This document shows positions 1 through 64,000 of a DNA stretch of 64,000 nt, piece by piece; position 1 is the stretch's first letter, and the number at the start of each line of letters is the position of its first letter. The translations under genes were made by a program, and so were the position numbers. The notes beneath the pieces are model-generated. The model had not been told where the DNA came from. It made no database searches and saw only the letters and a list, made by a program, of their open reading frames with translations. Source of the DNA: a virus (Duplodnaviria > Caudoviricetes); IMG/VR virus record IMGVR_UViG_3300028186_000155; one strand, written 5' to 3'.

Positions 1-68
1 TAGCGCAGTTCTTCCAGCGGGCTACCGTCTTTCAGAACCATGCGTGCGCCGGTCAGTTTGTTCAACAT
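1..68 (-). CDS. 5' end of a gene running off the window, probably the major capsid protein
   Basis: ATG at 68 with GGAGA RBS; reads MLNKLTGARMVLKDGSPLEELR; follows protease-scaffold-decoration genes. Product call rests on synteny only. Confidence 0.5.
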   Translation of the reverse strand, partial: MLNKLTGARMVLKDGSPLEELR

Positions 69-104
69 GTGTATTTCTCCAGAAATTTAAACGAAAGCGC
101 CGGA

Positions 105-842
105 TTAGGCGTTGGTGATTTTGACGACCAGCGGACCGTAAGACGCGGCGTCTTCGACCGGAGTTTGCAGCACGATAACGGTTTGCACGGTTTCACCGTT
201 GCCGGTGGTGGTGAACTTGCCGTCAACGCCCAGTTTTGGCTTGATCACGTTGGACCAGTCAGCAGCGGCGTCGTAGAAAGTGGTGGCCACGGATTCGGCG
301 CGGGTCAGAACGGCGATGCGCTCCAGTTCCGAGGAAGACAGGCCGCCGATTGGCGCGTCACCACGGATGGTTTTGGCTTCGGAAACCAGCGGTTCGTACA
401 TGAATTGCACGAACAATTCTTTGCCCTGATCACCAGCAACGGCAGGGGTGCCGCCGTTTTCCGGGGTGCCGGTGAAGAAGTACAGTTTCGAACCGACGCT
501 CTGCACTTTGCCTTCGACTGGGGCGCTGGCGGAAACTTCGAGAACGTCGCCGTCAACTTTCACCAGAATTTGGCCGTTCAGTGGAACGCGGGCCAGATCA
601 ACCACGCCGCTTTCTGGAACAACCACGCCGGAAACGATTTTCGGCAGGAAGGAAGGCGGGGTGTTACGGTTGACCGAAATACCGGCGAAGATTTCGCCAG
701 CAACGCCCTGCGATGGACGAACGTAGGTGCGACCGGCAACTTTCGAGTAGACCAGTGCTTGGCCGTCTTCGCGCAGATCCAGACCCGGTTCAACATCGCG
801 GAATTCGGTGTTGAAAGTGCGAGTGTATTTATCAACGATCAT
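105..842 (-). CDS. virion structural protein (head decoration/cement-like)
   Basis: 245 aa, rich in Gly/Val/beta-formers, GGAG RBS, lies between scaffold and probable MCP. Confidence 0.55.
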   Translation of the reverse strand: MIVDKYTRTFNTEFRDVEPGLDLREDGQALVYSKVAGRTYVRPSQGVAGEIFAGISVNRNTPPSFLPKIVSGVVVPESGVVDLARVPLNGQILVKVDGDVLEVSASAPVEGKVQSVGSKLYFFTGTPENGGTPAVAGDQGKELFVQFMYEPLVSEAKTIRGDAPIGGLSSSELERIAVLTRAESVATTFYDAAADWSNVIKPKLGVDGKFTTTGNGETVQTVIVLQTPVEDAASYGPLVVKITNA

Positions 843-857
843 TTGGAATTTCTCCGA

Positions 858-2834
858 TTAGCGGAACAGTTTCAAGCCTTGCAGCTTGCTTTGGAAGTTG
901 GAAGGTTGCGACTGCTGCGCCGAAGCGGTTGCGAGTTCGCTTTCCTGTTTTTGCACTTGTGCAGGAGTTTGCACCGGACGGCCCATCGACATTGCCGAAG
1001 ACGCGGTAGCAACCACATTTTTCGGTTCGATTTGGGTTACAGCGACCGCCATCTGATTCTGAATTACTTCGTCGTATTTCAGGATCTCACCAGCTTTAGC
1101 CAGAATGGCAGCGTGGTATTCCGGCGAGTTTTCGATGAATGCGCGTTGCAGCATTTCTTCCGCGCCCTGAATGCCGATGGATTCCAGCGAACTGGCCAAA
1201 GCGGTCATGATCGGGTTTTGCGTATCGCGGAAATAACCGGTATTGATACCGTGCGCGGCGGTGGCCAGTGCGCGGTTCATACGGTCGCCCAGCGTTTGCT
1301 GGTCACGGGCGCTGGCTTCGGCCAGTTGGGTGCCTTGATCGGCTACTTGAGTAGCGATTTGTTCGGCCACAACTTGATCGATTTGCAGAACCGGTTTGAT
1401 TTCTTCGAAACGCAGTTGAGTCAGCGCGGCTTGCACACCTTGTTCCGAGGCAACGGCAGTGAAAGCACGGCCAAACGACGGATCAGCGAAAGTGGCAGGG
1501 TTTTCCGAAGCCGATGCAACAGCTTTTGCGAAAGGAATGCCGTTGTGGAATGCCATCCAAGTAGGTTCGCCTTGAACGTTACCTACATAATTAACATCAA
1601 CAGATTTTCCTTTCATGTCGTTGGCTGCGATGGAAACGAAAGAGGCTTGGATTTCCACCGGGGCCGCTTCGGTTTGCTGTGCAGTTTGTTCGACATTTGC
1701 AGTTTCCACGTTGGTGGTTTCTGCGGCGCCGGTTTGTTCAGCGTTGGCAACGGCAGTTTCCTGTACGTTGGCAGCTGTTTGTTCGGCGTTTTCGGTTTGT
1801 TCTTGAGTTTCTTGCTCGGTCGCGCTGGCGGTAGCCATTTCTGGTTTTACCTTTTTACGAACGCCACCTTTTTTCGCTGGTTTGTCAGCGGCGGCGAGGC
1901 CCAAAGACAGGTCATCGTCGTCCTCTTCTTCGAGGTCGTCGTCTTCCTCTTCTTCCTCTTCGTCGTCTTCCTCTTCGTCGTCTTCAGATTCTTCATCTTC
2001 GTCGTCGAATTCTTCGTCGTCTTCTTCCTCTTCTTCATCATCGGAGGCAGTAGCGGCGAAATCAGCAGAAGCAACAGCTTTTTGTTCATCGCTGAACTCT
2101 TCTTCAGGATCTACAAGACCCATCGAAGTTACAGGGCAGAAAATTGCCTTGTCGCTGTTGGAGACGATGTGCATTTCCGGGCCGTCATCGCTGGCAGTTA
2201 CCAGATAATGCACTTTCAGTTTGCCGTTTTCGGCGCTGGAAGCTACGGCCAGTTGTGGCACATAGTTTTCAACGGCTTCAGCAGCGGTTGCACGGAAAAT
2301 GTCGAAGTTCACAGGCTGGTTCGAAACCACCGTGTGATCAACGCATTGTGCGGCGAAAGTCTCGCAGTTACCGCTGGCCAGTGCGCGGAAAGCTTCGATA
2401 GCTTCAGCACGCGTGGCAGCAACAGCAACCAGCATTTCTTTCGGTTGTGGTTTGTTTTTCAAGTCGGCGTCTTCCATTTTGGGGAGGTCGGAAGCGCAAG
2501 CCGGGCATTTATCCAACAGTTCAATACTGTCTGCGATAACGTGAGCGCCGCAACCCGAGGAACAAGCCTGATAGAATGCGTCCATATCGCCATCGGCGGA
2601 TGCGGTCGCTACCATTTCGTGCTTTTCGTCTTCCGGCACGGCCACCATTTCTTCCCCGTCAACGGGGTTCAATAGTTGCATATCGGTGTTGGCGGTAGCG
2701 ATGGCAAATTCACCATCCTTGCTTTCCAAAACACGATATTCGCCGGAAGCAACGGCACTGAATTGCTCTACTGCTTGCTCTTGGTTGTCAGCCATAACGA
2801 CGATGCCGCGCAGGCGCGAATTTCGTTTCGACAT
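858..2834 (-). CDS. prohead core/scaffolding protein
   Basis: 658 aa, very acidic (long D/E tract), Ala/Gln-rich, about 15 x-[VTL]-A-S motifs, located in head module. Confidence 0.65.
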   Translation of the reverse strand: MSKRNSRLRGIVVMADNQEQAVEQFSAVASGEYRVLESKDGEFAIATANTDMQLLNPVDGEEMVAVPEDEKHEMVATASADGDMDAFYQACSSGCGAHVIADSIELLDKCPACASDLPKMEDADLKNKPQPKEMLVAVAATRAEAIEAFRALASGNCETFAAQCVDHTVVSNQPVNFDIFRATAAEAVENYVPQLAVASSAENGKLKVHYLVTASDDGPEMHIVSNSDKAIFCPVTSMGLVDPEEEFSDEQKAVASADFAATASDDEEEEEDDEEFDDEDEESEDDEEEDDEEEEEEDDDLEEEDDDDLSLGLAAADKPAKKGGVRKKVKPEMATASATEQETQEQTENAEQTAANVQETAVANAEQTGAAETTNVETANVEQTAQQTEAAPVEIQASFVSIAANDMKGKSVDVNYVGNVQGEPTWMAFHNGIPFAKAVASASENPATFADPSFGRAFTAVASEQGVQAALTQLRFEEIKPVLQIDQVVAEQIATQVADQGTQLAEASARDQQTLGDRMNRALATAAHGINTGYFRDTQNPIMTALASSLESIGIQGAEEMLQRAFIENSPEYHAAILAKAGEILKYDEVIQNQMAVAVTQIEPKNVVATASSAMSMGRPVQTPAQVQKQESELATASAQQSQPSNFQSKLQGLKLFR

Positions 2835-2896
2835 GGTTCACTCCATTAAGAGTTCGTGGGCTTTCACCTCACATTAAAAAATTACAAAGTTCAGAA

Positions 2897-3259
2897 TTAC
2901 AGCAATTTCAGCAGCAGCCCACGGACCTTCCGGCAAATGGCCTGCACCGAATGGTGTGCCGTATAACCTTCATAATTCGTGAGTTCGCCATTAATATTCG
3001 TTTCACCCTCATACCACCAATTCGTTTCTTCGCGGGTAAACCGAATAAATCCCGAACCCATATCAGAAACAAAATCGACGCGAGCGCTGTGATGCGGTTT
3101 GCCGTCCCCTTCTACGTCGTATTCAACCTTGCATTTGATCAGACCCTTTCGGATTTCTTGGATGCTGAACAAATGGTGCTTGAGCGACAATGGATCAAAG
3201 GTTTTAGGCAGATGCATTTCAGTTAATGGCGAGGCTGCTAAAGCAATCATCATTTCCAT
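2897..3259 (-). CDS. hypothetical protein with MMIALAAS N-terminal tag (probable internal virion protein)
   Basis: AGGAG RBS; TAATTTA motif upstream; N-terminus shared with 5069..6544 and 9877..11172. Confidence 0.6.
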   Translation of the reverse strand: MEMMIALAASPLTEMHLPKTFDPLSLKHHLFSIQEIRKGLIKCKVEYDVEGDGKPHHSARVDFVSDMGSGFIRFTREETNWWYEGETNINGELTNYEGYTAHHSVQAICRKVRGLLLKLL

Positions 3260-3284
3260 AGCAGTCTCCTTGGAGCTACAGGTT

Positions 3285-3291
3285 TAAATTA
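3285..3291 (-). promoter_or_regulatory. TAATTTA late-type promoter motif
   Basis: Same motif upstream of several structural genes; lies just downstream of a terminator. Confidence 0.5.
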
Positions 3292-3310
3292 GGGCAAACA
3301 GAAATTTTGG

Positions 3311-3352
3311 GCAAAAAAAAGCCCACTCAGGCGGGGGAACCTGAATGGGCTT
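3311..3352 (-). terminator. intrinsic terminator
   Basis: AAGCCCATTCAGG-loop-CCTGAGTGGGCTT followed by a T run. Confidence 0.85.
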
Positions 3353-3400
3353 AAATGCTGTGACATAAAGAGATAAAGCTAGCCTACCCTCGTAGACTAT
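3311..3400 (-). ncRNA. candidate ~90-nt small RNA
   Basis: TAATTTA motif at 3404-3410; 5' hairpin TAGTCTAC-GAGG-GTAGGCTA; U/C-rich linker; terminator. Confidence 0.3.
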
Positions 3401-3407
3401 GAATAAA

Positions 3408-3677
3408 TTAGCGACCTTTTACAAACTGCATATCCAGCACGAATGCTTCGTTTGCCGCCTGTTCGGCCAAAGTCAATTGGCCTTGGGTACGGCGTGGATT
3501 GCAGCACATAAAGCAGCCCGAACGCCCGCAATTAAATGCATTGCGTTTTGCCCACTTATTGGAGGGCTTAATACGGTCAGATGCGTGCGGATAGTTATTC
3601 CAATCTTTCACGTGCTTTGCAATCACGCGATTACGATTAGAAATACGCTGCTGTTTCGCCAGTTTATCAAACGACAT
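3408..3677 (-). CDS. small basic Cys4 protein (CGRSGCFMCCNPRR), putative Zn/RNA-binding
   Basis: 89 aa, K/R-rich; AGAGG RBS 7 nt upstream of ATG. Confidence 0.7.
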   Translation of the reverse strand: MSFDKLAKQQRISNRNRVIAKHVKDWNNYPHASDRIKPSNKWAKRNAFNCGRSGCFMCCNPRRTQGQLTLAEQAANEAFVLDMQFVKGR

Positions 3678-3682
3678 GATGT

Positions 3683-3736
3683 AGCCTCTACAGCGATGCC
3701 CGCCCCGGTATTGGAACGGGCTATCGTGTGTAGGCT
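3683..3736 (-). promoter_or_regulatory. RBS-sequestering RNA hairpin (candidate translational attenuator)
   Basis: Arms AGCCU..CGAU.GCCCGUUCC and GGGGCGGGCAUCG..AGGCU; G-U pairs favour the minus-strand RNA; 3' arm contains the SD of 3408..3677. Confidence 0.6.
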
Positions 3737-3763
3737 TTAAATGTCTGGACGTTCGTCATTCAT
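3737..3763 (-). CDS. leader micropeptide MNDERPDI
   Basis: ATG AAT GAC GAA CGT CCA GAC ATT TAA with AAGGTG RBS; stop codon abuts the hairpin. Confidence 0.55.
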   Translation of the reverse strand: MNDERPDI

Positions 3764-3773
3764 AAAACACCTT

Positions 3774-3902
3774 TTAGATATCGGGGCGAACGTCTTTTGG
3801 TGTGGCAATCACGCCAACGCCCGGACCCTGTTTGATACCGAGTTTCTCAGCACGTTCGCGGGCGGCTTTTGCTTTGCGATACATGATCAGAATTTCAGCC
3901 AT
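3774..3902 (-). CDS. 42-aa peptide ending KDVRPDI
   Basis: ATG at 3902 with AGGGA RBS, just after the protease stop. Confidence 0.6.
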   Translation of the reverse strand: MAEILIMYRKAKAARERAEKLGIKQGPGVGVIATPKDVRPDI

Positions 3903-3915
3903 TTTGTGTTCCCTG

Positions 3916-4725
3916 CTAGATGGATTTTGGATCAAGGATAATATCCCCGATTGCGCTAACATACGACGGATCACCGTAGCCCTGTTTGTAGCCGTCAACG
4001 CCCGAACGCCCACCCACATATTCCAGCAACGACAATTCGTAACCGGTAATGTTTTGGCAGCGACGATAAACCAGATTGCCATTAGGCATTTGATACGTTG
4101 GTTTGCGCGGGCGAGTGTGCGAACACGGATTGCCAACGCCTTTACCGGCCACATGGCCGCAAACCGAACAGGTATAACGGTTGTACAGCATGCCCATGGA
4201 ATAGGTATTCAAAACCCGATCCAAAACCAATTGGCAACGCTTAGGATCAAGGGTGCGATCCAGTGCCCCGAGCATTACCAGTTTTTGAATGTTTTTAAAC
4301 CGGGTTGGGCGCAGGTACGAACCGAGAATCAGACCACGAACCCATTCAGGTTGGTGCTGGTGCTCAACGTACATTGGGCGGCCTTCCCACGTTTTGTATG
4401 CGAGCCGTCCGCACGGTTCATTCCACGCAGTGAATTGCTTCAAATCTACCGAATCCCCGTTGGTATTGGGAATCATGGTGATCATTGCAGGAACCGCCAC
4501 CAGAATATAATCGCTGATATTCTTGGACAAACCGTGGTATTCCGCTGCACGTGGCAACCACACATTCGCTTCCAAGTTTTCAGCTTGATCAGTACCAGAA
4601 ATCGAAGCACTGATAGGCAATTGCCCGGCTTCGTTTAGGCGTGCACCGTGTAGCTCAGTGGTGATCGGCGTCCCCATATTGAACGCCGTGGCCACATAGT
4701 CATTGCCGTAAATGTCTTCGATCAT
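3916..4725 (-). CDS. prohead (maturation) protease, assemblin/HK97-type fold
   Basis: EHQH and YSMGMLYNRYTCSVCG (catalytic-Ser motif followed by CxxC), then ELS; head-module position. Confidence 0.7.
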   Translation of the reverse strand: MIEDIYGNDYVATAFNMGTPITTELHGARLNEAGQLPISASISGTDQAENLEANVWLPRAAEYHGLSKNISDYILVAVPAMITMIPNTNGDSVDLKQFTAWNEPCGRLAYKTWEGRPMYVEHQHQPEWVRGLILGSYLRPTRFKNIQKLVMLGALDRTLDPKRCQLVLDRVLNTYSMGMLYNRYTCSVCGHVAGKGVGNPCSHTRPRKPTYQMPNGNLVYRRCQNITGYELSLLEYVGGRSGVDGYKQGYGDPSYVSAIGDIILDPKSI

Positions 4726-5057
4726 TGCTTGCCCCCGGTGTAGTGATCACGTACCCACTGGCGAGCATCAGCAATTGCCATTTTGTTGGGATTATTCAGA
4801 GAAAGTAAACCTTCCTCAGATTGCGCAACGTGGACGTTTGGCTCTTCCTCATTGAATTCGTGGTCGTGATCAAACGGGTCGAATTGCTGATGGTGAAGTT
4901 TTGCGGTCCACATTGCAGTTTGTTGTGAACGATTTGCGCTTTCGTCAGGAACGGAGGCAAGGGTTGCAATGCGTTTATCGCCATCGCAAACCCATACCTT
5001 GGTGCGTTCAGTCATCGGCAAATGGCGTTCGTCAGGATCGCTCAGAAAAGTGAGCAT
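4722..5057 (-). CDS. hypothetical protein
   Basis: AGGAGG RBS; ATGA overlap with the protease gene. Confidence 0.7.
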   Translation of the reverse strand: MLTFLSDPDERHLPMTERTKVWVCDGDKRIATLASVPDESANRSQQTAMWTAKLHHQQFDPFDHDHEFNEEEPNVHVAQSEEGLLSLNNPNKMAIADARQWVRDHYTGGKQ

Positions 5058-5068
5058 TTTTCGCCTCC

Positions 5069-6544
5069 TTAAAGAACAGTGCGGTAATCGAAATCACCGT
5101 CAAAATGGATGTAATATCCATCGTCAATACTGCCGAGAGTGGCACGACCTTTCCCGTTGTCGTAGTGGTACGCGACTTGGCCATCGTTTTCGGTGGCACT
5201 CACGAAATACCCCATACGACGGAACATTTTTTCTAGGGATGGAACACCGCCCGCGCAGCTGAATGCCATGCCGTTTCCGCATTGACGGAAATCATCACAG
5301 TTGGCGAAACGCAGCAGGTATTTCAGGTCTTGGAAATTGTTCACGGTTTCCGAGGCACCTGCAAACATTTCGTCGCGGTGTTCTTGGAAATCGCGCACAG
5401 AGTGGTATTTCAGCAGGTCGGTTACATGATCCACGATCAGGCCAATGGTATCTTCGTCCGACATTTCCGGTTCTGCTTCGAAGTCGAAAACCGAATCGGA
5501 TGCAACTGCCAAATCACCTTGTTGTTCACGTTTTTCACGCGCTTTACGCTGGGCATCTTTGTACATGCGCGTCATGTTGTCGCGAGCGCTAATTGTGTTA
5601 ATGAAATCCAGTTCCTCTTTGGTCAGGGCTTCACCAGCTTCATGGCGCTTCAGCAAGGATTTATGGCGTTTACGATCAACGTCAGAAACGTTAAATTTGC
5701 CCGCTTTGTAATCCTTGTGCAAACGACCGGCTGCGCTTTGGCTCTTCGAATCGTCATCATCGAAGTTTTCGGTGCCCAGTGCTTTGCGTTCGTCGCGGCG
5801 TTTCTTCTCACGTGCGGCTTTCAGTTCGTTGATATCATCACGCAGGTTTTTGCCGTGTTTCGAACCGGCCCACATGTTGAACAACGTAACGCCCATCAGC
5901 ACGCCCAGCGGGGCCGCAGCCATGCCACACGCCATTACACCAGCACCCAGCAGGGCCATGGTTGCAATACCGCCCAAAACGCGGTGCATTGCGTGTTTCT
6001 GCGTGGTGCTCAGGTCGTCGGGGTGTTCCTTGCCGCTTACCAGATCACGCGTAGCGGCCAGCCCACGCCCGTACATGTTGGGCAGGCGTTTTGCTTCTTT
6101 GCCAACAGTCTTGACGATATCCTGCTTGTTTTTGGTGATATTGTCCGCAGCTTCGCGCAGGTGGCTATCGGTCACATGATCGAGCGCCTGCAACGAAGCC
6201 GGGTTAATCACCGCAGTATTCGCCTTGTTGAATTCCGCGATTTCTTTGCGGGTGTTAATGTGTTCAGCACGCTTTTTGCGTTTTTCCTGAATCTGATCCT
6301 CGGACATAAAGCGATCACGGCCAACAGGCGCCACCGCTTTAGTTTTCTGCCCGTCTTCCACGTTATCGGGATCGCCTTTGTGCATCAGGAACCGATAGGA
6401 GGAATGCGGATAAAGTTTCAGATAACGCTCACGCTGCGATTTGGAGAGTTTGAGGAATTCCCCTTTACTCAGGCGCTTTTGCCATGTCGCCATTTCTTGC
6501 ACATGGCTGTCATCTTTGAACGCCCACGCTAGAGCAATAATCAT
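5069..6544 (-). CDS. probable internal virion protein with a hydrophobic membrane hairpin
   Basis: MIIALA N-terminus; GGIATMALLGAGVMACGMAAAPLGVLMGVTLF segment; LAVASD site. Confidence 0.55.
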   Translation of the reverse strand: MIIALAWAFKDDSHVQEMATWQKRLSKGEFLKLSKSQRERYLKLYPHSSYRFLMHKGDPDNVEDGQKTKAVAPVGRDRFMSEDQIQEKRKKRAEHINTRKEIAEFNKANTAVINPASLQALDHVTDSHLREAADNITKNKQDIVKTVGKEAKRLPNMYGRGLAATRDLVSGKEHPDDLSTTQKHAMHRVLGGIATMALLGAGVMACGMAAAPLGVLMGVTLFNMWAGSKHGKNLRDDINELKAAREKKRRDERKALGTENFDDDDSKSQSAAGRLHKDYKAGKFNVSDVDRKRHKSLLKRHEAGEALTKEELDFINTISARDNMTRMYKDAQRKAREKREQQGDLAVASDSVFDFEAEPEMSDEDTIGLIVDHVTDLLKYHSVRDFQEHRDEMFAGASETVNNFQDLKYLLRFANCDDFRQCGNGMAFSCAGGVPSLEKMFRRMGYFVSATENDGQVAYHYDNGKGRATLGSIDDGYYIHFDGDFDYRTVL

Positions 6545-7616
6545 AGAAAAGATCCTGAATTGTGCGGTTCAGCACCACAATGTCGTTCGCCACATCGACC
6601 GGAATTTCTTGGCCAATGTACATACTTAACAAATTATCACGGTGCTTTGCCGCTTGTTTGAAGTAGCCCAATTGTTGGTAGCAGGCCATCAACATATGGT
6701 CTACCCACGGACCCGAATAATACTTGTCCTCGAAAATCATGTCGTATGCAGGACGTTCAAAATCGAGTGCGCTTTTGATTGTTGCAACCGCGTGTTCGTA
6801 GCGCTGGTGGCGGAAATAGAATTGCGCCAAATGGCAGTACGGTTCGCGGATGTTGTTGCAGTTTTGTATTGCGTGGCGGAACCACCATTCGACCGTGGAA
6901 AACTCTTCAGACATGGCGGCAATGCGCATGCAGCTTTCGGCCCGGAACGGTGCGTATTCTTCGATTTCGACGTGCTGTTGGTACAGCGAGGTCGCCATCT
7001 GGTAATTGCCCAGCGCATAATACTCACGCGCCAGATACTGAATATTGCGGGCGTCTTGCGGATTTTCAGATAGTGCGAGTTGCAGCAGATCGAGATAGTG
7101 CCCGGCTTCTTTCTCGGTTCCGTAGTGCACACAATGGATATCCAGCGTTGGCTTCAATCCGGTTTCGTGTGGCACCAGCAATTCGTGTACAGGGTATTGC
7201 CATGTAGCGCAATTACGGCGATGAATCGCGAGCCTTGGGTAAGATACGAGAATGTTACCCTGATCGTCATGATCATACACTAACGTATAGTTGGCCGAGG
7301 ACATTTCTTCAGTGAATTGATTTTCGACTACTTCCCGCCAATCGGGGGACAAACGTTCATCGAAATCCAGAGAAATGCAAACGTCGTAATCCTTCGGAAT
7401 ATATGATTGCGCTTCGTTTCGCGCATGGTCAAACCGGAAGGTTTTTCCAGTATGCAACTGGTGGACTACGGCGCCGCCTGCTTCCAGCAAGCCTATTGTG
7501 GCGTCTTTGCTGCCAGTGTCCAGCACAAAGATACCGTCTGCATCCTTCACGTTTTCCAGCCATTCGGAAACGTTGTGTTGCTCATTCTTCGCAATCGCGT
7601 ACACGGCAATTTTCAT
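6510..7616 (-). CDS. GT2-family glycosyltransferase with C-terminal TPR repeats
   Basis: IAKNE, LDTGSKD, FDHARN, SLDFDE, VHE motifs, then YLAREYY-type TPR helices. Confidence 0.85.
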   Translation of the reverse strand: MKIAVYAIAKNEQHNVSEWLENVKDADGIFVLDTGSKDATIGLLEAGGAVVHQLHTGKTFRFDHARNEAQSYIPKDYDVCISLDFDERLSPDWREVVENQFTEEMSSANYTLVYDHDDQGNILVSYPRLAIHRRNCATWQYPVHELLVPHETGLKPTLDIHCVHYGTEKEAGHYLDLLQLALSENPQDARNIQYLAREYYALGNYQMATSLYQQHVEIEEYAPFRAESCMRIAAMSEEFSTVEWWFRHAIQNCNNIREPYCHLAQFYFRHQRYEHAVATIKSALDFERPAYDMIFEDKYYSGPWVDHMLMACYQQLGYFKQAAKHRDNLLSMYIGQEIPVDVANDIVVLNRTIQDLFYDYCSSVGVQR

Positions 7617-7933
7617 TACTTGACCCGCTCTTTATCGAAAGTCGAAATGCTGTCCATAATGGTCTTCACCAACTCGACGGCACCGGTTTCATTCGGCGCA
7701 GCTTTGAGGTCGCGAGGCCACTTCACATTGCGATAGTCGTTGTTGGTTTTTACGTCCGAAATGCCCCACGCTTCGGACTTTTCCAGTGTCACTACAGCCA
7801 GCCCATTGCGAGTGTCGTACACCATCAGGCTCAGGCGTGGCAACACTCCCTCTTTTTCGTGATGCTCCACAACTTTTACATCGTAGTTGTAATCACGGGC
7901 TAACATGGATTGGACTAGGGGTACGGTGTTCAT
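7616..7933 (-). CDS. hypothetical protein
   Basis: 105 aa, TAATG-coupled to the GT2 gene. Confidence 0.65.
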   Translation of the reverse strand: MNTVPLVQSMLARDYNYDVKVVEHHEKEGVLPRLSLMVYDTRNGLAVVTLEKSEAWGISDVKTNNDYRNVKWPRDLKAAPNETGAVELVKTIMDSISTFDKERVK

Positions 7934-7936
7934 TGG

Positions 7937-9880
7937 TTAAATTCCGTGTTTTTTGCGAAAAGTGTTGATCGTTTGTTTTGGGATTTTCAGGGATTCGGCT
8001 TCGGTGATTTTATTATTGGAAGACGATTCATCCTTCACGATCAGCAGAGTCGCCTGCTTAACCGTAGAGGCGATCTTACCACCGTTTGCAACGATCCATT
8101 TTTCCGCTTCTGCATCGCGGACGGAAGTGAACAGCACGGACTGTCCCGCCATCTTGGAACCAGAGACTTCTACCTTTTTGGCCGCCACCAATTTGATGCC
8201 GTTCCGTTTGCAGAATTTGATAAAGGTCTTCAGGTTTCCAGCAATTTGCGTAGCCAGTTTGTCGAAGCCTTTGATGTTCCGCACACGTTGCTCCAGCTGG
8301 CGGTCATCCCACTGCTTTTCCAGCAGATCGGGAATGTCGTCGTAAATCAGCTGTAGACGTTTGCCGCCGATGCCTTCGCCAAATGCGGCGCTGCCTTCTG
8401 CGACATTGAGGAACGTCATTTTCGACTTTGTAGATTTCAGATTTTTCTGTAGCTTAACTGCCGATTGATCAGCATAGCCGGGCAGTTGTTTAATGTCTGC
8501 CAAATCCATATCTAGGATTTTCTTCACCGTGTCGTAACCAGCGTCAACCAGCTTGGTGACAACACCTTGCTTAACGCCGTCAATTTCCAGCACAGTGAAG
8601 AAATGGGTTAGTTCTTTGATGGTGCGCAGATCGGATTTTTCGTCGTGCACCGCATACAGGAATTTGCCTTTGCGTTTGAAAGGCTGATCAGGTTTCGCTG
8701 GCTTTTTCGCACCCTGCACAACTTCCATAATGTACGGAATCACGTCACCAGAGCGCACGGCCCGGATGGTGGCACCAACGTTAATGGGGCGTGGGGAGTA
8801 CGGAGGCTTACCGCCGTTTTTCTTCACCTGCGCTTCGCTGTAACCGTTCTCGATGAATTCGTAATTGTGCGCAGTAAAACTGGTCACAGAAACGCCACCG
8901 ATAATGGTCGGATCGATCTTGATAACCTGCGTGAGTTTTCCGAGGCGGGATTCTTCGAACACCACGTCTACCACAGGGATCACTACCGAATTTGCAAGGC
9001 TGTTAAATTTGACTGCATACGAATGGCTTGGATAACCGGCAGTCACCTTGTAGGCAATGTTCTGCGTGGCCACCACACCATCGATATCGCGGCCAGATTC
9101 GGCCTTGCGTTGATCGTGATATTTTTCCAGCGATTCTTGCGTGATTTTCTTAACCACAATGTGCGGCACCACGTCGAACTTGTAGCGTTCCAAAATGGCC
9201 AGCTGTTCGTTGAGTGGGATACCCGCACCTTTGCCCATGAGGATTTCGTAACACACGACGCGGAATTTCTTCATGCTTTCGTGCGCCACGTTTCGATTCA
9301 ACAGACCGGCCCCCATGTTGCGGCTGGTCTTGTATTCTGCGGCAAAGTGTTTTTGGAATACGGTTTTGTCAGCTGTGAATTCCGCACGCACCGAGAACCG
9401 GCCTTTGTACGGAATCTTTTTCGGAATCTTCAGCAATGGAATTGCTTTGGAAATGTCCTTGCCAACCACACCCGATTTACCGCGAGTGGTCAGCAACACA
9501 GGCACACCGCCGTCGTATGTGAGCGCCAGCGAAATACCGTCTTCTTTATCGGACAGGGTAAAGCTGGTGTGCTTCATGAATTGCAGCCGTTTGGCTTCGG
9601 ACAGAGTGTTGAATTTCTCCAGCGAAGCCATCGGCACTTCCAATTGAATGTCGGCGTTTTTCACACCACCAACATCCTTGGAAGTCTTCTTTCTTTTCTT
9701 TTGCGACCAGCGATAATCATCCATGATATCGTACTGGTCATCACCAACAATTTCTTTCCCTTTGCGATACCGATCATCCAACTCTTCCAGCACGGCATCT
9801 AGTTGAGGAAGCGGCAACGATTGCGCAAATTTCAAAGGTGCGTTTCTCATTGCGCGCTTCTGTTCAAGCGTGAATTTCAT
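7937..9880 (-). CDS. ligA: NAD+-dependent DNA ligase
   Basis: Domain Ia DDQYD, KEDG adenylation motif, TRG, SRN, DIDGVV, AVKF, RSGDVIP, HhH repeats, C-terminal BRCT. Confidence 0.92.
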   Translation of the reverse strand: MKFTLEQKRAMRNAPLKFAQSLPLPQLDAVLEELDDRYRKGKEIVGDDQYDIMDDYRWSQKKRKKTSKDVGGVKNADIQLEVPMASLEKFNTLSEAKRLQFMKHTSFTLSDKEDGISLALTYDGGVPVLLTTRGKSGVVGKDISKAIPLLKIPKKIPYKGRFSVRAEFTADKTVFQKHFAAEYKTSRNMGAGLLNRNVAHESMKKFRVVCYEILMGKGAGIPLNEQLAILERYKFDVVPHIVVKKITQESLEKYHDQRKAESGRDIDGVVATQNIAYKVTAGYPSHSYAVKFNSLANSVVIPVVDVVFEESRLGKLTQVIKIDPTIIGGVSVTSFTAHNYEFIENGYSEAQVKKNGGKPPYSPRPINVGATIRAVRSGDVIPYIMEVVQGAKKPAKPDQPFKRKGKFLYAVHDEKSDLRTIKELTHFFTVLEIDGVKQGVVTKLVDAGYDTVKKILDMDLADIKQLPGYADQSAVKLQKNLKSTKSKMTFLNVAEGSAAFGEGIGGKRLQLIYDDIPDLLEKQWDDRQLEQRVRNIKGFDKLATQIAGNLKTFIKFCKRNGIKLVAAKKVEVSGSKMAGQSVLFTSVRDAEAEKWIVANGGKIASTVKQATLLIVKDESSSNNKITEAESLKIPKQTINTFRKKHGI

Positions 9881-11172
9881 AGACGTTTTCCGGGGGTCAT
9901 TTCGAGGTCGGCTGCCTTTTCCATGATCTTGTCGAGTGCGTCACCTTCCAGTTTCTTCCCGACTTTCACGGATTTGACGTTGCGCAGGTCTTCACCCGCG
10001 TGAACCTTGTAATGGCGCAGGGATTTGGTATCTTCGTTGTAGAGCACCAGCGAATCGGACATGCCCTGTTCTTCAATACCAACAATTACCCATTCGGAAT
10101 TGTCACGGCTGATCAGCACCAAACCTTCCTCGGCCAGCACTGCTTCATCGTCCACAATTTCCTCACCATCCTCGTCAACTTCCTGATCTTTGTGGAAGTC
10201 CATTTCAGGGTCTTCCTCTTCCTCGAAGTCTTCGTCTTCGAGGTCAGTAATTGACGGTTCCTCTCCATTATTTACAGTATCTTCTTCGAGTGGGAAATCT
10301 TCATCCGTTACAGGATTCAATACTTCCTCTTCATCCTCCGGCTCGAAGTCGAAGTCTTGGTCCATATCTTCGTAATCGAAGGTAGTCACCAATTGCTTGA
10401 TACGTTCTGCGTGTTTCTCACTTTCTGCATCGCCCGTTTTGGTCGGACGCGGGTCAGTGGATTTCGGTTTGATCGGGATTTTAATACGCCGGGCAGCAGC
10501 ACGTTTAGGCAGCGAGTCTTTCAGTTCGCTGAATTCCACAATGCCGGTCTGCTGGCGCGCCCGTGGCAAAATGTCGGTGTTGTTGGTGATTTGTTCGTAC
10601 AGGTCGTGGGCAATCAATACCCGTTCGCCGTTCGGCATGATGATGTAACCACCATGCGATTTACGCAAATAGCGCAAACCAATTTCATCACCCGGTTTCA
10701 GCACCGCCCGCGACGTACCGTAATGCTTGGTGGTGACTGGGGTCGAGTGCATGACCTTGCGCCACTGATAATCGTCGCGGTTGTAGCTTTCGGTTTCCCG
10801 TGGCTTGCTTGGACTGGTCCAGAATTGCGATTCGAGACGGTCATTTTGCAGACGACCTTTGCTCATGTAGGAATGCCGGGCACCTTCCTTTTTCGGTGCG
10901 TCGGGAATGCCCGTGTATTCCTTGAATCGTTTAATGAACTTGTCGATTTGTTCTTGCTTGATAGAGCGGTAAATCTTTTGTGGATATTTGGCCAGCACAA
11001 CTTGATAGGCACCAGCGGTTGGGCCGCGTGTAGCCTTTCGGAAACCCATCAGGTCATCAGGTTCAACCTTGATCGGCGTGCCGTCCAGATTGAGTTCGAA
11101 TTGTTTGCCCGCGTTATACATCCATTCGAACTGCTTGAAATCAGCTGGTGACGCGGCGAGGGCAATAATCAT
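9877..11172 (-). CDS. probable virion protein with MIIALAAS tag
   Basis: Basic N-half, acidic linker; ATGA overlap with 11169..12839. Confidence 0.6.
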   Translation of the reverse strand: MIIALAASPADFKQFEWMYNAGKQFELNLDGTPIKVEPDDLMGFRKATRGPTAGAYQVVLAKYPQKIYRSIKQEQIDKFIKRFKEYTGIPDAPKKEGARHSYMSKGRLQNDRLESQFWTSPSKPRETESYNRDDYQWRKVMHSTPVTTKHYGTSRAVLKPGDEIGLRYLRKSHGGYIIMPNGERVLIAHDLYEQITNNTDILPRARQQTGIVEFSELKDSLPKRAAARRIKIPIKPKSTDPRPTKTGDAESEKHAERIKQLVTTFDYEDMDQDFDFEPEDEEEVLNPVTDEDFPLEEDTVNNGEEPSITDLEDEDFEEEEDPEMDFHKDQEVDEDGEEIVDDEAVLAEEGLVLISRDNSEWVIVGIEEQGMSDSLVLYNEDTKSLRHYKVHAGEDLRNVKSVKVGKKLEGDALDKIMEKAADLEMTPGKRL

Positions 11173-12839
11173 GTCACAATAATCTCTTTCTGCGCGGTGA
11201 CGGTTTCATGTTGGAGCGTGTAGGAAACTTGCAGCAAATAAGTGCCCGGAACTTTCGCAGTCACTTGGCCAAGGTAATTCGAAACGTTGTCGTCCGAACA
11301 GAACCAAAGCGCAGATGCCACACGTTCCGAACCATCGCTGAAGGTTACAAACGCTTCAAAGTTTGTCGGTGTATTTGCACGCAGGGTTTCCGGCCCGGAA
11401 ATTCGCATTTCGGTCGGGTACGTGCGATTGTCGATAATGGTTACAGGCAGCTGCGCCTCAAGATCCACACCACTGATCGACAGCGTTGCATAAATCGTGA
11501 GTTCTGCGGTTTCCATCACCTGCACCGCATGCAACACACCGGCAGCGGAAATGCTGGCAATGTGATGATTGGACAATTCCCATTTGGCAGGCAGCACAAT
11601 GTCTGTGCCATCCGCGTAAACAACGTGGAATTTCAACGATTGATATTCACCAACATACATCGGACTACGCAGTTCAATCCAGCAACGAACAGGCAGCGTA
11701 CCACTGGGCACAACTTCAACCGTTTTGTATGCCGTGAGGTTTTCATAGGCAGCCATCAAGCTAACTGGCGTATCCTGAATCACCTGCGGCACCGCGTGGA
11801 ATTGGTTGCCGTCATCGAGGTGGCCAACGGCGGTTACTGTGTGAATTTTCGATTGGACAGCTTTACGCGTTCCATCACTGAAAATCAACGTGGTGTAATA
11901 CTGCACCACAAGGCCTTCGCGCACTTTGGCCGGGCCTTCAATTACCAACGTTTCCGGCCTTACGGTCAGGTCCACCACGCTCAATTCGATTGAAGCGCTG
12001 GTGACAATTCCTTCGTATTCGTAGGTGCCAATAATCGTGGTGGTTTCAACACCTTCGACAGCGTTCGCAACGAATGCACCATTGACCTCAACGTGTCCCG
12101 CTTTCGGGTTGGTGTTAATCCAATTGGCGACAACTTCGTTATTTTTTCCATTGTCGAACAGAACATCGAGGCCAAAGGTTGCACGGCCCTTTTCCATGAC
12201 AATCGAAGGCCCGATAACGTGGGCTTTGACTGGATGAATCGAATGATCTTCTACCAAAATATCAAGGGATACTTGGCGGGTCACGTTGTTGGCCGTGTAG
12301 GTGGCGGTAAAGCGCACCATGGCCGAGCCGCGAATCTTTTGGAAATGCGCAACGCCCGTCGTGTCGATTGTGGCAACGCTGGGGCGGCTGGAAACAAACG
12401 TGGTGGGTACAACAGGAACAACAGAACCGTTATCGAAATGCGCTTGCACAACGTAAGGTTCAACCGTGTTTTTCTCCACCTCGGTTTTACCGTCGATGGA
12501 AATGGAAACTAGGGCGGGCGGTGTATCGGTATCACGCACGGAAACCGTGGTGATGGCAGTCAACGTAGTTTCAGACGCGGCATGGTAATACCGGCAATGC
12601 AACTGCACCGGGCGGGTGCCTGTCGTAACTGATCCTGCGGTGAATAATCCAGTCAGAGAAATTGTGCCGTACTGACCACCAGAAGAAACAGACCATTCGG
12701 CCTCGACTTCATGTTGCGAATTGTCGTCAAAAGTAACGACGGCACGCATCTGAAACGTCGTGCGCTCCGCAAGTGGAGCACTAGGGCCGATCAAATCCAG
12801 TTGTACCGGCCATAGTTCCTCAAAGCTAGTGTCGGCCAT
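11169..12839 (-). CDS. multi-Ig-like-domain structural protein
   Basis: About 6 repeats of (I.GP..V.E...F....F.DG..W...G.F.A). Confidence 0.8.
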   Translation of the reverse strand: MADTSFEELWPVQLDLIGPSAPLAERTTFQMRAVVTFDDNSQHEVEAEWSVSSGGQYGTISLTGLFTAGSVTTGTRPVQLHCRYYHAASETTLTAITTVSVRDTDTPPALVSISIDGKTEVEKNTVEPYVVQAHFDNGSVVPVVPTTFVSSRPSVATIDTTGVAHFQKIRGSAMVRFTATYTANNVTRQVSLDILVEDHSIHPVKAHVIGPSIVMEKGRATFGLDVLFDNGKNNEVVANWINTNPKAGHVEVNGAFVANAVEGVETTTIIGTYEYEGIVTSASIELSVVDLTVRPETLVIEGPAKVREGLVVQYYTTLIFSDGTRKAVQSKIHTVTAVGHLDDGNQFHAVPQVIQDTPVSLMAAYENLTAYKTVEVVPSGTLPVRCWIELRSPMYVGEYQSLKFHVVYADGTDIVLPAKWELSNHHIASISAAGVLHAVQVMETAELTIYATLSISGVDLEAQLPVTIIDNRTYPTEMRISGPETLRANTPTNFEAFVTFSDGSERVASALWFCSDDNVSNYLGQVTAKVPGTYLLQVSYTLQHETVTAQKEIIVT

Positions 12840-12865
12840 GAGAAAACATTCTCCATATTCAACGG

Positions 12866-12897
12866 AAAAAGCGGGGAAACCAAAATGGAATCCCCGC
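12866..12897 (-). terminator. intrinsic terminator
   Basis: GCGGGGA...TCCCCGC stem followed by T5. Confidence 0.7.
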
Positions 12898-12905
12898 CTG
12901 TTCTG

Positions 12906-15230
12906 TTAATCGTATTTAATGGAGTATTGGTTAGTACGTGGGCTGAACTCCGGCAGAGTTGTGGCCTCGTTACGAACAATAATCCACGGACGTACACCTG
13001 TGCCGTCGTCGTACTGCACGGTCAGCTGCTTCGGCAAGTTCGGATCATAGCCCGGCAACCCGTCTTCGTTACCCAGTACATCGTTACGGTAGTTAATACC
13101 GTCAAAAGTAACGTTGAAAGAGTTTTGCAGGTCGATGATGAACGTATCGCCAGCGCGAGCATCCCACATCAGGTAAACGTAATCGTCAACGGTGATGGTG
13201 GTTTCGATGTTTTTCGCAGTTTCACCCGGTTGCAGCGACAGCGTATTGGTCATGACTTTCGACACGAAATCATCGAGGCCAGTCCAGTGCGTGTACTGTT
13301 TGCCGGAAGGCGAAGTTTCTTCGGTTACGCCGTAATCGCGCTCTTCCTGCGTAATTTCGCTGGCGATTGGACCACCAGTGAAATTCACGTTGGAGAACAT
13401 CGCAACACCATAGCGCAGCGGCGGAATTACTACGCTGCCAGTCACCACGGTAATTGCTTTGGTTGCGTTGAGGTTTACACCGTCTTCGCTGTAGGTCGCA
13501 CGAATGTTGGTCGCACCATCCGCAACACCGGTCACTTTACCATCTTGGGCCACAGTGGCTTTCGAGGTATCCGACGACGACCAAACCGGGGTTTTATTCA
13601 CGGTCGAACCATCGGCGTAAGTAACGGCGTATGTGAACGTTTGAGTTTCCAACGGAGCCAGCGAATTAGGGCCGGTAATGGCGCCCGAAACAGGCCAGTT
13701 TTTCGTGTCGGCAATTGCAACGGTTTTCTTCGCAGTAACAGTCTGGCCGTTCTGCGTGAACGAAACGTTGATTTCTACCGATTTCGAACCCGGAACAGTC
13801 AGCGGTTTCGCGGTCAGCACACCAGTTGCAGCACCAATGGTGGCGTAAGTGGTGGCGGTCACGGTCCACGCGGCAGTTACATCGGAGGTGGTGCCATCCG
13901 AGAACGTTACGCGGCCAACGTAAGTGCTGGTCGAATCTTGATCCACCGAATTCGCACCGTTAATCACGATGGAATTTGGATAAATTGCAGGATCTTTGAT
14001 GGTGACGTTCAGTTCTGCGGTACGCGTCACGCCGCCCGAAACATAGGTCGCGGTCAGCTTGGTGGTAACGTCGCGCACTTGGCTTTGACGCGGGGTCAAT
14101 ACGCCGTTGCTGAAGGTGCCCGCCGTGGTGTTACTGGAAACAAATGCATTTGGCGTAACGATTTGTTTCGAGTTGTCACTGTAGGTCGCTTCGACGGTGT
14201 AGGTGCCGGTTTCCGATTTCAGGAATTGGGTTGGACCAACAATTCGAATCGATTGCAGCAGCACAATGGACGGATCGCCGTTAATGGTGATCACGTAATC
14301 ATGGAAAACAACAACGCCGCTTTCTTCGTGTTTCCAGCTGGCACGCGCAGTTACCGGGGTATCAATTGCAACCGGGTTGGCGTGGAAAACACCAGTGTTC
14401 TGGTTGATGGTGCCGAATTCCGCGTTTACGGTCAGGGTCCAAGTGGCCTGCACGCTGAAGAATTTCGAACCATCGTCCATCAGCACGTCGGCGCGCAGAA
14501 CGTGATTGGTATTTCCGTTCACTTTCTCGGTTGGACCAACTACCGAAACCGAAATGGGGCGCGGACCAACATACGCAAATTCGGTGGTAGGCGGCAGCCA
14601 TTCCGCAACAAAGTTTCCGTCGCCGGAATCTTCGGTAATGAACAGCATGTAACCGGCAACCGGTTCGCCTTTTACAACCACGTAGTTTTCGGTTCCGTCA
14701 CCGGTCGAAAGCTTGGTGCGCGGGAAATCCGGGTGGCTGTGTGGCAGCGGTTCGCGGGCGTCACTCATGCGCGAATCATTGGTGTAAACAACCACCGGAT
14801 CTTCGCCGTCTTCAGGCTCGGAACCTTCCGACAGAGTGAAACCACCGAGGCGCTGTTGCGAAGCGAGCGGCGGGCGGAAATCAGGCACTGCACCGAGGAT
14901 CGGGTCAGCGTCTTTTTTGAAATACTGATCTTCGGTGAAAATTTCATCCACAGAAGACAGCACAGACCACGAACCACGATAGTTTTTATCGTCGTATTTT
15001 TCAGCGTCAACACGACGCATCAAAACCTTGTAGTCTTCGTGTTCTGGATCAGCGTTGATCCACGTCACGTTGTAGGGAACGGTCAGGGTATCCGGTTCGA
15101 GAAGAGAAACGAGGACAACGAATTGTTTTCCGTTGCCCTCGACAATAATCTCGACCGGGTTAAATTTCGACAAACCGCGATAGTTGAGTGCAATCGCGAT
15201 TTTTTCGTCGATAAACTCGGTCAAAGTCAT
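12906..15230 (-). CDS. Ig-like (Big_2) fibre/whisker protein
   Basis: Thr/Val-rich Ig repeats (WSSSDTSKATVAQDGKVTGV); N-terminus paralogous to 15240..15881. Confidence 0.8.
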   Translation of the reverse strand: MTLTEFIDEKIAIALNYRGLSKFNPVEIIVEGNGKQFVVLVSLLEPDTLTVPYNVTWINADPEHEDYKVLMRRVDAEKYDDKNYRGSWSVLSSVDEIFTEDQYFKKDADPILGAVPDFRPPLASQQRLGGFTLSEGSEPEDGEDPVVVYTNDSRMSDAREPLPHSHPDFPRTKLSTGDGTENYVVVKGEPVAGYMLFITEDSGDGNFVAEWLPPTTEFAYVGPRPISVSVVGPTEKVNGNTNHVLRADVLMDDGSKFFSVQATWTLTVNAEFGTINQNTGVFHANPVAIDTPVTARASWKHEESGVVVFHDYVITINGDPSIVLLQSIRIVGPTQFLKSETGTYTVEATYSDNSKQIVTPNAFVSSNTTAGTFSNGVLTPRQSQVRDVTTKLTATYVSGGVTRTAELNVTIKDPAIYPNSIVINGANSVDQDSTSTYVGRVTFSDGTTSDVTAAWTVTATTYATIGAATGVLTAKPLTVPGSKSVEINVSFTQNGQTVTAKKTVAIADTKNWPVSGAITGPNSLAPLETQTFTYAVTYADGSTVNKTPVWSSSDTSKATVAQDGKVTGVADGATNIRATYSEDGVNLNATKAITVVTGSVVIPPLRYGVAMFSNVNFTGGPIASEITQEERDYGVTEETSPSGKQYTHWTGLDDFVSKVMTNTLSLQPGETAKNIETTITVDDYVYLMWDARAGDTFIIDLQNSFNVTFDGINYRNDVLGNEDGLPGYDPNLPKQLTVQYDDGTGVRPWIIVRNEATTLPEFSPRTNQYSIKYD

Positions 15231-15239
15231 GACGATTCC

Positions 15240-15881
15240 TTATCGCTGAATATCGTTGGAAGTCACTTGGCGCCATACGGCTTTGCCGTTACCAGCAGCG
15301 AACAAAGCGGCGCCCACAACCGGAGTTGCAGAATCGCCAATCTTGATCGAACCGGTGTTGGTTTTCAGCATGGTTGCCGGTTTTTCTTCGTGGGTGTGCT
15401 CGGTCGGTTTCCGTGCGTTGGTCAGGCGCGGATCGCCCTCACCTACCGCGATTGGAGCCGCGCCGTTGGTTGGTTCAACCGACAGGCGAGCGATACCCAG
15501 CGTCGAAGCGGTAGCGGCTGGAATCGGATCGTTTTGATTCAGAATTTCCGAATCTTCTGCGTCGTAATACTGATCAGCGTTGTACTGATCCATGGTGTCG
15601 ATCACTTCCCACGTGTGCACGGTGCCCACGCTGGTATCGGGGTTTTTCGACACGCGACGACGCGCCTGATTGTAGAAAACCGACGCCGGGTCGAAATCGA
15701 ACCAAATCACGTTGAGTGGCAGGATTTCGTTGTACGGTTCGCGCAGTGCAGCAACCACGGTGGTAACACGACGCACCGTGGAGTTTTGCATGCGGATCGG
15801 AACCGGGTTGGTTTCGTCCAGATTTTCGATATCGGAAATCACGCGAATGGAATCGCGGATTTCTTGCAATTGTTTTTCCAT
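15240..15881 (-). CDS. fibre/collar-type structural protein
   Basis: ATASTLGIARLS and DPRLTNARKPTEHTH fibre motifs; adjacent to sheath. Confidence 0.65.
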   Translation of the reverse strand: MEKQLQEIRDSIRVISDIENLDETNPVPIRMQNSTVRRVTTVVAALREPYNEILPLNVIWFDFDPASVFYNQARRRVSKNPDTSVGTVHTWEVIDTMDQYNADQYYDAEDSEILNQNDPIPAATASTLGIARLSVEPTNGAAPIAVGEGDPRLTNARKPTEHTHEEKPATMLKTNTGSIKIGDSATPVVGAALFAAGNGKAVWRQVTSNDIQR

Positions 15882-15886
15882 TTTGA

Positions 15887-17527
15887 TCAGTTCTCGGTGA
15901 ATGTGATGGAAGAGCCGAAATTGCGAATGTCTGCGGTCAGAGAAGCGCGACGTGCAGGAATGCTCGGATCAATCACGAAATCGAGGTTGATATCGTTGTT
16001 CGCGATATCTGCCGGGGAGTTGTTGCGGCTGTCACAAATGGTTTCCCAATCGTACAAACCACGGCCCTGTTTAACAGTGCGCGCTTCCGCGTCAACGATG
16101 TTTTTCAGCTGCTTGCGTTCGAAATCGTCAGCAGGGTTGAAAACGGACGGCAGGAACGCTTTGCGAATCATGGCCTTGATCCCGTTCACCAAACGACGAA
16201 CGTTCACGTTTTGGAAACCGCTGGCAAAGGTTTGCAGGGTCAGCTGTTCCATGATCACGTAACCACGGCCCGGAATGCGGCGCACGTAGTTGATTTGCGC
16301 TTGTTCCAGCGCATTGCGTTCTGGCAGCGAATATTTCTTCGAAAGATCCGTGACTTTCACTTGGCCGCGATTCAAACCGGCAGGCGCCCAGTAGTAGGCA
16401 CGCACACGGTCGGTGTACGCATATTGCGCAGCGACCATACCGGAAATCGGGCACCAGAATTTCTTACCCGAAACGTCATCGGTGACTTGCCCGCGTGGGC
16501 CGTACAGTGCCGAATAGCTGCTCGACAGGTTGAGGATATTTCGACGCCAGTTAACGGCGCGTGCAACTTCCTGCATATCGAACGGCAAATCCTGAATGGT
16601 GATTGCGTCACCACGGGATTCTGCAACGGCGTTCATGCGGCGCACGATTTGTTCGTTTTCGTAACCGCACGCAACCAGCATTTGCACCGCGAATTGGTCG
16701 GTATCTTCGATGCCTTCCCAAGCTGCGTTGATTTCTGCAATGGTTGCACGCTCGCCATCTTCGCCGCCGTCGAGGCGTTCGATGGTGGTGGTGCGAATTT
16801 CCACAGCCGGGCACAGGCTGTTGTTTTTGACCTTGATGTAGTTGGATTGCGAGTTCACCCGCGCCTCAACAAACATTTGGTTTCCTTCGCCGTCCAGTTC
16901 GTAAATCCGCGAACAGAAATACGATTCTACCGGAATGCTAGACGAACCTTTGTAGTTCAGGAAAACATCGAGGTAGAAATGGGTCGGGTCGTTGAATTCA
17001 CCAACTTCGGTGCCTTCCGGGTTAGCGGGGCGAATGCGAACGCTGATGATGCCAGACCATTCGCCGGGCGAGTTGGCGCAAACATAAAGCAGCGCGTTTT
17101 TCACACCAGCATCAGCGGCGGTGAAGCCCAGTACATCGAGGGGATTACCCAAAACGCCTTGCGGTTTATTGGTGCCATTATCCCAATTGACCAGCTTAAC
17201 GACCGGCACCAAAGCGCTGGTATCGTCAACCGACAGGTATGCCCCGGCGGTGCGTGCGGTCGCGGCGTTGACTGCACGTTTGATCCACATGGCGGTTTGC
17301 GCCAAAGTGTGTTCGGCACAGTGCATGCCAAAGCCGTATTTGGAATAGTTTTTAATGCCGAACTTTTCGCGCAGCACTTGTTTATCCGTTACATAAATCC
17401 AGTCGCTGGTAGAACCGCGAGGGGCTTCGATAACGGCGGATGCGATGGAGCTAACCACCGGGGAACCACGTTGACTTACGTCATTGTCCCGGTCGTAAAC
17501 ACCAGCGCTGGTGTTGGTGAAATCCAT
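15887..17527 (-). CDS. contractile tail sheath protein (T4 gp18-like)
   Basis: AGVY N-terminus, WAPAGLNRG, NVRRL, ICDSRNNSPADI motifs. Confidence 0.93.
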   Translation of the reverse strand: MDFTNTSAGVYDRDNDVSQRGSPVVSSIASAVIEAPRGSTSDWIYVTDKQVLREKFGIKNYSKYGFGMHCAEHTLAQTAMWIKRAVNAATARTAGAYLSVDDTSALVPVVKLVNWDNGTNKPQGVLGNPLDVLGFTAADAGVKNALLYVCANSPGEWSGIISVRIRPANPEGTEVGEFNDPTHFYLDVFLNYKGSSSIPVESYFCSRIYELDGEGNQMFVEARVNSQSNYIKVKNNSLCPAVEIRTTTIERLDGGEDGERATIAEINAAWEGIEDTDQFAVQMLVACGYENEQIVRRMNAVAESRGDAITIQDLPFDMQEVARAVNWRRNILNLSSSYSALYGPRGQVTDDVSGKKFWCPISGMVAAQYAYTDRVRAYYWAPAGLNRGQVKVTDLSKKYSLPERNALEQAQINYVRRIPGRGYVIMEQLTLQTFASGFQNVNVRRLVNGIKAMIRKAFLPSVFNPADDFERKQLKNIVDAEARTVKQGRGLYDWETICDSRNNSPADIANNDINLDFVIDPSIPARRASLTADIRNFGSSITFTEN

Positions 17528-17591
17528 GGGTGAATCCCCTTATATGGTTGGAATGCGGGAAATAGGAGCGCATTTGTGCATTTCCTTCCAT

Positions 17592-17598
17592 TAAATTA
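17592..17598 (-). promoter_or_regulatory. TAATTTA late-type promoter motif
   Basis: 65 nt upstream of sheath start, just after a terminator. Confidence 0.55.
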
Positions 17599-17620
17599 CG
17601 CAAAGGGGATTTTGAACAAC

Positions 17621-17646
17621 AAAAAAGGGGCCAATTGGCCCCTTTT
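17621..17646 (-). terminator. intrinsic terminator
   Basis: AAAAGGGGCCAATTGGCCCCTTTT inverted repeat, T6 tail on minus strand. Confidence 0.85.
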
Positions 17647-17659
17647 CGGATATTACGGT

Positions 17660-18418
17660 TTAGCTAAAGAATTCGTCATCGTCATTACGTGCGGCGGCCT
17701 CGGCTGCATCGTGTTTAGCCTTTTCGCGCAGGTAATGTTTGAACATAATAATGGCGAAATTGTGATTGCCATCGCGCCATTCGAGGATTGCTGGGGTGAA
17801 TGGCTTATTCATCAATACGCCCATATGGCGCAGGATTTGGCGGTGGCGTTCGCGCACATACGATTCAATATACATCGGGATTTTGTGTGGTTCGTTTCGG
17901 ATCATTCGGATCTTAACGTAACAGAATACCAATGCTTCGAGATTGTCGTCTTCCATGAACTCGGTTGATTCGTGGAAAATGTCAATCAGTTTCTTCTTAT
18001 CTATGGCACTGAATCGCAGCAGCTTATCCGGGTGGGTCAGTTGCTTGACCATCCGGTACAATTCACCAATTGCAACCTTTTGGTGCTCTTCACGCTTTTT
18101 CGGTTCGTTCGGGTTATTCGGATCAACCACTTCGTCTTCGAAATACTCTTCATCGTCTTCGTCGAAACGTTCACGATCAAACGACTTCAGGTCTTCGCCT
18201 TTGATTTTCATCAGGGCTGTGCAACCTTCTGGCGGCAGGTCGAAAGTGGCTTCGGTTTCTTCCTCTTCGGCCTCTTCCTCTTCGCCGTCACCTACGCCGC
18301 CTAACGCGTGATTACAACGTGCGCTAAGCCAGCTGTAACCATGCTCCAGCATTTCAATGAATCGGTTTAGGTTTTCTTCGTCTACCCGGATTTCTTCGAG
18401 TTTTGCGTTTGTGATCAT
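17660..18418 (-). CDS. J-domain (DnaJ-like, HPD) protein
   Basis: ELYRMVKQLTHPDKL...IDIFHE helix II-HPD-helix III. Confidence 0.75.
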   Translation of the reverse strand: MITNAKLEEIRVDEENLNRFIEMLEHGYSWLSARCNHALGGVGDGEEEEAEEEETEATFDLPPEGCTALMKIKGEDLKSFDRERFDEDDEEYFEDEVVDPNNPNEPKKREEHQKVAIGELYRMVKQLTHPDKLLRFSAIDKKKLIDIFHESTEFMEDDNLEALVFCYVKIRMIRNEPHKIPMYIESYVRERHRQILRHMGVLMNKPFTPAILEWRDGNHNFAIIMFKHYLREKAKHDAAEAAARNDDDEFFS

Positions 18419-19188
18419 AGCATATCCATTAGATCGGCTTTATCGCTTCGTTTGCTGTTGAGCATCAGAGCAAACTGCATGGGCATTCGCATTTTCTCCG
18501 CAAAGAACGTAACCGGGTCACAACCGTTTACCACCACAATTCGCGGAATGTTGTCGTATTTTTCGAGTAGGTCACGGACCTTTTCGATTTTGATTTGCGT
18601 GGAATCAAGGCCAACGTTGGCGATGATCAGCATTGAGATATTGCGGCGGGTTTTCTCGGCCAGCAATTCATCATAGAACCCGCTCATTACGCGATGATAA
18701 ACCGGCAGCATCTTGCCCTTTTGTTTACCAGAACGCTGGTCGTCAATGGCTGCATCCATAATGCTCATGGCCATGAATTTTGCGCGTTCATCCGTCACCA
18801 TCGAACCAATGCCAATGATCGGGGAACCGTGCAGCGGGTTGGACAAAAGACGATAGCACGTGTCGATTTGACGGCGTACCGAGGTCTTTGGAATCACGTA
18901 GTCTTCAGGCAGCCATTTAGGCACCATCGGGGTAATCGAAGTCAACGCATCATCTAGCAAGAACGGGTGCCGCATCACCTGCAATGCGGTCCCGTCCACG
19001 CCTTGTGATTTCAGCAATTTTACGCGGGCTGTATCGTATTTGAAATTGAGGGTAGGCGCAGGCATACGCGAAGGGGCGCTAACCTGCCCTTTCGGTTTTT
19101 TAATCCCGGCTACTTTCTCCACGACAGCCCGTTTCTTCGGCTGCATCAAGCTTTTGGCCGACTTCGCGACCTTCACATCCTTCGCCAT
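18415..19188 (-). CDS. degenerate DnaC/IstB-like AAA+ protein (putative helicase loader)
   Basis: MLIIANVG...VRDLLEKY..PRIVVVN follows the DnaC Walker B-sensor pattern; Walker A/B catalytic residues missing. Confidence 0.4.
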   Translation of the reverse strand: MAKDVKVAKSAKSLMQPKKRAVVEKVAGIKKPKGQVSAPSRMPAPTLNFKYDTARVKLLKSQGVDGTALQVMRHPFLLDDALTSITPMVPKWLPEDYVIPKTSVRRQIDTCYRLLSNPLHGSPIIGIGSMVTDERAKFMAMSIMDAAIDDQRSGKQKGKMLPVYHRVMSGFYDELLAEKTRRNISMLIIANVGLDSTQIKIEKVRDLLEKYDNIPRIVVVNGCDPVTFFAEKMRMPMQFALMLNSKRSDKADLMDML

Positions 19189-19441
19189 AGTCGGTCCCGA
19201 GTGAGTTAGGTTTATGTTGAGTGTTTACAGTTTTGGGCGCTGCGTCATACAACATTTTGTAAACGGCTTGCTGTAGTTCTTTACGATCTTTGCCGGAGAA
19301 TTCAGCGGCAGCCAGCACAGGATCAGCAGGGAAATCTACCAGCATTTTGCTTGCCATGTAGATTTCCATTTCTTCCAGCTGGGTTTGCGGCCAGCCGCTG
19401 GGCGGCACGCTCATACCGCGACATACCCGTTTATCAATCAT
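19100..19441 (-). CDS. hypothetical protein
   Basis: Start at MIDKRV with GGAGG RBS. Confidence 0.55.
   Translation of the reverse strand: MIDKRVCRGMSVPPSGWPQTQLEEMEIYMASKMLVDFPADPVLAAAEFSGKDRKELQQAVYKMLYDAAPKTVNTQHKPNSLGTDYGEGCEGREVGQKLDAAEETGCRGESSRD
19224..19232 (-). promoter_or_regulatory. AACTGTAAA promoter motif (replication-gene class)
   Basis: 36 nt upstream of the 19188 start; motif recurs upstream of polA and dnaX. Confidence 0.5.
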
Positions 19442-19460
19442 TGGTTGCACCTCCGTTTGC

Positions 19461-19799
19461 TTAGATTTTCCATTCACGTTCGGATGCCTTCCATGCGTAG
19501 AACGTTTCTTGATTCCACGTCTCGGTAGAACCATCGGAATATTCAGCGGTGTACGTTTGGCGTTCGCCACCGTTCCAATCGGCAACCACACTCGACAGGA
19601 AACGTTCCGATTTTGGCACTTTGAAAATGTGCACAATGCCATCGACGGTTGAGCGCATTTCTTCATCGTCGCGCAGCACCGGAGTTTGCACCCATCGGCC
19701 ATCGTGTCCTTTTACAACACTGTGCACGTGTCGCAGTTGTTGCTCACCGTCCACAATGACAGTCATTTGCAGTGGCTGTTGCATTATTTGTTCCTTCAA
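19461..19799 (-). CDS. hypothetical protein
   Basis: ORF in co-oriented operon. Confidence 0.6.
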   Translation of the reverse strand: MKEQIMQQPLQMTVIVDGEQQLRHVHSVVKGHDGRWVQTPVLRDDEEMRSTVDGIVHIFKVPKSERFLSSVVADWNGGERQTYTAEYSDGSTETWNQETFYAWKASEREWKI

Positions 19800-20025
19800 A
19801 ATCCAGAGGGTGTGGAATATTCTGCATGATCAGAACTTGGCGCATGCCTGCGTCGAAGCCGCTGGCGTCAATTCCGCTACTATCGCACTCGGCCCATAGC
19901 CGGTGATAATCCATCAGGCTACCACGGTATTTGCGCAATTGTTCCTGCGCGTATTGAACACCGGCCTGAAAATCCTCTTCGTAGTTGCGGAACCCGAAAA
20001 GTTTGCGAAAGAGTTCACTGATCAT
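19744..20025 (-). CDS. hypothetical protein
   Basis: AAGGGA RBS; DFQAGVQYA...FDAGM pattern common in small phage proteins. Confidence 0.6.
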   Translation of the reverse strand: MISELFRKLFGFRNYEEDFQAGVQYAQEQLRKYRGSLMDYHRLWAECDSSGIDASGFDAGMRQVLIMQNIPHPLDFEGTNNATATANDCHCGR

Positions 20026-20338
20026 ATGCGAGATTCCCTTTCACATCACGCACCCGCTGATCAGGAAATGCCGGGTCATCCAGTTTAATGGCCATGCCGA
20101 GGTCAAGCCACGTAGTCCACTGCCCACACTGGCCGCATTTGTAGCGGTCGTGATGCATGGTAGGCACATTCCTTTCCTCGGCGGCCCAGCAATTATTTGG
20201 CATATTGCTGCCCCACGTGTTGCAGTGGGGACATTTCAAATCGCCCCACATCCGCATGCCCGCGTGATAGGCATCACGTTCCTGTTTTGCTGCCCAATGT
20301 TTCAACCACGTAAAGAAACGCAGTCGCCGCGATTTCAT
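20015..20338 (-). CDS. zinc-ribbon protein
   Basis: CPHC...CGQC. Confidence 0.7.
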   Translation of the reverse strand: MKSRRLRFFTWLKHWAAKQERDAYHAGMRMWGDLKCPHCNTWGSNMPNNCWAAEERNVPTMHHDRYKCGQCGQWTTWLDLGMAIKLDDPAFPDQRVRDVKGNLAYDQ

Positions 20339-20535
20339 GGTCCATTTTCCTTTTTGTTGTGATTGGCGGGCGGGCCAGATGCCTCATGGTTATAAACTCG
20401 ATTCATACGCATCGCGTCTTCCATATCCCGCAGAAGTCGTTTGTTTTCTTTATGGGTTCGGAAAATCGAGGCGCCAGCCGCAATAAAGGCTAGCACCGCA
20501 ATTCCGTAACCAATTAGGTTAAGGGCCTCTTTCAC
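20335..20535 (-). CDS. small membrane protein
   Basis: N-terminal TM LIGYGIAVLAFIAAGASIF. Confidence 0.65.
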   Translation of the reverse strand: MKEALNLIGYGIAVLAFIAAGASIFRTHKENKRLLRDMEDAMRMNRVYNHEASGPPANHNKKENGP

Positions 20536-20762
20536 AGAACGCCCTGTTTTTTCAGCAGGCGGCGCTGGTTGCGCGTGAGGTTTTTCCGTTGCAACGGCAC
20601 TTCGTCAAAGTGCACAATGTCAGGGTTCATTTGCGCCAGCAATTTCTTGTATTGCTTGGGATCGCGCTTGGCCATTTCTTTCATGGCCTCGGTAAGCTGG
20701 CGCTGGGCCTCTTCCTGATTCAACTGTTCCTGCGATTTGAGGTCTACCGTTCTTTCTTCCAT
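20532..20762 (-). CDS. hypothetical protein
   Basis: 76 aa, overlaps the helicase stop. Confidence 0.6.
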   Translation of the reverse strand: MEERTVDLKSQEQLNQEEAQRQLTEAMKEMAKRDPKQYKKLLAQMNPDIVHFDEVPLQRKNLTRNQRRLLKKQGVL

Positions 20763-22417
20763 TTCGATTTTCTCTCGGCACGTTGTTCTGATGCACGGTT
20801 TTTGATGCGGGAACCAATCTGGCTAAACATGCCGCCAAACATCCCGTTATCTTTCTTCGTGATGGTCGATACTTCGACTTCCTGTTCGGGGTCGAAATCT
20901 TCGGAAATATCACGCTTCACATTGCGCAGCCATTGACGCATGCGCTCTTCGGCAACCTCGGTTGGCTTGTGGTTGAATTCCAAAGCCTGTTGCCACGTGC
21001 GTGCGCAATACTTCAGCGATGCTTGGTGGCCAGTGTCAGCAAAGAAGCGGATGATAGGCGTGCGCTTATCGGGATCGGGCGTCAGAATACGCGACGATTC
21101 CTGTTTCCAGTTTTCCGGGTTGTTCATCGGCATGATGTAATACAGGCACGACCACGGCTTAACGTTGATACCGCGTTGCAGCAGCTTGCGGATACCAACC
21201 ACCACACGGATTTTCCGTTCGCCAGCCAGCTTTTTGATGCGGTCGCGATCATCTTTGTTTTTCTTGCCACCGCCACCAACAAAGGCAGCAGCCACTTCGT
21301 ATCCGACAGCCGAGTTAACCCGTTTGACGATTTCGAAAATGTGGTCCTTGAAATGGCAAGGAACAACGATGGAATGCCCGGCCTCAAGGTCTTTCAAAAT
21401 CCACGAAATGATCAGGGTGTTTCGTGGCTTGTTGTTGGCTAGGTTTTTACCCAGTTTCACAAAGCCCGGTTTGCCCTTGAACACGCCTTTGGATTTCATG
21501 CCGGTATCAACTGCCAGCATCTTGGCCACCAGCTGCGCCCGTTTGATTTCGGACTTCGGCGGCCCCATAACCAACGCCGTGATTTTGTGCTTGCCGTCTT
21601 TGCGGGTCCATGTACCGGTGCAGCCGAAGCGATAGCGCATCTTCAGGCTGTTCATGACCGTTGCAAATTCCGGGGCGCCAGTCGATTGCACTTCGTCCAC
21701 AATGACGGTGCCGAAAACCTTGTTACAGGCCTTCATCAACTTACGGCCTTTCTCGCTCAAGAAACTCTGATAGGTGATGATACCAATCTGAATATCCTTG
21801 AGGTCTTCTTTGGTTTTGATGAACCCATAAAGTTTCTTGCCGGTGCGTTCTTGCAGCTGGGGCAAATTCGTGGATTCTTCAATGTCGCCAATGAACTGGT
21901 TTAGGAAGTCGTACTGGTCGGCCATAAGCAGCACCTTGTAACCCAGTTCGATTGCCAATTTCAGCGCGGTTAACGACTTACCCGAACGCGGCGGAAGCAC
22001 GAAAAGGCCAAACTTGGCCTCTTTCATTCGCTTAACTGTTTTCAGCTGGTAACTGAACCAGTCGCGATCCTCACCGAGGTCGATTTTAACTTTGTAATCA
22101 AACGGAACTTTAGTGCGCTTGTCGATGATTTTGTAATCACCTAGATCAATGCGCATCTTTTCTTCGAAATTGTCTCGGTCGCCCAAAGGCAGGCCGATGT
22201 ACTCCGTATTCCCAATGACGCGTGCTTTGGCCAGCCGATACGAACCGTTGAAGTTCTCGCAGCCTTTGCAGGCCTGCACCGGGCGTTCTGGTCTTAGTTC
22301 ACACGACCGGCAACCTTGATCGGAAAAGAAGTCGTGAAAATACTCTTTCTTGACTCGCTTTTCCGACAGGTCGATCCGGGGAATGTACATCTTGTCCGAT
22401 ACGATGATTTTGCCCAT
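20744..22417 (-). CDS. SF2 DNA helicase (UvsW-like)
   Basis: Q-motif YQ, LPPRSGKS, DEVQ, TGT, RGIN, QESSRI; N-terminal CxxC..CxxC. Confidence 0.85.
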   Translation of the reverse strand: MGKIIVSDKMYIPRIDLSEKRVKKEYFHDFFSDQGCRSCELRPERPVQACKGCENFNGSYRLAKARVIGNTEYIGLPLGDRDNFEEKMRIDLGDYKIIDKRTKVPFDYKVKIDLGEDRDWFSYQLKTVKRMKEAKFGLFVLPPRSGKSLTALKLAIELGYKVLLMADQYDFLNQFIGDIEESTNLPQLQERTGKKLYGFIKTKEDLKDIQIGIITYQSFLSEKGRKLMKACNKVFGTVIVDEVQSTGAPEFATVMNSLKMRYRFGCTGTWTRKDGKHKITALVMGPPKSEIKRAQLVAKMLAVDTGMKSKGVFKGKPGFVKLGKNLANNKPRNTLIISWILKDLEAGHSIVVPCHFKDHIFEIVKRVNSAVGYEVAAAFVGGGGKKNKDDRDRIKKLAGERKIRVVVGIRKLLQRGINVKPWSCLYYIMPMNNPENWKQESSRILTPDPDKRTPIIRFFADTGHQASLKYCARTWQQALEFNHKPTEVAEERMRQWLRNVKRDISEDFDPEQEVEVSTITKKDNGMFGGMFSQIGSRIKNRASEQRAERKSKWKKER

Positions 22418-22450
22418 GGTTTAACCGGAGCTTCCTTGTTCGTGCATTTA

Positions 22451-22897
22451 CTACCTCGGATAAAGATGGCGATATTCTTCGGTCAAACAGAATTCACTGC
22501 TCAGTTGCAGGGAGGCTGGGATCTTGCTTTGGTCAACGAACTTCACAAATTCGATAACGTCTTTCGAGGTCCAACCACGCGGGTACACATTCACTGCGCC
22601 CCATGGTTTGTTTACAGATTCGTAGGTGCGCACGATGTGCATGCCCAGCTGTTCTGCGTTCTCGAATTCGCACACGACAATCGGGCGGTGGCCCATCTTC
22701 CACAGAATATCGAATGCGTAATCATTTTCTGCGAAAAGGTGGATATGATCACCCCAAGCAAACAGGCCTTTGGAATCGTATGAATACCACGACGCCTTGT
22801 CGCTTTTGATAGCGATCAGTTGCGGTGTGTAGCCACGCGGGTCCAGTGTTTGGTTGCCATCAGGAATTGCGTCGGGATCAAGTTTCACAAGTTTCAT
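22451..22897 (-). CDS. hypothetical protein
   Basis: ATGA overlap with upstream gene. Confidence 0.65.
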   Translation of the reverse strand: MKLVKLDPDAIPDGNQTLDPRGYTPQLIAIKSDKASWYSYDSKGLFAWGDHIHLFAENDYAFDILWKMGHRPIVVCEFENAEQLGMHIVRTYESVNKPWGAVNVYPRGWTSKDVIEFVKFVDQSKIPASLQLSSEFCLTEEYRHLYPR

Positions 22898-23220
22898 TCG
22901 CAGCCCACCAATTTACGTTGATATTCGTCCAGTTCGAAAACCACCGGCAGCCCATGTTCCAGCAAATCGAAAACCACACGACGCAACAGCGAAATGTCTT
23001 GAGTCAAAACGGCAACCACCACCGGTTCGTCATGTTCATTCGTGTACGCCGCAATCTCTTCGCGAAATTCCCGAACCATATCCTGTTCGGTAGCGGCCCC
23101 AACAGCTTCAGGCGAAACGAAAATCACCTTGGCACATTGAGGCACGCGGGTATCCCCGAACTGTGCCAGAGCGTCGTCTGGAAACACGGTTTCGGGTGCG
23201 TACACGAATGCAGTTTTCAT
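22894..23220 (-). CDS. hypothetical protein
   Basis: Coupled ORF. Confidence 0.6.
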   Translation of the reverse strand: MKTAFVYAPETVFPDDALAQFGDTRVPQCAKVIFVSPEAVGAATEQDMVREFREEIAAYTNEHDEPVVVAVLTQDISLLRRVVFDLLEHGLPVVFELDEYQRKLVGCE

Positions 23221-23762
23221 AACAATACCTGTTCTGGTCGGGAGAGGACTTTGATAACCTCGACAAGGTTTTTAAACATAAAGCCTGCCTTGTCAATGTC
23301 TTCGATTACGATTTGTGCAGCCTTTTCCAGCCCTTTAACTTCATCGAAATAATCGTAGAAGGGGCGCATGATCGACTCCACAAATGCTTTACGTTCGCCC
23401 TGTGCACCAACCGACTTTAGGTAGCTGGCATATTCGGCACACAGGTAATCGCGCAGCTTGGACAGCGTGCGCTCCATAGCGTGGGAAATTTTCGTGCACT
23501 CGCCAAGGATTTCAGCGCAGCGGCTGCGCGTTGCTTGGTCTTGCAAAAGTGCTTCACAAACTTTTTCTGGAAATGCGCGCGAGCGTTTGCGCTTCAATTC
23601 GCGGGTTATGCGTGTCGTGTGAAGGCGTTGCAATTCCGAATGGTACGACTCAAAGTCGATGTTGTACGCCGGGTTGCCCCGGAAGTTTTCAAGGAATTGC
23701 TGGAAACGTTTGTTCTTTTTGATCGTAGAACGAATCGCCTTCTGTTGCTCACGACTACTCAT
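23217..23762 (-). CDS. helical protein, possibly a UvsY-like recombination mediator
   Basis: All-alpha, 181 aa, near the UvsW-like helicase; function weakly supported. Confidence 0.4.
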   Translation of the reverse strand: MSSREQQKAIRSTIKKNKRFQQFLENFRGNPAYNIDFESYHSELQRLHTTRITRELKRKRSRAFPEKVCEALLQDQATRSRCAEILGECTKISHAMERTLSKLRDYLCAEYASYLKSVGAQGERKAFVESIMRPFYDYFDEVKGLEKAAQIVIEDIDKAGFMFKNLVEVIKVLSRPEQVLL

Positions 23763-24144
23763 AGGCCGTTCCGCTCACTTGGGTGCCGAAGTGCCCGGCC
23801 ATGATCAACGTGAATTCCGCAACTTGCACCACGAAATCCTGTTGCAGGTCGGTGGTGTTTTCGTAGTCAGGTTCTGCCCACGGGAAAATCCGCCAGTTGT
23901 CCCTGTACCAGCCGCTAACATCGAACGCTTCTTTTTCAGTGGCGTTTTGCTGCCGGTTGTTGTGCAGTTCGATCTTGTCGGATAGGTCGGTAATCGACTC
24001 GACAAAACGTACCTGATCCACGTGGTGCTGCTGATCCCATACCGGGTACGGCAGGCCGCACACCTTGGCAAACGTGGCGATCATTGCACAGAGCAATTCC
24101 GCCATTTCAGCCTCTTCAAAATATCGCATTTTATCCTCGGACAA
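23755..24144 (-). CDS. hypothetical protein
   Basis: Overlapping operon ORF. Confidence 0.6.
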   Translation of the reverse strand: MSEDKMRYFEEAEMAELLCAMIATFAKVCGLPYPVWDQQHHVDQVRFVESITDLSDKIELHNNRQQNATEKEAFDVSGWYRDNWRIFPWAEPDYENTTDLQQDFVVQVAEFTLIMAGHFGTQVSGTAYE

Positions 24145-24463
24145 TTGTCATTTGTTGGCACAGCTTGTGGACGTACTCAACGAAGCGCTGCGCGTCGTGG
24201 TCCAGATCGTTCCAACGGTTGGTGAATGGGAACAGCGCCCAATGCGTTTCGAACCACATTTCGTGAGGCATGTAATAACCATCAGCAGTGCGCTTCAGGT
24301 CTTTAACTGCCGCCAGATACAAACGCATTTTCTCTTTGGGGAAATTCCGCAGATCAATAGGCTGATATCCGCTAGGGTCGTTGTGTTCCATCATGACGCG
24401 GGCGGCCACCACGTTGTGGCGCAGCAGAATTGCAATTCTTTCGTCGTTGAGATTGAGCATCAC
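24131..24463 (-). CDS. hypothetical protein
   Basis: GAGG RBS, GTGA overlap. Confidence 0.6.
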   Translation of the reverse strand: MMLNLNDERIAILLRHNVVAARVMMEHNDPSGYQPIDLRNFPKEKMRLYLAAVKDLKRTADGYYMPHEMWFETHWALFPFTNRWNDLDHDAQRFVEYVHKLCQQMTIVRG

Positions 24464-24906
24464 ACGGCCTCGGTTACAAGGTAGGGAGATTCGGCGTTGC
24501 CGCTGATGGCCAACACAGAACCGGTGCTACTCTTGAATATTAACAGTTTTTGTTTGTATGACGTGATCGGGTGCTGCACGTAATCATACAATTCCTTTTT
24601 ATTGCAGGCGACGATCATTTTGTGCGGCTCTAGCTCAACCTTGGATTCATCCGAGATAACGAACAGGTGGCCATAGATCGAACGCCGGGCATTGACGAAG
24701 TTGTACATTTTGCAGAAGCGGTTGAGCGGATACGGATTTTCATAATCAATCAGCATCGGTGTATCAACCAGCTTACGGAAAAACAGCCCGACATGGTGGC
24801 CGTCGTGGGCCTTGCCGAAATCCTCGAAGGTATCAACCTGCCGCACGGTATGAGTGAACGTGTCGGCCAGACTGAAAATCGGGCTGATATTACTTAGCTT
24901 CATCAT
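24460..24906 (-). CDS. hypothetical protein
   Basis: Overlapping operon ORF. Confidence 0.6.
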   Translation of the reverse strand: MMKLSNISPIFSLADTFTHTVRQVDTFEDFGKAHDGHHVGLFFRKLVDTPMLIDYENPYPLNRFCKMYNFVNARRSIYGHLFVISDESKVELEPHKMIVACNKKELYDYVQHPITSYKQKLLIFKSSTGSVLAISGNAESPYLVTEAV

Positions 24907-26032
24907 AGGTGCCGACCAGCGTCAGGGTGCCGCCATCGATTTTGGTTACGAGGCGATAGGCGCTCATGGCACCCGGCACCTTGTAGAAATTCATGTCGAT
25001 TTCCACACCAGAGATTTTGTTGAAAAGGTCCATAAAGATTCGCGGGTCAACCCGGATATCCAACGGTTTACCTTCCACCTTGGCTTTGAATTCGTCGGAG
25101 ACTTTACCGCCACCGCCCTGCACACTCATGCGCGCCTTACCCTTTTCGAGGGCCAGCGCCATTTTGGTATCGCCATCGGACAGAACCGACATATTCGAAA
25201 CGACGCCCACGGCCTTCGTATCGAACAGCATGGAACTCAGCGGCTTTTGATCGTCCAGCATTTTGTTGTACTGCACAGCCTGCCCAACTTCACCGTAGAT
25301 CAGCTGGCCAACCGGGATCGACACAACGAATTGTGCACCAGTCGCACGGAAACGGCCACCATCCACCGAGAAACTGATTTTGTCAGATTCGATGAATTTT
25401 TCGATTACGCTGAAGGCCTTGGCGGGCAGCGAAGTTTTCAGCGGCACCGCGCCTTTCACCTTGGTTTTGAACAGGGCGACGTGGTGTTCATCGTGGCAAT
25501 AAACACGCATCAGTTTGTCGCCAATTTCAAAGATGATTGGCAATTCGGTTGAGCCGTAGAAGTCGGTAAGGCGTACACGCTTCACCGCTTCGCGCAGGGC
25601 GTGCACCACGTCTTTTGGCATAGGCTCGGTTTTGGTTCCGACCAGCTGGTGCTCCAGCATCTGGATATCATCGCCGTCGAATTCACCGACCGGCAATTGC
25701 GCTTTGAACTGGCCTTTTTGTTCCTTGAATGCGATGTTGCCGCCACCGGTTTTGAACTGGCAAGGGCCACGCGCTTTCAGCAGGCCAATCATCTTGACAG
25801 CATCGATTTTCACGGTGCCGCTTTTGTCGCAATTGTCGCTCACCTTGGCACAGGCCAGCGCATCGGTAGAACTGCCGATCAAGTAAACACCTTTGCCCTT
25901 TTGGCAGGCAATGATGAATTTGGCGTCGTCGGCTTTGATGTAGGTTGTAACGTTAATGATTTTGGAAAGCGTGGCCGCAACATCGCGACCAATCGCCGTG
26001 AATTCCAGTTCGTTACCTTCGATAAGTTTCAT
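24890..26032 (-). CDS. dnaN: DNA sliding clamp, bacterial beta-clamp-like
   Basis: 380 aa with three alpha/beta repeats; STD, CHDEHHVA (cf. ATDGHRL), IRVDPRIFMD (cf. FNxxYLLD); next to polA. Confidence 0.7.
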   Translation of the reverse strand: MKLIEGNELEFTAIGRDVAATLSKIINVTTYIKADDAKFIIACQKGKGVYLIGSSTDALACAKVSDNCDKSGTVKIDAVKMIGLLKARGPCQFKTGGGNIAFKEQKGQFKAQLPVGEFDGDDIQMLEHQLVGTKTEPMPKDVVHALREAVKRVRLTDFYGSTELPIIFEIGDKLMRVYCHDEHHVALFKTKVKGAVPLKTSLPAKAFSVIEKFIESDKISFSVDGGRFRATGAQFVVSIPVGQLIYGEVGQAVQYNKMLDDQKPLSSMLFDTKAVGVVSNMSVLSDGDTKMALALEKGKARMSVQGGGGKVSDEFKAKVEGKPLDIRVDPRIFMDLFNKISGVEIDMNFYKVPGAMSAYRLVTKIDGGTLTLVGTYDEAK

Positions 26033-26403
26033 TGCAGCTTGTACCCAAAAATGTCAGCGAATTCGTATGGAACCAACGTGATGGTCATGAACGTTTCTTC
26101 GTTGTCTTCGTCGGCGGGTTGCACACTGGCCATCCACGCCCACACCAGACCATAGCGAGGTAAAACCTGCGACTCTAGCGAATCCAGAAACGGCTCAATT
26201 GATTCCTTTGTCGGGTAGATTTCAAACGTGGAATCTGGCGAGTTTAATTCCAGCATCAGTTGCCCGGCAAATTGCTTGAAGAGCGCCAAGCGCGGATCAT
26301 CCACGCTGGCACCCTCAACCTCAAGGCAGAACGATTTGATGCGGGTAGTCTCTAGGCAGCTTCCTTCTGATTTTTCCAGAATTTCTTCTGCTTCAATACC
26401 CAT
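26029..26403 (-). CDS. hypothetical acidic protein
   Basis: AGAGGA RBS; ATGA overlap with clamp gene. Confidence 0.55.
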   Translation of the reverse strand: MGIEAEEILEKSEGSCLETTRIKSFCLEVEGASVDDPRLALFKQFAGQLMLELNSPDSTFEIYPTKESIEPFLDSLESQVLPRYGLVWAWMASVQPADEDNEETFMTITLVPYEFADIFGYKLQ

Positions 26404-29309
26404 TCCGGGGCATCCTCTTTCATGCGGCCCATGATCCGCCTGTACACCTCTTTAGGCTTGATATCGTGACCGAGAACGTCACGCTGCCCCTCAAGGGTTG
26501 TCATTAGCAGTTCATCGAGTGCGCATTTGTCTTTTGTTTTGAAGTCGCCGGTCAACGCGTAGTTCCAGCCTTCACACTTATCCAGCGAGTAACCGAATTC
26601 GAAGTCGATTTCCAGCTGAATGTCGAAGTTGAAACCGTGACGTGCAATCATTTCTTTTTCCACGTCGTGCGTTAGGCCCTGTTCGATCATCCCAACCGCC
26701 AACCAGAAATCCTCATAAGCGCAGGAGAATTCGAGGGAGTCGTGCACCGAGTTAGCCTGAATGAAATCAGGATAATGACCGGTCTTTTGGTAGTGTTCGA
26801 AACGGCGGCGCTCAATGCACCGGGCGCCCGTCATCATGAAGTCAGAACCCATGCCCTGTACTGGACTGTTTACAGATTGCCGCTCAGAGCGCGACGTGAT
26901 GTTGCCAGCGTCTTCGTGGCTGCTAGGGGTCAGCAGGCCCCACAGGTTACGGCGACGGCCCACAGGCGATTCGACAAACAGGTGCTTGCGTGCGTGGTCC
27001 TTGGCCTTGTCGAACCACTTGGCGCCCACAGGGAAGCGTTTAAAGAACTGTTCTGTCAGTTCCTCAACCATTTCAACCGTAGCGTTAATCGACTTGGCTG
27101 TACCCTTCGCACCCTGCTGGTAAATCAGACCGAAAATAACCTGCTTAACCGATTGACGCATCACCTTGTCAACGGCTTCGATTGGCTTACGGAAGAAGTA
27201 CGCGGCGTTAATCTTGTGAACGTCACCCTTGAAGTCAATTTCCTTCGCGAGTTCCAGCGTTGGTTTACGCTTGAATTTCTCACGAAGTTTCAGACCTACA
27301 CGGAACGCATCAGCCACGCCCTTGTCGCCGGAAATGAGGGACCAGCATCGCACTTCGTGCGCCGAGTAGTCCACCTTAATGATTATTCGACCTTCAGGGC
27401 TAACGAAGAGTCGTTTAATCAGTTTACCCATTTCAGATCGTGACGGAATTGTCTGCAACGTTGGGTCACGTGCCGAGGTACGACCAGTAACCACATCCAG
27501 ATAACCGAAGCGTGGCCGCATGCAGCGGTCGTATCGGAAATCTTCGTCTTCGCCCCATTTTTTAATGAAGCTTTTGACATAGGCGTTGTAGAGTTTTTCG
27601 ATCTTCGTTAGCTCGGTGAAGAGCTTGATTTCCGGCACGTCTTCGTAACGCTTCTGGAAATCTTTGTCGATCTTGCCCAAGCCCTTTTTGTTCTGCGACA
27701 AGGGCTTGAGTTTGAGGACTTCAAAGAACAGCAGTTGCTTATGCTCTTCCTTGTTGATTTTGAACAGCTTGGTTTGCGTTCGTCCGAATAGGCCCATGGA
27801 CGGCACACCCGAGCGTTTGGCCAGAAGCTTGTTAGCTTTCTGCACCCCCTCGGATTCGTACAACGCTTTGAGGACTCGGTTTTTCTCACGAACAATATGT
27901 GAGTCTTTCGATTTGAGTTTGAACAGCCAGTCGATATCGACATACGAGCCGTTGAACTCAAGGTTAGACAGCGTGTGAATCTGATCCGACAGCTGTTCCG
28001 AAACAACGGATTCGTATTTCTTGTATCCGATTGTCTTGGCTTGTTTCAGCTGAAGTTTCTGAATGTGCAGCAGCAGGATTACGTCAAGGGCCATGTACGT
28101 GAGCACTGGGCCGTCGAGGTCCATGTCCGCAATGAATGCCCGCTGTTCCTTACCGAAGTCGGATTCGTAATAGGCGCGACAGCCATACTGCATGGTGATA
28201 TTGAGCAACGAATAATAGTTTCGGCCACTCACACCTTGGATCGATTTGTGGTTTTCATCCTTGGCGAATTCCGCCGAAATGATGCACCACAATTTGCATT
28301 TGAAGAAGCGCACCCCAAGGTCACGCCGGGCAGCGATCAGGTCGAACGCGGCGTTGGCGTAGAGGTTATATTTATTCTTCGATTTGTGTTCGAAGTATTC
28401 GCGCAGCTTCGTCTTGATGTACGCAATTTCCTTGGGGAGAAACGGCGTGTCTTTGTGCAGGAATGGCAGGATGTACGCTTTGCCTGTGTCGGTCGCGAAC
28501 TGCCATGTTACCGTGTAGTTCTTTCGTCGCTTCAGATTTCGCGACTCGGTATCGATTGCCACCACCTCGGCGTTGGTAATGGCCTTGAGCATCTTGTCGA
28601 ATTTCTTGATTGTATCGACCATTTCGATCTTGTAATCAAGCTTCGGAACTTTGTACATCAACTTGCCATCGTTGAGCGCGGTGGTCAGGTTGCGCGCAAC
28701 GTACCCTGCTGCCGCCATCGTATCATCCGAGGTTTGCAGCTTGCGCAAACTCAAGGTCGAGACGTGGTTGAATTTGTGCGTGTTGCCCTTGTAAGTTGAT
28801 TTGGCTTTGATCGGCACACCGTAAAAGTGTTGCCACAAAACACCGCGTTCGTTTTTGTGCTGCGAAATGAAATCGCCGCTCAGGGCCATGGTCGGATCGG
28901 GACCAAAGGTCACTACCGTGTCAGGCTTGTACGTGGTGATCACGTATTCAAGGCGTTTCTTAAATTCCTGTTTCGCCAGTTCGATAAACGCAGGTGCGCC
29001 ACCTTGCGTTTTGAAACTGTGATAACTCATGCACAGCCAGTTGTAATCGTCCAGCTTATTCGGGGCTTTGTAATACTCTTCTGCGGCCCACATGAGGTTT
29101 TGCAAAAGGTCGCCGGTCGCCCCGTCGAGGATACGGTTTTTCCGCATCGCCTCGCCCGGCATGTAGTCAAAGACAAACAGAATTTTCCCGCGAGCCTTTT
29201 TGGTCACGTGCTTAGCCAGTTCAACCTGATCGAAACCAGTAATGTCGTACTGCTTCAGCCCCTTGCCATACTTGTAGTCGCTGGGAAATTCTACATACTC
29301 ATACTTCAT
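26352..29309 (-). CDS. polA: family A DNA polymerase with N-terminal UDG-like domain and 3'-5' exonuclease
   Basis: AIDTES, NAAFD, YMALD; TGRTS..PTLQTIP; DYSAHEVR; RQSVKQVIFGLIY; NSPVQG; VHDS. Confidence 0.95.
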   Translation of the reverse strand: MKYEYVEFPSDYKYGKGLKQYDITGFDQVELAKHVTKKARGKILFVFDYMPGEAMRKNRILDGATGDLLQNLMWAAEEYYKAPNKLDDYNWLCMSYHSFKTQGGAPAFIELAKQEFKKRLEYVITTYKPDTVVTFGPDPTMALSGDFISQHKNERGVLWQHFYGVPIKAKSTYKGNTHKFNHVSTLSLRKLQTSDDTMAAAGYVARNLTTALNDGKLMYKVPKLDYKIEMVDTIKKFDKMLKAITNAEVVAIDTESRNLKRRKNYTVTWQFATDTGKAYILPFLHKDTPFLPKEIAYIKTKLREYFEHKSKNKYNLYANAAFDLIAARRDLGVRFFKCKLWCIISAEFAKDENHKSIQGVSGRNYYSLLNITMQYGCRAYYESDFGKEQRAFIADMDLDGPVLTYMALDVILLLHIQKLQLKQAKTIGYKKYESVVSEQLSDQIHTLSNLEFNGSYVDIDWLFKLKSKDSHIVREKNRVLKALYESEGVQKANKLLAKRSGVPSMGLFGRTQTKLFKINKEEHKQLLFFEVLKLKPLSQNKKGLGKIDKDFQKRYEDVPEIKLFTELTKIEKLYNAYVKSFIKKWGEDEDFRYDRCMRPRFGYLDVVTGRTSARDPTLQTIPSRSEMGKLIKRLFVSPEGRIIIKVDYSAHEVRCWSLISGDKGVADAFRVGLKLREKFKRKPTLELAKEIDFKGDVHKINAAYFFRKPIEAVDKVMRQSVKQVIFGLIYQQGAKGTAKSINATVEMVEELTEQFFKRFPVGAKWFDKAKDHARKHLFVESPVGRRRNLWGLLTPSSHEDAGNITSRSERQSVNSPVQGMGSDFMMTGARCIERRRFEHYQKTGHYPDFIQANSVHDSLEFSCAYEDFWLAVGMIEQGLTHDVEKEMIARHGFNFDIQLEIDFEFGYSLDKCEGWNYALTGDFKTKDKCALDELLMTTLEGQRDVLGHDIKPKEVYRRIMGRMKEDAPEWVLKQKKFWKNQKEAA

Positions 29310-29348
29310 AAGTTGTAGCCCGCCATAGGTGTGATAACCTACCTGTTA

Positions 29349-29357
29349 TTTACAGTT
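29349..29357 (-). promoter_or_regulatory. AACTGTAAA promoter motif
   Basis: Between a terminator and the polA start. Confidence 0.55.
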
Positions 29358-29369
29358 TTTCTAGGCATG

Positions 29370-29402
29370 AAAAAGCCCCCAAATCCTAATGGAAATGGGG
29401 GC
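29370..29402 (-). terminator. intrinsic terminator
   Basis: GCCCCCA...TGGGGGC stem followed by T5. Confidence 0.75.
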
Positions 29403-29406
29403 CAGT

Positions 29407-29892
29407 TCAAAACAACTTCACCATGCGGAGGATATCGGACAGCCTTGCGTCGTACTGTTCGGGCGTTGGGTAGCAGCACCAGCGACGGCTCATGGTGCGT
29501 AGCGTGTCGGTGGCCAGCAGCTTGTCGCCAAGCTGGGTGTATACTTCCCAATTGATCGGCAGTTCGTAAATCGACGTGTCACCACCACGGAGCACCACAA
29601 CCGGTTTATGGTGTGGCGCCGCGTCGATGAATCCGATAAAACGAGGACTGTCTTTCCACAACAGCAAGCCGCCTTCAGTGTCGGGAATTTCCACGGTTGT
29701 TACACCGTCTTCCAGACCGTTAATGCGCGGCCCCCAATACTCCCCGGAACCGAGGCCAAAGAAACCGAAAAGATCAGACGTTTCGTGCCCGGCGATCAGC
29801 TGCGGAAAGTTGGTGGTCAGAATCCGATAGTGCGTGTCGTTGCCTTTGAGATAAGCGTAATGAAACGCCACATCATCCTTGTGCATCGTCAT
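29407..29892 (-). CDS. hypothetical protein
   Basis: Start at MTMHK with GAGGA RBS. Confidence 0.6.
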   Translation of the reverse strand: MTMHKDDVAFHYAYLKGNDTHYRILTTNFPQLIAGHETSDLFGFFGLGSGEYWGPRINGLEDGVTTVEIPDTEGGLLLWKDSPRFIGFIDAAPHHKPVVVLRGGDTSIYELPINWEVYTQLGDKLLATDTLRTMSRRWCCYPTPEQYDARLSDILRMVKLF

Positions 29893-30295
29893 CGGAATAA
29901 TCCTCTTCGTCTTCCAGTTCCTCTTCCAGTTCTGGCTCTTCAACCACTGGCGGCGGAGTGACCGGAGTTTGACGCGTGCGTTTCTGAATCAAGGCAGCTG
30001 CTTGTTCGGCAGACATGTCGCGATGATTCAGCAATTTTTTCTCCCAATACAAACCTTTTGGCAGACGGTCAGTCACCGCGAATGGCAGGCCGTTGGAAGG
30101 GATGCCCGGCACATAGTTGTCTGCGCATTCGAAAGCCACTTTAGCCTTCATACTGGCAGCACTCCAAATGCCATCAATCGCGCCGTTGTAGTAGCCGAGG
30201 AAGGCCAGCACAACTTGCTGCGACATGAGTTCCATTTTTCCAGTTTGCATAAATCCTCCAAAGCTAATTGGGGCCTTCCATGGCCCCGTGGACAT
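29873..30295 (-). CDS. peptidoglycan-binding (PG_binding_1-like) protein
   Basis: QQVVLAFLGYYNGAIDGIWSAAS..F; acidic tail; TAATG-coupled to SNF2 gene. Confidence 0.7.
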   Translation of the reverse strand: MSTGPWKAPISFGGFMQTGKMELMSQQVVLAFLGYYNGAIDGIWSAASMKAKVAFECADNYVPGIPSNGLPFAVTDRLPKGLYWEKKLLNHRDMSAEQAAALIQKRTRQTPVTPPPVVEEPELEEELEDEEDYSDDDAQG

Positions 30296-33200
30296 TAGCG
30301 GGTTTTATATTTGAAGTTGATATCGGCCAGTTCTTTCAGCGCCATATCTTTGTTGTTGACGGTCACGCTGCGAGCGACTTCCGCGATTTTCTGTTTCAAA
30401 TCGGTTTTGTTCTTACCGAAGTAGAGCCATTCGCCGTCAACCTTCTGCCATTTCACGCCAGCATTAGGAATCGGCTTACCGATTTGTTTGAGGATACCGG
30501 GGTTGGTGCGGATATCCACGCAGAGACGCACGTGCTCTTCAGTGAAGATTGGGAACACGCGCAGCGCACGGCGGTTGCTGTTCATGCGCTTGTTGACCAT
30601 GAAGAAAGCAGGCAGTTCGGAAACCGGCGCCAACTCCAAGTTGTACCACAGTTTGTGGGTATTTTTCATGCCCACTTCGAACGCATCGTTGATTTGTTCG
30701 AAGATACGGTTGGTGGCCGCCGACAACTCGAAGTTGTCATAGATCCAATCGTAAATAACGTGGAACTTTTTCTTGTTGTTAACGTCGATGTACGCGTAGG
30801 CCGGAACGTGTTGGAACCCAACGCCTTTCAGGTCCAATTCACCCTCGTCGAATTGCGCTTCGAGGGTTGCGAAACCGTGATAGTACATCGGGTACAGAGA
30901 AACGGAGGATTCTTCGATTTCTTCAGGGAAATCTTCGTCTTCCTCGACCGGCGCAGGCACCGCTGCTGGTTTTGGTTGGACCTTCGGTTTGACTTTGCCA
31001 CCGACGACCTTGACCGTACCACCAGTGTTGTAAATGCCTTCGTTGATCGGCTTCCCTTTTTTCTCGTTCTCTTCGCGCTTGTCGCCGTCTTCCTTTTCTT
31101 TCTTGATAACGCGGAGACGTTCGGTTTCCTGTTTCTTGCGAATGCGCTCTTCACGCTCTTCGATTTCGCGTTGCTTCTGTTCCTGTTTTTCCAACCGTTT
31201 GGCCCGTGCAGCATCGCGGGTTTCTTCGGTGGCAGTCGAAGCGGTGTTAACGTCGAAGAAACGCTCTTCCTGATCCGGCGTGATATTGCGCTGGGCAATG
31301 TAGGCCATGTTCAGTTGAACGGTTACGCGGCTAGGCATGCCAGCAGGCGGATTTTTGAGGTTAACGGTCAGGCTCGACAGCTTGCCGCCACGCGTGTTGA
31401 AACCAACGATTTTGCCGGTGCCCCATTCGGTAACAACCGGTTTCAGTCGCAGTTTATCGCGGAAGTTGTTGAAGACTTCCGGGTCGCGCACCATTACCTC
31501 GACGTTTTGCAGGCCCCAATTGTTTGGATCGGGAATTGGTTGGTTAGCAACGAATGGCACAACATCCATACGCGCCGCGCCTTCCATCGGGGCAGCCTTT
31601 TCGATAGGCAACATTTCGATTTTGTTTTTCGCTCGCATTTCTGCGAACTCTTTGGATTCAACGCGGTTCAAACGACGATACGCGTCTTCCATTTGGCTGA
31701 ATGGTTTGTCGTCCAGACCAGCGGCGTTCGCCAGCATGTCAATGGACAGGGCGAGGCGCGCATCTTCTTTCTCGGTCGGAACGCGAACCGATGCCAGCAA
31801 TTCCGCATAGAGCGGGTTCGAGGCTTCGGTGATTCGAGCAATGCCGAAAGTCTTGGAAATAACGCGAGCAAGTTTTGCAACTTCCATCGTGTTATCGGCC
31901 AGTACCCAATCCAGATAAACCACATCACGGGTCAGGGTGCCGGTGCCTGCGGCTGCTGCCATTGCGCCTTTTGCATCAGGGCGCCATACACGCGCAGAGG
32001 TTTGCGCCAGCGCACCCGGACCCCATGGGGCCTCGGCACGGATCATGCGGCTAGCCAATTGCAGGTTGTGGCCTTCGGACATGCCTTGTTCGTTCGCGAT
32101 CAAAATCTGAATTCGATCATCAGTTTTGAAATCGTTGAACGCTTTTACGCGATCCGGTTCGTCACCGGTGAATTTAACGGCCATTGCGCGATAGTTCGGC
32201 GGCAAGGCGTCGTAAACGGCGCGAGCACTGGCGTTGTATCGGGTGATGATAATCAGCTTACCTTTCGGCTCAGGCTTCCAATAATCCGGGGCCTCCAGCG
32301 GGGTTTTGCTCATTACATCATCCGGCAGAGAAACGCGAGTTTCGCCCGGATTGTATTTCTTCGCTACGAACAATTGACCGTCGAAATCTACGAGGTCCAG
32401 TTCGATGTAGCGATTGCCACGTTTCCACTTCGGCGGGTTGAAATGCTTGGCAGCCAAGTTTGCAATGTATTTCGCTTTACGCGAAACAAAACCTTCGGCC
32501 ATGTCGCCAAATACTTCTTCAAACGCGTCGTCTTCCTGCGGGCAGATAATCAGACGTTCGAAACGGGCGAGGTGACGTTCCCACATTTTCTGCGAGATTG
32601 CTTCACCGGCAAAGTCCGAGTCGTTGTCTACGACGTTGTTGCCGCCGCCGCTGCCGTTATCGTCGTCTTCGTCATCGTCGTTGCTGTTGTTATCCTTCGC
32701 CGCTGCTTTTTCAGCTTTTGCCTTTTGGGCCAGCAGTGGTTTCAGTTCCTGCAACGTTTTGTCGAGGACCAGACGATACAGCTGTTCGTGCAGTTTTTGC
32801 TGCTCGATTTCAGCCGCGCTGGTGCCATCCGCGCCGTTGAAGTCTACCATTGGAACCGGGTGGAAACTTTCGATTGCAGACGGGAGCATATACGCCCAGT
32901 CTTTTTTCTCTTTGACGATGAACGAAATGTAGTGACCCAGTTTATCTACCGCACGCTTGCCGTTGAGCGGTTGATAAGTCTGTACAAAACGATCACCAAT
33001 TTTTACCGCTGCTGCCTCTTCGTTCGGCTTGATGTTGGCAATGTCACCAGCGCGGAAAACGTGCGGTGCTTTGAGGGCGATTTGCGCCTCAATGTCTTTT
33101 GCCCGGTCAGGCATCACAGTACCGGTCAGCAGACGCAGCCATTTCACGGTGGTGGAAGAGGTCAGGATTTTGGTTGCACGGTGACGCGCCGATTTGAACG

Positions 33201-36200
33201 ACTTCAGGTTGTGCGATTCGTCAATTGCCACGTAGTTGGAACCGAGGCGACGGAGGAATTCGAGGTTTTGCGAGAAGTTAACCTGTGCCGAGCCAATGCA
33301 GACGCGGGTGTTACGACCTTGGATGAAGGTCATCGAACTGATGAAAATGGTGTTTGGCGGCGCATTTTTTGCCAGATCGGCCAGCGCTTTTTCACCCATG
33401 CCCGGAGTTTTCGACCAACGCGCCATCACGTCGGAACTGATCGGAAACGCGTTCCAGTTCGAACCGAGGAAATAACGAATTTCCTCACACCACGTATTGA
33501 TCAGACCGTTAGGGCAGATCACCAACGGACGCACAATGGTGCCCGTTTCTTTCATGTCTTTCATCAGACATGCAATGTCGATCGTACCTTGCGAAGTTTT
33601 ACCACCGCCCGGCGCCAGCGCCAGAATTGCGAAGGTTGGCGGGTTTTTCTTACGCAGCGAACTTTGCACGTTTTCTTGGTGCGGGAAAATTGCACGTGCT
33701 TCATCTACCAGACCGGGAACCTTGATATCGTCCGAGTTGAACGACGGGTCCGGCTGGATCGATTCGATTTGTTCCTGCGCCTCGGCAAAGATTGTTTCCG
33801 AATTTGGCGCGTATTTCCCAAGCATCACAGCGAACGGCAGAACGTCTTTGTACAGCACGGCGTTTGGCTGCGCCGTGACGGTCATGGTTACGCGCTTATC
33901 CGGGTACTGATCGTTTGCGCCCATATCGACCGTGCTGCTGCCCTTGCGAGCGTTGGCGAAGTGGCCAATATCTACCGCGTTGATTGCATCCAGAATTTGC
34001 TTGAAAACTTGGCCGCCGAAATACTTGTAGCAGCGGACGAATTCAGCAGTGGTCGAAACCGAACTGTTGAAATAGTTTTCGTTGTTTTCCAGTTCCAGAC
34101 TCACGTCGGCGGCACGTGGGTTTTTGTCACCAGATTTCAGACTATCGAAAACTTCATTCCACAGGTGCGTGCCCTGTGCGCCCGAAGCCATGTCCAGCGT
34201 GACTTCCAGCAGGTTGAGAATGATGCCTTTGATGTTGCCTTTGAACCGTGGGTAAATTTCACCCTTCGTGTTCATGTGCTTCTGGTAATCCATCGAGAAA
34301 TCGAAACCTTGTTCGGTCGGCAATTCCTCATAGTTCAGGGCGCGCAGTGCGCTCTTCAGCAGATCATCCAGTTTCGGCGCTTTGTTATCGGCGTAAGCAA
34401 GGCGCATGTACAGGTTGATAATGTTGTCAACCACTGCGGTTTTTGCAAACTTTGCCGAATCAGCAGCCGCACCGTAAACCTCTTCCGCTTCCTTGTAGGC
34501 GTAGGCGGTGTGTTCGTGGTGGTTCAGCGTGTACATGGCCTGCGCAAAGGTGCGCTTGACCGGCTGTTCACCGTCTTTTGCCATGTTGAAACCGAGCCAA
34601 TCGGCAATCGCCAAAGAATCAGGCGTAACCGAGCCAATCGAAACGCTGGTGTTGGTCAGGCCGGGCGTGGAAGTGGCCTGAATGTTTACACCAAAGTCCC
34701 AATCAAAGCCGAGAGAACAGCCGTCAAATTCGGCAAGTTTTGCCATCATTTGATTGAGGCGTTCGATATCCGATTCATCGATCCACGGCCATTGTTCCGG
34801 GCTGGAATCCATCTGGAATGCAGCGAGCGGAATTTCGAGACGACCGAGCATTTCCAGCAGGTCTTCAGATGCTTTCTCGAAATCTTCGGCCAGCGTGGTA
34901 TCTTTCAGCACATCCACCGATGGACGAACGCCCATGGTGCCGTTAGGCAGGATGTACATGTTTTCCGCGTTGCCTTTGGTTTTTTCTACAACAAAACCGT
35001 TTTGTTCACGCAGCGCAGGGATCTTTTTCAGCGTCGATGCCGAGGTGGCATAACGCGGGATGTGATCCATGTTGATCGCTTTGGTGTTGGTGATCGTGTA
35101 CGCCTTGCCGGTGCCGGTTACTTTCGCACGCAGAACCTGTGCAATGTACAGCGAGAACCAGCTGTTTGCGCGGGTCATGCTTGGGCGTTCGGCTTCCGGG
35201 GTTTGCGTCACGAAGTGGGCAACGTCGGATTCCAGAGTGAAACGCAGCGAGGTACGCAGCGTGAGGTTCAGCAATTCCGCTTCTGGCGTGGTGCGCGGAT
35301 TTTCACCGTTGAGCATTTCGTTGACGCGCTGATTCATTGCGTCACGGCTGTGCACTTCGCGCAGGTTGGTGGTATTGCCCCAACGTTGCGAACTCGCATT
35401 GTAGCGCTCGGCTTCAATGTTGTTTTGACGTGCAGTTTTTACAATGTCCTTAACGCGCTTCGAAGGTTGTTTGATAACCTCGACTTGCAGGAATTGTTCT
35501 GCGAACGGGTTTGTTACCACGATATCGGTAACGATTTCGCCAGCGGTCGGCAGTTTGATGCCGGTGTGTTTCACCCAAATGGCTTCGATATCGCTGAACT
35601 TGGTGGTCAGCGGAATGCCACGGTGAATCATGCGGTCGGAAACGGCGAGGGTGCCAAACAGCATCATGTGAATTTCACGTGCTGCTGCCAGAATTTTCTC
35701 ACCGATTGGCGATTGCCACTGACCACGGCGGCGCTCGGCAGTAATCGGGTTTTGGTTGTCGTGTGGCAATTTCGACGCAGTGTCGATTTTGCTATCTTCC
35801 ACACCGAAATAAGGGGCTGGCAAGCCTTCCTCTTCCGGGTCCGCACCGGCACCCATCAGAACGAAATCGAGGCCCTCATTGTAGCGTTTGGAACGATACA
35901 CGTTGTGGAACGCGGAAGAGGTACGACGGCTGGCGCGCAGGAACGAAACCACGTCGGCTTCGGTCGAACCGCTGGAACGCTTGGACTGGAACAGATCCAC
36001 ATGGATTTTGGAAATCTCATGGGCCACTTGTTCCTGATCGAAATACGACAGGTAGTTGGCTTTCGCCATAACCAGACGCATGAAACGGAAAAACATGTTG
36101 ATGTTTGCCGTTACGTCCGACAGCGATTCCAGAATAGGAACGAGGAAGTTACGTTCTTTTTTCGGGAAGAAAAACGACTCGAATTCTGCGGTGCGCGCAG

Positions 36201-36402
36201 GTTCGAGCGTGACGGTGCGAATAGATTTTACGAAGTCGGAACTATCGTCACCCTCTTCGTCGTCTGCATCCCCATCATCGTCGTCGCCATTGTCGCGGGC
36301 AAATGCGCTCATGGATTCCATGGCAGCAGTTACGTCGCGGTGTTGGCGGTGCAGGCGCATTTGGCGCGCCAATTCGGATTCGTTAAAGTCTGCGCGATTC
36401 AT
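30295..36402 (-). CDS. giant SNF2-family ATPase/helicase
   Basis: FPHQ, LAPGGGKT, LVICP, IDESH, LLTGT, EGHNLQ, PW, QTSARVWR motifs; 2035 aa. Confidence 0.88.
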   Translation of the reverse strand: MNRADFNESELARQMRLHRQHRDVTAAMESMSAFARDNGDDDDGDADDEEGDDSSDFVKSIRTVTLEPARTAEFESFFFPKKERNFLVPILESLSDVTANINMFFRFMRLVMAKANYLSYFDQEQVAHEISKIHVDLFQSKRSSGSTEADVVSFLRASRRTSSAFHNVYRSKRYNEGLDFVLMGAGADPEEEGLPAPYFGVEDSKIDTASKLPHDNQNPITAERRRGQWQSPIGEKILAAAREIHMMLFGTLAVSDRMIHRGIPLTTKFSDIEAIWVKHTGIKLPTAGEIVTDIVVTNPFAEQFLQVEVIKQPSKRVKDIVKTARQNNIEAERYNASSQRWGNTTNLREVHSRDAMNQRVNEMLNGENPRTTPEAELLNLTLRTSLRFTLESDVAHFVTQTPEAERPSMTRANSWFSLYIAQVLRAKVTGTGKAYTITNTKAINMDHIPRYATSASTLKKIPALREQNGFVVEKTKGNAENMYILPNGTMGVRPSVDVLKDTTLAEDFEKASEDLLEMLGRLEIPLAAFQMDSSPEQWPWIDESDIERLNQMMAKLAEFDGCSLGFDWDFGVNIQATSTPGLTNTSVSIGSVTPDSLAIADWLGFNMAKDGEQPVKRTFAQAMYTLNHHEHTAYAYKEAEEVYGAAADSAKFAKTAVVDNIINLYMRLAYADNKAPKLDDLLKSALRALNYEELPTEQGFDFSMDYQKHMNTKGEIYPRFKGNIKGIILNLLEVTLDMASGAQGTHLWNEVFDSLKSGDKNPRAADVSLELENNENYFNSSVSTTAEFVRCYKYFGGQVFKQILDAINAVDIGHFANARKGSSTVDMGANDQYPDKRVTMTVTAQPNAVLYKDVLPFAVMLGKYAPNSETIFAEAQEQIESIQPDPSFNSDDIKVPGLVDEARAIFPHQENVQSSLRKKNPPTFAILALAPGGGKTSQGTIDIACLMKDMKETGTIVRPLVICPNGLINTWCEEIRYFLGSNWNAFPISSDVMARWSKTPGMGEKALADLAKNAPPNTIFISSMTFIQGRNTRVCIGSAQVNFSQNLEFLRRLGSNYVAIDESHNLKSFKSARHRATKILTSSTTVKWLRLLTGTVMPDRAKDIEAQIALKAPHVFRAGDIANIKPNEEAAAVKIGDRFVQTYQPLNGKRAVDKLGHYISFIVKEKKDWAYMLPSAIESFHPVPMVDFNGADGTSAAEIEQQKLHEQLYRLVLDKTLQELKPLLAQKAKAEKAAAKDNNSNDDDEDDDNGSGGGNNVVDNDSDFAGEAISQKMWERHLARFERLIICPQEDDAFEEVFGDMAEGFVSRKAKYIANLAAKHFNPPKWKRGNRYIELDLVDFDGQLFVAKKYNPGETRVSLPDDVMSKTPLEAPDYWKPEPKGKLIIITRYNASARAVYDALPPNYRAMAVKFTGDEPDRVKAFNDFKTDDRIQILIANEQGMSEGHNLQLASRMIRAEAPWGPGALAQTSARVWRPDAKGAMAAAAGTGTLTRDVVYLDWVLADNTMEVAKLARVISKTFGIARITEASNPLYAELLASVRVPTEKEDARLALSIDMLANAAGLDDKPFSQMEDAYRRLNRVESKEFAEMRAKNKIEMLPIEKAAPMEGAARMDVVPFVANQPIPDPNNWGLQNVEVMVRDPEVFNNFRDKLRLKPVVTEWGTGKIVGFNTRGGKLSSLTVNLKNPPAGMPSRVTVQLNMAYIAQRNITPDQEERFFDVNTASTATEETRDAARAKRLEKQEQKQREIEEREERIRKKQETERLRVIKKEKEDGDKREENEKKGKPINEGIYNTGGTVKVVGGKVKPKVQPKPAAVPAPVEEDEDFPEEIEESSVSLYPMYYHGFATLEAQFDEGELDLKGVGFQHVPAYAYIDVNNKKKFHVIYDWIYDNFELSAATNRIFEQINDAFEVGMKNTHKLWYNLELAPVSELPAFFMVNKRMNSNRRALRVFPIFTEEHVRLCVDIRTNPGILKQIGKPIPNAGVKWQKVDGEWLYFGKNKTDLKQKIAEVARSVTVNNKDMALKELADINFKYKTR

Positions 36403-36815
36403 TCGACGGCCTCGGAAATTACGCCTTCAGTTTGAACGAGGTAGGTCCACACATTCGACGGCTGTTGTTTGAGTTCGTTCGCCAGTTTGACCAGTGCGCG
36501 AGCGATGCAGAATCGCACGTGCGGATCTTTTTCGTCGGACATGAGGTCCAACGTGTAATAGGCGTAAAGGTTGTTGTATTCCTGCTTGCGGAAAACTTCG
36601 AGGAAATCGGCGGTGGCCTGTTCCATGTCGAAGGTTGGCGGCGGCAGATCATCCAGATAATTGGCGTAGGAATTATCGGCCAAATCTTGAATGTCGTTGC
36701 GCAGAACTTCTGCCAGATCCAAAATCACTTGCAGTTTCTTTTCGGGGGCTGCGTCACCCTTTTTGATGATTGCCAGAATGGATTCAACACCATCCAGCGC
36801 GGTTACGATGCTCAT
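36399..36815 (-). CDS. hypothetical protein
   Basis: GAGGA RBS; ATGA overlaps at both ends. Confidence 0.7.
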   Translation of the reverse strand: MSIVTALDGVESILAIIKKGDAAPEKKLQVILDLAEVLRNDIQDLADNSYANYLDDLPPPTFDMEQATADFLEVFRKQEYNNLYAYYTLDLMSDEKDPHVRFCIARALVKLANELKQQPSNVWTYLVQTEGVISEAVE

Positions 36816-37501
36816 CGCAAATCCTCAAGTGTAGCCCGGCGCCAGATGGCAGCGAGTTCTTTTTCTGTGTTCAGGTAGTAAGGCATTTCAATCGTGACGT
36901 AAACCTCATAGGCCAGCGCCAGATAGTCGCCTTTCAACCGACCGATACTAACCCGGAATTGTGGGTTAAAAATCATCGGCACCCAATCCCATCGTTTCAG
37001 CTGGGAAAAGTTGGCGGGCCTTCGATCTTTCTTGACCTGCACAACTTTGCCGTCTTTGACGGTGCGCACCGTGGAAAGCTTCAATGCATCAGGAAATTCC
37101 TTGAGCACTTTTACGCTAACCATTCGATTGATCAGGTAATCCAGATCAAAGCGTTGCGGTTTCATTTTCACTTGACCTGTAATGGTGAAACCACTAACGA
37201 TATTGGTCAAATGATCTACATTCAGTTCGATATCGAAGCTATGCCGTTGCGGCACCAAATGGGTCAGCAAAAACTTTTGCGTGAGGGCTTTGTTTAGGTC
37301 GGCATACAGTTTATTTACAGTAAACCAATCACCCACTTTCTTCAGCGTTTTGAGTTTGGTCCCGGCCTGCTGTAGGAGAACCCGGAAACACTCAGCGAGC
37401 ATTTTGGGATCTTTTCCTTTCGTGTCAGGCAGTTCCAAAAACGCTTCCCACGAACCCGCATAAGCCGGATCAACGTCGGATGGCATTTTTAGATTCGGCA
37501 T
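36812..37501 (-). CDS. hypothetical protein
   Basis: 229 aa in operon. Confidence 0.7.
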   Translation of the reverse strand: MPNLKMPSDVDPAYAGSWEAFLELPDTKGKDPKMLAECFRVLLQQAGTKLKTLKKVGDWFTVNKLYADLNKALTQKFLLTHLVPQRHSFDIELNVDHLTNIVSGFTITGQVKMKPQRFDLDYLINRMVSVKVLKEFPDALKLSTVRTVKDGKVVQVKKDRRPANFSQLKRWDWVPMIFNPQFRVSIGRLKGDYLALAYEVYVTIEMPYYLNTEKELAAIWRRATLEDLR

Positions 37502-37835
37502 CTTTTTTCTTCTTCGAAAGGATCAATTGTTTCGAGTGACGGCTGCTATGCTGCGCCGCGTGGCAATCTGCACACAACGTTCGCAAATTCTGCATTACCG
37601 TTTGCCCGCCCATTGCTACAGAACGAATGTGATCTACCTGTAGGTATTCGGTGCTTGGACATTTCGTGCATTTGTACCCGTCGCGTTGCAGCACCTTTGC
37701 ACGAACAGCCATCCATTCGGTGCGATTGCCATAAGCTTGCTCTTTCGTGCGTCGGACCTTGGCCACCACTTTCGCCTTACCCGGCCCGCAAATAACGCTT
37801 TTGACTTTCTTGGGCGCAACGCGTGTGGGCCTCAT
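37470..37835 (-). CDS. HNH endonuclease
   Basis: VLQRDGYKCTKC...VDHI...GG....NLRTLCADCH. Confidence 0.9.
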   Translation of the reverse strand: MRPTRVAPKKVKSVICGPGKAKVVAKVRRTKEQAYGNRTEWMAVRAKVLQRDGYKCTKCPSTEYLQVDHIRSVAMGGQTVMQNLRTLCADCHAAQHSSRHSKQLILSKKKKDAESKNAIRR

Positions 37836-38593
37836 AGCAATACCTTCCTCATTCGTTCCAACGCCTTGGGATATTCTTCAGTCACGGTTTCCGCAACTTC
37901 GCTCAAGGTGTTTTTCATTTTCTTCTGAAGTTCGGCGCTGATATCTTCGTCTTTCACGAACTTGGAAATGGCGCCCATCATATGGAAATAGGTATCGGTG
38001 AAACCTTGCGCCACAATCTGTTGATACGGTCGCAGCACCACCATTTCCAACTCGGTAATCTGTGCAGAAATATCGCGGGTTGCACGCAGGTCTGCGATTA
38101 CCTCACGAATCTGCGAATAGATGGTGTTGAGCGCATAAACGTCTTTGTTGTAAATGCGGTCTTCCATCTGCTCTTCGAGACGGCCAGCGGTACGCACCAG
38201 CTGCTCGAAAATACGCCGGGTTTCCGCGTCGAATTCGTCAACGGGTTGCGGCAGGTGCACATACTCTTCGATGGCACCCATTAATTCCTGTTTGCCCTTC
38301 GCCTTTTTCTTCAGTGCGACAGGCCCAGCGACCACCATTTCCTTACCGGCAGGAATGTACTCACCTTCGACACTCTTTTTCTTCTTTTTCTTGGCTGTAT
38401 CTTGACCAGCCTTGAATTTGTTGTCTACGGGTGTGAGGTCTTCTTTTTCTTTCGGTTTGAGCTTTTTCTTTTTCTTGACTGCTGGACCACGCGATTCATC
38501 GAGGTCTTTATTCCGTGGCTTGCCCCGGCTATCAATCGAGATTCCATCATCTTCGTCGCCACCGCGAACGGTGCGAACTTTTACCTTTGCCAT
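37832..38593 (-). CDS. hypothetical protein with Lys-rich N-terminus and helical C-terminus (terminase small subunit-like architecture possible)
   Basis: MAKVKVRTVRGG start, poly-K tracts, coupled to HNH gene. Confidence 0.55.
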   Translation of the reverse strand: MAKVKVRTVRGGDEDDGISIDSRGKPRNKDLDESRGPAVKKKKKLKPKEKEDLTPVDNKFKAGQDTAKKKKKKSVEGEYIPAGKEMVVAGPVALKKKAKGKQELMGAIEEYVHLPQPVDEFDAETRRIFEQLVRTAGRLEEQMEDRIYNKDVYALNTIYSQIREVIADLRATRDISAQITELEMVVLRPYQQIVAQGFTDTYFHMMGAISKFVKDEDISAELQKKMKNTLSEVAETVTEEYPKALERMRKVLL

Positions 38594-38611
38594 AAATCCC
38601 CCTAAACCGAC

Positions 38612-38634
38612 AAAAGGGGGCGCATGGCCCCCTT
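38612..38634 (-). terminator. intrinsic terminator
   Basis: AAGGGGGC...GCCCCCTT stem followed by T4. Confidence 0.7.
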
Positions 38635-38653
38635 CTGAATTTACTGCTATTTC

Positions 38654-39499
38654 TTAGAAGAAGACGTGGCTGCGAACGCGAGTCATGAATTCATCGAAGT
38701 ATGCCGGGCGGCGTGCGTAAACGCGGCTGTAGAACGACGCGAAACGGTCGGTATCAGCAGCCGAGGCAACGGCTACGGAATCCTTGGCTTCCTCTTCGTC
38801 CAGATCGACGGCGCCAGCGGTGACAACGATCATTTCGCGGTGAATGGTTTCGGTTTGGCCATTCGGGCGAACAACGAAAATTTCCGGGGTTGGCGAACCG
38901 TCTTCGTGATCGATGGATGCGCAGGCGAATGCCATTTGCAGATCAGCCGATTGCTGGGAGACGTAAACGATCAGGTCGCCACCTTCCACCATTGCGCGAT
39001 CTTGCGAGGATTGCAGGTGCAGGTTTTTGTTGTTGAAATCGTTGTGGTCGTGGGTAGCGCAGGCCAGCAGCTGTTTCATCACCAGCGAGTCGTCGGCGCA
39101 AACCGATTTGACCATTACTTCACCGGTTGCAGTTTTGCGCAGGGTCCAGAGATTTTCGCTCTGATCCATGTACATGTTGGCCGCAACGGCTTGGTAGTTT
39201 TCACGGTTTTGATCGGTCACGACAACGCGTTCGGAAACGACGCCCACGATACCTTCGAAGTGGTGCAGGGTCGGTTCAGCGGCCAGCGAAACAAAGGAAC
39301 CGTGAATCGGGGTGATCCCTTTGAATTGTTGGCGAATGCCGTTGAAAACCTGTTCTTTGGTGGCGCCAGCGGAAGCAACGGCAACGATCCGCATGAAACG
39401 GTCGTCAATTTCGAATGCATCGCGGATTTGAACGTTGGTTGCTTCGGTTTTGGTGGAAGTAACCAGAGCGCTACGGGCTTTGGAAGTGTCAAATGCCAT
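38654..39499 (-). CDS. probable head/core virion protein
   Basis: Own TAATTTA promoter motif and terminator; GGAG RBS; several AVAS sites. Confidence 0.6.
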   Translation of the reverse strand: MAFDTSKARSALVTSTKTEATNVQIRDAFEIDDRFMRIVAVASAGATKEQVFNGIRQQFKGITPIHGSFVSLAAEPTLHHFEGIVGVVSERVVVTDQNRENYQAVAANMYMDQSENLWTLRKTATGEVMVKSVCADDSLVMKQLLACATHDHNDFNNKNLHLQSSQDRAMVEGGDLIVYVSQQSADLQMAFACASIDHEDGSPTPEIFVVRPNGQTETIHREMIVVTAGAVDLDEEEAKDSVAVASAADTDRFASFYSRVYARRPAYFDEFMTRVRSHVFF

Positions 39500-39521
39500 G
39501 TTGGAAAATCTCCAGTGGATG

Positions 39522-39536
39522 TACGATTAAATTATG
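39522..39536 (-). promoter_or_regulatory. late-type promoter CATAATTTAATCGTA
   Basis: Identical 15-mer at 43832-43846. Confidence 0.65.
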
Positions 39537-39554
39537 AATTGTTTGAATTCATCA

Positions 39555-40769
39555 TCAGAAGAAGTTGCGGAAGAAACCAGCAGTAGATCCACGACCCGGA
39601 TAACCGGGCAAGCGGGTCATTGCGGTATTCGAAATGCCGAGAATACCAAATGCACGGCTGGTATCGATGAAACCTCCACCGATGCTGCCATCGCCACCCA
39701 AAGCATTTGCGCGACCCAGCAGTTTTTTCAGCGGTTTAACTTGCGATTCAATCTGTGCATCGATTCGACCTAATGCCGCTTCGAGTGCAGGTGTGCGGTC
39801 AACGTTCAGGCTTACGGTTTGGCCGCCGAAATCGAATGCCAAACTACCTTCTGCCAAGTTCTGCGCACCCAGCGCGTAAATGCACGAACAGGTCAACCAT
39901 GCGTCGAGCAAAGGCCCTTGCATGTTGGTGCCTGTGAAGTTGGAAATGTTCGGTTGCAGCGAGTTAAAGAAACTCAGGCCACGACTCAAATATTCCATGA
40001 TATCGGATTGTGTGTATTCCAATTCAGGAATGATATTCGCAACCCGCGCCCGGTTAATGTAATCCTCAAGCTGGCGGCTGGCTGTGAGGATTTGCGGGGT
40101 GATGGCCCAAACCTTGTAAGTCAGCGTGGTTTTTGCCAGCTGGCGTACAGGCGTATGATCAACCAGCATGGTAAGCGGTGCCATTTTCGGATCGCCCATA
40201 ATTGCAGGCATATCGATCACGGTTCGCTTATTCATTGCCTCGATTTTGATTTGTGGATCTTCCACATTCCAATTGTCGAAAACAGTCTGGTTATTGAAAT
40301 ACAGGGAAACGGTCAGTTCATCACCGGCCTTGGCTTTGCGCGCCGGTTTCCCTTTGGTCAAATCCGCTTTCCGTGCAGGCACCGGGGCTTTGTAGGTAAT
40401 CGGAACCGTTAGCTGCATGCGGGTATCACGCCCACAAATAATCACGATATCCGATTCACGCCCAAGCGTTGCAGGTTCTACCGTGATTTTGGTACGCGCT
40501 TGGAAATGCCCGCTGTCCGATTCGAACGACCACCGCGCCAGCAATTCCACAGAATCGCGAAGATCCATATTGGGAATTGGCAGGTCGGCAATCCACTGCC
40601 CCGGAATCGATGAATGCGGTTTCGCGTAGACTTCAGCGATCACCGATTTATCAACATCGAACAAACGCACGAACGGGGCCGGGGTGTTTTCAGAGGGGAT
40701 TACCGGCTCTTCGAAATCATCGAAAAACTCTTCGGTAATTGTGCACGTTGTGCCTTCGTATGCGTTCAA
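39555..40769 (-). CDS. neck/head-completion protein (T4 gp13-like C-terminus)
   Basis: Beta-rich N-half; helical C-half ending in a FGGQTVSLNVDR motif. Confidence 0.5.
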   Translation of the reverse strand: MNAYEGTTCTITEEFFDDFEEPVIPSENTPAPFVRLFDVDKSVIAEVYAKPHSSIPGQWIADLPIPNMDLRDSVELLARWSFESDSGHFQARTKITVEPATLGRESDIVIICGRDTRMQLTVPITYKAPVPARKADLTKGKPARKAKAGDELTVSLYFNNQTVFDNWNVEDPQIKIEAMNKRTVIDMPAIMGDPKMAPLTMLVDHTPVRQLAKTTLTYKVWAITPQILTASRQLEDYINRARVANIIPELEYTQSDIMEYLSRGLSFFNSLQPNISNFTGTNMQGPLLDAWLTCSCIYALGAQNLAEGSLAFDFGGQTVSLNVDRTPALEAALGRIDAQIESQVKPLKKLLGRANALGGDGSIGGGFIDTSRAFGILGISNTAMTRLPGYPGRGSTAGFFRNFF

Positions 40770-41671
40770 TCTACAACTCCTTGAGACAGCCGTAGGGCCA
40801 ACGTCTCAATGTCGTGCAATCCGTTTTCTTCCAGAGGCAACAGGGCGGCTAAACCAGCTTCCTCGGGTTCGATTTGGTTTTGGACATAGCGCAGTAGGAA
40901 TTGGCGGATTTCGTCTAGTGCTTCGTCCGCAAACTGCGCGTAATACTTGCTGCGTCGGCGCATAGGCAGGTTCGGTGCAATGAATCGAACGTAATATTCA
41001 ATGAATTTTGGCGTCCATTCCACGTGCAACAGATCCGGCATTCGCTGCCAGAAATCCAGCGTGTATTTCCAATCCGCCATGGACGAATAGAACATTGCAC
41101 GTGGGATATTCTGGTAAAGAAGTTTCGCAGCAGTCGTGTCCACTCCACCGCTGAAGTCACCGATTTTACGGATAACCGCTTTCGTCACGCCCCCGGCAAT
41201 GTCGTACAGATAACGCTGATCACGTTCCATCATTTGTTGCATGCGGGCACGTGTCAAAATATTCAGCGGAATCGAGATACTGATGAAGTCGGAAGCTTGG
41301 TTATCCGCTTGTCCCCAAATGCAGGTGTAACCGCGCAGCCATGCAGGGTGCATAGGTTTCGCGGTATCGGCATTTGTCCTGATAGTTCTGGCGAACGTGA
41401 ACACCAGCCCAGTTCGCCGCACTTCTTTTGGTGGATAATCGACTAGGCCCACACTGGTATCGGTGTATTGTGAGTACACGTTAACCAGCGTGAACGTGGT
41501 TTTGAAAACGAACACCAATGGCGTTTGTTTCAGCTGGTCAACCACGTAATCAAGGACCATCGGAATGTCGATTAGGTATCGATCACTGTTGTAGGTGGTG
41601 ATATAGGAATCGCCGCCTTGGGGCCAAGCCGATAAACGAAAATTTAACGGCTTTGGGATATGGTTGTGCAT
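40766..41671 (-). CDS. hypothetical (probable virion) protein
   Basis: Coupled in late operon. Confidence 0.6.
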   Translation of the reverse strand: MHNHIPKPLNFRLSAWPQGGDSYITTYNSDRYLIDIPMVLDYVVDQLKQTPLVFVFKTTFTLVNVYSQYTDTSVGLVDYPPKEVRRTGLVFTFARTIRTNADTAKPMHPAWLRGYTCIWGQADNQASDFISISIPLNILTRARMQQMMERDQRYLYDIAGGVTKAVIRKIGDFSGGVDTTAAKLLYQNIPRAMFYSSMADWKYTLDFWQRMPDLLHVEWTPKFIEYYVRFIAPNLPMRRRSKYYAQFADEALDEIRQFLLRYVQNQIEPEEAGLAALLPLEENGLHDIETLALRLSQGVVD

Positions 41672-42804
41672 TACTTCAGCGTGAGGCTGTAGGAATGCTG
41701 GTCCCCATCGATGGAGCGCAGCGAACTGGTGTAACCTTTCTTGGTCAGTGCTTTGACTTCGCGCAGGCCATTCAAGGTGTTGAGAACTGCCATCTGAATA
41801 TCGCGATTTCCTTCAGGGAATTCGACAACGATTTCGTTCGGTTCAACCATGACGCCAGAAACGCCATCGATTTTCGACAGCAGGGTTTGCACTTCGGTTT
41901 GATCGACTTTGAGGTCGGCTTTAACGGCGAACAGAACCACGTTGTGACGGGCAATTTCGCGGTCGATCATGCTGGTGAATTTGCCGCCGATTGCAGCAGT
42001 ATCATCACCCGGAATTTCGGTGCCGAGGTTGTACAGATACGGCAGGGCCACGCGATCCAAAATGTTCACGTAGGTTTTGAAGTTGAACGCGGTTTCGGTA
42101 GGCTCGGCACGAACGGTGATAACCACTACCAGCGCCTTGTGCACGCCTTCGACGTAATTGCGCCAGTGGGTAATGTCACAGTTCAGGATGAAATCCATAC
42201 CGCCGTCTTTTACACCAACGTTGATGTAGTAGGCGAGTTCGTCGTCTTCGTCGGATTCAGCACTTTGTGCCGCGTGCTGTTTTTCCATCTTGTCGAAGTA
42301 TTTCTGCACACGTTTGAAAATGTCACCCACTTCATCCGGCACGAAGTTGTCGGCCAGTTCGGACATTGCGTGCAGAGTTTCGGTGTAGACTTCAAGCATG
42401 GCGTTGTACATGGCCACCTGATCTTTGACCAGTGCGTTCATGCCTTTGTGCTCGGAAGCCTTACACAGTTCGATCATTTTATCGAGTTCATCGATTTTGT
42501 CGCGCAGTTGCAGGGCGTCGAGGTTCTTTTGCAGTTCCCGTTTGCCCGGCATTTTCAGCTTTTGCACAGTCAGGCCGAGGCCCGCATTTTTGTTGCTGCC
42601 ACCACCTTCGCCACCGCGCACGGTGCGCACTTTGACTTCGGATGCGGTAGCTACGTTGGAACGGTGGTTTTTACCAAAGAAAAACCGCAACAGGCTGGTG
42701 AACTTCGACAGCAGACGGCGATAACCGCTCTTTTGGCCCTTGTAGTATTTGATCAGCTGCTCAGGCGACATGCGTTCGAGGTAGCTAAAGTCTTTTTTGC
42801 TCAT
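41671..42804 (-). CDS. probable virion protein with propeptide
   Basis: NVATAS followed by EVKVRTVRGG. Confidence 0.6.
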   Translation of the reverse strand: MSKKDFSYLERMSPEQLIKYYKGQKSGYRRLLSKFTSLLRFFFGKNHRSNVATASEVKVRTVRGGEGGGSNKNAGLGLTVQKLKMPGKRELQKNLDALQLRDKIDELDKMIELCKASEHKGMNALVKDQVAMYNAMLEVYTETLHAMSELADNFVPDEVGDIFKRVQKYFDKMEKQHAAQSAESDEDDELAYYINVGVKDGGMDFILNCDITHWRNYVEGVHKALVVVITVRAEPTETAFNFKTYVNILDRVALPYLYNLGTEIPGDDTAAIGGKFTSMIDREIARHNVVLFAVKADLKVDQTEVQTLLSKIDGVSGVMVEPNEIVVEFPEGNRDIQMAVLNTLNGLREVKALTKKGYTSSLRSIDGDQHSYSLTLK

Positions 42805-43805
42805 TACGATTGTTCCATGATTGTGTTGAGTTTGTCTTTTTCTGGCTTGCCGACGTTAAGCAGCTTCGTCAGTTTATTCAATGAACGCACATCGTAGATT
42901 TTCCGCTTGCCCACGACGAACGAAATCATGAAATTGTTCCCGTACTGCGACACACGGTGAATGATATCAGTGTTCGGCAGATTCACCGCACGTTTCAGAT
43001 ACGGCAGAACGCGCATCAAAAACTTGTTGATATCTTCAGGCTTCACAAACGGTTTGAGAATCACATTCAGGCGATCATCTGTCACCTCAACGTTTTTCAC
43101 CAGCTTGGACGCCAGCAGCTTGTCGTCATTGGGAACGGGGCCAGCCACGTATTCGAAATCGGACAGGTTGCCCATGATGTACGTTTGCACATCCTTGGCA
43201 GTATCGACCGCTGTTTCCTCGGACGATACGAACGGAGAGTCTGGAATGGAAATGTAGTAGTTGCCACCCAGTAACGCCAGCTTAACCGTGATAGGCCCGC
43301 TAACAAATCCGTTCTTATCCTGCACACCACTATCGGTCCTGAAGCAAATCATTTGATACTCAGGCAGACGGATATGCAGTTGAGTTGTGTGGCTAATGCG
43401 CGAAAGGATTTTGTAAACGCCTTCCGACAAATAATTCAGGTGCTTATCCATTCGACTGGAACAAACGCCGTCGATTAGATCCATCAGCGTCTTTTGGAAT
43501 GCGCGGATATTGGATTGCAGTGCGCTAATCATTTGGAAACAACGATCACGTTTCGAATCGCTGAATTCCTGTGCAACAGATCGGGCGCAGCGTAACTCAA
43601 CCAGCGAGTCTACGCAGAATGTAAGCGCTTCAACGCCATCCGAAACCTTCAGGAATGGCAGCTTCTTTTGGTTGAACTTCGAAACCAAAACGCTCGTAGC
43701 CGTGTTAATTCGGGTTAATACCGTTACGACTTCATTGGCGTTTCGGGCATTCTTTAGATCGATGATGTTTGGGTTATCATCGATGTATTTTGATTGTATT
43801 TGCAA
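42804..43805 (-). CDS. hypothetical virion protein, possible paralog of 41671..42804
   Basis: First gene after a TAATTTA promoter; similar C-terminal VxxVxVxxxxIxV pattern. Confidence 0.55.
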   Translation of the reverse strand: MQIQSKYIDDNPNIIDLKNARNANEVVTVLTRINTATSVLVSKFNQKKLPFLKVSDGVEALTFCVDSLVELRCARSVAQEFSDSKRDRCFQMISALQSNIRAFQKTLMDLIDGVCSSRMDKHLNYLSEGVYKILSRISHTTQLHIRLPEYQMICFRTDSGVQDKNGFVSGPITVKLALLGGNYYISIPDSPFVSSEETAVDTAKDVQTYIMGNLSDFEYVAGPVPNDDKLLASKLVKNVEVTDDRLNVILKPFVKPEDINKFLMRVLPYLKRAVNLPNTDIIHRVSQYGNNFMISFVVGKRKIYDVRSLNKLTKLLNVGKPEKDKLNTIMEQS

Positions 43806-43831
43806 TGCACGTACACCCGAATAGGAGGATA

Positions 43832-43846
43832 TACGATTAAATTATG
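43832..43846 (-). promoter_or_regulatory. late-type promoter CATAATTTAATCGTA
   Basis: Identical to 39522-39536; follows a terminator. Confidence 0.65.
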
Positions 43847-43857
43847 GTCCAGAACGC

Positions 43858-43892
43858 AAAAAACCCGCCTCCCTATTAAGAGAAGCGGGTTT
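43858..43892 (-). terminator. intrinsic terminator
   Basis: AAACCCGCTTCT...GGAGGCGGGTTT followed by a T run. Confidence 0.8.
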
Positions 43893-43920
43893 CCTGTATT
43901 GCGTTAAGCCTTATTGCCTA

Positions 43921-45201
43921 TTAGGCGAATTTGGCTTTTGGTACTGCGCCACCAACTTTGGCTTTAGCCTTGGCGCCACCTTTGGCCGGGGCTTTCGCTT
44001 CGGCTGCGGGCTTTTTGGCGGCAGGTTTCTTAGCTGCTGGTTTTTTCTCGGCGGCTGGCTTTTTGGCCCCCGACGGTTTTTTGCTAGCTGGCTTTTCAGC
44101 TGCTGGCTTTTTCTCGGCGGCTGGCTTTTTGGCAGCAGGCTTTTTGGCAGCAGGCTTTTCAGCTGCTGGTTTTTTGCTGGCCGCTGGTTTCTTCGAAGCC
44201 GGTTTTTCAGCGGCTGGGGCAGCTACTTCCTTCGGCTTGTTCTTGCTACCAGCTGGGCGGCCCGGACCTTTTTTCACCGGAGCTTCAGCAGCTGGGGCTG
44301 CTGGAGTTTTCGGTTTGTTTTTCGAACCGACTGGGCGGCCCGGACCTTTTTTCACCGGAGCTTCAGCAGCTGGGGCTGCTGGAGTTTTCGGCTTGTTCTT
44401 GCTACCAGCTGGGCGGCCCGGACCTTTTTTCACCGGAGCTTCAGCGGCAGGTGCGGCAGCCGGGGCAGCGGCAGCAGCTGGTTTCTTAGCTGCTGGTTTT
44501 TTCGCGCCTGCTGGCTTTTTCTTGGCACCGCCACCGAAGTGTTTGTTGGCGATTGCGGCAACGCCATCGGCTTGCGCTTTCTTACCAACTTTGTCCACAT
44601 CGACAACGCGTTTGTGTTTGGTGCTGATCGGCTTCGCTTGGAAGTTGCTGATCATGTTTTTCAGGGAGAATTTCCCTTTCGACTTGATCTTCTTCAGCGC
44701 GGCTTTGTGAGTCGAAGTCGCCTTCACGCGCTCGGCTGCGAGAGCTTTACGTGCGTCGGCGTAACGGGCTTTTTCCTTCTGGCGCAGTTGTGCACGCGCT
44801 TGAGGGGTTTTGCCCTTGGTTTTGATCGCTAGCAGAGCTTTCTTGTGCTGGCTGGCCAGCGAGTCGGCTTTGCGGCTGATTTGAGCGCGGATTTGACGCT
44901 GCGCGTTGTGAGCATCGCGGCGCTTACCAGCAGCATGCTGACCGGAGTCACGCAGTTTGCGGCGTTTGATCCACGCGGCTTTGATCTTTTTCGCTTCAGC
45001 TTCGGTTGCACCGTGGCGCATGGCCTTGGTGAAAACGTTCTGCGCATGCATTTTCAGCTTTTCAGCCGGGGTCATGGCCTTGTAACGGGCGCGGGCCTCA
45101 CGGTTGATTTTGTGCTTGGTTTTCTTGCGGCGAGCTTTCGCCTTTTTGCGCTCGGTTTTAGCCGCTGCGCTGTTGTCCACTTGGACGGCTTTGTAGACCA
45201 T
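43921..45201 (-). CDS. histone H1-like DNA-binding protein with three AT-hook-like repeats
   Basis: K/A/P-rich, many KKPAA units, 3 x KKGPGRPxGSKNKPK; GAGGA RBS. Confidence 0.8.
   Translation of the reverse strand: MVYKAVQVDNSAAAKTERKKAKARRKKTKHKINREARARYKAMTPAEKLKMHAQNVFTKAMRHGATEAEAKKIKAAWIKRRKLRDSGQHAAGKRRDAHNAQRQIRAQISRKADSLASQHKKALLAIKTKGKTPQARAQLRQKEKARYADARKALAAERVKATSTHKAALKKIKSKGKFSLKNMISNFQAKPISTKHKRVVDVDKVGKKAQADGVAAIANKHFGGGAKKKPAGAKKPAAKKPAAAAAPAAAPAAEAPVKKGPGRPAGSKNKPKTPAAPAAEAPVKKGPGRPVGSKNKPKTPAAPAAEAPVKKGPGRPAGSKNKPKEVAAPAAEKPASKKPAASKKPAAEKPAAKKPAAKKPAAEKKPAAEKPASKKPSGAKKPAAEKKPAAKKPAAKKPAAEAKAPAKGGAKAKAKVGGAVPKAKFA
44231..44445. repeat. 78-bp coding tandem repeat (about 3 copies)
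   Basis: gggcggcccggaccttttttcaccggagcttcagc at 44255, 44333 and 44411. Confidence 0.9.
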
Positions 45202-45273
45202 CGCTAGATCCTCGAATAAGGTTGTGTTTAGTTGGCCTTAATCGCAGCGCCGCGATGACCAGTCAACTAAGAA

Positions 45274-45280
45274 TAAATTA
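45274..45280 (-). promoter_or_regulatory. TAATTTA late-type promoter motif
   Basis: Upstream of the H1-like gene; context CTAATTTATTC identical to 3401-3411. Confidence 0.55.
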
Positions 45281-45318
45281 GTATTATTGGAAAATACTAA
45301 AATATCTTGGTCGGCCCG

Positions 45319-46362
45319 TCAGAACCCAAGGACGTTTTTGGCTTTATGCACTTCTTTTAATGCCAGTTTGATTTGCTTTTGCGTCAAACCTTCGGCACCG
45401 AGGAATGATTCCAAACCGAATTCAGGGTCAATATCCGCCCGGTCGATTTTAATGGTATCCGCGTCCTCAATTGCTTTATCCTTATGGCCGGTATAAACAA
45501 TGCCGCCCGTAATATTCGGATATTGCAGCATAATATCTGCTGGCACCGGCACTTCTGGATCAACGTGCAGTTTATAGCGGATATTCGAATCGTGCTTGAG
45601 TTTCTTGAAATCGTTGAGGTCTGTAATGTGAATATTCAGCAGGGAAAAACTGGGTTTATTCTCAACGAATTTATGCTCTACTTCGATCTTGTCACCGATC
45701 AGTTTCACCCGCGCATGCACAAACCCTTTGGGCAGCGCTTCACCGAAGTTTTTCTGGAACGGGTTGCCACAATAAATGGCCCGTTTGGCTTTCATGTACT
45801 GGTATTGGTGGATGTGGCCGCTGATGGTGAAATCGTTTTTATGCGATTGCAATTCCTGTTTGGTTTTCAGGGTACGCCCGTTGTCACCAATGGCCCCTGT
45901 ATATTCGACGTGTGCCACGTTGAGTGCACCGGTCTTTTTCGACAGGGTTTTGAGCGCAGGGAAAGGCAACAGGTTGACCGGCACACCGTTGATTTCGATG
46001 CGCTCGGGTTTCAGGATGATTTGCAGGTTTTTGAATGCTTTGGTCTTGGTCAAACGTCGCATGAAATTCATGGACATTTTATCAATGTGTTCGAAGTCGT
46101 GGTTGCCCGCCACGTAAATGAACGTAAGCAGCGAGTCATATTTGTGGAACAGGTTGAACAGGTTTTGGTAGGTATCAAATGGCAGGTTGGGCGTATCGGA
46201 AATGTCGCCCGGAATGATCATGTATTTGATGCCGTTACTCAACGCGTACTGAATGATCTTTTCGGCCTCGGCCAGAATGCGTTCATCGCCATCTTGGAAA
46301 TGTTTGTTCAGGCCGGTGAGGTGCCAGTCCGAGGTGAAAACGGCTTCAAATTCTTTTGCCAC
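45319..46362 (-). CDS. sbcD: Mre11/SbcD-like nuclease (gp47-like)
   Basis: SDWHL, PGDISD, GNHD, AH, SGHIH, YCGNP motifs. Confidence 0.92.
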   Translation of the reverse strand: MAKEFEAVFTSDWHLTGLNKHFQDGDERILAEAEKIIQYALSNGIKYMIIPGDISDTPNLPFDTYQNLFNLFHKYDSLLTFIYVAGNHDFEHIDKMSMNFMRRLTKTKAFKNLQIILKPERIEINGVPVNLLPFPALKTLSKKTGALNVAHVEYTGAIGDNGRTLKTKQELQSHKNDFTISGHIHQYQYMKAKRAIYCGNPFQKNFGEALPKGFVHARVKLIGDKIEVEHKFVENKPSFSLLNIHITDLNDFKKLKHDSNIRYKLHVDPEVPVPADIMLQYPNITGGIVYTGHKDKAIEDADTIKIDRADIDPEFGLESFLGAEGLTQKQIKLALKEVHKAKNVLGF

Positions 46363-46371
46363 AATAGGTTC

Positions 46372-46680
46372 CTAGCGAGTCCAATTGAGTTCGAGTTTAT
46401 AACCCAGTTTTTCCGCAATGATGATCAGCACTTCGAGGTCGGCATTGACCAGCGATTCGTGTTCATCATCAGCGAAATCCGGGTGGAAATACGGCATGAG
46501 TTCCCGGCACAGAATGCCACCGATATTCAGGTAGGTTTTCTGCACGTAACGGCGTAGGCATTTGGCGCTGGTTTCTTTCTGGCCTTTGCACTGCGGGCGC
46601 GCCTGCCGGGACAATTCGTTGATTATGATGGCGTATAGTTCTGCCTTCATAGTGTTTACAGTTGTTGTCATGCTCGACAT
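46372..46680 (-). CDS. XRE/HigA-like HTH protein (start may be 46671 or 46650)
   Basis: MKAELYAII...DLEVLIIIAEKLGYKLEL C-terminal pattern. Confidence 0.45.
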   Translation of the reverse strand: MSSMTTTVNTMKAELYAIIINELSRQARPQCKGQKETSAKCLRRYVQKTYLNIGGILCRELMPYFHPDFADDEHESLVNADLEVLIIIAEKLGYKLELNWTR

Positions 46681-47108
46681 AACCCCTTTTCCAGTTTGCG
46701 CTCAACCTTCACTTGGAACGTGATGCTACGCTCTGCACGCGCAGGCAGCATGGAGAAAGCGAGGAAAACGTTACCGAGGTGTGCACGCCCAACCTTGTGG
46801 GCCTTACGGCGACCGCGCAGCCAGATGAATTTGATATCGCCGTCGTCTTTGTCCATCAGGCGCACCAGACAACGGTTTTTATCATCGTGAATTTCGTATT
46901 TGGTGCAGGCCTGAACGTTGACGTTTTTCAGTTCTTCCACCAGCCCTTGGTGCTGCATGTTGGCCACGAATGCTTGGCACTCGGCAACCATTTGTTGCGG
47001 CGACACTTTGAACAGGCTTTCGGTCAAAGATTCTTTGAGTTGCGCGCTGATTCTTTCTTGCAGCATGCGCACCGTTTGACGTACAACGATCCGATCAATT
47101 GGATGCAT
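46668..47108 (-). CDS. stand-alone tail-sheath C-terminal-domain-like protein
   Basis: DRIVVRQTVRMLQERI and FLAFSMLPARAERSITFQV resemble the sheath NVRRL and final strands; GGAGG RBS. Confidence 0.5.
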   Translation of the reverse strand: MHPIDRIVVRQTVRMLQERISAQLKESLTESLFKVSPQQMVAECQAFVANMQHQGLVEELKNVNVQACTKYEIHDDKNRCLVRLMDKDDGDIKFIWLRGRRKAHKVGRAHLGNVFLAFSMLPARAERSITFQVKVERKLEKGLCRA

Positions 47109-47448
47109 TTTGTGCGGCCTCCCGTGACATGCGGCGTTCTTTTGAGCGGCCCAGTTTCCACGCGGCTTCTACGATTGCTTGGTTGATATTGCCGGGAATT
47201 GGATCACGTGCAGTTCCCGCACCATAGCCCACGACGCCCCACATATCGTCATTGTTTTTGTGCTCTTTGCGGTAGGCCACAATCTGCTTGAACCCTTCCG
47301 CGAAATACACGTCAATTCGCAGGTACGTTTGCAGGGCCAAACAGTGGTCATTGTTGGTCAACGGTGCCCAGTCGATAGCCTCCATTTCTTCCTGCGTGCG
47401 ATCAGCTGCAACACCGGCCAAACGTTCCATTTCTTTGTTGCCCATCAT
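47095..47448 (-). CDS. hypothetical protein (phage ABA-sandwich-like)
   Basis: WAPLTNNDHCLAL..LRIDV...AIVEAA pattern. Confidence 0.45.
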   Translation of the reverse strand: MMGNKEMERLAGVAADRTQEEMEAIDWAPLTNNDHCLALQTYLRIDVYFAEGFKQIVAYRKEHKNNDDMWGVVGYGAGTARDPIPGNINQAIVEAAWKLGRSKERRMSREAAQNASN

Positions 47449-47771
47449 TTAATGTCCTTGAGGGTAAGCAACAGGCCAACCGGGGGATTGGCCGGGTCTT
47501 GAATATTGTTGATGAATGCAAAACGTTCCAGCGTCACAGCAGGCTGGAAACGGTCGAAGATTTCTTGCAGATTGTCACCGGGTGCCACGGTGTAAACCGC
47601 GAAGTCACGGGCGTTTACGCGTTCGAACCACATTTCCGTATAGATCCGCACGTGGTCGCTACAGGTTGCACAACGCGTAAAGAAAACGTCACGATCCAGT
47701 GGGTCCAATTGTGAGGAAATGCGCTCGATATCAGCTGCTGTTTTATGAATTTCTTCGATCAATGCATTCAT
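47445..47771 (-). CDS. hypothetical protein
   Basis: AAGGA RBS. Confidence 0.65.
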   Translation of the reverse strand: MNALIEEIHKTAADIERISSQLDPLDRDVFFTRCATCSDHVRIYTEMWFERVNARDFAVYTVAPGDNLQEIFDRFQPAVTLERFAFINNIQDPANPPVGLLLTLKDIK

Positions 47772-47780
47772 GCAGATTCC

Positions 47781-48401
47781 TTAACGGAGACGGATCAACT
47801 GACCGGGGAAAATCAGGTCAGGGTTTTCCAGTTTGTTGATGCGTGCGAGTTCGCGCCAGCAAATGCCGAAAGTGGCGCCGATTTGGGACAACGTGTCGCC
47901 TGCAACCACACGGCAGTAACCGAGTATCAGACACTGGATCATACCGGAATAGTTGCGCACGTTGGTCAGCACTTCCTGCGGCAACGACAGGTCTTCCTTG
48001 TCGATCAGTTTCTGAATAGTTTCAGGCAGATTGTCTGCAATAAAATCGTCAGACAGTGCCTTGGGTTCGGCTGGTTTCCACAGCTTGCAGTATTTCAACA
48101 CGTTCGGCACGTCGGCGGAATCAACAGGCAACACCACAAGGCAAGTTGGCTCGGCGTTGCAGATGGTGTTTTCGTGGCCCGCGTGATGAATCAGCGTTTC
48201 CTGAATTTTCAGGAATTCGCGTTGAGTTGCACGCACCACAACCTTGCGGAAAGATTCGTCAAACCATTTGAAATAATGGGCACGTTGGGCGCCGTCGAGG
48301 CAGGTGAACTTGTCGTGTGCAGTCAGCACCGAATGCGCGACCAGTGTAGGCACCATGTAATCGGGCGCGTCTTCACGTACAGCGATGTACATTTTCAACA
48401 T
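47781..48401 (-). CDS. PTH2-like peptidyl-tRNA hydrolase domain fused to a C-terminal LysM
   Basis: KMYIAVRED..VAHS..W...FRKVVV...TCLVVLP; YCRVVAGDTLSQIG..FG..WRELARINKLENPDLIFPGQLI. Confidence 0.75.
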   Translation of the reverse strand: MLKMYIAVREDAPDYMVPTLVAHSVLTAHDKFTCLDGAQRAHYFKWFDESFRKVVVRATQREFLKIQETLIHHAGHENTICNAEPTCLVVLPVDSADVPNVLKYCKLWKPAEPKALSDDFIADNLPETIQKLIDKEDLSLPQEVLTNVRNYSGMIQCLILGYCRVVAGDTLSQIGATFGICWRELARINKLENPDLIFPGQLIRLR

Positions 48402-48784
48402 TTTGGGAGTCCATGACAGAAAGAAACTTCGTGTTTTTTCGCGTAGACGTGGGCCAGCCGACGACTACGGAACCACAGTTGAATCATCGGGGCCTTGGTG
48501 AACGTGACGTATGCCCCTTTGCGCCCACTCTCGACCGTGTAACGCGGTGCCGTGTTGTGTTCCGTGATCAGCTGCGCCCAATCCTGCAAAAACTTCAGCA
48601 TTTTCGAATCAGGATTTTCAATGGCTTCGCACGTCGATTCCATGGGCGCTGGGGAGTTTGCCCAATCCATGCGCTGGATCTTGAACGGTTGAAAACTCAT
48701 ACCGTGCGGCGCGTTTTCGAAATTGACCGTGAACTCTTCGGGCCGTTTGCCGTAATCGGAAAATCCATCTGCCACGAAAATCAC
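48395..48784 (-). CDS. hypothetical protein with a segment reminiscent of tail-tube proteins
   Basis: GTGA overlap start; TCEAIENPDSKMLKFLQDW. Confidence 0.5.
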   Translation of the reverse strand: MIFVADGFSDYGKRPEEFTVNFENAPHGMSFQPFKIQRMDWANSPAPMESTCEAIENPDSKMLKFLQDWAQLITEHNTAPRYTVESGRKGAYVTFTKAPMIQLWFRSRRLAHVYAKKHEVSFCHGLPKC

Positions 48785-49056
48785 GTGCGGATTCCTTCTT
48801 TCAACACCTGTTCGATGTTGAGGTCGGCGCACTTGAGCAATTCGATCAGATCGTCATAGTTGAAGCGGTCGATATGCCCGCTCAACAAATCCTGCAACCG
48901 GCCATTAGAAATCCAGAGCTTCTGACAGATTACTTCTGGATTCTGGCCCCAGCTTTTGATTTCACGAACAAGGCGGCGCATCAGGAAAGAGCGCAGACGC
49001 ATTGCAGGAACTTCATCGGCAGGCAGCAAATGTTCCCAAACGCAATGGTTATTCAT
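48781..49056 (-). CDS. XRE/HigA2-like HTH protein
   Basis: LRSFLM...ICQKLWISNGRLQDLLSGHIDRFNYDDLIEL. Confidence 0.75.
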   Translation of the reverse strand: MNNHCVWEHLLPADEVPAMRLRSFLMRRLVREIKSWGQNPEVICQKLWISNGRLQDLLSGHIDRFNYDDLIELLKCADLNIEQVLKEGIRT

Positions 49057-49385
49057 TTTTCAGGCTTCCTGTATACGTCGGTAATCAGGTCGGTGCGCGT
49101 AATGTGCGGAATGGCACCCGGCTTGATGGTTTCGCTCAAAATGAGATGCGTGTGTTCCGGCGTTTCTTCAACGACTATCGGATACGGACCTTCACCGAAC
49201 ACGCGCTGTTCCCCGGCAATCAACTCAGATGAAATTCCCAAACTTTCGTACATGCGCGCCTGAAGCTGTTGTGCCTCAGCTTCACCCCACGTAACCCAGC
49301 CACGTGTCGGACCCTTTTCGGCAGGGACCACAATGGCCCCAGTTTCGTCAGGTTCTGCCTGCGAAATATCCTGTTCAATGATCAT
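49053..49385 (-). CDS. small protein starting with a tail-sheath N-terminal motif
   Basis: IIEQDISQ...GAIVVPAEKGP; GAGG RBS. Confidence 0.6.
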   Translation of the reverse strand: MIIEQDISQAEPDETGAIVVPAEKGPTRGWVTWGEAEAQQLQARMYESLGISSELIAGEQRVFGEGPYPIVVEETPEHTHLILSETIKPGAIPHITRTDLITDVYRKPEK

Positions 49386-49560
49386 CTGATTTTTCCTCGA
49401 TTATTTCGCCGGTTTTTGCATCGCGTGGCACGTACCACTGGCGATCATTCGGCAATTCCCATCCGGCAGGCAGTGTGATATCGATTTTCAACATGTTGTT
49501 TTCGATATCTTCCGGGCTGTTGTTGGTTTCGTCGCAAATCACTTCCCAATCATGCGGCAT
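49375..49560 (-). CDS. 61-aa tail-sheath C-terminal fragment
   Basis: DWEVICDETNNSPEDIENN versus sheath DWETICDSRNNSPADIANN; GAGG RBS. Confidence 0.75.
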   Translation of the reverse strand: MPHDWEVICDETNNSPEDIENNMLKIDITLPAGWELPNDRQWYVPRDAKTGEIIEEKSDDH

Positions 49561-49795
49561 GTTTGTTTCCTCGGCGTCGTGCGAGCATTTCGCGTGCGGT
49601 TTCCGGGTGCAGTTCGAAAATGTTCAGCGGCCTGCACCGTGTCAAATGGTGGGGTTTATATTTGGTTGGGAACCACTCACCTCGGTACATGGAAAATTCG
49701 AACACTACACGCCCACGGCGGCTGTAGAACATTTCGCTAATGCCTTTGGAAATAACGTGGGTTGCAGTGCGTGGGGATCGAGAAATGCCATTCAT
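49550..49795 (-). CDS. hypothetical basic protein
   Basis: GAGG RBS; ATGA overlap. Confidence 0.6.
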   Translation of the reverse strand: MNGISRSPRTATHVISKGISEMFYSRRGRVVFEFSMYRGEWFPTKYKPHHLTRCRPLNIFELHPETAREMLARRRGNKHAA

Positions 49796-50505
49796 TGTTC
49801 GGCGGCCCCTCGGTTGATAGCGCGGATGTACCGCATTTCGTAGGCGCTGATTTTGAATTTGTGTGCCACTTCGTCTTCCTCTCCGTCCATTTGCAGGGCT
49901 TCGCGGTAGATGCCCACGGTTTCCGTGCTCAGCAATTCCACCAAACGTTCGGCCTGTTTGTCTGTGAGGTAAACGGTGCGGCGCAGCTTTTCAATTCGGT
50001 TATTCAGCTGCCGGTAAGTTTCTTTAGACGCCAGCCATTTGCAGGCCAATTGCCGGACCGGAAGCTGGTGTGTTTCCGATGGCATGGTGTAACACCACGT
50101 CATGAAGTTGGTGAAGAAAGTTTGTTGCGATGCAGCGTGTTTCTTCGCGTGCAACACCACATCGAATTTGCGGCGCTGGCCCGTCACTTCCTTGGCCGGT
50201 GGAATCCCCTTGAAGTCGATCAAGGTAAAGCCGTCAACGTGGAAGTCTTCAGCCTCTTTGAAATCAACCGGAATCAAATCGTGAGGTGCCAGTGAAATGG
50301 GATCGTCGCAGACGTAGCAAATGCAGCCCGCTTTGGCTGCGCGTTCCCGGTAGGTTTCGAAACTCACAACACTAACAAAGATCAGGTGTTTGCGTGCTTC
50401 GAAATCTGGACCGAGGATTGCGATTTGTGAGCGCTGCACCCCGGATTGGCGCAGGTGTACCAGAACTTTATCGGGTGATGTGTGTGCGAAACCGTAGGCG
50501 ATCAT
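49792..50505 (-). CDS. hypothetical protein
   Basis: 237 aa; possible C-terminal HTH (EVAHKFKISAYEMRY). Confidence 0.7.
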   Translation of the reverse strand: MIAYGFAHTSPDKVLVHLRQSGVQRSQIAILGPDFEARKHLIFVSVVSFETYRERAAKAGCICYVCDDPISLAPHDLIPVDFKEAEDFHVDGFTLIDFKGIPPAKEVTGQRRKFDVVLHAKKHAASQQTFFTNFMTWCYTMPSETHQLPVRQLACKWLASKETYRQLNNRIEKLRRTVYLTDKQAERLVELLSTETVGIYREALQMDGEEDEVAHKFKISAYEMRYIRAINRGAAEQ

Positions 50506-50636
50506 TTGCCGGACTTTTCCTTCAGTTGTTTCTTGAGGCGGCCAGTCATACCGAGCGCGTCGGAATGGAATTTGATGGCTGCACGGTGGAACGTGTACAG
50601 GTTGGAAAATTTCAACAGGCGCAAATCATCTTTCAT
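50502..50636 (-). CDS. 44-aa hypothetical protein (below ORF-track cutoff)
   Basis: MKDDLRLLKF..., GGAG RBS, ATGA overlaps at both ends. Confidence 0.55.
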   Translation of the reverse strand: MKDDLRLLKFSNLYTFHRAAIKFHSDALGMTGRLKKQLKEKSGK

Positions 50637-50794
50637 TTGATTCTCCCGGCCAGTGGCCCAGTAAAGGTGTGACCGGCGCAGGCGTCGATCATTTGTTGGA
50701 AATGGTCGTTGTTTTGCTCAATGTATTTTTCGAGCCGGGCCACGCCTTCCTGTACGCGTTGCTCACGTTTCGATTTCAGCTTTGGCTTTTTCAT
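50633..50794 (-). CDS. 53-aa hypothetical protein (below ORF-track cutoff)
   Basis: MKKPKLKSKREQRV..., AAGGA RBS, fills the operon gap. Confidence 0.5.
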   Translation of the reverse strand: MKKPKLKSKREQRVQEGVARLEKYIEQNNDHFQQMIDACAGHTFTGPLAGRIK

Positions 50795-51104
50795 TCCATT
50801 CCTTGATCACGTCGAACTCGGCCTGTGCCCGCTTGTTTTTGGAGGCATTGGTGCGCACCAGCTGGCAATACTTGCAGGCCAGTGAAAATTGGGCGTCGAG
50901 AATAACTTCGGTCAGGAAGCGGCGCATGTCCTGCTGATACTCGGCATACACGAACGGAATGCGATACTCACCTGTAACGTTTAGCGTAGGCTCGCCGGGG
51001 ATTTCCGCATAGGTTTTCACTACCCAAAACTGGTAGACGTTCGGGCTGCACGACCATTTGATGCGAGGGGTATAAATCGACGGAAATTGCACACGCTTTT
51101 TCAT
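50763..51104 (-). CDS. hypothetical protein
   Basis: ATGA overlap. Confidence 0.6.
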   Translation of the reverse strand: MKKRVQFPSIYTPRIKWSCSPNVYQFWVVKTYAEIPGEPTLNVTGEYRIPFVYAEYQQDMRRFLTEVILDAQFSLACKYCQLVRTNASKNKRAQAEFDVIKEWNEKAKAEIET

Positions 51105-51406
51105 TGAACGTCACTCAGCTTTGCACCCGCTTTGCACAGGTGATAAGTGATGTTGGTGGTGTCTGCCAAATCCATCGCAAATATCACCGAGGCCTCCACC
51201 TTGTCTTCGTGCCAGAAGATGCCCAGCAAGCAAGGGAAAATGCTAGGCATTTCATCCGGGTTGTTGACGTAGGGTAGTGCCATGTAATCCACGTCGTCTT
51301 CGTTGTCGGTGTAGATGGCGTTCAGAAACTTTTCGATATCGTGAACGCCATTAACGATTTGTGCGTAGACGTTTTCAGACAGCATCGTATCGAACATTGG
51401 AAACAC
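51101..51406 (-). CDS. hypothetical acidic protein (start may be 51397)
   Basis: Operon ORF. Confidence 0.6.
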   Translation of the reverse strand: MFPMFDTMLSENVYAQIVNGVHDIEKFLNAIYTDNEDDVDYMALPYVNNPDEMPSIFPCLLGIFWHEDKVEASVIFAMDLADTTNITYHLCKAGAKLSDVQ

Positions 51407-53684
51407 CCTTGAATTTTTCTACCGTGACGTAAGAGCATTCCGGGTGCAGGTGCTTGCCCTTCTGCGTGATGATGAACACGTGAGGGACCAGCTTGCGCAG
51501 GAACGGCACATAACGTTCTACGAAAAGGTTGGTAGTCGCTTGGTCCATGTGCGCATCTGGTTCGTCCAGAATTGCCAGATTAACCCGGCGATCATCTTTG
51601 GCCATGATTACGCAGGCGAGGAAGTGCAGTAGGCGGAAACTATCGGATTCAGCACCCGACAATTCGCGAACATCCGACACATTACCTTGGCCCCGGTCAA
51701 CCATGATGTGCACGCCGTCGTCTTTGGCATTGACCGTAAACTTGAACGGCTCGGCAAAGATCAGCTGTGCGTATTTGTTGTAATTCTGCTGAAGGCCGTA
51801 GACAATTTCGTGCATGGCGTTCAGCTTCAGGCCCTTGTTGCTGTAGGCCTTGGACAGAATCTTAAACCGCTTCATTTTCTTGATCAGCGGCGCGAACTCT
51901 TCCACCTTCTGGCTCGCCTCTTCGCGCTGCTTTGACAGCAGTTTGAATTCAGCTTTCAGCGAGCTATAGCGCACGGTGATTTTCTGCGCTTTGGTGTATT
52001 TCTTTTCGACCTTTTCCAACTTGGCTTCGACTTCAGCCAGACGCTTGAGAATGTTGTCGTCTTCCGGTACTTCGTCGTACTCTTCCAGTCGCCCTTTGAG
52101 ACGGGCCACTTCATCCAAAATTTCTTTTTGCTCTTCGATCTTTTCCATCGAAATCGTGCAGCGACGTGCTGGCGGTTTCGGTTTCTTCAGATCGTTAAGC
52201 TGGGCCATGATTTCTTCCCAGCGCCCGGCGTTCTTGATGTTTTCTTCCAGCTTATCAATTTCGCCGTTGATCACCTTGATCCGCTTGCGAGCCGCGTAGA
52301 AAGCGCGTTCGTCAAACTTCAGGGCTTTGATTGTTTCGGTGTTTTCTTGCTTGGTGATTCGAATTTCCAGCGCGTGGATCATCGAGTGCGCTTTGCCCTT
52401 GCGTTTCTTGGCTTGGGCAATGGTTTTTTCCAGATCCTTGACATTGATTGCCTGCATGCAGGTTGGGCAGTTGCCGCCGTCATGGTCATGCAGCAAGTCG
52501 GCAAGTTTCATCGTGGTTTTTGCCGTGGTGTACTCTTCTTTCAGAGCCTCCATCGGGTCCACGCCTTGCTTGTTGCACTTGCTCAGGAATTTACGCAGAT
52601 CCGGGTCCACGTGATCATCAAGGTTTTCCAGTTCGCGCACAGCCGCGTCGTGCTTGTCGCGGACCTTTTCCAGCTTGCGGTCTTGCTCTTCGAGGTGCTT
52701 GAGTTCGGTGCGCAGTTTCTTCAGTTGGAATTCTGCTTTCTTGCCACCGCCCTCAACGCCGCCCAGTTCCGCCAGCTTGGCTTCCCATTTCTTGACCTTG
52801 CGTTGGTATTCCTCAAGGTCATCGTCGTATTTTTCTTGTTCCTGATGCAGCTTGTACTGGTCGCGCAGTTCGGCCTTGTCGTACTTGAGTTTCTTTTGCA
52901 GCTTTTTCAGCTTTTGCTTGGTGGTGCTGTAGAACTCGACCTGCTTGGCCAGACTCTTCAGTTCCTGCCGTTGCGACTGGAGTTTGGTAACTTTTTTGGA
53001 CTGGGTTTTGACTACTTCTTTCGCCTCAGCCAGTTCCTTATCCAGCTTTTTGTTCCAGCCGTTTTTATTCAGCTGGTCATTGATGTTCATCAGCTGGTGC
53101 GTGAACGCGTCCGACTTGTTCTGCGCTACCTTGACCTCTTCGATACGCTTGTCGAAATAACGACGCAGCACGTCGAATTGATCAAGGCGCCAGACTTGGC
53201 TGATGTAGGACATGCGGGCGCGGGGCGTGCCGTACAAAAATTCGAGTTTCTTCTGCGATTGCAGGTGCACATACGAATACCATTCGTCTTGTGTCAGCGG
53301 CAGAATTTTCTCGATTTGAATACGGGCGTCACCTTGCCGCCCGAACTTCATGTCCTCTCCGTCACGCAGCACTTTGTAACCACCGGCCTGCTGGCGAATG
53401 GTCCACTTGTGCCCGAGGTTTTCCACGTCGATTTCGATGAACGAACCTTTCGAGTGGATGCGGTTTTTCTTTTTCGTATCTGCCATTGGCGTCTGCTCGA
53501 AAGCGACGTTAGGCAGCATGGAAAACATGAGGGATTTACCTGCGCCGTTGTTCTGCTCTTTCGAGATTCGCGAATCGCGGTTATGGCCGGTAACAGTGGT
53601 CAGGCCGCAATTGTTGGTGAAATCAAATTCGCCCATCTTGTACGAAACGATTCCGCCGAAACGGCTACAGGTAATGTTGATCAT
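51375..53684 (-). CDS. sbcC: Rad50/SbcC-like ATPase (gp46-like)
   Basis: NGAGKS, Q-loop, coiled coils, CPTC zinc hook, LSGAE, ILDEP, IITQ. Confidence 0.93.
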   Translation of the reverse strand: MINITCSRFGGIVSYKMGEFDFTNNCGLTTVTGHNRDSRISKEQNNGAGKSLMFSMLPNVAFEQTPMADTKKKNRIHSKGSFIEIDVENLGHKWTIRQQAGGYKVLRDGEDMKFGRQGDARIQIEKILPLTQDEWYSYVHLQSQKKLEFLYGTPRARMSYISQVWRLDQFDVLRRYFDKRIEEVKVAQNKSDAFTHQLMNINDQLNKNGWNKKLDKELAEAKEVVKTQSKKVTKLQSQRQELKSLAKQVEFYSTTKQKLKKLQKKLKYDKAELRDQYKLHQEQEKYDDDLEEYQRKVKKWEAKLAELGGVEGGGKKAEFQLKKLRTELKHLEEQDRKLEKVRDKHDAAVRELENLDDHVDPDLRKFLSKCNKQGVDPMEALKEEYTTAKTTMKLADLLHDHDGGNCPTCMQAINVKDLEKTIAQAKKRKGKAHSMIHALEIRITKQENTETIKALKFDERAFYAARKRIKVINGEIDKLEENIKNAGRWEEIMAQLNDLKKPKPPARRCTISMEKIEEQKEILDEVARLKGRLEEYDEVPEDDNILKRLAEVEAKLEKVEKKYTKAQKITVRYSSLKAEFKLLSKQREEASQKVEEFAPLIKKMKRFKILSKAYSNKGLKLNAMHEIVYGLQQNYNKYAQLIFAEPFKFTVNAKDDGVHIMVDRGQGNVSDVRELSGAESDSFRLLHFLACVIMAKDDRRVNLAILDEPDAHMDQATTNLFVERYVPFLRKLVPHVFIITQKGKHLHPECSYVTVEKFKGVSNVRYDAV

Positions 53685-56008
53685 GGTTTTTCCAGATACT
53701 CTCGGATTTCTTTGAGTTGATTAGCTTGCGTGTACTGGTGTTCGAAGCGCAGGCGCTCTTCCATCATTTGCAGGGTCATTACCCATTGTGGATTTGGCGG
53801 GTCCATGCGGATGAAACCGGGTCCACGCGGACCGATATGACCGCGTGAACCTGTTGGACCATCAGGCAGGCGGCCCGAGCGGTATTCTTCAATCACTTCT
53901 GGTTTCTCCGGGTCTTCGGTGGTCGTGTCGTACAGGTCAGGATCGCAGATTTTGCAACCGCCGCCAAAATCGCAACCGCATTCGACGGTGCTCGAATCGA
54001 TCAGATCATCCGGGGTGATTTTTGCGTTGGCTGTGATCAAAATGTCTTCACCGTAACCACTAACAATTTCTTCGCTACCGTAGTCGAGGCTTTTGCTCAC
54101 GATTTCTTTGATCAAACGATCTTCGCTTTCCATGATTTGATCAAGCACTTCAGCCGCAACCTTTTCCAAATCGACGGGTTCGTCATTGGAGTGGTCACGA
54201 CCACAACGGCACAATTTCGGTTCTGGTTCGTTGGTTTCTTCCGAAGCTTTATCGTCGGCACCAACCCACACATGCACCATGTCGGAATCAGGGATTTCCT
54301 GATACAGCGTCACGTCGGCGCCGAGTGCCTGTGCTTTCTCGAAGTTTTCGCGAGTCATTGCAACAATGCCGGTGCTCAGAACGCCGATTTCAGGTTGCGA
54401 TTTGGCGGCCTGAATTTCTTCATCGTTCAGGCTGTGTGCATCGGCTGCTTCGTGTTCCAGTTCGTCTACAGGAATCCCCAACTCTTCAGCCACATCGGGA
54501 CTCATGATAACCTCAGTCAGTGGAATGGCCGAAGTTTGTTTGATTGCGTCAGCCAAAACAAAACCGTCTTTGTCCGTGGCCGCGCCGCCCAAACTTTGCA
54601 CGAAACGCTCGGCTGCTTTGCGCAGACGATCATGCGCCGTCTCTTCGGTGTTTACGGTTTCTTCAGGCTCGCCGGGGTCGCCCATTTTCAGGTTAACGGT
54701 GGCGTCCGGGTGCAGGATCAACCAGTCGTTTTCCTTGTCGTGTTTCGCGATGTTGGTAATCAGCAACGCTTCGATCACGGTATTGCGCTTGGATGGATCG
54801 AGTTTGAAGCGGTTGATAAATACGTCGGTCTTGACGCCGCCCATGAGGAAACGTTTGATGTTTTCCGGGTCGAGTTCTTCAATCTTTTTGAAGCCGGTGA
54901 CTTGTGTGCCCATGGCAATCTGCCGTTTTTCTTTCCGGTTTGGATAGTACGGAATGTTGGCTTTGATCATGCTCGACGGGTTTTTGGTATCGTAACCCAT
55001 GTCGTACAGGTAGCTAAGCACCTCAGCTGGCGGCAGGCGTACCATACGCACGATTTCGAACAGGTTGTACGGTGCGGGAATCAGACGGCAGTAATCGTCC
55101 AGAATTTTGAACGATTCTTTGGCCTCCACGATTCGCAGCACGATGAATTTGTGGGTTGGTGCGTAGTCATTGCGCGGGTCTACGAATTCTTCGCCGTCCC
55201 ATGCAGTCATGGCGCCGGATGCAGCTACGTCTTCGAAAACGATATCGAACAATTCACGCAGCATCGCATGGTTATCGCTCAGCTTTGTGAAGCATTCTTC
55301 CGTGGTGAAGGCACCGTCGCATTTGAGGATTTCCGCACGCAATTCCTGTTCGGTCAGCGTGTGGAATTCTTCAGCAACTTTGGGTTCTGGTTCAGCTGGC
55401 GTATCACGGGCCACAATTTCTTTGGCAATTTTGGTCGCCACTTCAACCTTCAACGCCTCGGCCAGTGCATCAGAAGCTTTACGCTGGTACAACGTGCCGA
55501 TTTTTACCACGGAACCTTCACCGGTCAGCAGGCGCAGCAGCTGGCCAACAGAGTGACCAGATTTCATGCCGAAATGCTTGGCGATTTCTGCCGCTGTGCG
55601 TTGTGCACCATCCGACAAAAAGGCCAGCACGTCACCGCGTGTAGCCCGTGATTCATCGACTTTGATTTGAGGTTTCTTTTCCGCACTTTCGACCGCTGCT
55701 TTAACCGGCGCAGGTTTGGTTCGCAACTGGTCTTCTGCACGATCTACCGCAGCAGCCTCACGGCGGCGCTCAGCTGCCTTTTCCACACGGTCGAGTTCTG
55801 CATCCGTATCGTCTTTTTTGAACGATTCGGAAATGGTCAACCGGTTGTCTTCACGATGCAAATACCCGAAACGCATCAGGCGCTCAAGGGCGCGAGTCAT
55901 TTGGGTATGCTGGGTGCGCAGCTGGTCGCCGTAGTAGGTCAGCGTGCGCCCCGGTTCCTGCTGTACCGCGTAAACCAGATTTGCCTCAAGTGCGGAAAGA
56001 TCCTTCAT
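53681..56008 (-). CDS. large multi-winged-helix protein
   Basis: At least two wHTH (MTRALERLMRFGYL; TAAEIAKHFGM..VGQLLRLLTGEGSV); acidic C-half; short GxxGxx run. Confidence 0.6.
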   Translation of the reverse strand: MKDLSALEANLVYAVQQEPGRTLTYYGDQLRTQHTQMTRALERLMRFGYLHREDNRLTISESFKKDDTDAELDRVEKAAERRREAAAVDRAEDQLRTKPAPVKAAVESAEKKPQIKVDESRATRGDVLAFLSDGAQRTAAEIAKHFGMKSGHSVGQLLRLLTGEGSVVKIGTLYQRKASDALAEALKVEVATKIAKEIVARDTPAEPEPKVAEEFHTLTEQELRAEILKCDGAFTTEECFTKLSDNHAMLRELFDIVFEDVAASGAMTAWDGEEFVDPRNDYAPTHKFIVLRIVEAKESFKILDDYCRLIPAPYNLFEIVRMVRLPPAEVLSYLYDMGYDTKNPSSMIKANIPYYPNRKEKRQIAMGTQVTGFKKIEELDPENIKRFLMGGVKTDVFINRFKLDPSKRNTVIEALLITNIAKHDKENDWLILHPDATVNLKMGDPGEPEETVNTEETAHDRLRKAAERFVQSLGGAATDKDGFVLADAIKQTSAIPLTEVIMSPDVAEELGIPVDELEHEAADAHSLNDEEIQAAKSQPEIGVLSTGIVAMTRENFEKAQALGADVTLYQEIPDSDMVHVWVGADDKASEETNEPEPKLCRCGRDHSNDEPVDLEKVAAEVLDQIMESEDRLIKEIVSKSLDYGSEEIVSGYGEDILITANAKITPDDLIDSSTVECGCDFGGGCKICDPDLYDTTTEDPEKPEVIEEYRSGRLPDGPTGSRGHIGPRGPGFIRMDPPNPQWVMTLQMMEERLRFEHQYTQANQLKEIREYLEKP

Positions 56009-56012
56009 TTCT

Positions 56013-57206
56013 TTATTCGCTCTCTGCGATGAATTTCCCAACGGCGGAATAGAACGCAACTGGTTCATCCACGCTTGCGCTATTGATTTTGGCTTCGATT
56101 TCGCTCAGCAGATTCTGGATCAGCACCAGCGATGTGATGCTGGTTTTCTTGATACCTTCCTGCTTGGCGAGTGCCGCGAACAGCTTGCCGTTGTACGGGG
56201 TGTATTTGTTGGTGCCGGTGTGTTCGCCAATGCGGAAATCTACCAGCCAACGGGTTTTGTTGATCAGGCCACGCACACCGCCGCAAGTCTTGACGGCCTG
56301 CACCACTTTGACCAAATCTTTCTTGTAGATCGATGCCAGCAGGTGCGCCGAGTATTCATCGAGGTTGGCTTCGATTTCAACAAACGAACTCAGGTCATCC
56401 GGGTTGAACTTCTTACCGGACGCCAGCACCGACAGGAAAATGTCCAGCTTGGATACCGCTTCACGCAGCGAACCGTTGCTAGATTCCGCGATGGTGGTAA
56501 CAGCTTTTTTCGCGTCTTTCTTGATCGGGAAACCTTCGGCCTCGGCAATGGTGCACAGCCGATCAACCATGGTTGGAATTTCGATTTGCTTCAGGCGGAA
56601 ATGCGTGCCACGACTAACCAGCGCTTTGTTCATGTTTTCCGGGTTAGTGGTGCACATGATCCAGATAGTGTTGGGGCCGGGGTTTTCCGTCGAGGTCAGC
56701 AACGCTTTTTCGGACTGATCGCGCAGGGTGTGCACTTCGTCCACGATGATTACGCGCTTGCGGAAGGTAGGGGCGTTGTTGGCAGCGGATACCAGCGCAC
56801 GAATTTCTGCAATGGTGCCGTTAACTGCCGCGTCGTGATAGGTCACGTCGGGATGCTTGCGGAATTTGCAGCTATGGCATTTGCCACACAGGTTCAAATT
56901 CTCACAGTTGATTTGCCGGGCGAGGATTTGCGCGAACGAAGTTTTGCCGCAACCATAATGCCCGGAGAACAGGAACACCGCAGGCACCTTGCCGCGTTTG
57001 AACATACCTTCGATTGCGTTGGCCGTTTGGTCTTGGCCCACAACTTCGGACAGCTTCGAAGGGCGATACAGGTTGGCCAGCTGGGAAGTATCCAGCGTCA
57101 CAGGCCCGCGTTCCTTTTTAACTTTTTTCTTGGCGCTTTTGACCGCTTCTTCAGTGTCGGTCTTGAATGTCTTTTTCTTGGTCTTTACTACTTTCTCTTT
57201 TGCCAC
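56013..57206 (-). CDS. dnaX: clamp loader, DNA Pol III gamma/tau-like
   Basis: YRP..EVVGQ, GHYGCGKT, C..CGKCHSC zinc module, DEVH, TTN, SR, GSLR. Confidence 0.92.
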   Translation of the reverse strand: MAKEKVVKTKKKTFKTDTEEAVKSAKKKVKKERGPVTLDTSQLANLYRPSKLSEVVGQDQTANAIEGMFKRGKVPAVFLFSGHYGCGKTSFAQILARQINCENLNLCGKCHSCKFRKHPDVTYHDAAVNGTIAEIRALVSAANNAPTFRKRVIIVDEVHTLRDQSEKALLTSTENPGPNTIWIMCTTNPENMNKALVSRGTHFRLKQIEIPTMVDRLCTIAEAEGFPIKKDAKKAVTTIAESSNGSLREAVSKLDIFLSVLASGKKFNPDDLSSFVEIEANLDEYSAHLLASIYKKDLVKVVQAVKTCGGVRGLINKTRWLVDFRIGEHTGTNKYTPYNGKLFAALAKQEGIKKTSITSLVLIQNLLSEIEAKINSASVDEPVAFYSAVGKFIAESE

Positions 57207-57237
57207 GGTCAGGTACTCGATAGGGGTATACAGTATA

Positions 57238-57246
57238 TTTACAGTT
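57238..57246 (-). promoter_or_regulatory. AACTGTAAA promoter motif
   Basis: 32 nt upstream of dnaX start. Confidence 0.5.
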
Positions 57247-57472
57247 TACCCGTGTAGTGTTGTTCATAGGCGCGTGCTGCTGCCCATGCTTCGTCTTCAG
57301 TTGCACCACGGCGGATTGCCAGCCTGTATACGCGGTGCACCTTGGGATTATGCCGACCAATTTTTCGGAATTCTTCCTCGGCCTTACATTGGGCTTTCCG
57401 ACCTCGGCGGTATGCGTAAAAAACTAAGGCCCCTACCGCGCAAAGGTAGAGGCCTAAAATATACCACTTCAT
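57239..57472 (-). CDS. small membrane protein
   Basis: N-terminal TM followed by a basic region. Confidence 0.65.
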   Translation of the reverse strand: MKWYILGLYLCAVGALVFYAYRRGRKAQCKAEEEFRKIGRHNPKVHRVYRLAIRRGATEDEAWAAARAYEQHYTGKL

Positions 57473-57735
57473 TTGATTTGTGAACCTTCACAGCGGGCAA
57501 TGTGGCCGCTCGAAGTGTAGGCCACGGTCAGGCTTCGGTCGTAGCGGATGTAAACAACCCCGTCAATGCACGTGCGATTCATCGTATCCAGATTAACCGA
57601 TTGGTAATAGGAGATTTCAGACAGCACCCGTGATTCAGGTCTGGCCACAGGCGCCCCGGTCGCGGAATCCACATAGACCGTTTTGTTGTCGCACGCGGCG
57701 AGCATGACTAAGCCGATCAGCCAAAGTTTTTTCAT
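57469..57735 (-). CDS. lipoprotein
   Basis: MKK-hydrophobic-LAAC lipobox; CIDGVVY and a second Cys. Confidence 0.75.
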   Translation of the reverse strand: MKKLWLIGLVMLAACDNKTVYVDSATGAPVARPESRVLSEISYYQSVNLDTMNRTCIDGVVYIRYDRSLTVAYTSSGHIARCEGSQIK

Positions 57736-58004
57736 GGTTTGTAACCCTCGATCAAACGGGCAAAAACGTCCACACCATCAACAGCGTAAACCACATAATT
57801 GCCATAAGCCGTTTTAAACAGGTAGCGGTTGTACACCGTGGCGTTTTTGGTCATTTCGCCTGTAATTTCAGGGCCGCCGATCCGCTTGGCAGGGCCGAAC
57901 GAATCGCGCACCATGATTTGCGGCGTACCGCGCACGGCTTCGATGAACTTGCCGTCGTGAGGACCACCAATCAATAAAACTTCGTCGTATTTCAGCTTAG
58001 TCAT
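57732..58004 (-). CDS. hypothetical protein (GGPxDG family)
   Basis: LLIGGPHDG motif. Confidence 0.65.
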   Translation of the reverse strand: MTKLKYDEVLLIGGPHDGKFIEAVRGTPQIMVRDSFGPAKRIGGPEITGEMTKNATVYNRYLFKTAYGNYVVYAVDGVDVFARLIEGYKP

Positions 58005-58016
58005 TTCGCTAGGGCC

Positions 58017-59237
58017 TTATTCGTTGGCGCGTGCCGCCTTGAAGGATTTTTCCAGCAGTTTGAGGATCGATTTCGGAATCTGCTTACCGGTCAGGTGCAT
58101 GGCGAATGCCTCGGCAAACATTTCCTGCACGTTGGTCGCCGCGTATTCGCCCAGCTGTGCAGCCAGCGAATCAGCGTTGGAAATCGACGCGGTGGTCGGC
58201 CAGATTTCTGCCAACATTTTGCTGTTTTGGTTCAGCAGAATGTTGGTATCTTCCGGCGACATTTTGTGAACTTTCTTCAGGTAGCCCAGCGCTTCCTTGA
58301 ACATGCCCAGTTCGTCCTCTTCGAGGTCGCGCTGGAATTCACGCACCGACAATTGCGAACTGATCAGCGATTCGCACAGCTGTTCCATGTCGGCTTTCTT
58401 GGCCTTGGAAACGGTGGTCATGCTGTTGTATTTTTCCAGCCACTCAGCACGGATCTTTTCCGGCACGTAGCGATACCAGACAGCGTGGCCGGTTTCATGC
58501 AGGAAGATGTATTGGTTATAAACCTGATCTTCCAGAATTTTCGGCATGAGTTTCATCAGGTCGATGGCTTCACCCGATTTGAAACTCACCTGATAGGTGC
58601 CCGCCCACTTGCCCTTGGCGTTGTGGACTTCGATACGGGAAATCGGGAACACTTTTTCCAGATCGATTTCTGCGATTTTCTTCACCGACTTTTTGATGCC
58701 GATGGTGATTGCGTTTTTCTCTTCGTCGGTCAGCTTGCGGTACATGTGCAGCGGACCCATCAGGGTATCGAGCACACCGAAATGCGGCATGATTTCCACG
58801 CCGAAAACTTTGCCGGGCGATGGTTCTTTGCCGAGGTTGGCCACCAGCGTGTTGGCGTCGTATTCGAAAGTAACCGGTTCATCCGAACTCATGGTTTCTT
58901 CGATGTAGCAGGTGTTGCGTTTGGGGCTATGGGCAAATGCCAGTTTGTTTTTCTTGCCGACTTTTACAATGATGTAATCGTCTTGATCAACGGGCAGCTG
59001 GACCTTGGGCGAGTCCTCGGCTTTGGCCACGTCTTTTTTCTTTTTCTTCTTGCCTGTTTCTTCGAGTGTGCCGCTCACGTCACGCCCGAGGTCTTCCATG
59101 GATTTCTTTTTCTTCTTTTTGACGCCGGTATCTTCCTGCTGTTCTTTCTTCTTTTTCTTTTTCAGCTTGAGGTCCGGGGCTTCGGACTTAACCAACCCCT
59201 TTTTCTTTTTCTTCTTTTTCTTCAGATCATCACTCAT
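58017..59237 (-). CDS. zinc metalloprotease (lethal-factor/Zmp1-like zincin) with poly-Lys N-terminus
   Basis: FLHETGHAV and EYAATNVQEMFAEAF; GGAG RBS. Confidence 0.78.
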   Translation of the reverse strand: MSDDLKKKKKKKKGLVKSEAPDLKLKKKKKKEQQEDTGVKKKKKKSMEDLGRDVSGTLEETGKKKKKKDVAKAEDSPKVQLPVDQDDYIIVKVGKKNKLAFAHSPKRNTCYIEETMSSDEPVTFEYDANTLVANLGKEPSPGKVFGVEIMPHFGVLDTLMGPLHMYRKLTDEEKNAITIGIKKSVKKIAEIDLEKVFPISRIEVHNAKGKWAGTYQVSFKSGEAIDLMKLMPKILEDQVYNQYIFLHETGHAVWYRYVPEKIRAEWLEKYNSMTTVSKAKKADMEQLCESLISSQLSVREFQRDLEEDELGMFKEALGYLKKVHKMSPEDTNILLNQNSKMLAEIWPTTASISNADSLAAQLGEYAATNVQEMFAEAFAMHLTGKQIPKSILKLLEKSFKAARANE

Positions 59238-59491
59238 TTTGCTACTCCATAACTGCGCGGCTCTGTAAGGCCGTAATTAATCATCATTTTGTGAGACTTA
59301 ATCCAGCTGGTGTTTTGGACGCTGCCGATGCCAATGTGTTGTGTTAGGCGGTTGGGCATCAGAAAAAGCGGATGCCCGTACAGCCTGTGTTGAGGATCGT
59401 CTACATGCGATGGCCATTGTTCTATAGGTATTTGGTCCAACACATCAGAAATTTCTGCACAGTAGAGGATCGTGGCGGGGCGTTCAGTCAC
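59234..59491 (-). CDS. hypothetical protein
   Basis: Operon ORF. Confidence 0.55.
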   Translation of the reverse strand: MTERPATILYCAEISDVLDQIPIEQWPSHVDDPQHRLYGHPLFLMPNRLTQHIGIGSVQNTSWIKSHKMMINYGLTEPRSYGVAK

Positions 59492-59735
59492 GCGGTGTCA
59501 GGTGCACGACGTTCAACGGATTATTTTCAATCCATTCCTGATCCGGGCCGTCGCCCAGTTCCCAGCGCGTGCTGCAATGGTGGTGCACCAGCAACAGAGG
59601 CCAGCCGTAGTACGGGCCGGGAATGTCTACGTGAGTCGGCAACGGTTTGTGGGGATGGATACGCCCCAACATTTGCTGCACGATTTTCGGCGCCATTTCG
59701 GTATCGTCAGGATTCGGTGACTGGTTCGAATTCAT
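59484..59735 (-). CDS. hypothetical protein
   Basis: Start at MNSNQ with GAGG RBS. Confidence 0.5.
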   Translation of the reverse strand: MNSNQSPNPDDTEMAPKIVQQMLGRIHPHKPLPTHVDIPGPYYGWPLLLVHHHCSTRWELGDGPDQEWIENNPLNVVHLTPRD

Positions 59736-60060
59736 CGTCGTGCGCCTCTTCGTCGTAGGTGTACTGGTCATCAAACTGGTGGCCGTTATATCCGTAGAAA
59801 ACACGCGCTTCACGGCGAGATTTCATGGTCCATAATTGGCGACTGCAAATTTTGATACGGCCCTTGGTGATAATGGACGTGCGCCAAACTAGCGAGAAGT
59901 AAATTTCCCGACATTCGATTGCAACATCCGTAGGCCAAGATTCCTTTCGCCAGTCTTCGCCCAAGAACCAGTCACCCTTGAATACTGGGCGGCGCTGGCT
60001 ATCCAGTTTTACCGAAGGGCGCCAGACTTTTACTTTGCGCAGTTGGCTAGGCGTGCTCAT
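59707..60060 (-). CDS. hypothetical protein
   Basis: Start at MSTPSQ. Confidence 0.55.
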   Translation of the reverse strand: MSTPSQLRKVKVWRPSVKLDSQRRPVFKGDWFLGEDWRKESWPTDVAIECREIYFSLVWRTSIITKGRIKICSRQLWTMKSRREARVFYGYNGHQFDDQYTYDEEAHDDEFEPVTES

Positions 60061-60328
60061 GAGGCACCAACGTAATCTCAACATCGAAACCGATGTTGGC
60101 CAAGGCCGAAACCATATCAACTGCTGGGATTTCCGACGTGTCAGCGTCCATCAGGTACGGGAAATCACGCGGGGAAATCTTCAGCTTTTTGGTGATTTCG
60201 TCGTCGGTCATTTGCTGTTCACGCATTTCGCGAACTTTGGTGATCAGCGCCACAACCAACTGGGTTTTCAGGTGCTTGACTGCTGCGTCACCGGGGGTGT
60301 GGTAATGGCGGTGCAGGTTCTGGCTCAT
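60047..60328 (-). CDS. XRE/HigA2-like HTH protein
   Basis: LKTQLV...MTDDEITKKLKISP...MVSALANIGFDVEI; ATGA overlap. Confidence 0.6.
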   Translation of the reverse strand: MSQNLHRHYHTPGDAAVKHLKTQLVVALITKVREMREQQMTDDEITKKLKISPRDFPYLMDADTSEIPAVDMVSALANIGFDVEITLVPHEHA

Positions 60329-60885
60329 TTGTCGTACTCGGCATAGTCTGGATGGAATTCGAAGGCTTGCATTGGGATACCTTCGTACATGTATTCGAAC
60401 CACGAACCATAGTGCTCTTGCACGCACGTGGTCTTCACGTATTTGCGGTTTGCTTTCGCAGCAAAAGATTCCGACTCAAACGCGCGGGCCGTGATAGTCA
60501 TCCACGGCGAAACGGTGCCGTCCGGTTGCGTAACCTTGGCCAGATAAATCGTGCGGCGTTGTCGGCCATTCAGGTGGCGCTCTTCGCGTTCTTGGTCTTC
60601 GATCTTTTTGTCGATCCACACACGCGGGCTGCACGCAGTATCTTCGATCAAATCCATGCGCAATTTCTGCGCCTGATAATGACAGTTGCTGCGAGTGATG
60701 TAGCCGACGATTTCGTTGTATTTTTCTTCGCTGATGATTTCCCAATCGCCCCATGCACCGGCAATTTGTTCGTCGGTGATTTCCTTGGAGCGGCCAGCCC
60801 AGTAAATGTTGTTGGAATACCAGTAGCGGAAGCGGTACAAATATTCTGGTTTACTCACTTTCGATTTCCCCCTGCGAGCGCTCAA
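60325..60885 (-). CDS. hypothetical protein
   Basis: Operon ORF. Confidence 0.6.
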   Translation of the reverse strand: MSARRGKSKVSKPEYLYRFRYWYSNNIYWAGRSKEITDEQIAGAWGDWEIISEEKYNEIVGYITRSNCHYQAQKLRMDLIEDTACSPRVWIDKKIEDQEREERHLNGRQRRTIYLAKVTQPDGTVSPWMTITARAFESESFAAKANRKYVKTTCVQEHYGSWFEYMYEGIPMQAFEFHPDYAEYDK

Positions 60886-61492
60886 CCATCAGGCGTACAT
60901 CGCGGGTGATGTAGCCGTTGACCAGTTCGTCGTTTTCAACGATGCCCATGAATTCCAGCGCCGCACCTTTCTGGAATTGGAAACGACCGCCGGCCCGCAT
61001 GGTTTCTTTGAAACGCTGCACGGTCTTGGCCCATACTTTTCCGTTCTGGCCGATGTACAAAACCAGTGGCGGATATTCGTCGTATTTCTCGGCCTTGGCA
61101 TCCATGTTGGCGTAACCGAAGGTCAGATATGGGCGCCCGCTGTGATGCGTGAACAGGGAACCAATGCCCGGCACTTCCAACAGGGTTTGGCTTGGCACCA
61201 CTTGCGGAACTTTGGTGGTTTTCCGGTCGTGAATTTTCACATGCGCCAGCTGGTGCGCGTAGAAAACTTTAGTCTGGCCACCGTTGCCGCCTTGACCAAC
61301 GACCACCGTATCATCGGCAAAGGTCACGACGTAGAATTGGCCATCGGTATCTTCGATGGTGTGACGACCGGGAATGCACGACTGATATTTCATCACGCCG
61401 TTTTCGATCCGGGCATTGAACACCGGGCCGCTTTCGCGCAGGGTCAGCAGGTCTTCCAGAAAATTGTTTACTTGATCTTCGGTGTAGTTCAT
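60851..61492 (-). CDS. hypothetical protein with C-terminal DUF1653-like SH3 domain
   Basis: GSLFTHHSGRPY...A..LVLY....GKVWAK...F. Confidence 0.6.
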   Translation of the reverse strand: MNYTEDQVNNFLEDLLTLRESGPVFNARIENGVMKYQSCIPGRHTIEDTDGQFYVVTFADDTVVVGQGGNGGQTKVFYAHQLAHVKIHDRKTTKVPQVVPSQTLLEVPGIGSLFTHHSGRPYLTFGYANMDAKAEKYDEYPPLVLYIGQNGKVWAKTVQRFKETMRAGGRFQFQKGAALEFMGIVENDELVNGYITRDVRLMVERSQGEIESE

Positions 61493-62115
61493 TACATACC
61501 TTCAATTTTGTTTTGCAGCAAAAGGACCATTGCGTAGCCGTGGGCCGCAACATGCTGGCCGCCACAGGTGCCACGGTAGGCGTTTGCGATCACTTCAACA
61601 GGATCAAAATCGAGTGGCAATTCTGCCGCCTCGCAAATACCCAATAACTTTTCGATCAATTCAGGCATGACCGTAATGGGCATCAACGGCATGGCGGCTT
61701 TGAGGCGAACCGTTTTGTCTTTCAGGTGGATACGTCCGCGAATGTCGGGAAACTGAACGTACACGCGATCATTGGCGACCAGCACCCGCACGCGTTTCCA
61801 GATATCGCCCGTGTCGCCGGACAGCATCACCGATTCGACGTAATGGTCAAAGTTGTTTCGCACATAATTGAGTAGCGAATATTCTTTGTTCACTTTCTCA
61901 AGTTCTGCGCGGGCTTCCATGGAACCTTTCGAGCGTGTGCCGCTTGGCACCCAGTAGCCTTGATCGGTTGGAATGGTGTACGGGCGTTTTTCTTTAAAAC
62001 CGATGGCCACACCATTTGCGAAATAGTAGAGACTATTGTCGTACAGGCACAGTCCATCAGCGATGGCCCGGCACGCATTCACAAACGGTCGATCAAAGAT
62101 ACTGACCTCTAGCAT
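61492..62115 (-). CDS. hypothetical protein
   Basis: AGGA RBS; AACTGTAAA at 62156-62164. Confidence 0.65.
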   Translation of the reverse strand: MLEVSIFDRPFVNACRAIADGLCLYDNSLYYFANGVAIGFKEKRPYTIPTDQGYWVPSGTRSKGSMEARAELEKVNKEYSLLNYVRNNFDHYVESVMLSGDTGDIWKRVRVLVANDRVYVQFPDIRGRIHLKDKTVRLKAAMPLMPITVMPELIEKLLGICEAAELPLDFDPVEVIANAYRGTCGGQHVAAHGYAMVLLLQNKIEGM

Positions 62116-62145
62116 GTTGGTGGTTCCTAGATAAATGATGTGTTG

Positions 62146-63096
62146 CTACTTAGTTTTTACAGTTTTCTTCTTTTTCTTAACGCCCTTTGGGTAGTGCTGG
62201 GCGATCAGCAGGGCCGCCAGTTCTTTGTCGAGGCTGGTCCCTTCGCATTGCGCCTTCAGATAACGAACGCAAGTGCGGTCCAAAGAAATGCGGCGGTCGT
62301 CATCATTGTGGCGGGTTTGGAACGCAACCAATTCCAAAGTTTCTGCCAATTCGGTAAAGCCTCGGCGGTCGTTGTATTGCTGGCGCTCACGGCTGTAAGG
62401 CGTCATGTACATGATATTTTGCGCAACCTCTACAGCTTCAATTGCAGCCAGATTGACCACGCGGTTACGGTCGCGAATCTGGTACAGGTTGATCAAGCTA
62501 CGCTCTTTCATCAGGCGTTCCCAATCACCGGAATTTTTCGCGGTTTTCAACGCTTGATTTTTCTCACGACTGACGCGGTAGCTGTTGCGAGTCATGGTGA
62601 CGCCGTGGGTCAGCGGTTTGAATTTGTCGCCGCCAACCGCAATCGCCACAGCCGAATCACCATCGGGATTGTCGAGGTACATCAGCACGCCGAAATCGTT
62701 TTTTGGCAACTTGAAGGTGTGCTTTTTCCACTCCCTGACATACACGCGATTTTTCATAATCACATATTCAGTATCGTGGCGGTCGTAGGTCGCGCAGTGA
62801 TCATACAGTTGCGCCAGCATTTGACGATTGTCGTCAAAATCGGCGTAGTCTTTAATGCCAAACAATTCGATTGCTCGCTCTGCAATAAACGCACAGCATT
62901 CAATGGTCTGTGCTGGGAATTTATCGGAATATTCCGGGGGCAGGTGGTAGAGCGGATTGGCATTGCCTTGTGAAACGACTGCGAGTTCCATGCAAGCCAT
63001 AATCAACAGGCCTTGTGTGCCGGTGCGCATGGCAATCGTGCTCATGCCTTTTTGAGATTCTGCCAAGTGATATTCAGGAAGGTAAACGGTAGGCAT
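62146..63096 (-). CDS. hypothetical basic DNA-binding protein (possible origin-binding/initiator)
   Basis: 316 aa, K/R-rich; first gene downstream of the hairpin-rich region; function is a guess. Confidence 0.5.
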   Translation of the reverse strand: MPTVYLPEYHLAESQKGMSTIAMRTGTQGLLIMACMELAVVSQGNANPLYHLPPEYSDKFPAQTIECCAFIAERAIELFGIKDYADFDDNRQMLAQLYDHCATYDRHDTEYVIMKNRVYVREWKKHTFKLPKNDFGVLMYLDNPDGDSAVAIAVGGDKFKPLTHGVTMTRNSYRVSREKNQALKTAKNSGDWERLMKERSLINLYQIRDRNRVVNLAAIEAVEVAQNIMYMTPYSRERQQYNDRRGFTELAETLELVAFQTRHNDDDRRISLDRTCVRYLKAQCEGTSLDKELAALLIAQHYPKGVKKKKKTVKTK

Positions 63097-63099
63097 TGC

Positions 63100-63690
63100 T
63101 TTTCTCTCTATTCAGTTTCTAATAATCGTGGTTCCAGCCCGGCGCTCGGTCGGCGCGGGGGAGGGGGCTGGCGGAACTGGGGGTGGGGGCGCTCTTCGAG
63201 CGCAGTTACCGTTAGGTAACGAGCATTAGTCCGATGGTCCATTGTTTTTGCGCAGCACAAACAACGCGGACAGACCTCTGCTTAATTGTTCTAAAGAAAC
63301 GAATGGGCTTCTAGTTTCTTTCTCTGTCTGCTCTCCACTCCGCTGGGGGAATGGGGGCGGCTGATCAGCTTTCCTAATACGGGTGGCTACGCCACCGCTC
63401 CTAACGCTACGCGTTAGTCGCTATCGTTTCGCTTACGCTCCACTGTGTGGGTTTGTCTGTGCGTTCCTGCACGATCTAAACGTTCTGTGCACTATGCAAT
63501 ACATAACAGGTTCCGCTAGGCCGCTTCACGCGTTCCAAACGATGAATCGTTCTGTCACTCACTATACAAAAGACCCGACCATACCTAAGATTTACAGTTA
63601 TTTTTCGATAGGGATTACCGCTCGTCGGACAGCATTTTGGGATCTTTCATTGGCCCTATTGGCCTATTGATTGGGTTGGTTTGAATGGAT
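63100..63690. other. non-coding hairpin-rich region, candidate replication origin or ncRNA
   Basis: GNA-triloop hairpins at 63189-63203, 63382-63396 and 63401-63417; hairpin at 63205-63220; G-runs; AACTGTAAA at 63591-63599. Confidence 0.45.
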
Positions 63691-63698
63691 TGGGCAAT

Positions 63699-63724
63699 AA
63701 AAAAGGGGACCGAATGGCCCCCTT
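63699..63724 (-). terminator. intrinsic terminator
   Basis: AAGGGGGCC-loop-GGTCCCCTT followed by a T run. Confidence 0.8.
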
Positions 63725-63732
63725 CAAATGAA

Positions 63733-63930
63733 TCAAATGGTAGATGCTAACAGCTTGTCATGCAGTTCAATCAGATTCGAATCGCATTGCGCACCGTTAG
63801 GCCCCAATGGGCACGGATCAGCTTTCATCAGCAAACGTTCGCAAACCAGTTTAACCAGCTGGCAAACCTGATTGACGTTGATTCCGCTACCGGCAATCGG
63901 CACACCACCGCAATTGTTATTGTGGGGCAA
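63733..63930 (-). CDS. small Cys-rich hypothetical protein
   Basis: GGAAGG RBS before TTG; ends just before a terminator. Confidence 0.45.
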   Translation of the reverse strand: MPHNNNCGGVPIAGSGINVNQVCQLVKLVCERLLMKADPCPLGPNGAQCDSNLIELHDKLLASTI

Positions 63931-64000
63931 TACACGACCTTCCGCATTGGGTTGTGCTTCCAGAACGGTGGTTCCGTTTAATGCAATACGGATTTTTCTT

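Follow-up and report, generated by a model that had tools for sequence, protein, structure and literature searches.

The locus downstream of the prohead protease gene

The DNA analysed here (the window, 64,000 nucleotides) belongs to a 314-kb Lu11/HRDY3-like Pseudomonas jumbo phage. Directly after the prohead protease gene, its minus strand carries a group of small ORFs and RNA elements, which are listed below in 5' to 3' order on that strand.

3916..4725 (-), prohead (head maturation) protease gene, the upstream neighbour (phrog_18299, E 1e-91)
3774..3902 (-), 42-aa ORF ending in ...PKDVRPDI-TAA, a V-type tip; annotated as a CDS in HRDY3
3768..3773 (-), AAGGTG Shine-Dalgarno (SD) sequence, serving both the MNDERPDI ORF and the +1-frame leader ORF
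3737..3763 (-), 8-codon ORF MNDERPDI-TAA, an E-type tip, with AAGGTG upstream
3721..3759 (-), +1-frame leader ORF of 12 codons, overlapping MNDERPDI, with AAGGTG as its SD
3673..3745 (-), complete three-tier leader structure (-37.1 kcal/mol, z -6.5)
3736..3683 (-), 54-nt hairpin, the 3' arm of which holds AGAGG
3685..3689 (-), AGAGG, SD of the Cys gene, paired in the hairpin 3' arm
3408..3677 (-), gene of the 89-aa basic Cys-knuckle protein, with no tail in this copy (phrog_4499, E 2.1e-14)
3319..3411 (-), downstream boundary as a whole, kept in all Lu11-like loci
about 3411..3377 (-), conserved TAATTTATTC... element with a small stem-loop
3352..3319 (-), intrinsic terminator, downstream of the TAATTTATTC... 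element

The twin micro-ORFs, the hairpin, the SD and the Cys protein all agreed in position and sequence with the initial annotation. Only 13 nt separate the stop of the protease gene, the HRDY3 equivalent of which is annotated as a head maturation protease, from the 42-aa ORF. The latter is made up of a basic helix at the N-terminus, a short stretch rich in Gly and the DVRPDI-TAA tip (motif 3794..3774), and is a detached tail-like module. In loci L003 and L004 of our comparison set (about 40 loci), its equivalent ends in an EEDW[IL] tip instead, and DVRPDI is found on a separate ORF of 13-15 codons that overlaps the stop. The AAGGTG sequence lies 5 nt from the ATG of MNDERPDI and 9 nt from that of the +1-frame leader ORF.

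The RPDI codons of the twins (CGC CCC GAT ATC vs CGT CCA GAC ATT) differ in third positions only. A degenerate 21-mer for D[EV]RPDI-TAA is present twice in the window, compared with 0.00 expected from shuffles, and no further copy was detected across the rest of the 314-kb genome. Both micro-ORFs and the hairpin were found again in HRDY3, Lu11 and two IMG/VR contigs. HRDY3 and L004 share the MNDERPDI ORF, which differs there by synonymous changes only; in L003 it has been destroyed by a 7-nt deletion. An RNA pairing of GACGUUCG (D-V-R codons) with CGAACGUC (E-R-P codons of the second copy) can be formed in the window; it is broken in HRDY3, L004 and Lu11, and was rejected as a cause of the dichotomy between V- and E-type tips.

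The Cys protein has the core K..NCGxxxCxxCxNPR and belongs to a family with 52 representative clusters, to which the subfamily of phage 201phi2-1 can be joined at an hhalign probability of 96.6%. Invariant among 50 sequences are K44, C50, C55, C58, N60 and R62. An AF2 model (mean pLDDT 81) predicts two long helices connected through the Cys loop. Searches of Pfam and NCBIfam yielded no match for this protein or for the product of the 42-aa ORF, and a Foldseek comparison of the model with the PDB was likewise negative. The wide VIA-align search returned generic helical matches only (best Z 2.9), and the family profile found nothing below E 0.6 among PDB sequences. A complex prediction for the 89-aa protein and the 42-aa ORF product, with alignments, scored 0.00, a value that speaks neither for nor against binding. 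In 201phi2-1, the Cys gene is missing from the annotation.

The downstream boundary also occurs in L020, where it comes directly after an MDVRPDI micro-ORF and both the hairpin and the Cys gene are missing from this position. This identifies the hairpin and the Cys gene as an optional cassette.

The leader hairpin of the Cys gene

The 54-nt hairpin is part of a larger predicted structure with three tiers: a basal helix in which the AUG is sequestered, a middle stem containing the SD, and an apical stem-loop rich in G+C. In the basal helix (GACAU/AUGUC), the last sense codons of MNDERPDI (GAC AUU; paired bases 3745..3741) are joined to the AUG of the Cys gene. Neither this helix nor the +1-frame 12-codon ORF was part of the initial annotation. 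Folding of the whole region gave -49.2 kcal/mol (z -5.8), and the 81-nt leader alone reached z -6.5. The hairpin had been proposed to hide the SD of the Cys gene. This was borne out by a predicted unpaired probability of 0.20 for the SD region in free RNA, and the AUG (0.10) is hidden as well.

The Cys gene keeps this structure as its 5' leader: in all 13 homologous loci examined, which come from Lu11-like, phiKZ-like and metagenomic phages, both SD and AUG are buried, and the same three-tier architecture was obtained in 12/12 loci folded (z -3.2 to -7.3). The apical stem covaries, compensatory pairs are present in the structure, and the outer stems differ in sequence between loci while keeping their complementarity. 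As a MAFFT alignment of the 13 leaders recovered the apical stem only, covariation scoring was limited to that stem. Rfam gave no match on the hairpin at E up to 1, and only weak sub-threshold matches on the downstream terminator region. Both the hairpin and the Cys gene are single copy in the genome. The possibility that the hairpin is a repeated element was rejected, as its core has no second copy in the window or elsewhere in the genome.

The +1-frame leader ORF runs into this structure and ends at a UAG (3723..3721) in the internal loop of the hairpin 5' arm. Its peptide is not conserved; what is kept is the open frame and the position of the stop. A short SD-preceded ORF ending at a loop UAG or UAA inside the hairpin is found in 10 of the 13 loci, 42-47 nt before the AUG. 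In D6, Psa21 and L006 such ORFs stand alone, with 7-11 codons and a strong SD. In the other 3 of the 13 loci, no ORF that invades the hairpin was found. MNDERPDI, for its part, has a stop that abuts the stem, and the earlier proposal that a ribosome finishing the upstream ORF must open the hairpin is supported by this placement. When folding was constrained with a ribosome on the MNDERPDI stop, the predicted unpaired probability of the AUG rose from 0.10 to 0.66. A ribosome on either stop is predicted to open the SD only partially, and to an extent that varies between loci.

Long irregular stem-loops between cistrons are also known from other systems. RNase III cleavage sites lie between T7 genes, and the MS2 coat protein binds the replicase operator. 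The element described here resembles the T7 sites and the MS2/PP7 operators in its conserved loops and in the start site that follows. It could be mainly an RNA processing or protein-binding site, i.e. an RNase III-type cleavage site or an operator for autogenous repression by the Cys protein, in which case upstream translation would be incidental and the RPDI ORFs unrelated neighbours. The irregular stem of about 25-30 bp with its conserved internal (UAG) and apical loops would suit such a site, as would the retention of the hairpin with one gene across very different phages, once per genome, and the separability of hairpin and RPDI. The protein itself, being small, basic and Cys-knuckled, would be a suitable ligand. 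However, the loop-stop ORFs are difficult to reconcile with incidental translation, and so is the codon choice of the RPDI copy that abuts the hairpin. This copy always reads GAC ATT, which completes the basal helix, whereas distal copies read GAT ATY. Both observations suggest that ribosomes are meant to enter the structure. Unlike the T7 hairpins, the element is gene-specific and single-copy rather than repeated between many genes, and a processing role is putative. We consider it unlikely that processing or protein binding is its main function. Such a role is nevertheless compatible with translational coupling, and both could act together.

The RPDI tip family

The sequence D-[V/E]-R-P-D-I, with its V-type (DVRPDI) and E-type (DERPDI) forms, is conserved at the peptide level, as had been concluded from the twins. 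Among 39 curated instances, which define the codon tally, synonymous sites vary freely: Arg is encoded by CGT, CGC, CGA or AGG (L039 has switched from CGN to AGG), all four Pro codons occur, and Asp is GAT or GAC. Copies in the window, HRDY3, L004, L003, Lu11 and L020 differ by synonymous changes only. The flanks of the instances are unrelated. The tip is followed by TAA in 23 cases, TGA in 13 and TAG in 1, and is internal in 2.

A scrambled control produced 6 matches, compared with 20 (TAA) and 22 (TGA) loci for the motif. Most matches have a Met 0-3 codons upstream. Matches inside long ORFs in another frame were discarded as chance hits; these are L013, L015, L016, L018, L026, L059/L071/L074, L061/L064 and about half of the TGA matches. 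A search of 596 Gb of prokaryotic genomes for M-x-D[EV]RPDI followed by a stop gave 3 chance-like matches. Judged by these searches, the tip is phage-restricted and almost absent from cellular genomes. Its carriers are diverse and include jumbo phages of the Lu11-like and phiKZ-like groups, phages of 100-160 kb and T7-like phages. Nearly all of the micro-genes are unannotated. Literature searches with the motif strings or with 201phi2-1 gp358/gp359 turned up nothing relevant, and no description of RPDI micro-genes was found.

The tip occurs in several forms. Most often it ends an ORF of 7-20 codons, which frequently overlaps the preceding stop, and it is once carried by a membrane micro-protein. 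In the two internal cases (201phi2-1 and L034), DERPDI is followed by 8 more codons. In P0009, L023, L044 and 201phi2-1 it is fused to the Cys protein as its true C-terminus, and in L012, L014 and D6 it lies just downstream of the Cys domain. Further members of the Cys family end in EEDWI or DEYDGI tips, and there are sister tips that end in EEW[VI] or DEYEG[ILFY]. Micro-ORFs of the DEYEG[FILY] type overlap or adjoin RPDI ORFs in L067, L070, L072 and 201phi2-1 (gp358). No Cys gene is present in four complete phages with the micro-ORF; there, the micro-ORF neighbours PhoH, RNR, scaffold/capsid or dNMP kinase genes.

The fused form invites comparison with the C-terminal tails of SSB, T7 gp2.5 and T7 gp4, in which a flexible linker leads to an acidic tip with a final hydrophobic residue. 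Fused-tail phrog_4499 proteins similarly combine a basic domain that resembles nucleic-acid-binding domains, a Gly-rich linker and a short acidic tip with I, V, L, F or Y as its last residue. They differ from SSB, gp2.5 and gp4 in lacking sequence homology to them, in the Arg and Pro of RPDI, and in that the tips also exist as free gene products of 7-20 residues. Among peptide genes, the heptapeptide genes of the mccA type, which are followed by a terminator, come closest to the 7-14-codon, peptide-conserved phage ORFs that often lie just before a terminator. No gene for an MccB-like enzyme lies near the RPDI ORFs. RPDI is a tip type of its own, and the tips can take the place of the tail that ends the proteins of one family (phrog_4499).

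As micro-ORFs often overlap, they might instead be joined by recoding. Read-through, +1/-1 frameshifting or hopping would then produce alternative long tails or fusions rather than separate peptides. In 201phi2-1 and L034, an ORF after DVRPDI-TGA lies in the same frame and would be fused by read-through; elsewhere the +1 frame is open across the motif, often to another tip (L019, L039, L067/L072, L077), and fused and split versions of one tail exist among relatives. Still, the junctions have no slippery sequence, and most of them are stop-start overlaps (ATGA, TGATG, TAATG) with an SD, which suits reinitiation. We regard recoding as highly improbable. A hop over the hairpin of the T4 gene-60 type was also considered and rejected: the hairpin is flanked by ATT...ATC in the window only, and HRDY3 and Lu11 have no in-frame Ile codon before the Cys AUG that could pair take-off with landing.

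Tip micro-genes and a proposed translational coupling of the Cys gene

The initial annotation had interpreted the RPDI ORFs as a dedicated arrest leader: RPDI-stop would be a termination-arrest peptide, triggered by slow termination, and the ribosome dwelling on the UAA would cover the hairpin 5' arm and turn on the Cys gene. In a generalised version, RPDI pauses would open any SD hairpin or terminator that follows. The locus does share features with TnaC, SpeFL, MsrDL, PepNL and ErmCL-type leaders. It has a short ORF upstream of the gene with conservation at the amino-acid level, its stop lies against an SD-hiding structure, and occupancy by a ribosome would open that structure. A very short, Pro-containing peptide that is strongly conserved beside a stop codon is what such a model would predict, and the near absence of the micro-ORFs from cellular genomes would make this a phage-specific device. 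The RPDI stop abuts the hairpin in the window and Lu11, and has a terminator-like hairpin at a distance of about 10 nt or less in L012, L008, L011, L019, L039, L040, L046, D6 and L077. Strong structure follows RPDI stops in 39% of cases, compared with 19% of control ORF ends (p 0.03).

However, the homologous loci do not bear out a dedicated leader. The part of the proposal that concerned the hairpin was confirmed in 13/13 loci, whereas an RPDI ORF upstream of the Cys gene is found only in the window's own subclade (the window, HRDY3, L004, Lu11 and, with one copy, L003). The RPDI leader is thus not co-inherited with the Cys gene or the hairpin. In L006, L007, D6, Psa21, 201phi2-1, L077, L079 and L080, hairpin and Cys gene persist with unrelated leaders, and RPDI is elsewhere found downstream, fused, internal or in phages with no Cys gene. 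As an internal motif, or as the end of ordinary proteins after a Gly-rich linker, it does not behave like an arrest leader, which would be tied to the regulated gene. About 60% of the RPDI instances lack strong downstream structure, and several RPDI stops directly precede the SD or promoter of the next gene. All three stop codons are used, which argues against release-factor specificity. We know of no arrest motif that matches RPDI, and none was found in the literature searched. Arrest is thus a candidate only, and a distinctly unlikely one.

We give even less credence to a broader idea, in which D[EV]RPDI and the sister tips are a portable, phage-specific device for parking ribosomes, with the nascent peptide slowing termination. 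If true, the parked ribosome would hold open any RNA structure downstream, namely the SD/AUG hairpin here and intrinsic terminators in PhoH, RNR and further operons, and many unrelated phages would share one means of tying downstream expression to the translation state of the host.

Based on the sequence comparisons, the locus is best read as two separable phage modules and not as a dedicated ribosome-stalling switch. We favour a composite of tip micro-genes and a Cys gene that is translationally coupled through its own leader, and consider this explanation to have about an even chance of being correct. Peptide-level selection, modularity, conservation of the structure and placement of the ORFs are all in evidence. 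The first module would be the RPDI ORFs, as micro-genes that are translated into short tip peptides, a family restricted to phages. Elsewhere, these tips would serve as the flexible, Gly-rich C-terminal tail of the phrog_4499 Cys-knuckle protein or, alternatively, be laid out as stop-start-coupled or frame-overlapping micro-ORFs beside the Cys gene. In this phage, the tail would be detached and lie upstream. The second module would consist of the Cys gene, the three-tier hairpin and the short ORF that enters the 5' arm and terminates at the loop UAG. The two overlap in the window: one SD serves both MNDERPDI and the +1-frame ORF, and the base of the hairpin is formed by the MNDERPDI stop. A ribosome finishing either ORF would melt the lower stems and expose SD and AUG, so that synthesis of the Cys protein would be coupled to upstream translation. 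Special arrest by RPDI would not be needed.

Classical translational coupling by a structure that sequesters the translation initiation region is known from the MS2 coat-replicase long-range pairing and from ribosomal-protein and atp cistrons. As in these cases, the SD and start codon of the distal gene are base-paired in a stable, conserved and covarying structure, and an upstream ORF has its stop inside the 5' arm or close enough for a terminating ribosome to reach it. We thus infer coupling of the Cys gene to the upstream ORFs. Unlike in the classical cases, two ORFs that overlap in different frames lie upstream, one of which encodes a selected peptide, and the element accompanies a single small gene as a cassette in unrelated jumbo phages. 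The hairpin is gene-specific and may at the same time be an operator to which the basic Cys protein binds, which would allow autoregulation. More speculatively, the tip peptides, whether free or tethered, may have docking or autoinhibitory functions. Peptides of 7 residues are unusually short for stable ligands, and the enrichment of downstream structure is explained by a role in cis at least as well as by a role of the peptide product.

The element formed by leader ORF and hairpin of phrog_4499 is conserved, absent from Rfam and shared by the model phages 201phi2-1, Psa21 and Lu11, in which it can be tested directly. Its control logic (coupling, possibly with autoregulation) would be of a known kind, and the surprise thus lies in the peptide family rather than in the switch. 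A 6-residue motif is under selection in 7-20-codon genes of very different phages, and these micro-peptides, which swap with the C-terminal tail of phrog_4499 and are packed in overlapping frames with sister tips, represent an unusual coding architecture.

Layout of the locus and conservation of the RPDI ORFs

The 314,224-bp phage genome that contains the window has terminal repeats and is, at this locus, 81% identical to Pseudomonas phage HRDY3 and 74% to Lu11. The minus strand carries every gene of the region. Coordinates, ORFs and hairpin were re-read in the window, and all sequence statements of the initial annotation were correct.

Features of the locus in the window
4725..3916, minus: prohead protease (phrog_18299)
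3902..3774, minus: 42-aa ORF ending DVRPDI-TAA (V-type)
3763..3737, minus: 8-codon ORF MNDERPDI-TAA (E-type), preceded by AAGGTG
3759..3721, minus: loop-stop ORF in the +1 frame of MNDERPDI, starting 4 nt later and sharing AAGGTG
3736..3683, minus: 54-nt hairpin holding AGAGG
3677..3408, minus: 89-aa basic Cys protein (phrog_4499)
3352..3319, minus: terminator, preceded by a conserved TAATTTA element
After the terminator, minus: head genes

The degenerate RPDI motif occurs twice in the window (0.00 expected), and there are no further copies in the rest of the genome. Both ORFs are kept in HRDY3 and in the related locus L004; L003 retains the V copy, whereas a 7-nt deletion has removed its E copy. 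In Lu11, Lu11_0069 ends DVRPDI against the hairpin, and an unannotated 10-codon ORF ending DERPDI overlaps the Lu11_0070 stop. Between the copies of the window clade and Lu11, the six motif codons differ synonymously only, while the preceding residues are unrelated.

IMG/VR was searched with a codon-degenerate RPDI pattern for each stop codon, with a scrambled pattern of equal information as control. This yielded 20 (TAA), 22 (TGA) and 4 (TAG) loci, against 6 for the control. About 5-10 matches per scan are due to chance, lying within long ORFs in another frame; the remainder are either very small ORFs whose Met stands 0-3 codons ahead of the motif, or genuine C-termini of proteins. Over 39 curated instances every synonymous codon is used (the V motif of L039 even has AGG for Arg), and the stops are TAA in 23, TGA in 13 and TAG in 1, with the motif internal in 2. 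A V-type copy is accompanied by an E-type copy in at least six lineages (window clade, Lu11, L019, L039, L034/201phi2-1 and L044). Judged from these sequence comparisons, the twin RPDI motif is selected as a peptide. M-x-D[EV]RPDI followed by a stop gave only 3 chance-like matches in 596 Gb of prokaryotic genomes and several additional real cases in metagenomes; the element thus belongs to phages, for the most part virulent.

Two other features of the region were recorded. A motif, CTAATTTA[TA][TA]C, lies ahead of three gene starts (3377-3411, ~3282-3292 and 45271-45281, minus strand), although its count alone is not significant (5 matches against 2.0 expected; at least 5 in 8 of 100 shuffles). 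The copy after the Cys gene, in which there is a small stem-loop (TAGTCTAC/GTAGGCTA), surpasses the flanking genes in conservation among Lu11-like phages; it could represent a small RNA or a phage promoter. At 858-2834 (minus strand), a 658-aa protein matches phrog_20988, labelled 'ATPase'. This label looks doubtful: the protein, which occupies the place expected of a scaffold protein, has an extremely acidic sequence in which long runs of E and D occur and ..VA[TS]AS-like motifs are repeated many times. HRDY3 has two genes annotated 'ATPase' in the corresponding region.

The hairpin and its partners

In all 13 loci examined, a three-tier hairpin precedes the Cys gene and stops a few bases short of its AUG; these loci comprise the Lu11-like phages, 201phi2-1, D6, Psa21 and three metagenomic relatives (40-49% protein identity). 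Its 3' arm is purine-rich and SD-like, and folding is far better than that of shuffles in 12 of 12 loci (z -3.2 to -7.3). The apical stem shows compensations from GC to AU, UA and CG; between loci, the outer stems show no sequence relationship and yet keep their complementarity. Hairpin core and Cys gene are each single-copy in the genome, and an Rfam search with the hairpin gave no match. By this comparative evidence the hairpin is a conserved leader of the Cys gene.

The initial annotation had made RPDI part of that leader. The hairpin stood upstream of the Cys gene in each of the 13 loci, but the PDI-stop leader is missing in L006 and L007, which have hairpin and Cys gene only. Conversely, in L020 (IMGVR_UViG_3300047469_000103, a 300-kb relative syntenic with the window), MDVRPDI directly follows the protease and is followed at once by the TAATTTA element, with neither hairpin nor Cys gene between them (locus at about 2790-2900 on the motif strand). 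The lack of exactly that pair marks hairpin and Cys gene as an optional cassette of ~330 bp. Four complete phages (41-158 kb) carry an RPDI micro-ORF and no phrog_4499 member at E 0.01. There it follows PhoH-like genes (3 contigs) or the RNR large subunit (2 contigs), separates the scaffold gene of a T7-like phage from the major head gene, or ends a small membrane protein ahead of a dNMP kinase gene. In the PhoH-like cases (L019, L039, L040/L069) the micro-ORFs directly follow the gene, before a terminator, and are twin in two of the three. RPDI is thus not a private leader of the Cys gene.

According to the initial annotation, a ribosome arrested at the RPDI stop would open the hairpin and switch on the Cys gene. 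The short, Pro-containing peptide shows strong conservation beside the stop, and strong structure lies within 45 nt after 39% of RPDI stops, the figure for control ORF ends being 19% (p 0.03). However, such structure is absent from 60% of instances, the motif is sometimes internal or ends ordinary proteins behind a flexible linker, all three stop codons are in use, and the hairpin retains partners that have no relation to RPDI. We thus regard RPDI-specific arrest as improbable.

What the hairpin loci do share is a nearly invariant internal-loop stop (UAG or UAA). In 10 of 13, an ATG ORF with an SD-like sequence ends there, 42-47 nt before the AUG; in D6, Psa21 and L006 these ORFs stand alone, with 7-11 codons, strong SDs and no RPDI. 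The +1-frame peptide of the window is not conserved because its second codon positions are the synonymous sites of the RPDI frame, so RPDI is the frame selected for its product; the +1 frame would be held open to bring ribosomes into the hairpin stem. In RPDI-bearing loci, the last two sense codons contribute GACAU(U) to the basal helix, where it pairs with (A)AUGUC of the Cys start, and the copy abutting the hairpin always reads GAC ATT (distal copies GAT ATY). Constrained folding in which a ribosome occupied the MNDERPDI stop raised the unpaired probability from 0.10 to 0.66 for the AUG and from 0.20 to 0.34 for the SD region; in other loci the effects vary. In our estimate there is an even chance that coupling runs through leader and hairpin and that the tips are peptide products in their own right. 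That the hairpin serves mainly in processing or as an operator, which is compatible with coupling, seems unlikely.

The Cys protein and its C-terminal tips

An exhaustive search for phrog_4499 gave 52 representative clusters of ~85-aa proteins, in which K, C, C, C, N and R are invariant; searches by structure and sequence found no relative in PDB, Pfam or NCBIfam. The AF2 model (mean pLDDT 81) has two long helices, and the loop joining them bears the three invariant Cys. Its basic, knuckle-like character and its tie to a private RNA hairpin suggest that it may bind RNA and control its own synthesis; the proposed ribosome-rescue or antitoxin role was neither supported nor refuted.

Several members carry a Gly-rich extension terminating in a tip (DERPDI in P0009, REEDWI in P0018, DEYDGI in P0004 and P0012), and in phiKZ-like and other jumbo phages strings of micro-ORFs lie downstream of the Cys gene.

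Arrangement of tips around the Cys gene
L012: Cys protein ending EEDWV; TGATG, starting MDVRPDI; terminator
L014, D6: Cys protein ending in a DEYEG-type tip; DERPDI micro-ORF further on
L014: EEEWV-ending ORF between these two
L044, L023: RPDI as the end of the Cys protein itself
201phi2-1, first half: gp358 (29-aa tail-like peptide ending DEYEGY); hairpin; unannotated 86-aa Cys protein ending DVRPDI-TGA
201phi2-1, after the Cys protein: frame-overlapping ORF ending EEEWV; ORF with DERPDI, then ITREEDWI; terminator

The 86-aa protein of 201phi2-1 (L058:2634-2894; NC_010821 259769..260029) joins the family with an hhalign probability of 96.6%. The gene numbering of this phage skips from gp358 to gp360, and the two micro-ORFs that follow (L058 2872-2910, 2901-2972) are unannotated as well.

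In the metagenome contigs L067, L070 and L072 the DERPDI ORF overlaps a DEYEGF ORF in a different frame. In these three and in L019, L039 and L077, a single stretch of 40-60 nt encodes two different tips in overlapping frames, for example DERPDI with DEYEGF or with DVRPDI; the ATG of the +1 ORF comes from within the E-type motif, out of its GAT GAR. The junction GAAGA(G)GAATGGGTATGAA, which encodes an EEEWV stop overlapped by an MGM... start, is near-identical in L003, L014, L034, L058 and L062, i.e. in Lu11-like and phiKZ-like phages, which suggests that the micro-ORF string has moved horizontally.

Because the tips are elsewhere fused to the Cys family or strung beside it, the two RPDI ORFs of the window are best read as a detached, upstream version of the tail that belongs to the neighbouring protein family.

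Follow-up and report, generated by a model that had tools for sequence, protein, structure and literature searches.

A sheath-derived beta-hairpin and a diverged sheath C-terminal domain in the sbcC-sbcD interval of a Lu11-like jumbo phage

What are pieces of a tail sheath doing among the replication genes of a phage? The question is raised by an island of small genes in the window, a 64,000-nt stretch of DNA whose source is a giant, Pseudomonas-type, Lu11-like jumbo phage of 314 kb. A preliminary description of this DNA had singled out five of the island's ORFs as stand-alone fragments of tail proteins, and had proposed that they act as decoys for host sensors or as poisons of rival contractile machines. 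Two of the five, o9 and o2, hold up as tail-like, while o8, o6 and o5 do not. By sequence comparison, these two genes derive from the sheath "handshake" domain, and they may act in tail assembly control or mimicry.

Setting of the island

The island is flanked downstream by a gene for an sbcD-like nuclease (45319-46362) and upstream by a gene for an sbcC-like ATPase (51375-53684), and the interval between them holds 15 small, tightly packed genes, all of which, like both flanks, lie on the minus strand. The five ORFs are present on this strand with the coordinates given below; they overlap or abut, and most have ribosome-binding sites of the AGGA or GAGG type, that of o5 being weak. The reported position of the island, between sbcD and sbcC and about 30 kb from the true tail sheath gene, agrees with the coordinates. 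The sheath gene (15887-17527, minus strand) encodes paralogue 1, a protein of 546 aa that is the reference for the motifs discussed here; the phage has a second sheath paralogue, whose gene is found beyond the window (G000 93.7-95.6 kb).

The candidate late motif TAATTTA, not noticed here in the preliminary description, is indeed absent from the island when copies are mapped across the window: there are six, all on the minus strand, and four of the six lie 29-73 nt upstream of gene starts, that of the sheath gene among them. The island is contiguous with the genes for the clamp loader, sbcC and sbcD in what amounts to a replication/recombination operon, and the sole strong pair of a terminator and a promoter-like sequence is found upstream of it, at about 57.4 kb. 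No sigma-70-type promoters were found within the island, where the count is below that of shuffled sequence. In this phage supergroup the space between sbcC and sbcD serves as an accessory slot with variable content. The idea that the island is compositionally foreign was rejected, its GC content being 0.51-0.52 and its flanks alike.

A sheath hairpin and a diverged sheath domain

The clearest piece of sheath in the island is o9 (49375-49560, minus strand), a protein of 61 aa with a GAGGA ribosome-binding site. A conserved beta-hairpin motif of the C-terminal domain of sheaths (PF17482; domain IV of T4 gp18, domain I of Mu gp39 and P1 gp22) occupies its N-terminal half (30 residues), and its final 30 residues are lineage-specific. 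Residues 3-30 are identical to residues 492-519 of the phage's own sheath at 15 of 28 positions (54%, E 6e-10), with a Smith-Waterman z-score of 14.5 against a baseline of shuffles, and the alignment of the o9 family matches that of the sheath with a probability of 96.4% in hhalign (E 1.1e-9). The family also matches residues 603-622 of T4 gp18 (E 1.4e-4, profile against solved structures) as well as two sheath PHROGs, the PHROG match being found in all seven of the o9-family members scanned except P0007. The signature of the hairpin at the sheath C-terminus, ICD-x2-NN-x-P ... L-x-[VI]-D, is present in o9, and its earlier identification as a sheath C-terminal piece is borne out by these matches. 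Co-folding of the sheath and o9 alignments gave a score of 0.01, with the fold of the partner uncertain, a result that speaks neither for nor against binding.

The second piece, o2 (46668-47108, minus strand; 146 aa), is a diverged sheath C-terminal domain of two helices and flanking strands, with no N- or C-arms. Its residues 1-136 align over 108 columns with sheath 428-535, taking in the helices, the hairpin strands and the next strand (hhalign probability 89.7%, E 1.8e-6), whereas o6, used as a negative control, aligns with the sheath at a probability of 0.08%. The top match of o2 among PDB profiles is a sheath (E 0.05). These results support the assignment made in the preliminary description, although the score against Pfam PF17482 (Phage_sheath_1C; 19.4 bits, E 1e-3) is under the cut-off of 26.9. 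Structural comparison made use of an AF2 model with a pLDDT of 72. In VIA-align the phiKZ sheath ranked first (Z 6.3) and three further sheaths followed at Z 5.0-5.7, so that four sheath C-domains stand within the top 15 matches, all in a Z range that is common and at noise level for this tool; in Foldseek the model had no match in the PDB at E 1e-3 or better.

Neither protein has the set of parts that makes a functional sheath subunit, as o9 aligns by profile solely to sheath residues 493-520 and o2 to 428-535 alone, leaving the arms and outer domains uncovered in both. Unlike the sheath C-terminal domain, they stand alone, and unlike sheath genes they are encoded in a replication operon and not in the tail module. 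A further departure from the sheath is seen in o2, where a conserved basic strand-strand-helix insert (residues ~78-110) takes the place of the hairpin loop. The basic character and conservation of this insert suggest nucleic-acid binding by o2 instead of arm binding.

A basic module resembling this insert, with the order strand-strand-strand-helix, forms the C-terminal part of o6 (48395-48784, minus strand; 129 aa from a GTG at 48784), a lineage-restricted protein. The likeness of the two modules is weak (hhalign E 0.039). The suggestion that o6 contains a tube-like segment did not survive: no tube profile matched it, there were no family matches and no BLAST match to any ORF of the genome, and a fold search gave a best Z of 2.6 on an AF2 model of low confidence (pLDDT 55). 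Only two ORFs match the T4 gp19-like tube family (PF06841), and these lie outside the window beside the second sheath gene, at G000 95.8-96.6 kb. Searched exhaustively against 1.84 billion proteins, the o6 profile returned 10 matches at E 1e-3 or better; four of these were long proteins aligned over short stretches only, and the other six were small members of its own family.

A hairpin-HTH gene in three pieces

Downstream of the hairpin, o7 (48781-49056, minus strand; 91 aa) is a stand-alone HTH_37 DNA-binding domain that passes the PF13744 cut-off of 27 with 29.5 bits, as the fused relatives described below also do, and matches phrog_2339 (E 1e-9). In Lu11 a single ORF of 166 aa, Lu11_0114, spans the equivalents of o9, o8 and o7 as hairpin, linker and HTH_37. 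The middle piece, o8 (49053-49385, minus strand; 110 aa), is collinear with residues ~33-90 of Lu11 gp114 apart from two insertions. This protein had been taken for the N-terminal arm of the sheath, an assignment that fails: its best hhalign match is sub-threshold (probability 3.6%, E 0.012) and covers 20 columns on sheath residues 26-45, off the arm, its pairwise z-score against the sheath is 1.6, and no Pfam or PHROG family matches it even at E 10.

These alignments show that o9, o8 and o7 descend from a single gene that was later broken in three, which is a new result. The view that the island's ORFs are separate fragments does not apply to these three. Of the five ORFs first singled out, o9 and o2 are truly sheath-derived. 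In three relatives (L011, L012 and L014) the hairpin is joined straight to the HTH in ORFs of ~130 aa. In an SbcCD tree the split forms make up one clade (support 82/95) with the fused forms outside it, and a first split, in the window phage's clade, was followed by a second in the window lineage; the hairpin-HTH fusion is probably ancestral. A frameshift or sequencing error behind the o9/o8 split was considered and rejected, as the identical split into 61, 110 and 91 aa is carried by 16 contigs from several samples. The o9 and o8 frames differ where they overlap, and inspection of the overlap by eye found no canonical slippery heptamer.

Because the o9/o8/o7 series ends in HTH_37, regulation is favoured at least as much as a decoy or poison role. 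HigA2-type antitoxins combine a C-terminal HTH with an N-terminal segment that binds the partner and folds as it does so. The fused proteins of the Lu11 gp114 and L011 types likewise consist of a short N-terminal beta-forming segment and an HTH_37 domain. They differ in that the N-terminal segment is recognisably sheath-derived and that no toxin gene is adjacent, the RelE, HigB and Gp49-like families being absent from all ORFs of the island; in the window phage, moreover, the protein is split over three genes.

Conservation and selection

Among seven related loci the core ORFs of the island are intact, with identities of 28-88%. Homologues of o9, o2, o5 and o7 occur in all seven and of o6 in four, at 28-82% identity, and a partial counterpart of o8 was found in L009 only. 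The omega of o2 is ~0.11-0.27, and for the hairpin motif pN is 0.13-0.41 against a pS of 0.29-1.0 or more, values that place the genes under purifying selection.

The motif has changed less than its surroundings. Between Lu11 and the Dickeya phage JA29 it is 76% identical, while SbcD, compared between the window phage and JA29 (a comparable phylogenetic distance), is only 42% identical. The relative P0007 has lost the loop and kept both strands, which fits a strand-pairing role. With tblastn against phage genomes, stand-alone hairpin proteins were found only in Lu11, HRDY3 and the Dickeya Salmondvirus phages, the Salmondvirus version being a protein of 85 aa (JA29_015) encoded in a replication region. 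Since the degree of SbcD identity marks Salmondvirus as a distant relative, JA29_015 is no independent invention.

Searches for other stand-alone hairpin proteins stayed within this circle. A region-restricted search returned only kin of Lu11, and in a scan of viral contigs the motif at each of the best 80 loci lay within a full-length or contig-truncated sheath ORF. Homologue searches with o2 and Lu11 gp114 found close kin only, a BFVD search found small Lu11 and PaBG proteins only and no sheaths, and the o2 and o6 families are limited to the Lu11-like phage group.

A possible handshake role and its alternatives

In the assembled sheath, the two-stranded sheet of the C-terminal domain takes up the N-arm and the C-arm of different subunits to give a four-stranded sheet, and a tail terminator closes off the final ring by an equivalent interaction (PMC10304247, PMC11915804). 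The reading that we favour, at a probability of about one in three, is that o9 and o2 would control or sense assembly by binding sheath arms through beta-sheet augmentation. The motif in o9, which in the sheath lies 27-54 residues short of the C-terminus, would by this placement correspond to the putative arm-receiving sheet. The replication operon would express the free hairpin and the arm-less domain ahead of the tail genes or together with them (a timing taken from gene order only). Both would attach to the arms of sheath subunits soon after these are made and hold back premature or aberrant polymerisation of both sheath paralogues; the fused protein would additionally couple the HTH regulator to the level of free sheath. 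There is a mechanistic precedent in terminators or capping proteins (P1 gp24, Mu gp37) and initiators (T4 gp25/TssE), small proteins that complete the four-stranded handshake of the sheath by beta-augmentation. These proteins differ, however: they are structural, their genes lie in the tail module, they are not known to share ancestry with the sheath hairpin, and the strands that they supply are arm-like, whereas o9 would supply the hairpin side. The replacement of the hairpin loop of o2 by a basic one suggests a function other than arm binding, and the HTH fusion is equally compatible with a hairpin that serves oligomerisation or partner binding unrelated to tails.

The last point leads to an alternative that is nearly as probable, namely that the modules were co-opted with no link to the tail. 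The hairpin would then be a partner-binding or oligomerisation element of an HTH_37 regulator, and o2 and o6 would bind nucleic acid through their shared basic module, in the control of early-to-middle expression or of recombination. The replication and recombination setting favours this, together with the HTH_37 score above its curated cut-off, the probable ancestry of the fusion and the confinement of the o2 and o6 families to one phage group. So does the Arg/Lys-rich strand-strand-helix module itself, which is conserved in o2 and o6 and recurs in the C-terminal parts of the o9-like ORFs of HRDY3, L009 and L010 and, in L011, L012 and L014, in additional ORFs of the island. That said, residues conserved among sheaths, T4 gp18 included, have been kept while neighbouring genes fall to 30-50% identity, and drift would be expected if the sheath context were irrelevant; the HTH has no toxin-like gene beside it, and the likeness between the o2 and o6 modules is, as noted, weak.

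Gene expression is governed by assembly intermediates in the flagellar and type-III secretion checkpoints. A phage counterpart, which we consider unlikely, would have as its ancestral gene an assembly-sensing transcription factor whose handshake hairpin reads the pool of unpolymerised sheath, with the split forms and o2 as free caps or chaperones of the same circuit.

The decoys envisaged in the preliminary description would be expressed early and occupy a host sensor of the sheath C-terminal domain, blocking the response to real sheath. DSAD1 is a phage protein that blocks the tube-sensing DSR2. The island shares with that pair only the concept of an accessory phage protein tied to recognition of a tail component, as no sheath sensor is known and the tail sheath figures in a 2026 survey as no more than a possible target, still unproven, of STAND sensors (PMC13581612). 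A decoy could well look like what the island holds, namely separate parts of the sheath's most conserved region, maintained by purifying selection in a non-late operon and a variable accessory slot, and the motif lies nearer to the consensus of sheaths in general than a sequence copied recently from the resident one would have to. Against a decoy stand the fusion to a DNA-binding domain, which would be unexpected, the loss from o2 of the conserved loop, the most plausible part for a sensor to read, and the lack of tail likeness in three of the five supposed mimics. The decoy reading is improbable.

Poisons of rival contractile machines, such as those of co-infecting myophages or tailocins, would cap foreign sheath arms; this shares its structural logic with the arm-binding reading, and the motif does resemble the sheaths of distant myophages. 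Among solved structures, however, the o9 profile picked up neither R-type pyocin nor T6SS sheaths, even with the threshold relaxed to E 10, and the nearest sheath is the phage's own, so that a poison would strike its producer too. The proposal is very improbable. Strongly disfavoured, finally, is the idea that the ORFs have no function and are what is left of a third sheath gene after decay, or that they are frameshift artefacts: the pieces are short, out of order and in part overlapping in different frames (o9/o8), but intact core ORFs in seven loci (with o8 partly matched in one), pN far below pS, a split shared by 16 contigs, a ribosome-binding site for each ORF and a non-late operon uphold the original argument against a single decayed gene.

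Implications for sheath biology

If docking to sheath arms is real, o9 and o2 would be the first known non-structural, early or middle phage proteins to use the conserved sheath handshake, with roles in chaperoning, timing or sensing tail assembly, or in sheath mimicry. They would open a way to learn how polysheath is avoided in large myophages that have two sheath paralogues, and would offer a natural minimal peptide of ~30 residues directed at a feature that phage tails have in common with tailocins and further contractile injection systems. Should the function prove unrelated, the locus is still a clear case of a virion-protein domain that was co-opted, joined to a regulator and later divided. 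These ideas are directly testable, as Lu11 is in culture.

LysM proteins of the island

The fifth supposed tail fragment, o5 (47781-48401, minus strand; 206 aa), had been called a baseplate-style LysM protein. The LysM is there (PF01476, 39 bits against a cut-off of 20.9), but it is an ordinary one, placed C-terminally after a PTH2-like domain (phrog_5822, E 3e-49). Its neighbour o4 (47445-47771, minus strand; 108 aa) ends in a weak LysM that scores 19.8 bits against the same cut-off of 20.9. In relatives, o5 is annotated as an "endolysin".

Layout of the locus

The window corresponds to the reverse strand of positions 26118-90117 in a 314,224-bp virus record that carries direct terminal repeats and whose nearest cultured relatives are the Pseudomonas phages HRDY3 (313 kb) and Lu11 (280 kb). 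All of the genes discussed here are carried on the minus strand. Gene order is headed by a terminator and promoter-like pair at about 57.4 kb, after which come a clamp-loader gene, a gene for a 795-aa MarR-containing protein (53681-56068), sbcC (51375-53684), an island of fifteen small ORFs (o15 to o1), and sbcD (45319-46362). The GC content of the island is that of its flanks. In line with the preliminary description, neighboring small ORFs overlap or abut one another. AGGA/GAGG-type ribosome-binding sites precede most of them, the site of o5 being weak.

The candidate late motif of that description, TAATTTA, is indeed missing from the island. The window holds six copies (at 3285, 3404, 17592, 39528, 43838, and 45274), all on the coding (minus) strand, and four lie 29-73 nt upstream of gene starts, namely those of the sheath gene and three others. 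Because six copies are not above chance for the window, the argument rests on their positions rather than their number, and this placement is compatible with a late-promoter element.

The true sheath gene lies at 15887-17527 and is one of two diverged paralogues, about 33-36% identical, the other being found in the 93.7-96.6 kb region of the full virus record. Both paralogues are kept in the relatives HRDY3, G001, and Lu11.

A sheath hairpin on its own

Clear evidence for a sheath-derived piece within the island comes from o9 (49375-49560), which had been proposed as a sheath C-terminal fragment and is confirmed as such by both pairwise and profile matches. Residues 3-30 of o9 align with residues 492-519 of the phage's own sheath (15 of 28 identical, E 6e-10), and the alignment scores 14.5 standard deviations over shuffles. 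A comparison of the island ORFs with all ORFs of the genome yielded no other significant cross-match. For o9, and likewise for its homologues in Lu11, three related loci (L009, L010, and L011), and the more distant phage JA29 (JA29_015), the two best PHROG matches are tail-sheath families, and in every case the matches sit at near-identical profile positions. Aligned with the two sheath paralogues of this phage group by hhalign, the o9 family gives a probability of 96.4% (E 1.1e-9). Its profile also matched residues 603-622 of T4 gp18 in the PDB, the sole other match there being insignificant (E 1.2), and tblastn located the same segment in the sheaths of T4-like cyanophages and a Thermus phage. 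The motif falls within the sheath C-terminal domain, 27-54 residues from the C-terminus of the protein, and we infer from this position that it would be the arm-accepting hairpin of the sheath.

An arm-less sheath C-terminal domain

A second claim, that o2 (46668-47108) represents the sheath C-terminal domain, also holds, though the domain is diverged and the case is built from four partly independent signals that concur. The Pfam family Phage_sheath_1C is matched at E 1e-3, under the curated cut-off. The best PDB match of the o2-family profile is a tail sheath (E 0.05), in an alignment spanning the conserved helix that opens the domain. Compared with the sheath alignment by hhalign, the nine-member o2 family gives a probability of 89.7% (E 1.8e-6), with residues 1-136 mapping onto sheath residues 428-535; the o6 family, used as a negative control, reaches 0.08%. 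Finally, the AF2 model of o2 (pLDDT 72) has the phiKZ sheath C-terminal domain as its top structural match among 48,161 chains (Z 6.3), with three more sheath C-domains in the top 15 (Z 5.0-5.7). These Z values taken alone are in the noise range and a Foldseek search with the model found nothing, so the case rests mainly on the profile comparison. Both sheath arms are missing from o2, and the site of the hairpin loop is taken by an insert of about 30 residues, predicted to form strand-strand-helix and bearing an invariant arginine/lysine-rich stretch.

One gene in several pieces

Judged from their sequences, o9, o8, and o7 are fragments of one ancestral gene. In Lu11 a single annotated ORF of 166 aa (Lu11_0114) contains the hairpin motif, then a linker collinear with o8, then an HTH_37 domain collinear with o7. 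In three uncultured relatives (L011, L012, and L014) hardly anything separates the hairpin from the HTH, and the fused ORF measures about 130 aa, while in HRDY3, L009, and L010 the hairpin part is an ORF of its own, 180-190 aa long, with a separate HTH gene after it. The window shows one further split, into 61, 110, and 91 aa. An assembly error behind this three-gene arrangement is ruled out, since 16 contigs from several samples carry it. In a tree of SbcC plus SbcD the split forms make up one clade (support 82/95), with Lu11 and the L011 group outside, as would be expected if an ancestrally fused gene had undergone fission once. The direction of change, from fused to split, is likely rather than proven because the root of this tree hangs on the very long branch of PaBG.

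Conservation and distribution

For the seven core island ORFs (o2, o5, o7, o9, o11, o12, and o15), each of the seven related loci has an intact homologue, with identities of 28-88%. The remaining small ORFs occur in some of these loci only, and the only counterpart of o8 is a partial one in L009. Synonymous sites approach saturation and non-synonymous differences are low, omega for o2 being about 0.11-0.27 in those pairs with estimable dS. The hairpin motif (pN 0.13-0.41 versus pS 0.29-1.0 or more) is kept far better than its surroundings. Between Lu11 and JA29_015, an 85-aa protein of Dickeya Salmondvirus phages, the identity of the motif is 76%, whereas the SbcD proteins of JA29 and the window are only 42% identical. 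In one relative the loop has been deleted and both strands are retained. The gap between sbcC and sbcD is filled by different genes in PaBG and JA29, which marks it as a variable accessory slot. The gap set of Lu11 is the minimal one, with the fused gene, o5, and o2 among its members.

The sheath hairpin and next strand form the last ~38 residues of JA29_015 (L015:2863-3120). This gene is surrounded by replication genes, its neighbors being of the primase-like and Dam methylase kinds. Four Salmondvirus phages have conserved it, and the annotation of JA11 assigns the region to the methylase.

Fragments that are not tail-like

The other three ORFs that had been assigned to the tail did not bear out that origin. 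For o8, read earlier as the sheath N-terminal arm, the best alignment falls on sheath residues 26-45, which form the first core strand and not the arm. It covers 20 columns at a profile probability of 3.6%, the pairwise z-score is 1.6, and no family was matched even at E 10, so that any likeness of the o8 sequence to sheath is suggestive at most. The supposed tube-like segment, o6, has neither family matches nor sheath likeness. Its profile drew ten matches from 1.84 billion proteins, of which only six were small family members, and its model is poor save for a C-terminal three-strand-plus-helix module. The real tube genes, two ORFs of the T4 gp19 family, adjoin the second sheath paralogue outside the window (93.7-96.6 kb of the full record). 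The ORF described as a baseplate-style LysM protein, o5 (47781-48401), encodes a PTH2-like domain (phrog_5822, E 3e-49; Pfam PTH2, 22.6 bits versus a cut-off of 23) and, after it, an ordinary LysM. A weak LysM is carried by o4.

A basic strand-strand(-strand)-helix module with the core aromatic-R-[SG]-x-R-[LK]-A-[RHK] recurs at residues ~70-110 of o2 (46757-46900) and at the C-terminus of o6 (48398-48540). It is also seen in the C-terminal parts of the o9-like ORFs of HRDY3, L009, and L010, and L011, L012, and L014 have it in additional island ORFs. The o2-o6 pairing has weak hhalign support (E 0.039). One possibility is that the module is a nucleic-acid-binding domain specific to this lineage, which has spread through the island.

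Possible roles of the sheath-derived modules

In published tail structures, the N-arm of one sheath subunit pairs with the C-arm of its neighbor, and the paired arms then attach to the two-stranded sheet that domain I provides in the next ring; at the last ring, the same sheet is completed by terminator proteins (PMC10304247; PMC11915804). The preferred reading, to which we give a probability of about one in three, is that the free hairpin and the arm-less o2 domain would grip the arms of unpolymerized sheath subunits through beta-augmentation. Such binding would restrain or time sheath assembly, and the fused form would link the pool of free sheath to a DNA-binding domain.

Nearly equal to this, and just as tentative, is the co-option of these modules for an unrelated regulatory or nucleic-acid-binding role, which the HTH and the recurrent basic module favor, the weakness of the o2-o6 likeness in hhalign counting against it. 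The preliminary description had envisaged early-made mimics that occupy host sensors of virion proteins, which is improbable, or a poison blocking rival contractile machines, which is more doubtful still: no sheath sensor is known, neither idea predicts the HTH fusion, and both were built in part on o8, o6, and o5.

The literature searched contained no account of sheath-hairpin proteins that stand alone, nor of such a hairpin being fused to an HTH. The sheath domain, HTH_37, and the mimicry of the handshake by terminators are already known; their combination and genomic context are new. Since Lu11 is culturable, these hypotheses are directly testable.

Other genes of the locus

The best-conserved island gene by far is o11 (49792-50505; 237 aa; phrog_18876, unknown function), at 60-88% identity across all relatives, which in Lu11 lies directly before the hairpin-HTH gene. 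The 795-aa protein upstream of sbcC has its MarR-type winged helix at the N-terminus, and Lu11 has a conserved counterpart listed as hypothetical. Relatives of o5 are annotated as endolysin, and no signal peptide is apparent by eye. It is unusual for a cytoplasmic-type hydrolase (peptidyl-tRNA hydrolase 2) to be joined to a peptidoglycan-binding module, and this combination could be related to tRNA-targeting host toxins. Beyond sbcD, a 426-aa protein rich in lysine, alanine, and proline (43921-45201) contains three near-identical repeats with a PGRP-x-GSKNKPK-like unit, resembling histone H1, AlgP, and AT-hook sequences. A TAATTTA lies 73 nt upstream of its gene start. The probable role of the protein is in DNA binding or packaging at the late stage.

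Follow-up and report, generated by a model that had tools for sequence, protein, structure and literature searches.

The stretch of DNA analysed in this work (the window, 64,000 nucleotides) shows in minus-strand view a portion of IMG/VR record IMGVR_UViG_3300028186_000155, a virus sequence of 314,224 bp that carries direct terminal repeats. Within it, a tight, co-directional and mostly overlapping run of genes lies between sbcC (51375–53684) and sbcD (45319–46362). The run includes P0001, a 61-aa ORF (49375–49560, minus strand) consisting of an N-terminal sheath-type hairpin module followed by an acidic 30-aa tail. The module spans the codons of residues 3–30 (49471–49554, minus strand), carries the motif ICDxxNNxPxxI and was defined by BLASTP, PHROG sheath HMMs, hhalign and an AF2 model of a homologue from the related locus L026. 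P0001 begins with an ATG at 49558–49560, seven bases downstream of a GAGGA ribosome-binding site (49568–49572, minus strand) that was read from the sequence, is conserved in the related locus L023 and falls within the 3' end of an upstream 81-aa ORF (49550–49795). There is no earlier in-frame start. An earlier note on this DNA had credited P0001 with a ribosome-binding site of its own, and this description stands.

P0001 is followed by P0005, a 110-aa ORF (49053–49385, minus strand) that shares 11 bases with it and starts with an ATG behind a GAGGA of its own, and then by a 91-aa HTH_37 (XRE-type) protein (48781–49056, minus strand) that matches Pfam PF13744 at 29.5 bits, against a cut-off of 27, and phrog_2339. 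Each of the 61-aa, 110-aa and 91-aa ORFs has its own start, and the first two junctions combine a stop/start overlap with a ribosome-binding site. A programmed frameshift joining the 61-aa and 110-aa ORFs was considered and rejected, as the downstream frame is +1, a slippery heptamer is absent and the second ORF has the start signals described above. The homologues in Lu11, HRDY3 and L023 are single chains, and P0005 matches their middle section.

Ten neighbouring ORFs were run against Pfam and PHROGs, and no RelE/HigB-type toxin gene was found among them in either collection. Between 46300 and 53800, no sigma-70-like promoters were found, against a mean of 5.1 in shuffled sequences (sd 2.2), and terminator-like sites occurred at chance level. 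The lack of sigma-70-like sites is consistent with the use of phage-specific promoters. A 206-aa protein in the same run (47781–48401, minus strand), annotated in HRDY3 and Lu11 as an endolysin, has a clear LysM domain at its C-terminus (E 8e-10). Its N-terminal domain reaches 22.6 bits for PTH2, against a cut-off of 23, and matches phrog_5822 at E 3e-49. Pfam and PHROGs revealed neither a lysozyme nor an amidase domain in it. By eye, a short basic module, formed of a strand and then a helix with an RSxRLAR-like motif, recurs in several paralogous small ORFs of the run and of its relatives. It lies at the C-terminus of ORF 48395–48832 (minus strand), in an insert of ORF 46668–47108, in L023 at 4440–5015 and in L025 at 4309–5267 and 5656–6057, is either C-terminal or internal, and sometimes shares a chain with the hairpin.

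P0001 had been described as the clearest member of a fragment cluster, and this grouping is upheld for one neighbour only, those read as tube-, portal- and sheath-arm-like having no family match in Pfam or PHROGs. For P0005, an assignment to a sheath N-arm or to a portal piece was rejected (E 4.6 in BLASTP against the sheath, no Pfam or PHROG match), as was that of ORF 48395–48832 to a tube fragment, for which Pfam and PHROGs returned no family. The neighbour that retains a weak likeness to the sheath C-domain is P0006, a 146-aa ORF (46668–47108, minus strand) with a probable sheath C-domain or gp25/TssE-like fold, assigned from a Pfam match below cut-off and from structure alignment. The Phage_sheath_1C model matches P0006 at E 0.0011, below cut-off, and was seen in two of three members of its family. 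The AF2 model of P0006 has a pLDDT of 72.8, and a Foldseek search of the PDB with this model gave nothing at E 0.001 or better. In an exhaustive VIA-align comparison, seven of the ten best matches were sheath C-domains or gp25/TssE-type proteins with Z values of 5.2–6.8, the sheath C-domains being those of phi812, Mu, an Anabaena injection system, phiCD508 and PhiTE. Because these Z values are middling, the likeness of P0006 to sheath domains is probable rather than proven. The best-conserved part of the P0006 family is a basic insert at the would-be hairpin-loop position. A search for relatives with P0006 alone found nothing.

The source family of the P0001 motif is represented in the window by tail sheath protein 1 (546 aa, 15887–17527, minus strand), which matches Pfam PF04984 and PF17482 as well as phrog_23 (E 3e-62). 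In BLASTP, residues 3–30 of P0001 align without gaps to residues 492–519 of this sheath (15971–16054, minus strand), with 15 of 28 residues identical and 19 of 28 positive (E 6e-10), in agreement with the earlier claim that the first 28 residues are related to the sheath C-terminal motif at about half identity. When P0001 was compared with all six-frame stop-to-stop segments of the window, the sheath was the sole significant match at E about 7e-8, the next best segment reaching 0.13. Two PHROG tail-sheath models, phrog_10581 and phrog_23, match residues 4–30 at E 1.2e-4 and 2.4e-4 respectively. A tblastn search of 50,697 phage records gave matches in 146 of them, and all 40 matches listed were to tail sheaths or to small hypothetical ORFs of related jumbo phages, including one mis-labelled as terminase in a duplicate record. 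When IMG/VR was scanned with a hairpin profile, each of the 80 best confirmed matches was a full-length sheath with the motif 45–58 aa from the stop, the known mini-proteins not being among these 80. A profile built from nine related hairpin-HTH proteins, with the query excluded, aligned in hhalign to residues 492–528 of the sheath profile with a probability of 93% and E 2.6e-7. Together, the BLASTP, six-frame, PHROG, tblastn, IMG/VR and hhalign results confirm at the sequence level that the resemblance between P0001 and the sheath hairpin is real and not due to chance.

The resemblance is restricted to the hairpin. The complete sheath C-domain, comprising two helices, the hairpin and a C-terminal arm, was not found in P0001, which aligns only to sheath residues 492–519. 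A comparison with the Phage_sheath_1C HMM (PF17482), proposed in the earlier note as a check, returned no match to P0001 in Pfam at E up to 1. The cut-off of this model is 26.9 bits and the true sheath of the phage itself scores 29, and the lack of a match fits with P0001 covering about a quarter of that domain. Neither Pfam nor PHROGs gave a match of P0001 to GPW_gp25 or to a terminator family, no HTH was found by Pfam within the polypeptide, and a PepSY match in Pfam (E 0.084) was taken as noise. The only match in a sequence search of the PDB was a weak one to a sheath (E 1.4). The 30-aa tail is poorly conserved. It had been called unrelated, which is correct with respect to the sheath but not altogether, since its first half aligns with the linkers of the HRDY3 and L023 homologues. 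Among 5.8 billion proteins, the only near-length homologue of the full 61-aa P0001 was P0001 itself, a relatives search with P0001 alone found only a 1041-aa sheath, and megablast of 48500–50600 against the phage collection gave no match. A protein identical to P0001 is recorded on nine contigs.

Sheath identities of 88% with Pseudomonas phage HRDY3, 72% with Lu11 and 46% with PaBG place the phage of the window in the Lu11/PaBG ('Lupandier') group of jumbo phages. Two full-length sheath paralogues are present in each of this phage, HRDY3, Lu11, Dickeya JA29 and Erwinia pEa_SNUABM_25, and the pair found here matches the two-component sheath described for PaBG (PMC7412058). The motif has diverged in the second paralogue. 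In the present phage, that paralogue lies outside the window at about 93.9–95.5 kb of the record (L021), as a 546-aa frame with 38% identity over the C-domain.

The sheath motif aligns to residues of about 600–633 of T4 gp18, past the two helices of the C-domain, and the strand-loop-strand bearing CDxxNNxP is the most conserved stretch of T4-type sheaths. In the P1 sheath, domain I consists of two helices and a beta-hairpin, and the N-terminus of one subunit pairs with the C-terminus of its neighbour to form a two-stranded handshake sheet (PMC10304247). Four-stranded sheets arise between rings, the handshake sheets of each being attached to domain I hairpins in the adjacent one, and at the last ring the place of the handshake is occupied by the termini of the terminator protein (PMC10304247). 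Judged by its position in the alignment, the P0001 module is the predicted equivalent of this acceptor hairpin.

To place P0001 among its relatives, the conserved 237-aa upstream gene was used as an anchor, and six IMG/VR loci and two informative metagenome loci were fetched. The syntenic gene between sbcC and sbcD begins with the hairpin in 11 of 11 sampled relatives of the Lu11/HRDY3 group, and the hairpin starts two to five residues past the initiator Met in the window, HRDY3, Lu11, L023, L024, L025, L026, L028, L135 and L137. What follows it varies. In L025, L026, L028 and L135, the protein is 131–132 aa long and consists of the hairpin, a short linker and then HTH_37; in Lu11 (L027, 166 aa) and L137, with lengths of 164–166 aa, a middle segment separates the hairpin from HTH_37. 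In HRDY3 (182 aa), L023 and L024, the hairpin is followed by other modules in proteins of 182–190 aa, and a separate HTH_37 gene comes next. The hairpin is thus fused to HTH_37 in six sampled relatives (L025, L026, L028, L135, Lu11 and L137), and the three fusions scanned with Pfam scored 34.5 (L025), 38.4 (L026) and 28.1 bits (Lu11) against the cut-off of 27. Nine further clusters with the same fusion, of 129–132 aa, were recovered from the 5.8 billion proteins searched, and in these ICDxTNNPP is invariant and the HTH almost invariant. Two alternative versions of the hairpin loop occur among the HTH fusions. In an AF2 model of the 132-aa fusion of L026, residues 6–9 and 28–31 form strands joined by a loop with a short helix (pLDDT about 66–69), followed by a low-confidence linker at residues 36–42 and then by a confident HTH.

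The view of P0001 as a mini-protein that arose on its own is not upheld, because among close relatives the hairpin always forms the start of a longer chain of 131–190 aa, often an HTH_37 regulator. Among the sampled relatives, only the phage of the window has a stand-alone hairpin. Alignment of the DNA with L023 locates the break: the end of the upstream gene, the ribosome-binding site and the hairpin are about 85–88% conserved, as read off the alignment, and the homology ends just past the hairpin to resume only at the junction with the HTH gene. In this mosaic, the hairpin and the HTH stay in place and the cassette that separates them can be swapped. Comparison with the relatives makes the 61-aa form a fission product peculiar to this phage.

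Across 22 hairpin codons, pS is 0.5–0.9 and pN 0.1–0.3 in most pairs of relatives. The peptide motif has thus been kept, under purifying selection, while silent sites came near to saturation. The pair formed by the window and HRDY3 shows the reverse (pS 0.04, pN 0.16), with too few sites for a test. Together with the two versions of the loop, this pair may indicate diversifying change in the loop.

An origin by recent copying from the phage's own sheath would explain why 13 of the 15 residues common to P0001 and that sheath are encoded by the same codon in both genes (8.5 expected, uncorrected P about 0.01), and 13 of 16 are so encoded between the Dickeya JA29 mini-protein and its own sheath. 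Such codon identity could be explained by shared codon usage within a genome or by occasional gene conversion, and the amino-acid identity does not favour the phage's own sheath. Unrelated IMG/VR sheaths are 57–60% identical to the module and the own sheath 54%, contrary to the earlier impression of a particular closeness between the two. Residues common to the mini-modules from the window, HRDY3, Lu11, Dickeya JA29 and Erwinia pEa_SNUABM_25 number 14–20 of 28, against 9–16 of 28 for mini-modules and sheaths; the derived residues that the mini-modules have in common are E-D, ahead of the conserved I, and NNxLN. Because the mini-modules are closer to one another and the own sheath is not the nearest sheath, the module appears to be old and conserved rather than a recent copy. 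From comparison of sequences, P0001 is best regarded as a real and selected gene, with homology over roughly its first 30 residues to the conserved beta-hairpin in the C-terminal domain of sheaths.

The descriptive part of our account, in which a conserved sheath-type hairpin serves as a fixed N-terminal module, with the part downstream of it shuffled between relatives and split off in this phage, is very probably correct. The hairpin is the fixed start of the gene that follows the 237-aa gene between sbcC and sbcD, and the cassette behind it is exchanged, with the run ending in HTH_37, either fused or as the next gene. In the present phage, a stop and a restart come with an inserted segment, so that the hairpin would be released as a 61-aa peptide, followed by the 110-aa protein and the 91-aa HTH_37 protein. 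The explanation preferred for the locus as a whole, that of a split-off sheath hairpin acting as a docking arm, is put forward tentatively and at rather less than an even chance. Its functional element, that the module is a docking arm for the handshake strands of the sheath, is a conjecture by analogy that is somewhat unlikely to be right as it stands. It derives from the role of the hairpin in the sheath, where adjoining subunits dock their N- and C-terminal handshake strands onto it by beta-sheet augmentation. The presence of the sheath-like P0006 in the same gene run and the two-component sheath of the phage group are counted in its favour. A bare hairpin is unlikely to be stable alone and would fold on pairing with such strands, as it does in the sheath. 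Candidate partners would be the free handshake strands of the phage's own sheath subunits, or P0006 through its C-terminal strand, and docking would link attached or co-expressed regulators and modules to the pool of unassembled sheath protein.

Several observations speak against docking. The gene run lies among DNA-metabolism genes and far from the tail genes, P0001 is a hairpin alone rather than a foldable domain and does not reach any Pfam sheath model, and the hairpin loop varies among relatives. The excess of non-synonymous change between the window and HRDY3 would also fit a partner that diversifies or is not a sheath. Stand-alone HTH_37 proteins evidently work without a fused hairpin. 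A prediction of the complex between the full sheath and P0001, with a score of 0.00 and the fold of the partner uncertain, weighs neither for nor against docking.

The first alternative to docking is that the hairpin was taken from a sheath long ago and is now only a structural or dimerisation arm of HTH_37 regulators, the 61-aa form being a translated remnant with little or no role. This too is unlikely, yet it accounts directly for hairpin-linker-HTH_37 being the commonest architecture, for the form in the window being unique among the eleven sampled relatives, for the poor conservation of the P0001 tail and for mini-proteins that resemble each other above any sheath. It is harder to reconcile with the AF2 model, where a low-confidence linker rather than a packed unit joins the hairpin to the HTH, and with the retention of a good ribosome-binding site and an intact motif in the split ORF. 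The hairpin is, moreover, kept on proteins that lack an HTH, namely those of HRDY3, L023, L024 and PaBG (gp291) and the Dickeya and Erwinia mini-proteins. If the hairpin is only a structural arm, the locus would be a modest curiosity of domain origin.

In a further alternative, the free hairpin would be a decoy that mimics a sheath epitope to blunt a host immune sensor, or an agent that caps or poisons sheaths made by competing phages, by tailocins or by type VI secretion systems. In its favour, the motif is the most conserved epitope of sheaths, and P0001 matches many unrelated sheaths at 57–60% identity and sits in a fast-changing accessory gene run. However, frequent fusion to a DNA-binding domain is unexpected of a decoy, the PHROG matches are to T4-type sheath families, such a poison would also hit the sheath of the phage that makes it, and the top-listed papers of a literature search included no defence system triggered by tail sheaths; this reading is improbable. 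That the ORF is recombination debris with a meaningless motif match is very improbable: it is short, lies in a mosaic region and has no near-length homologue besides itself among 5.8 billion proteins, but the match is significant by three methods (E 6e-10 to 2.6e-7), every relative has the hairpin at this N-terminal place, pS greatly exceeds pN, the ribosome-binding site is conserved and the identical protein occurs on nine contigs.

Within the docking explanation, a more specific possibility is that the hairpin is a sensor arm that reads the handshake strands of unassembled sheath. The hairpin-HTH_37 fusions would then be transcription switches coupled to assembly, and in the present phage the sensor would be split from its DNA-binding part, with P0006 as a possible third component. 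This version is quite unlikely; if true, it would represent a phage counterpart of the checkpoint regulators that monitor a structure while it is being built.

The handshake hairpin between subunits is the mechanical joint of all contractile injection systems, and no earlier account was found of non-sheath proteins, or of an HTH regulator, that carry a sheath hairpin as a module. If a 28-residue copy of it is a portable module, in particular on a regulator, this would constitute a new route by which virion parts become regulatory or interaction tags. Such a module would also provide a natural peptide that may bind sheath subunits and could be used for probing or blocking sheath assembly. The locus is, in addition, a record of how genes are split and cassettes exchanged around a module that stays in place, within the accessory regions of jumbo phages.

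The closest known domain is Phage_sheath_1C (PF17482), which corresponds to domain III of T4 gp18 and domain I of P1 gp22 and contains the same strand-loop-strand with CDxxNNxP, to which the module aligns without gaps. P0001 holds about 28 of the roughly 100 residues of that domain and lacks its two helices and C-terminal arm. Its module is at the N-terminus of a protein encoded in an accessory run, whereas the sheath motif lies about 50 aa from the C-terminus. Other members of the 'Lupandier' group encode hypothetical proteins of 85–224 aa with the same motif and the same derived residues, namely Dickeya JA29 gp015 (L005 2363–2620), Erwinia pEa_SNUABM_25 gp57 (L006 2333–2686), a 112-aa ORF of Erwinia Y3 (L123 1327–1665) and PaBG gp291 (L125 3133–3807). 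In these proteins, the motif is in the C-terminal half, the genome positions differ and there is no HTH, and the Dickeya and Erwinia mini-proteins have further sheath-like elements on either side of it, a helix before and a strand after. The annotation of the homologues is hypothetical protein, and in one Dickeya record the hairpin sequence is within a CDS annotated as a DNA adenine methylase.

The contact proposed for P0001 is of the type made by the sheath initiator gp25/TssE and by the terminators P1 gp24 and T4 gp15, small proteins that offer or accept strands and so complete the four-stranded sheet between rings. P0006 resembles gp25/TssE and sheath C-domains in fold, with Z values of 6.0–6.8. 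The initiator and terminators are folded virion or baseplate domains encoded with the tail genes, whereas P0001 is a bare hairpin with an acidic tail. For the fused relatives of P0001, the nearest analogy is with XRE-type regulators and antitoxins such as HigA2, in which a short arm at the N-terminus is likewise joined through a flexible linker to a C-terminal HTH. The arm of the Vibrio cholerae HigA2 is reported to fold when it binds its partner (PMC11006873, PMC5416850). A profile search of the PDB with the HTH returned only 2a6c (E 4e-10) and 2o38, HigA2 being absent from a search that may miss distant relatives. Given the lack of a toxin gene nearby and of a sequence link, the hairpin proteins are not assigned to the HigA2 family. 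The arrangement of arm, linker and HTH is shared with HigA2, and a further difference lies in the arm itself, which here comes from a virion protein and, in the window, is a separate polypeptide.
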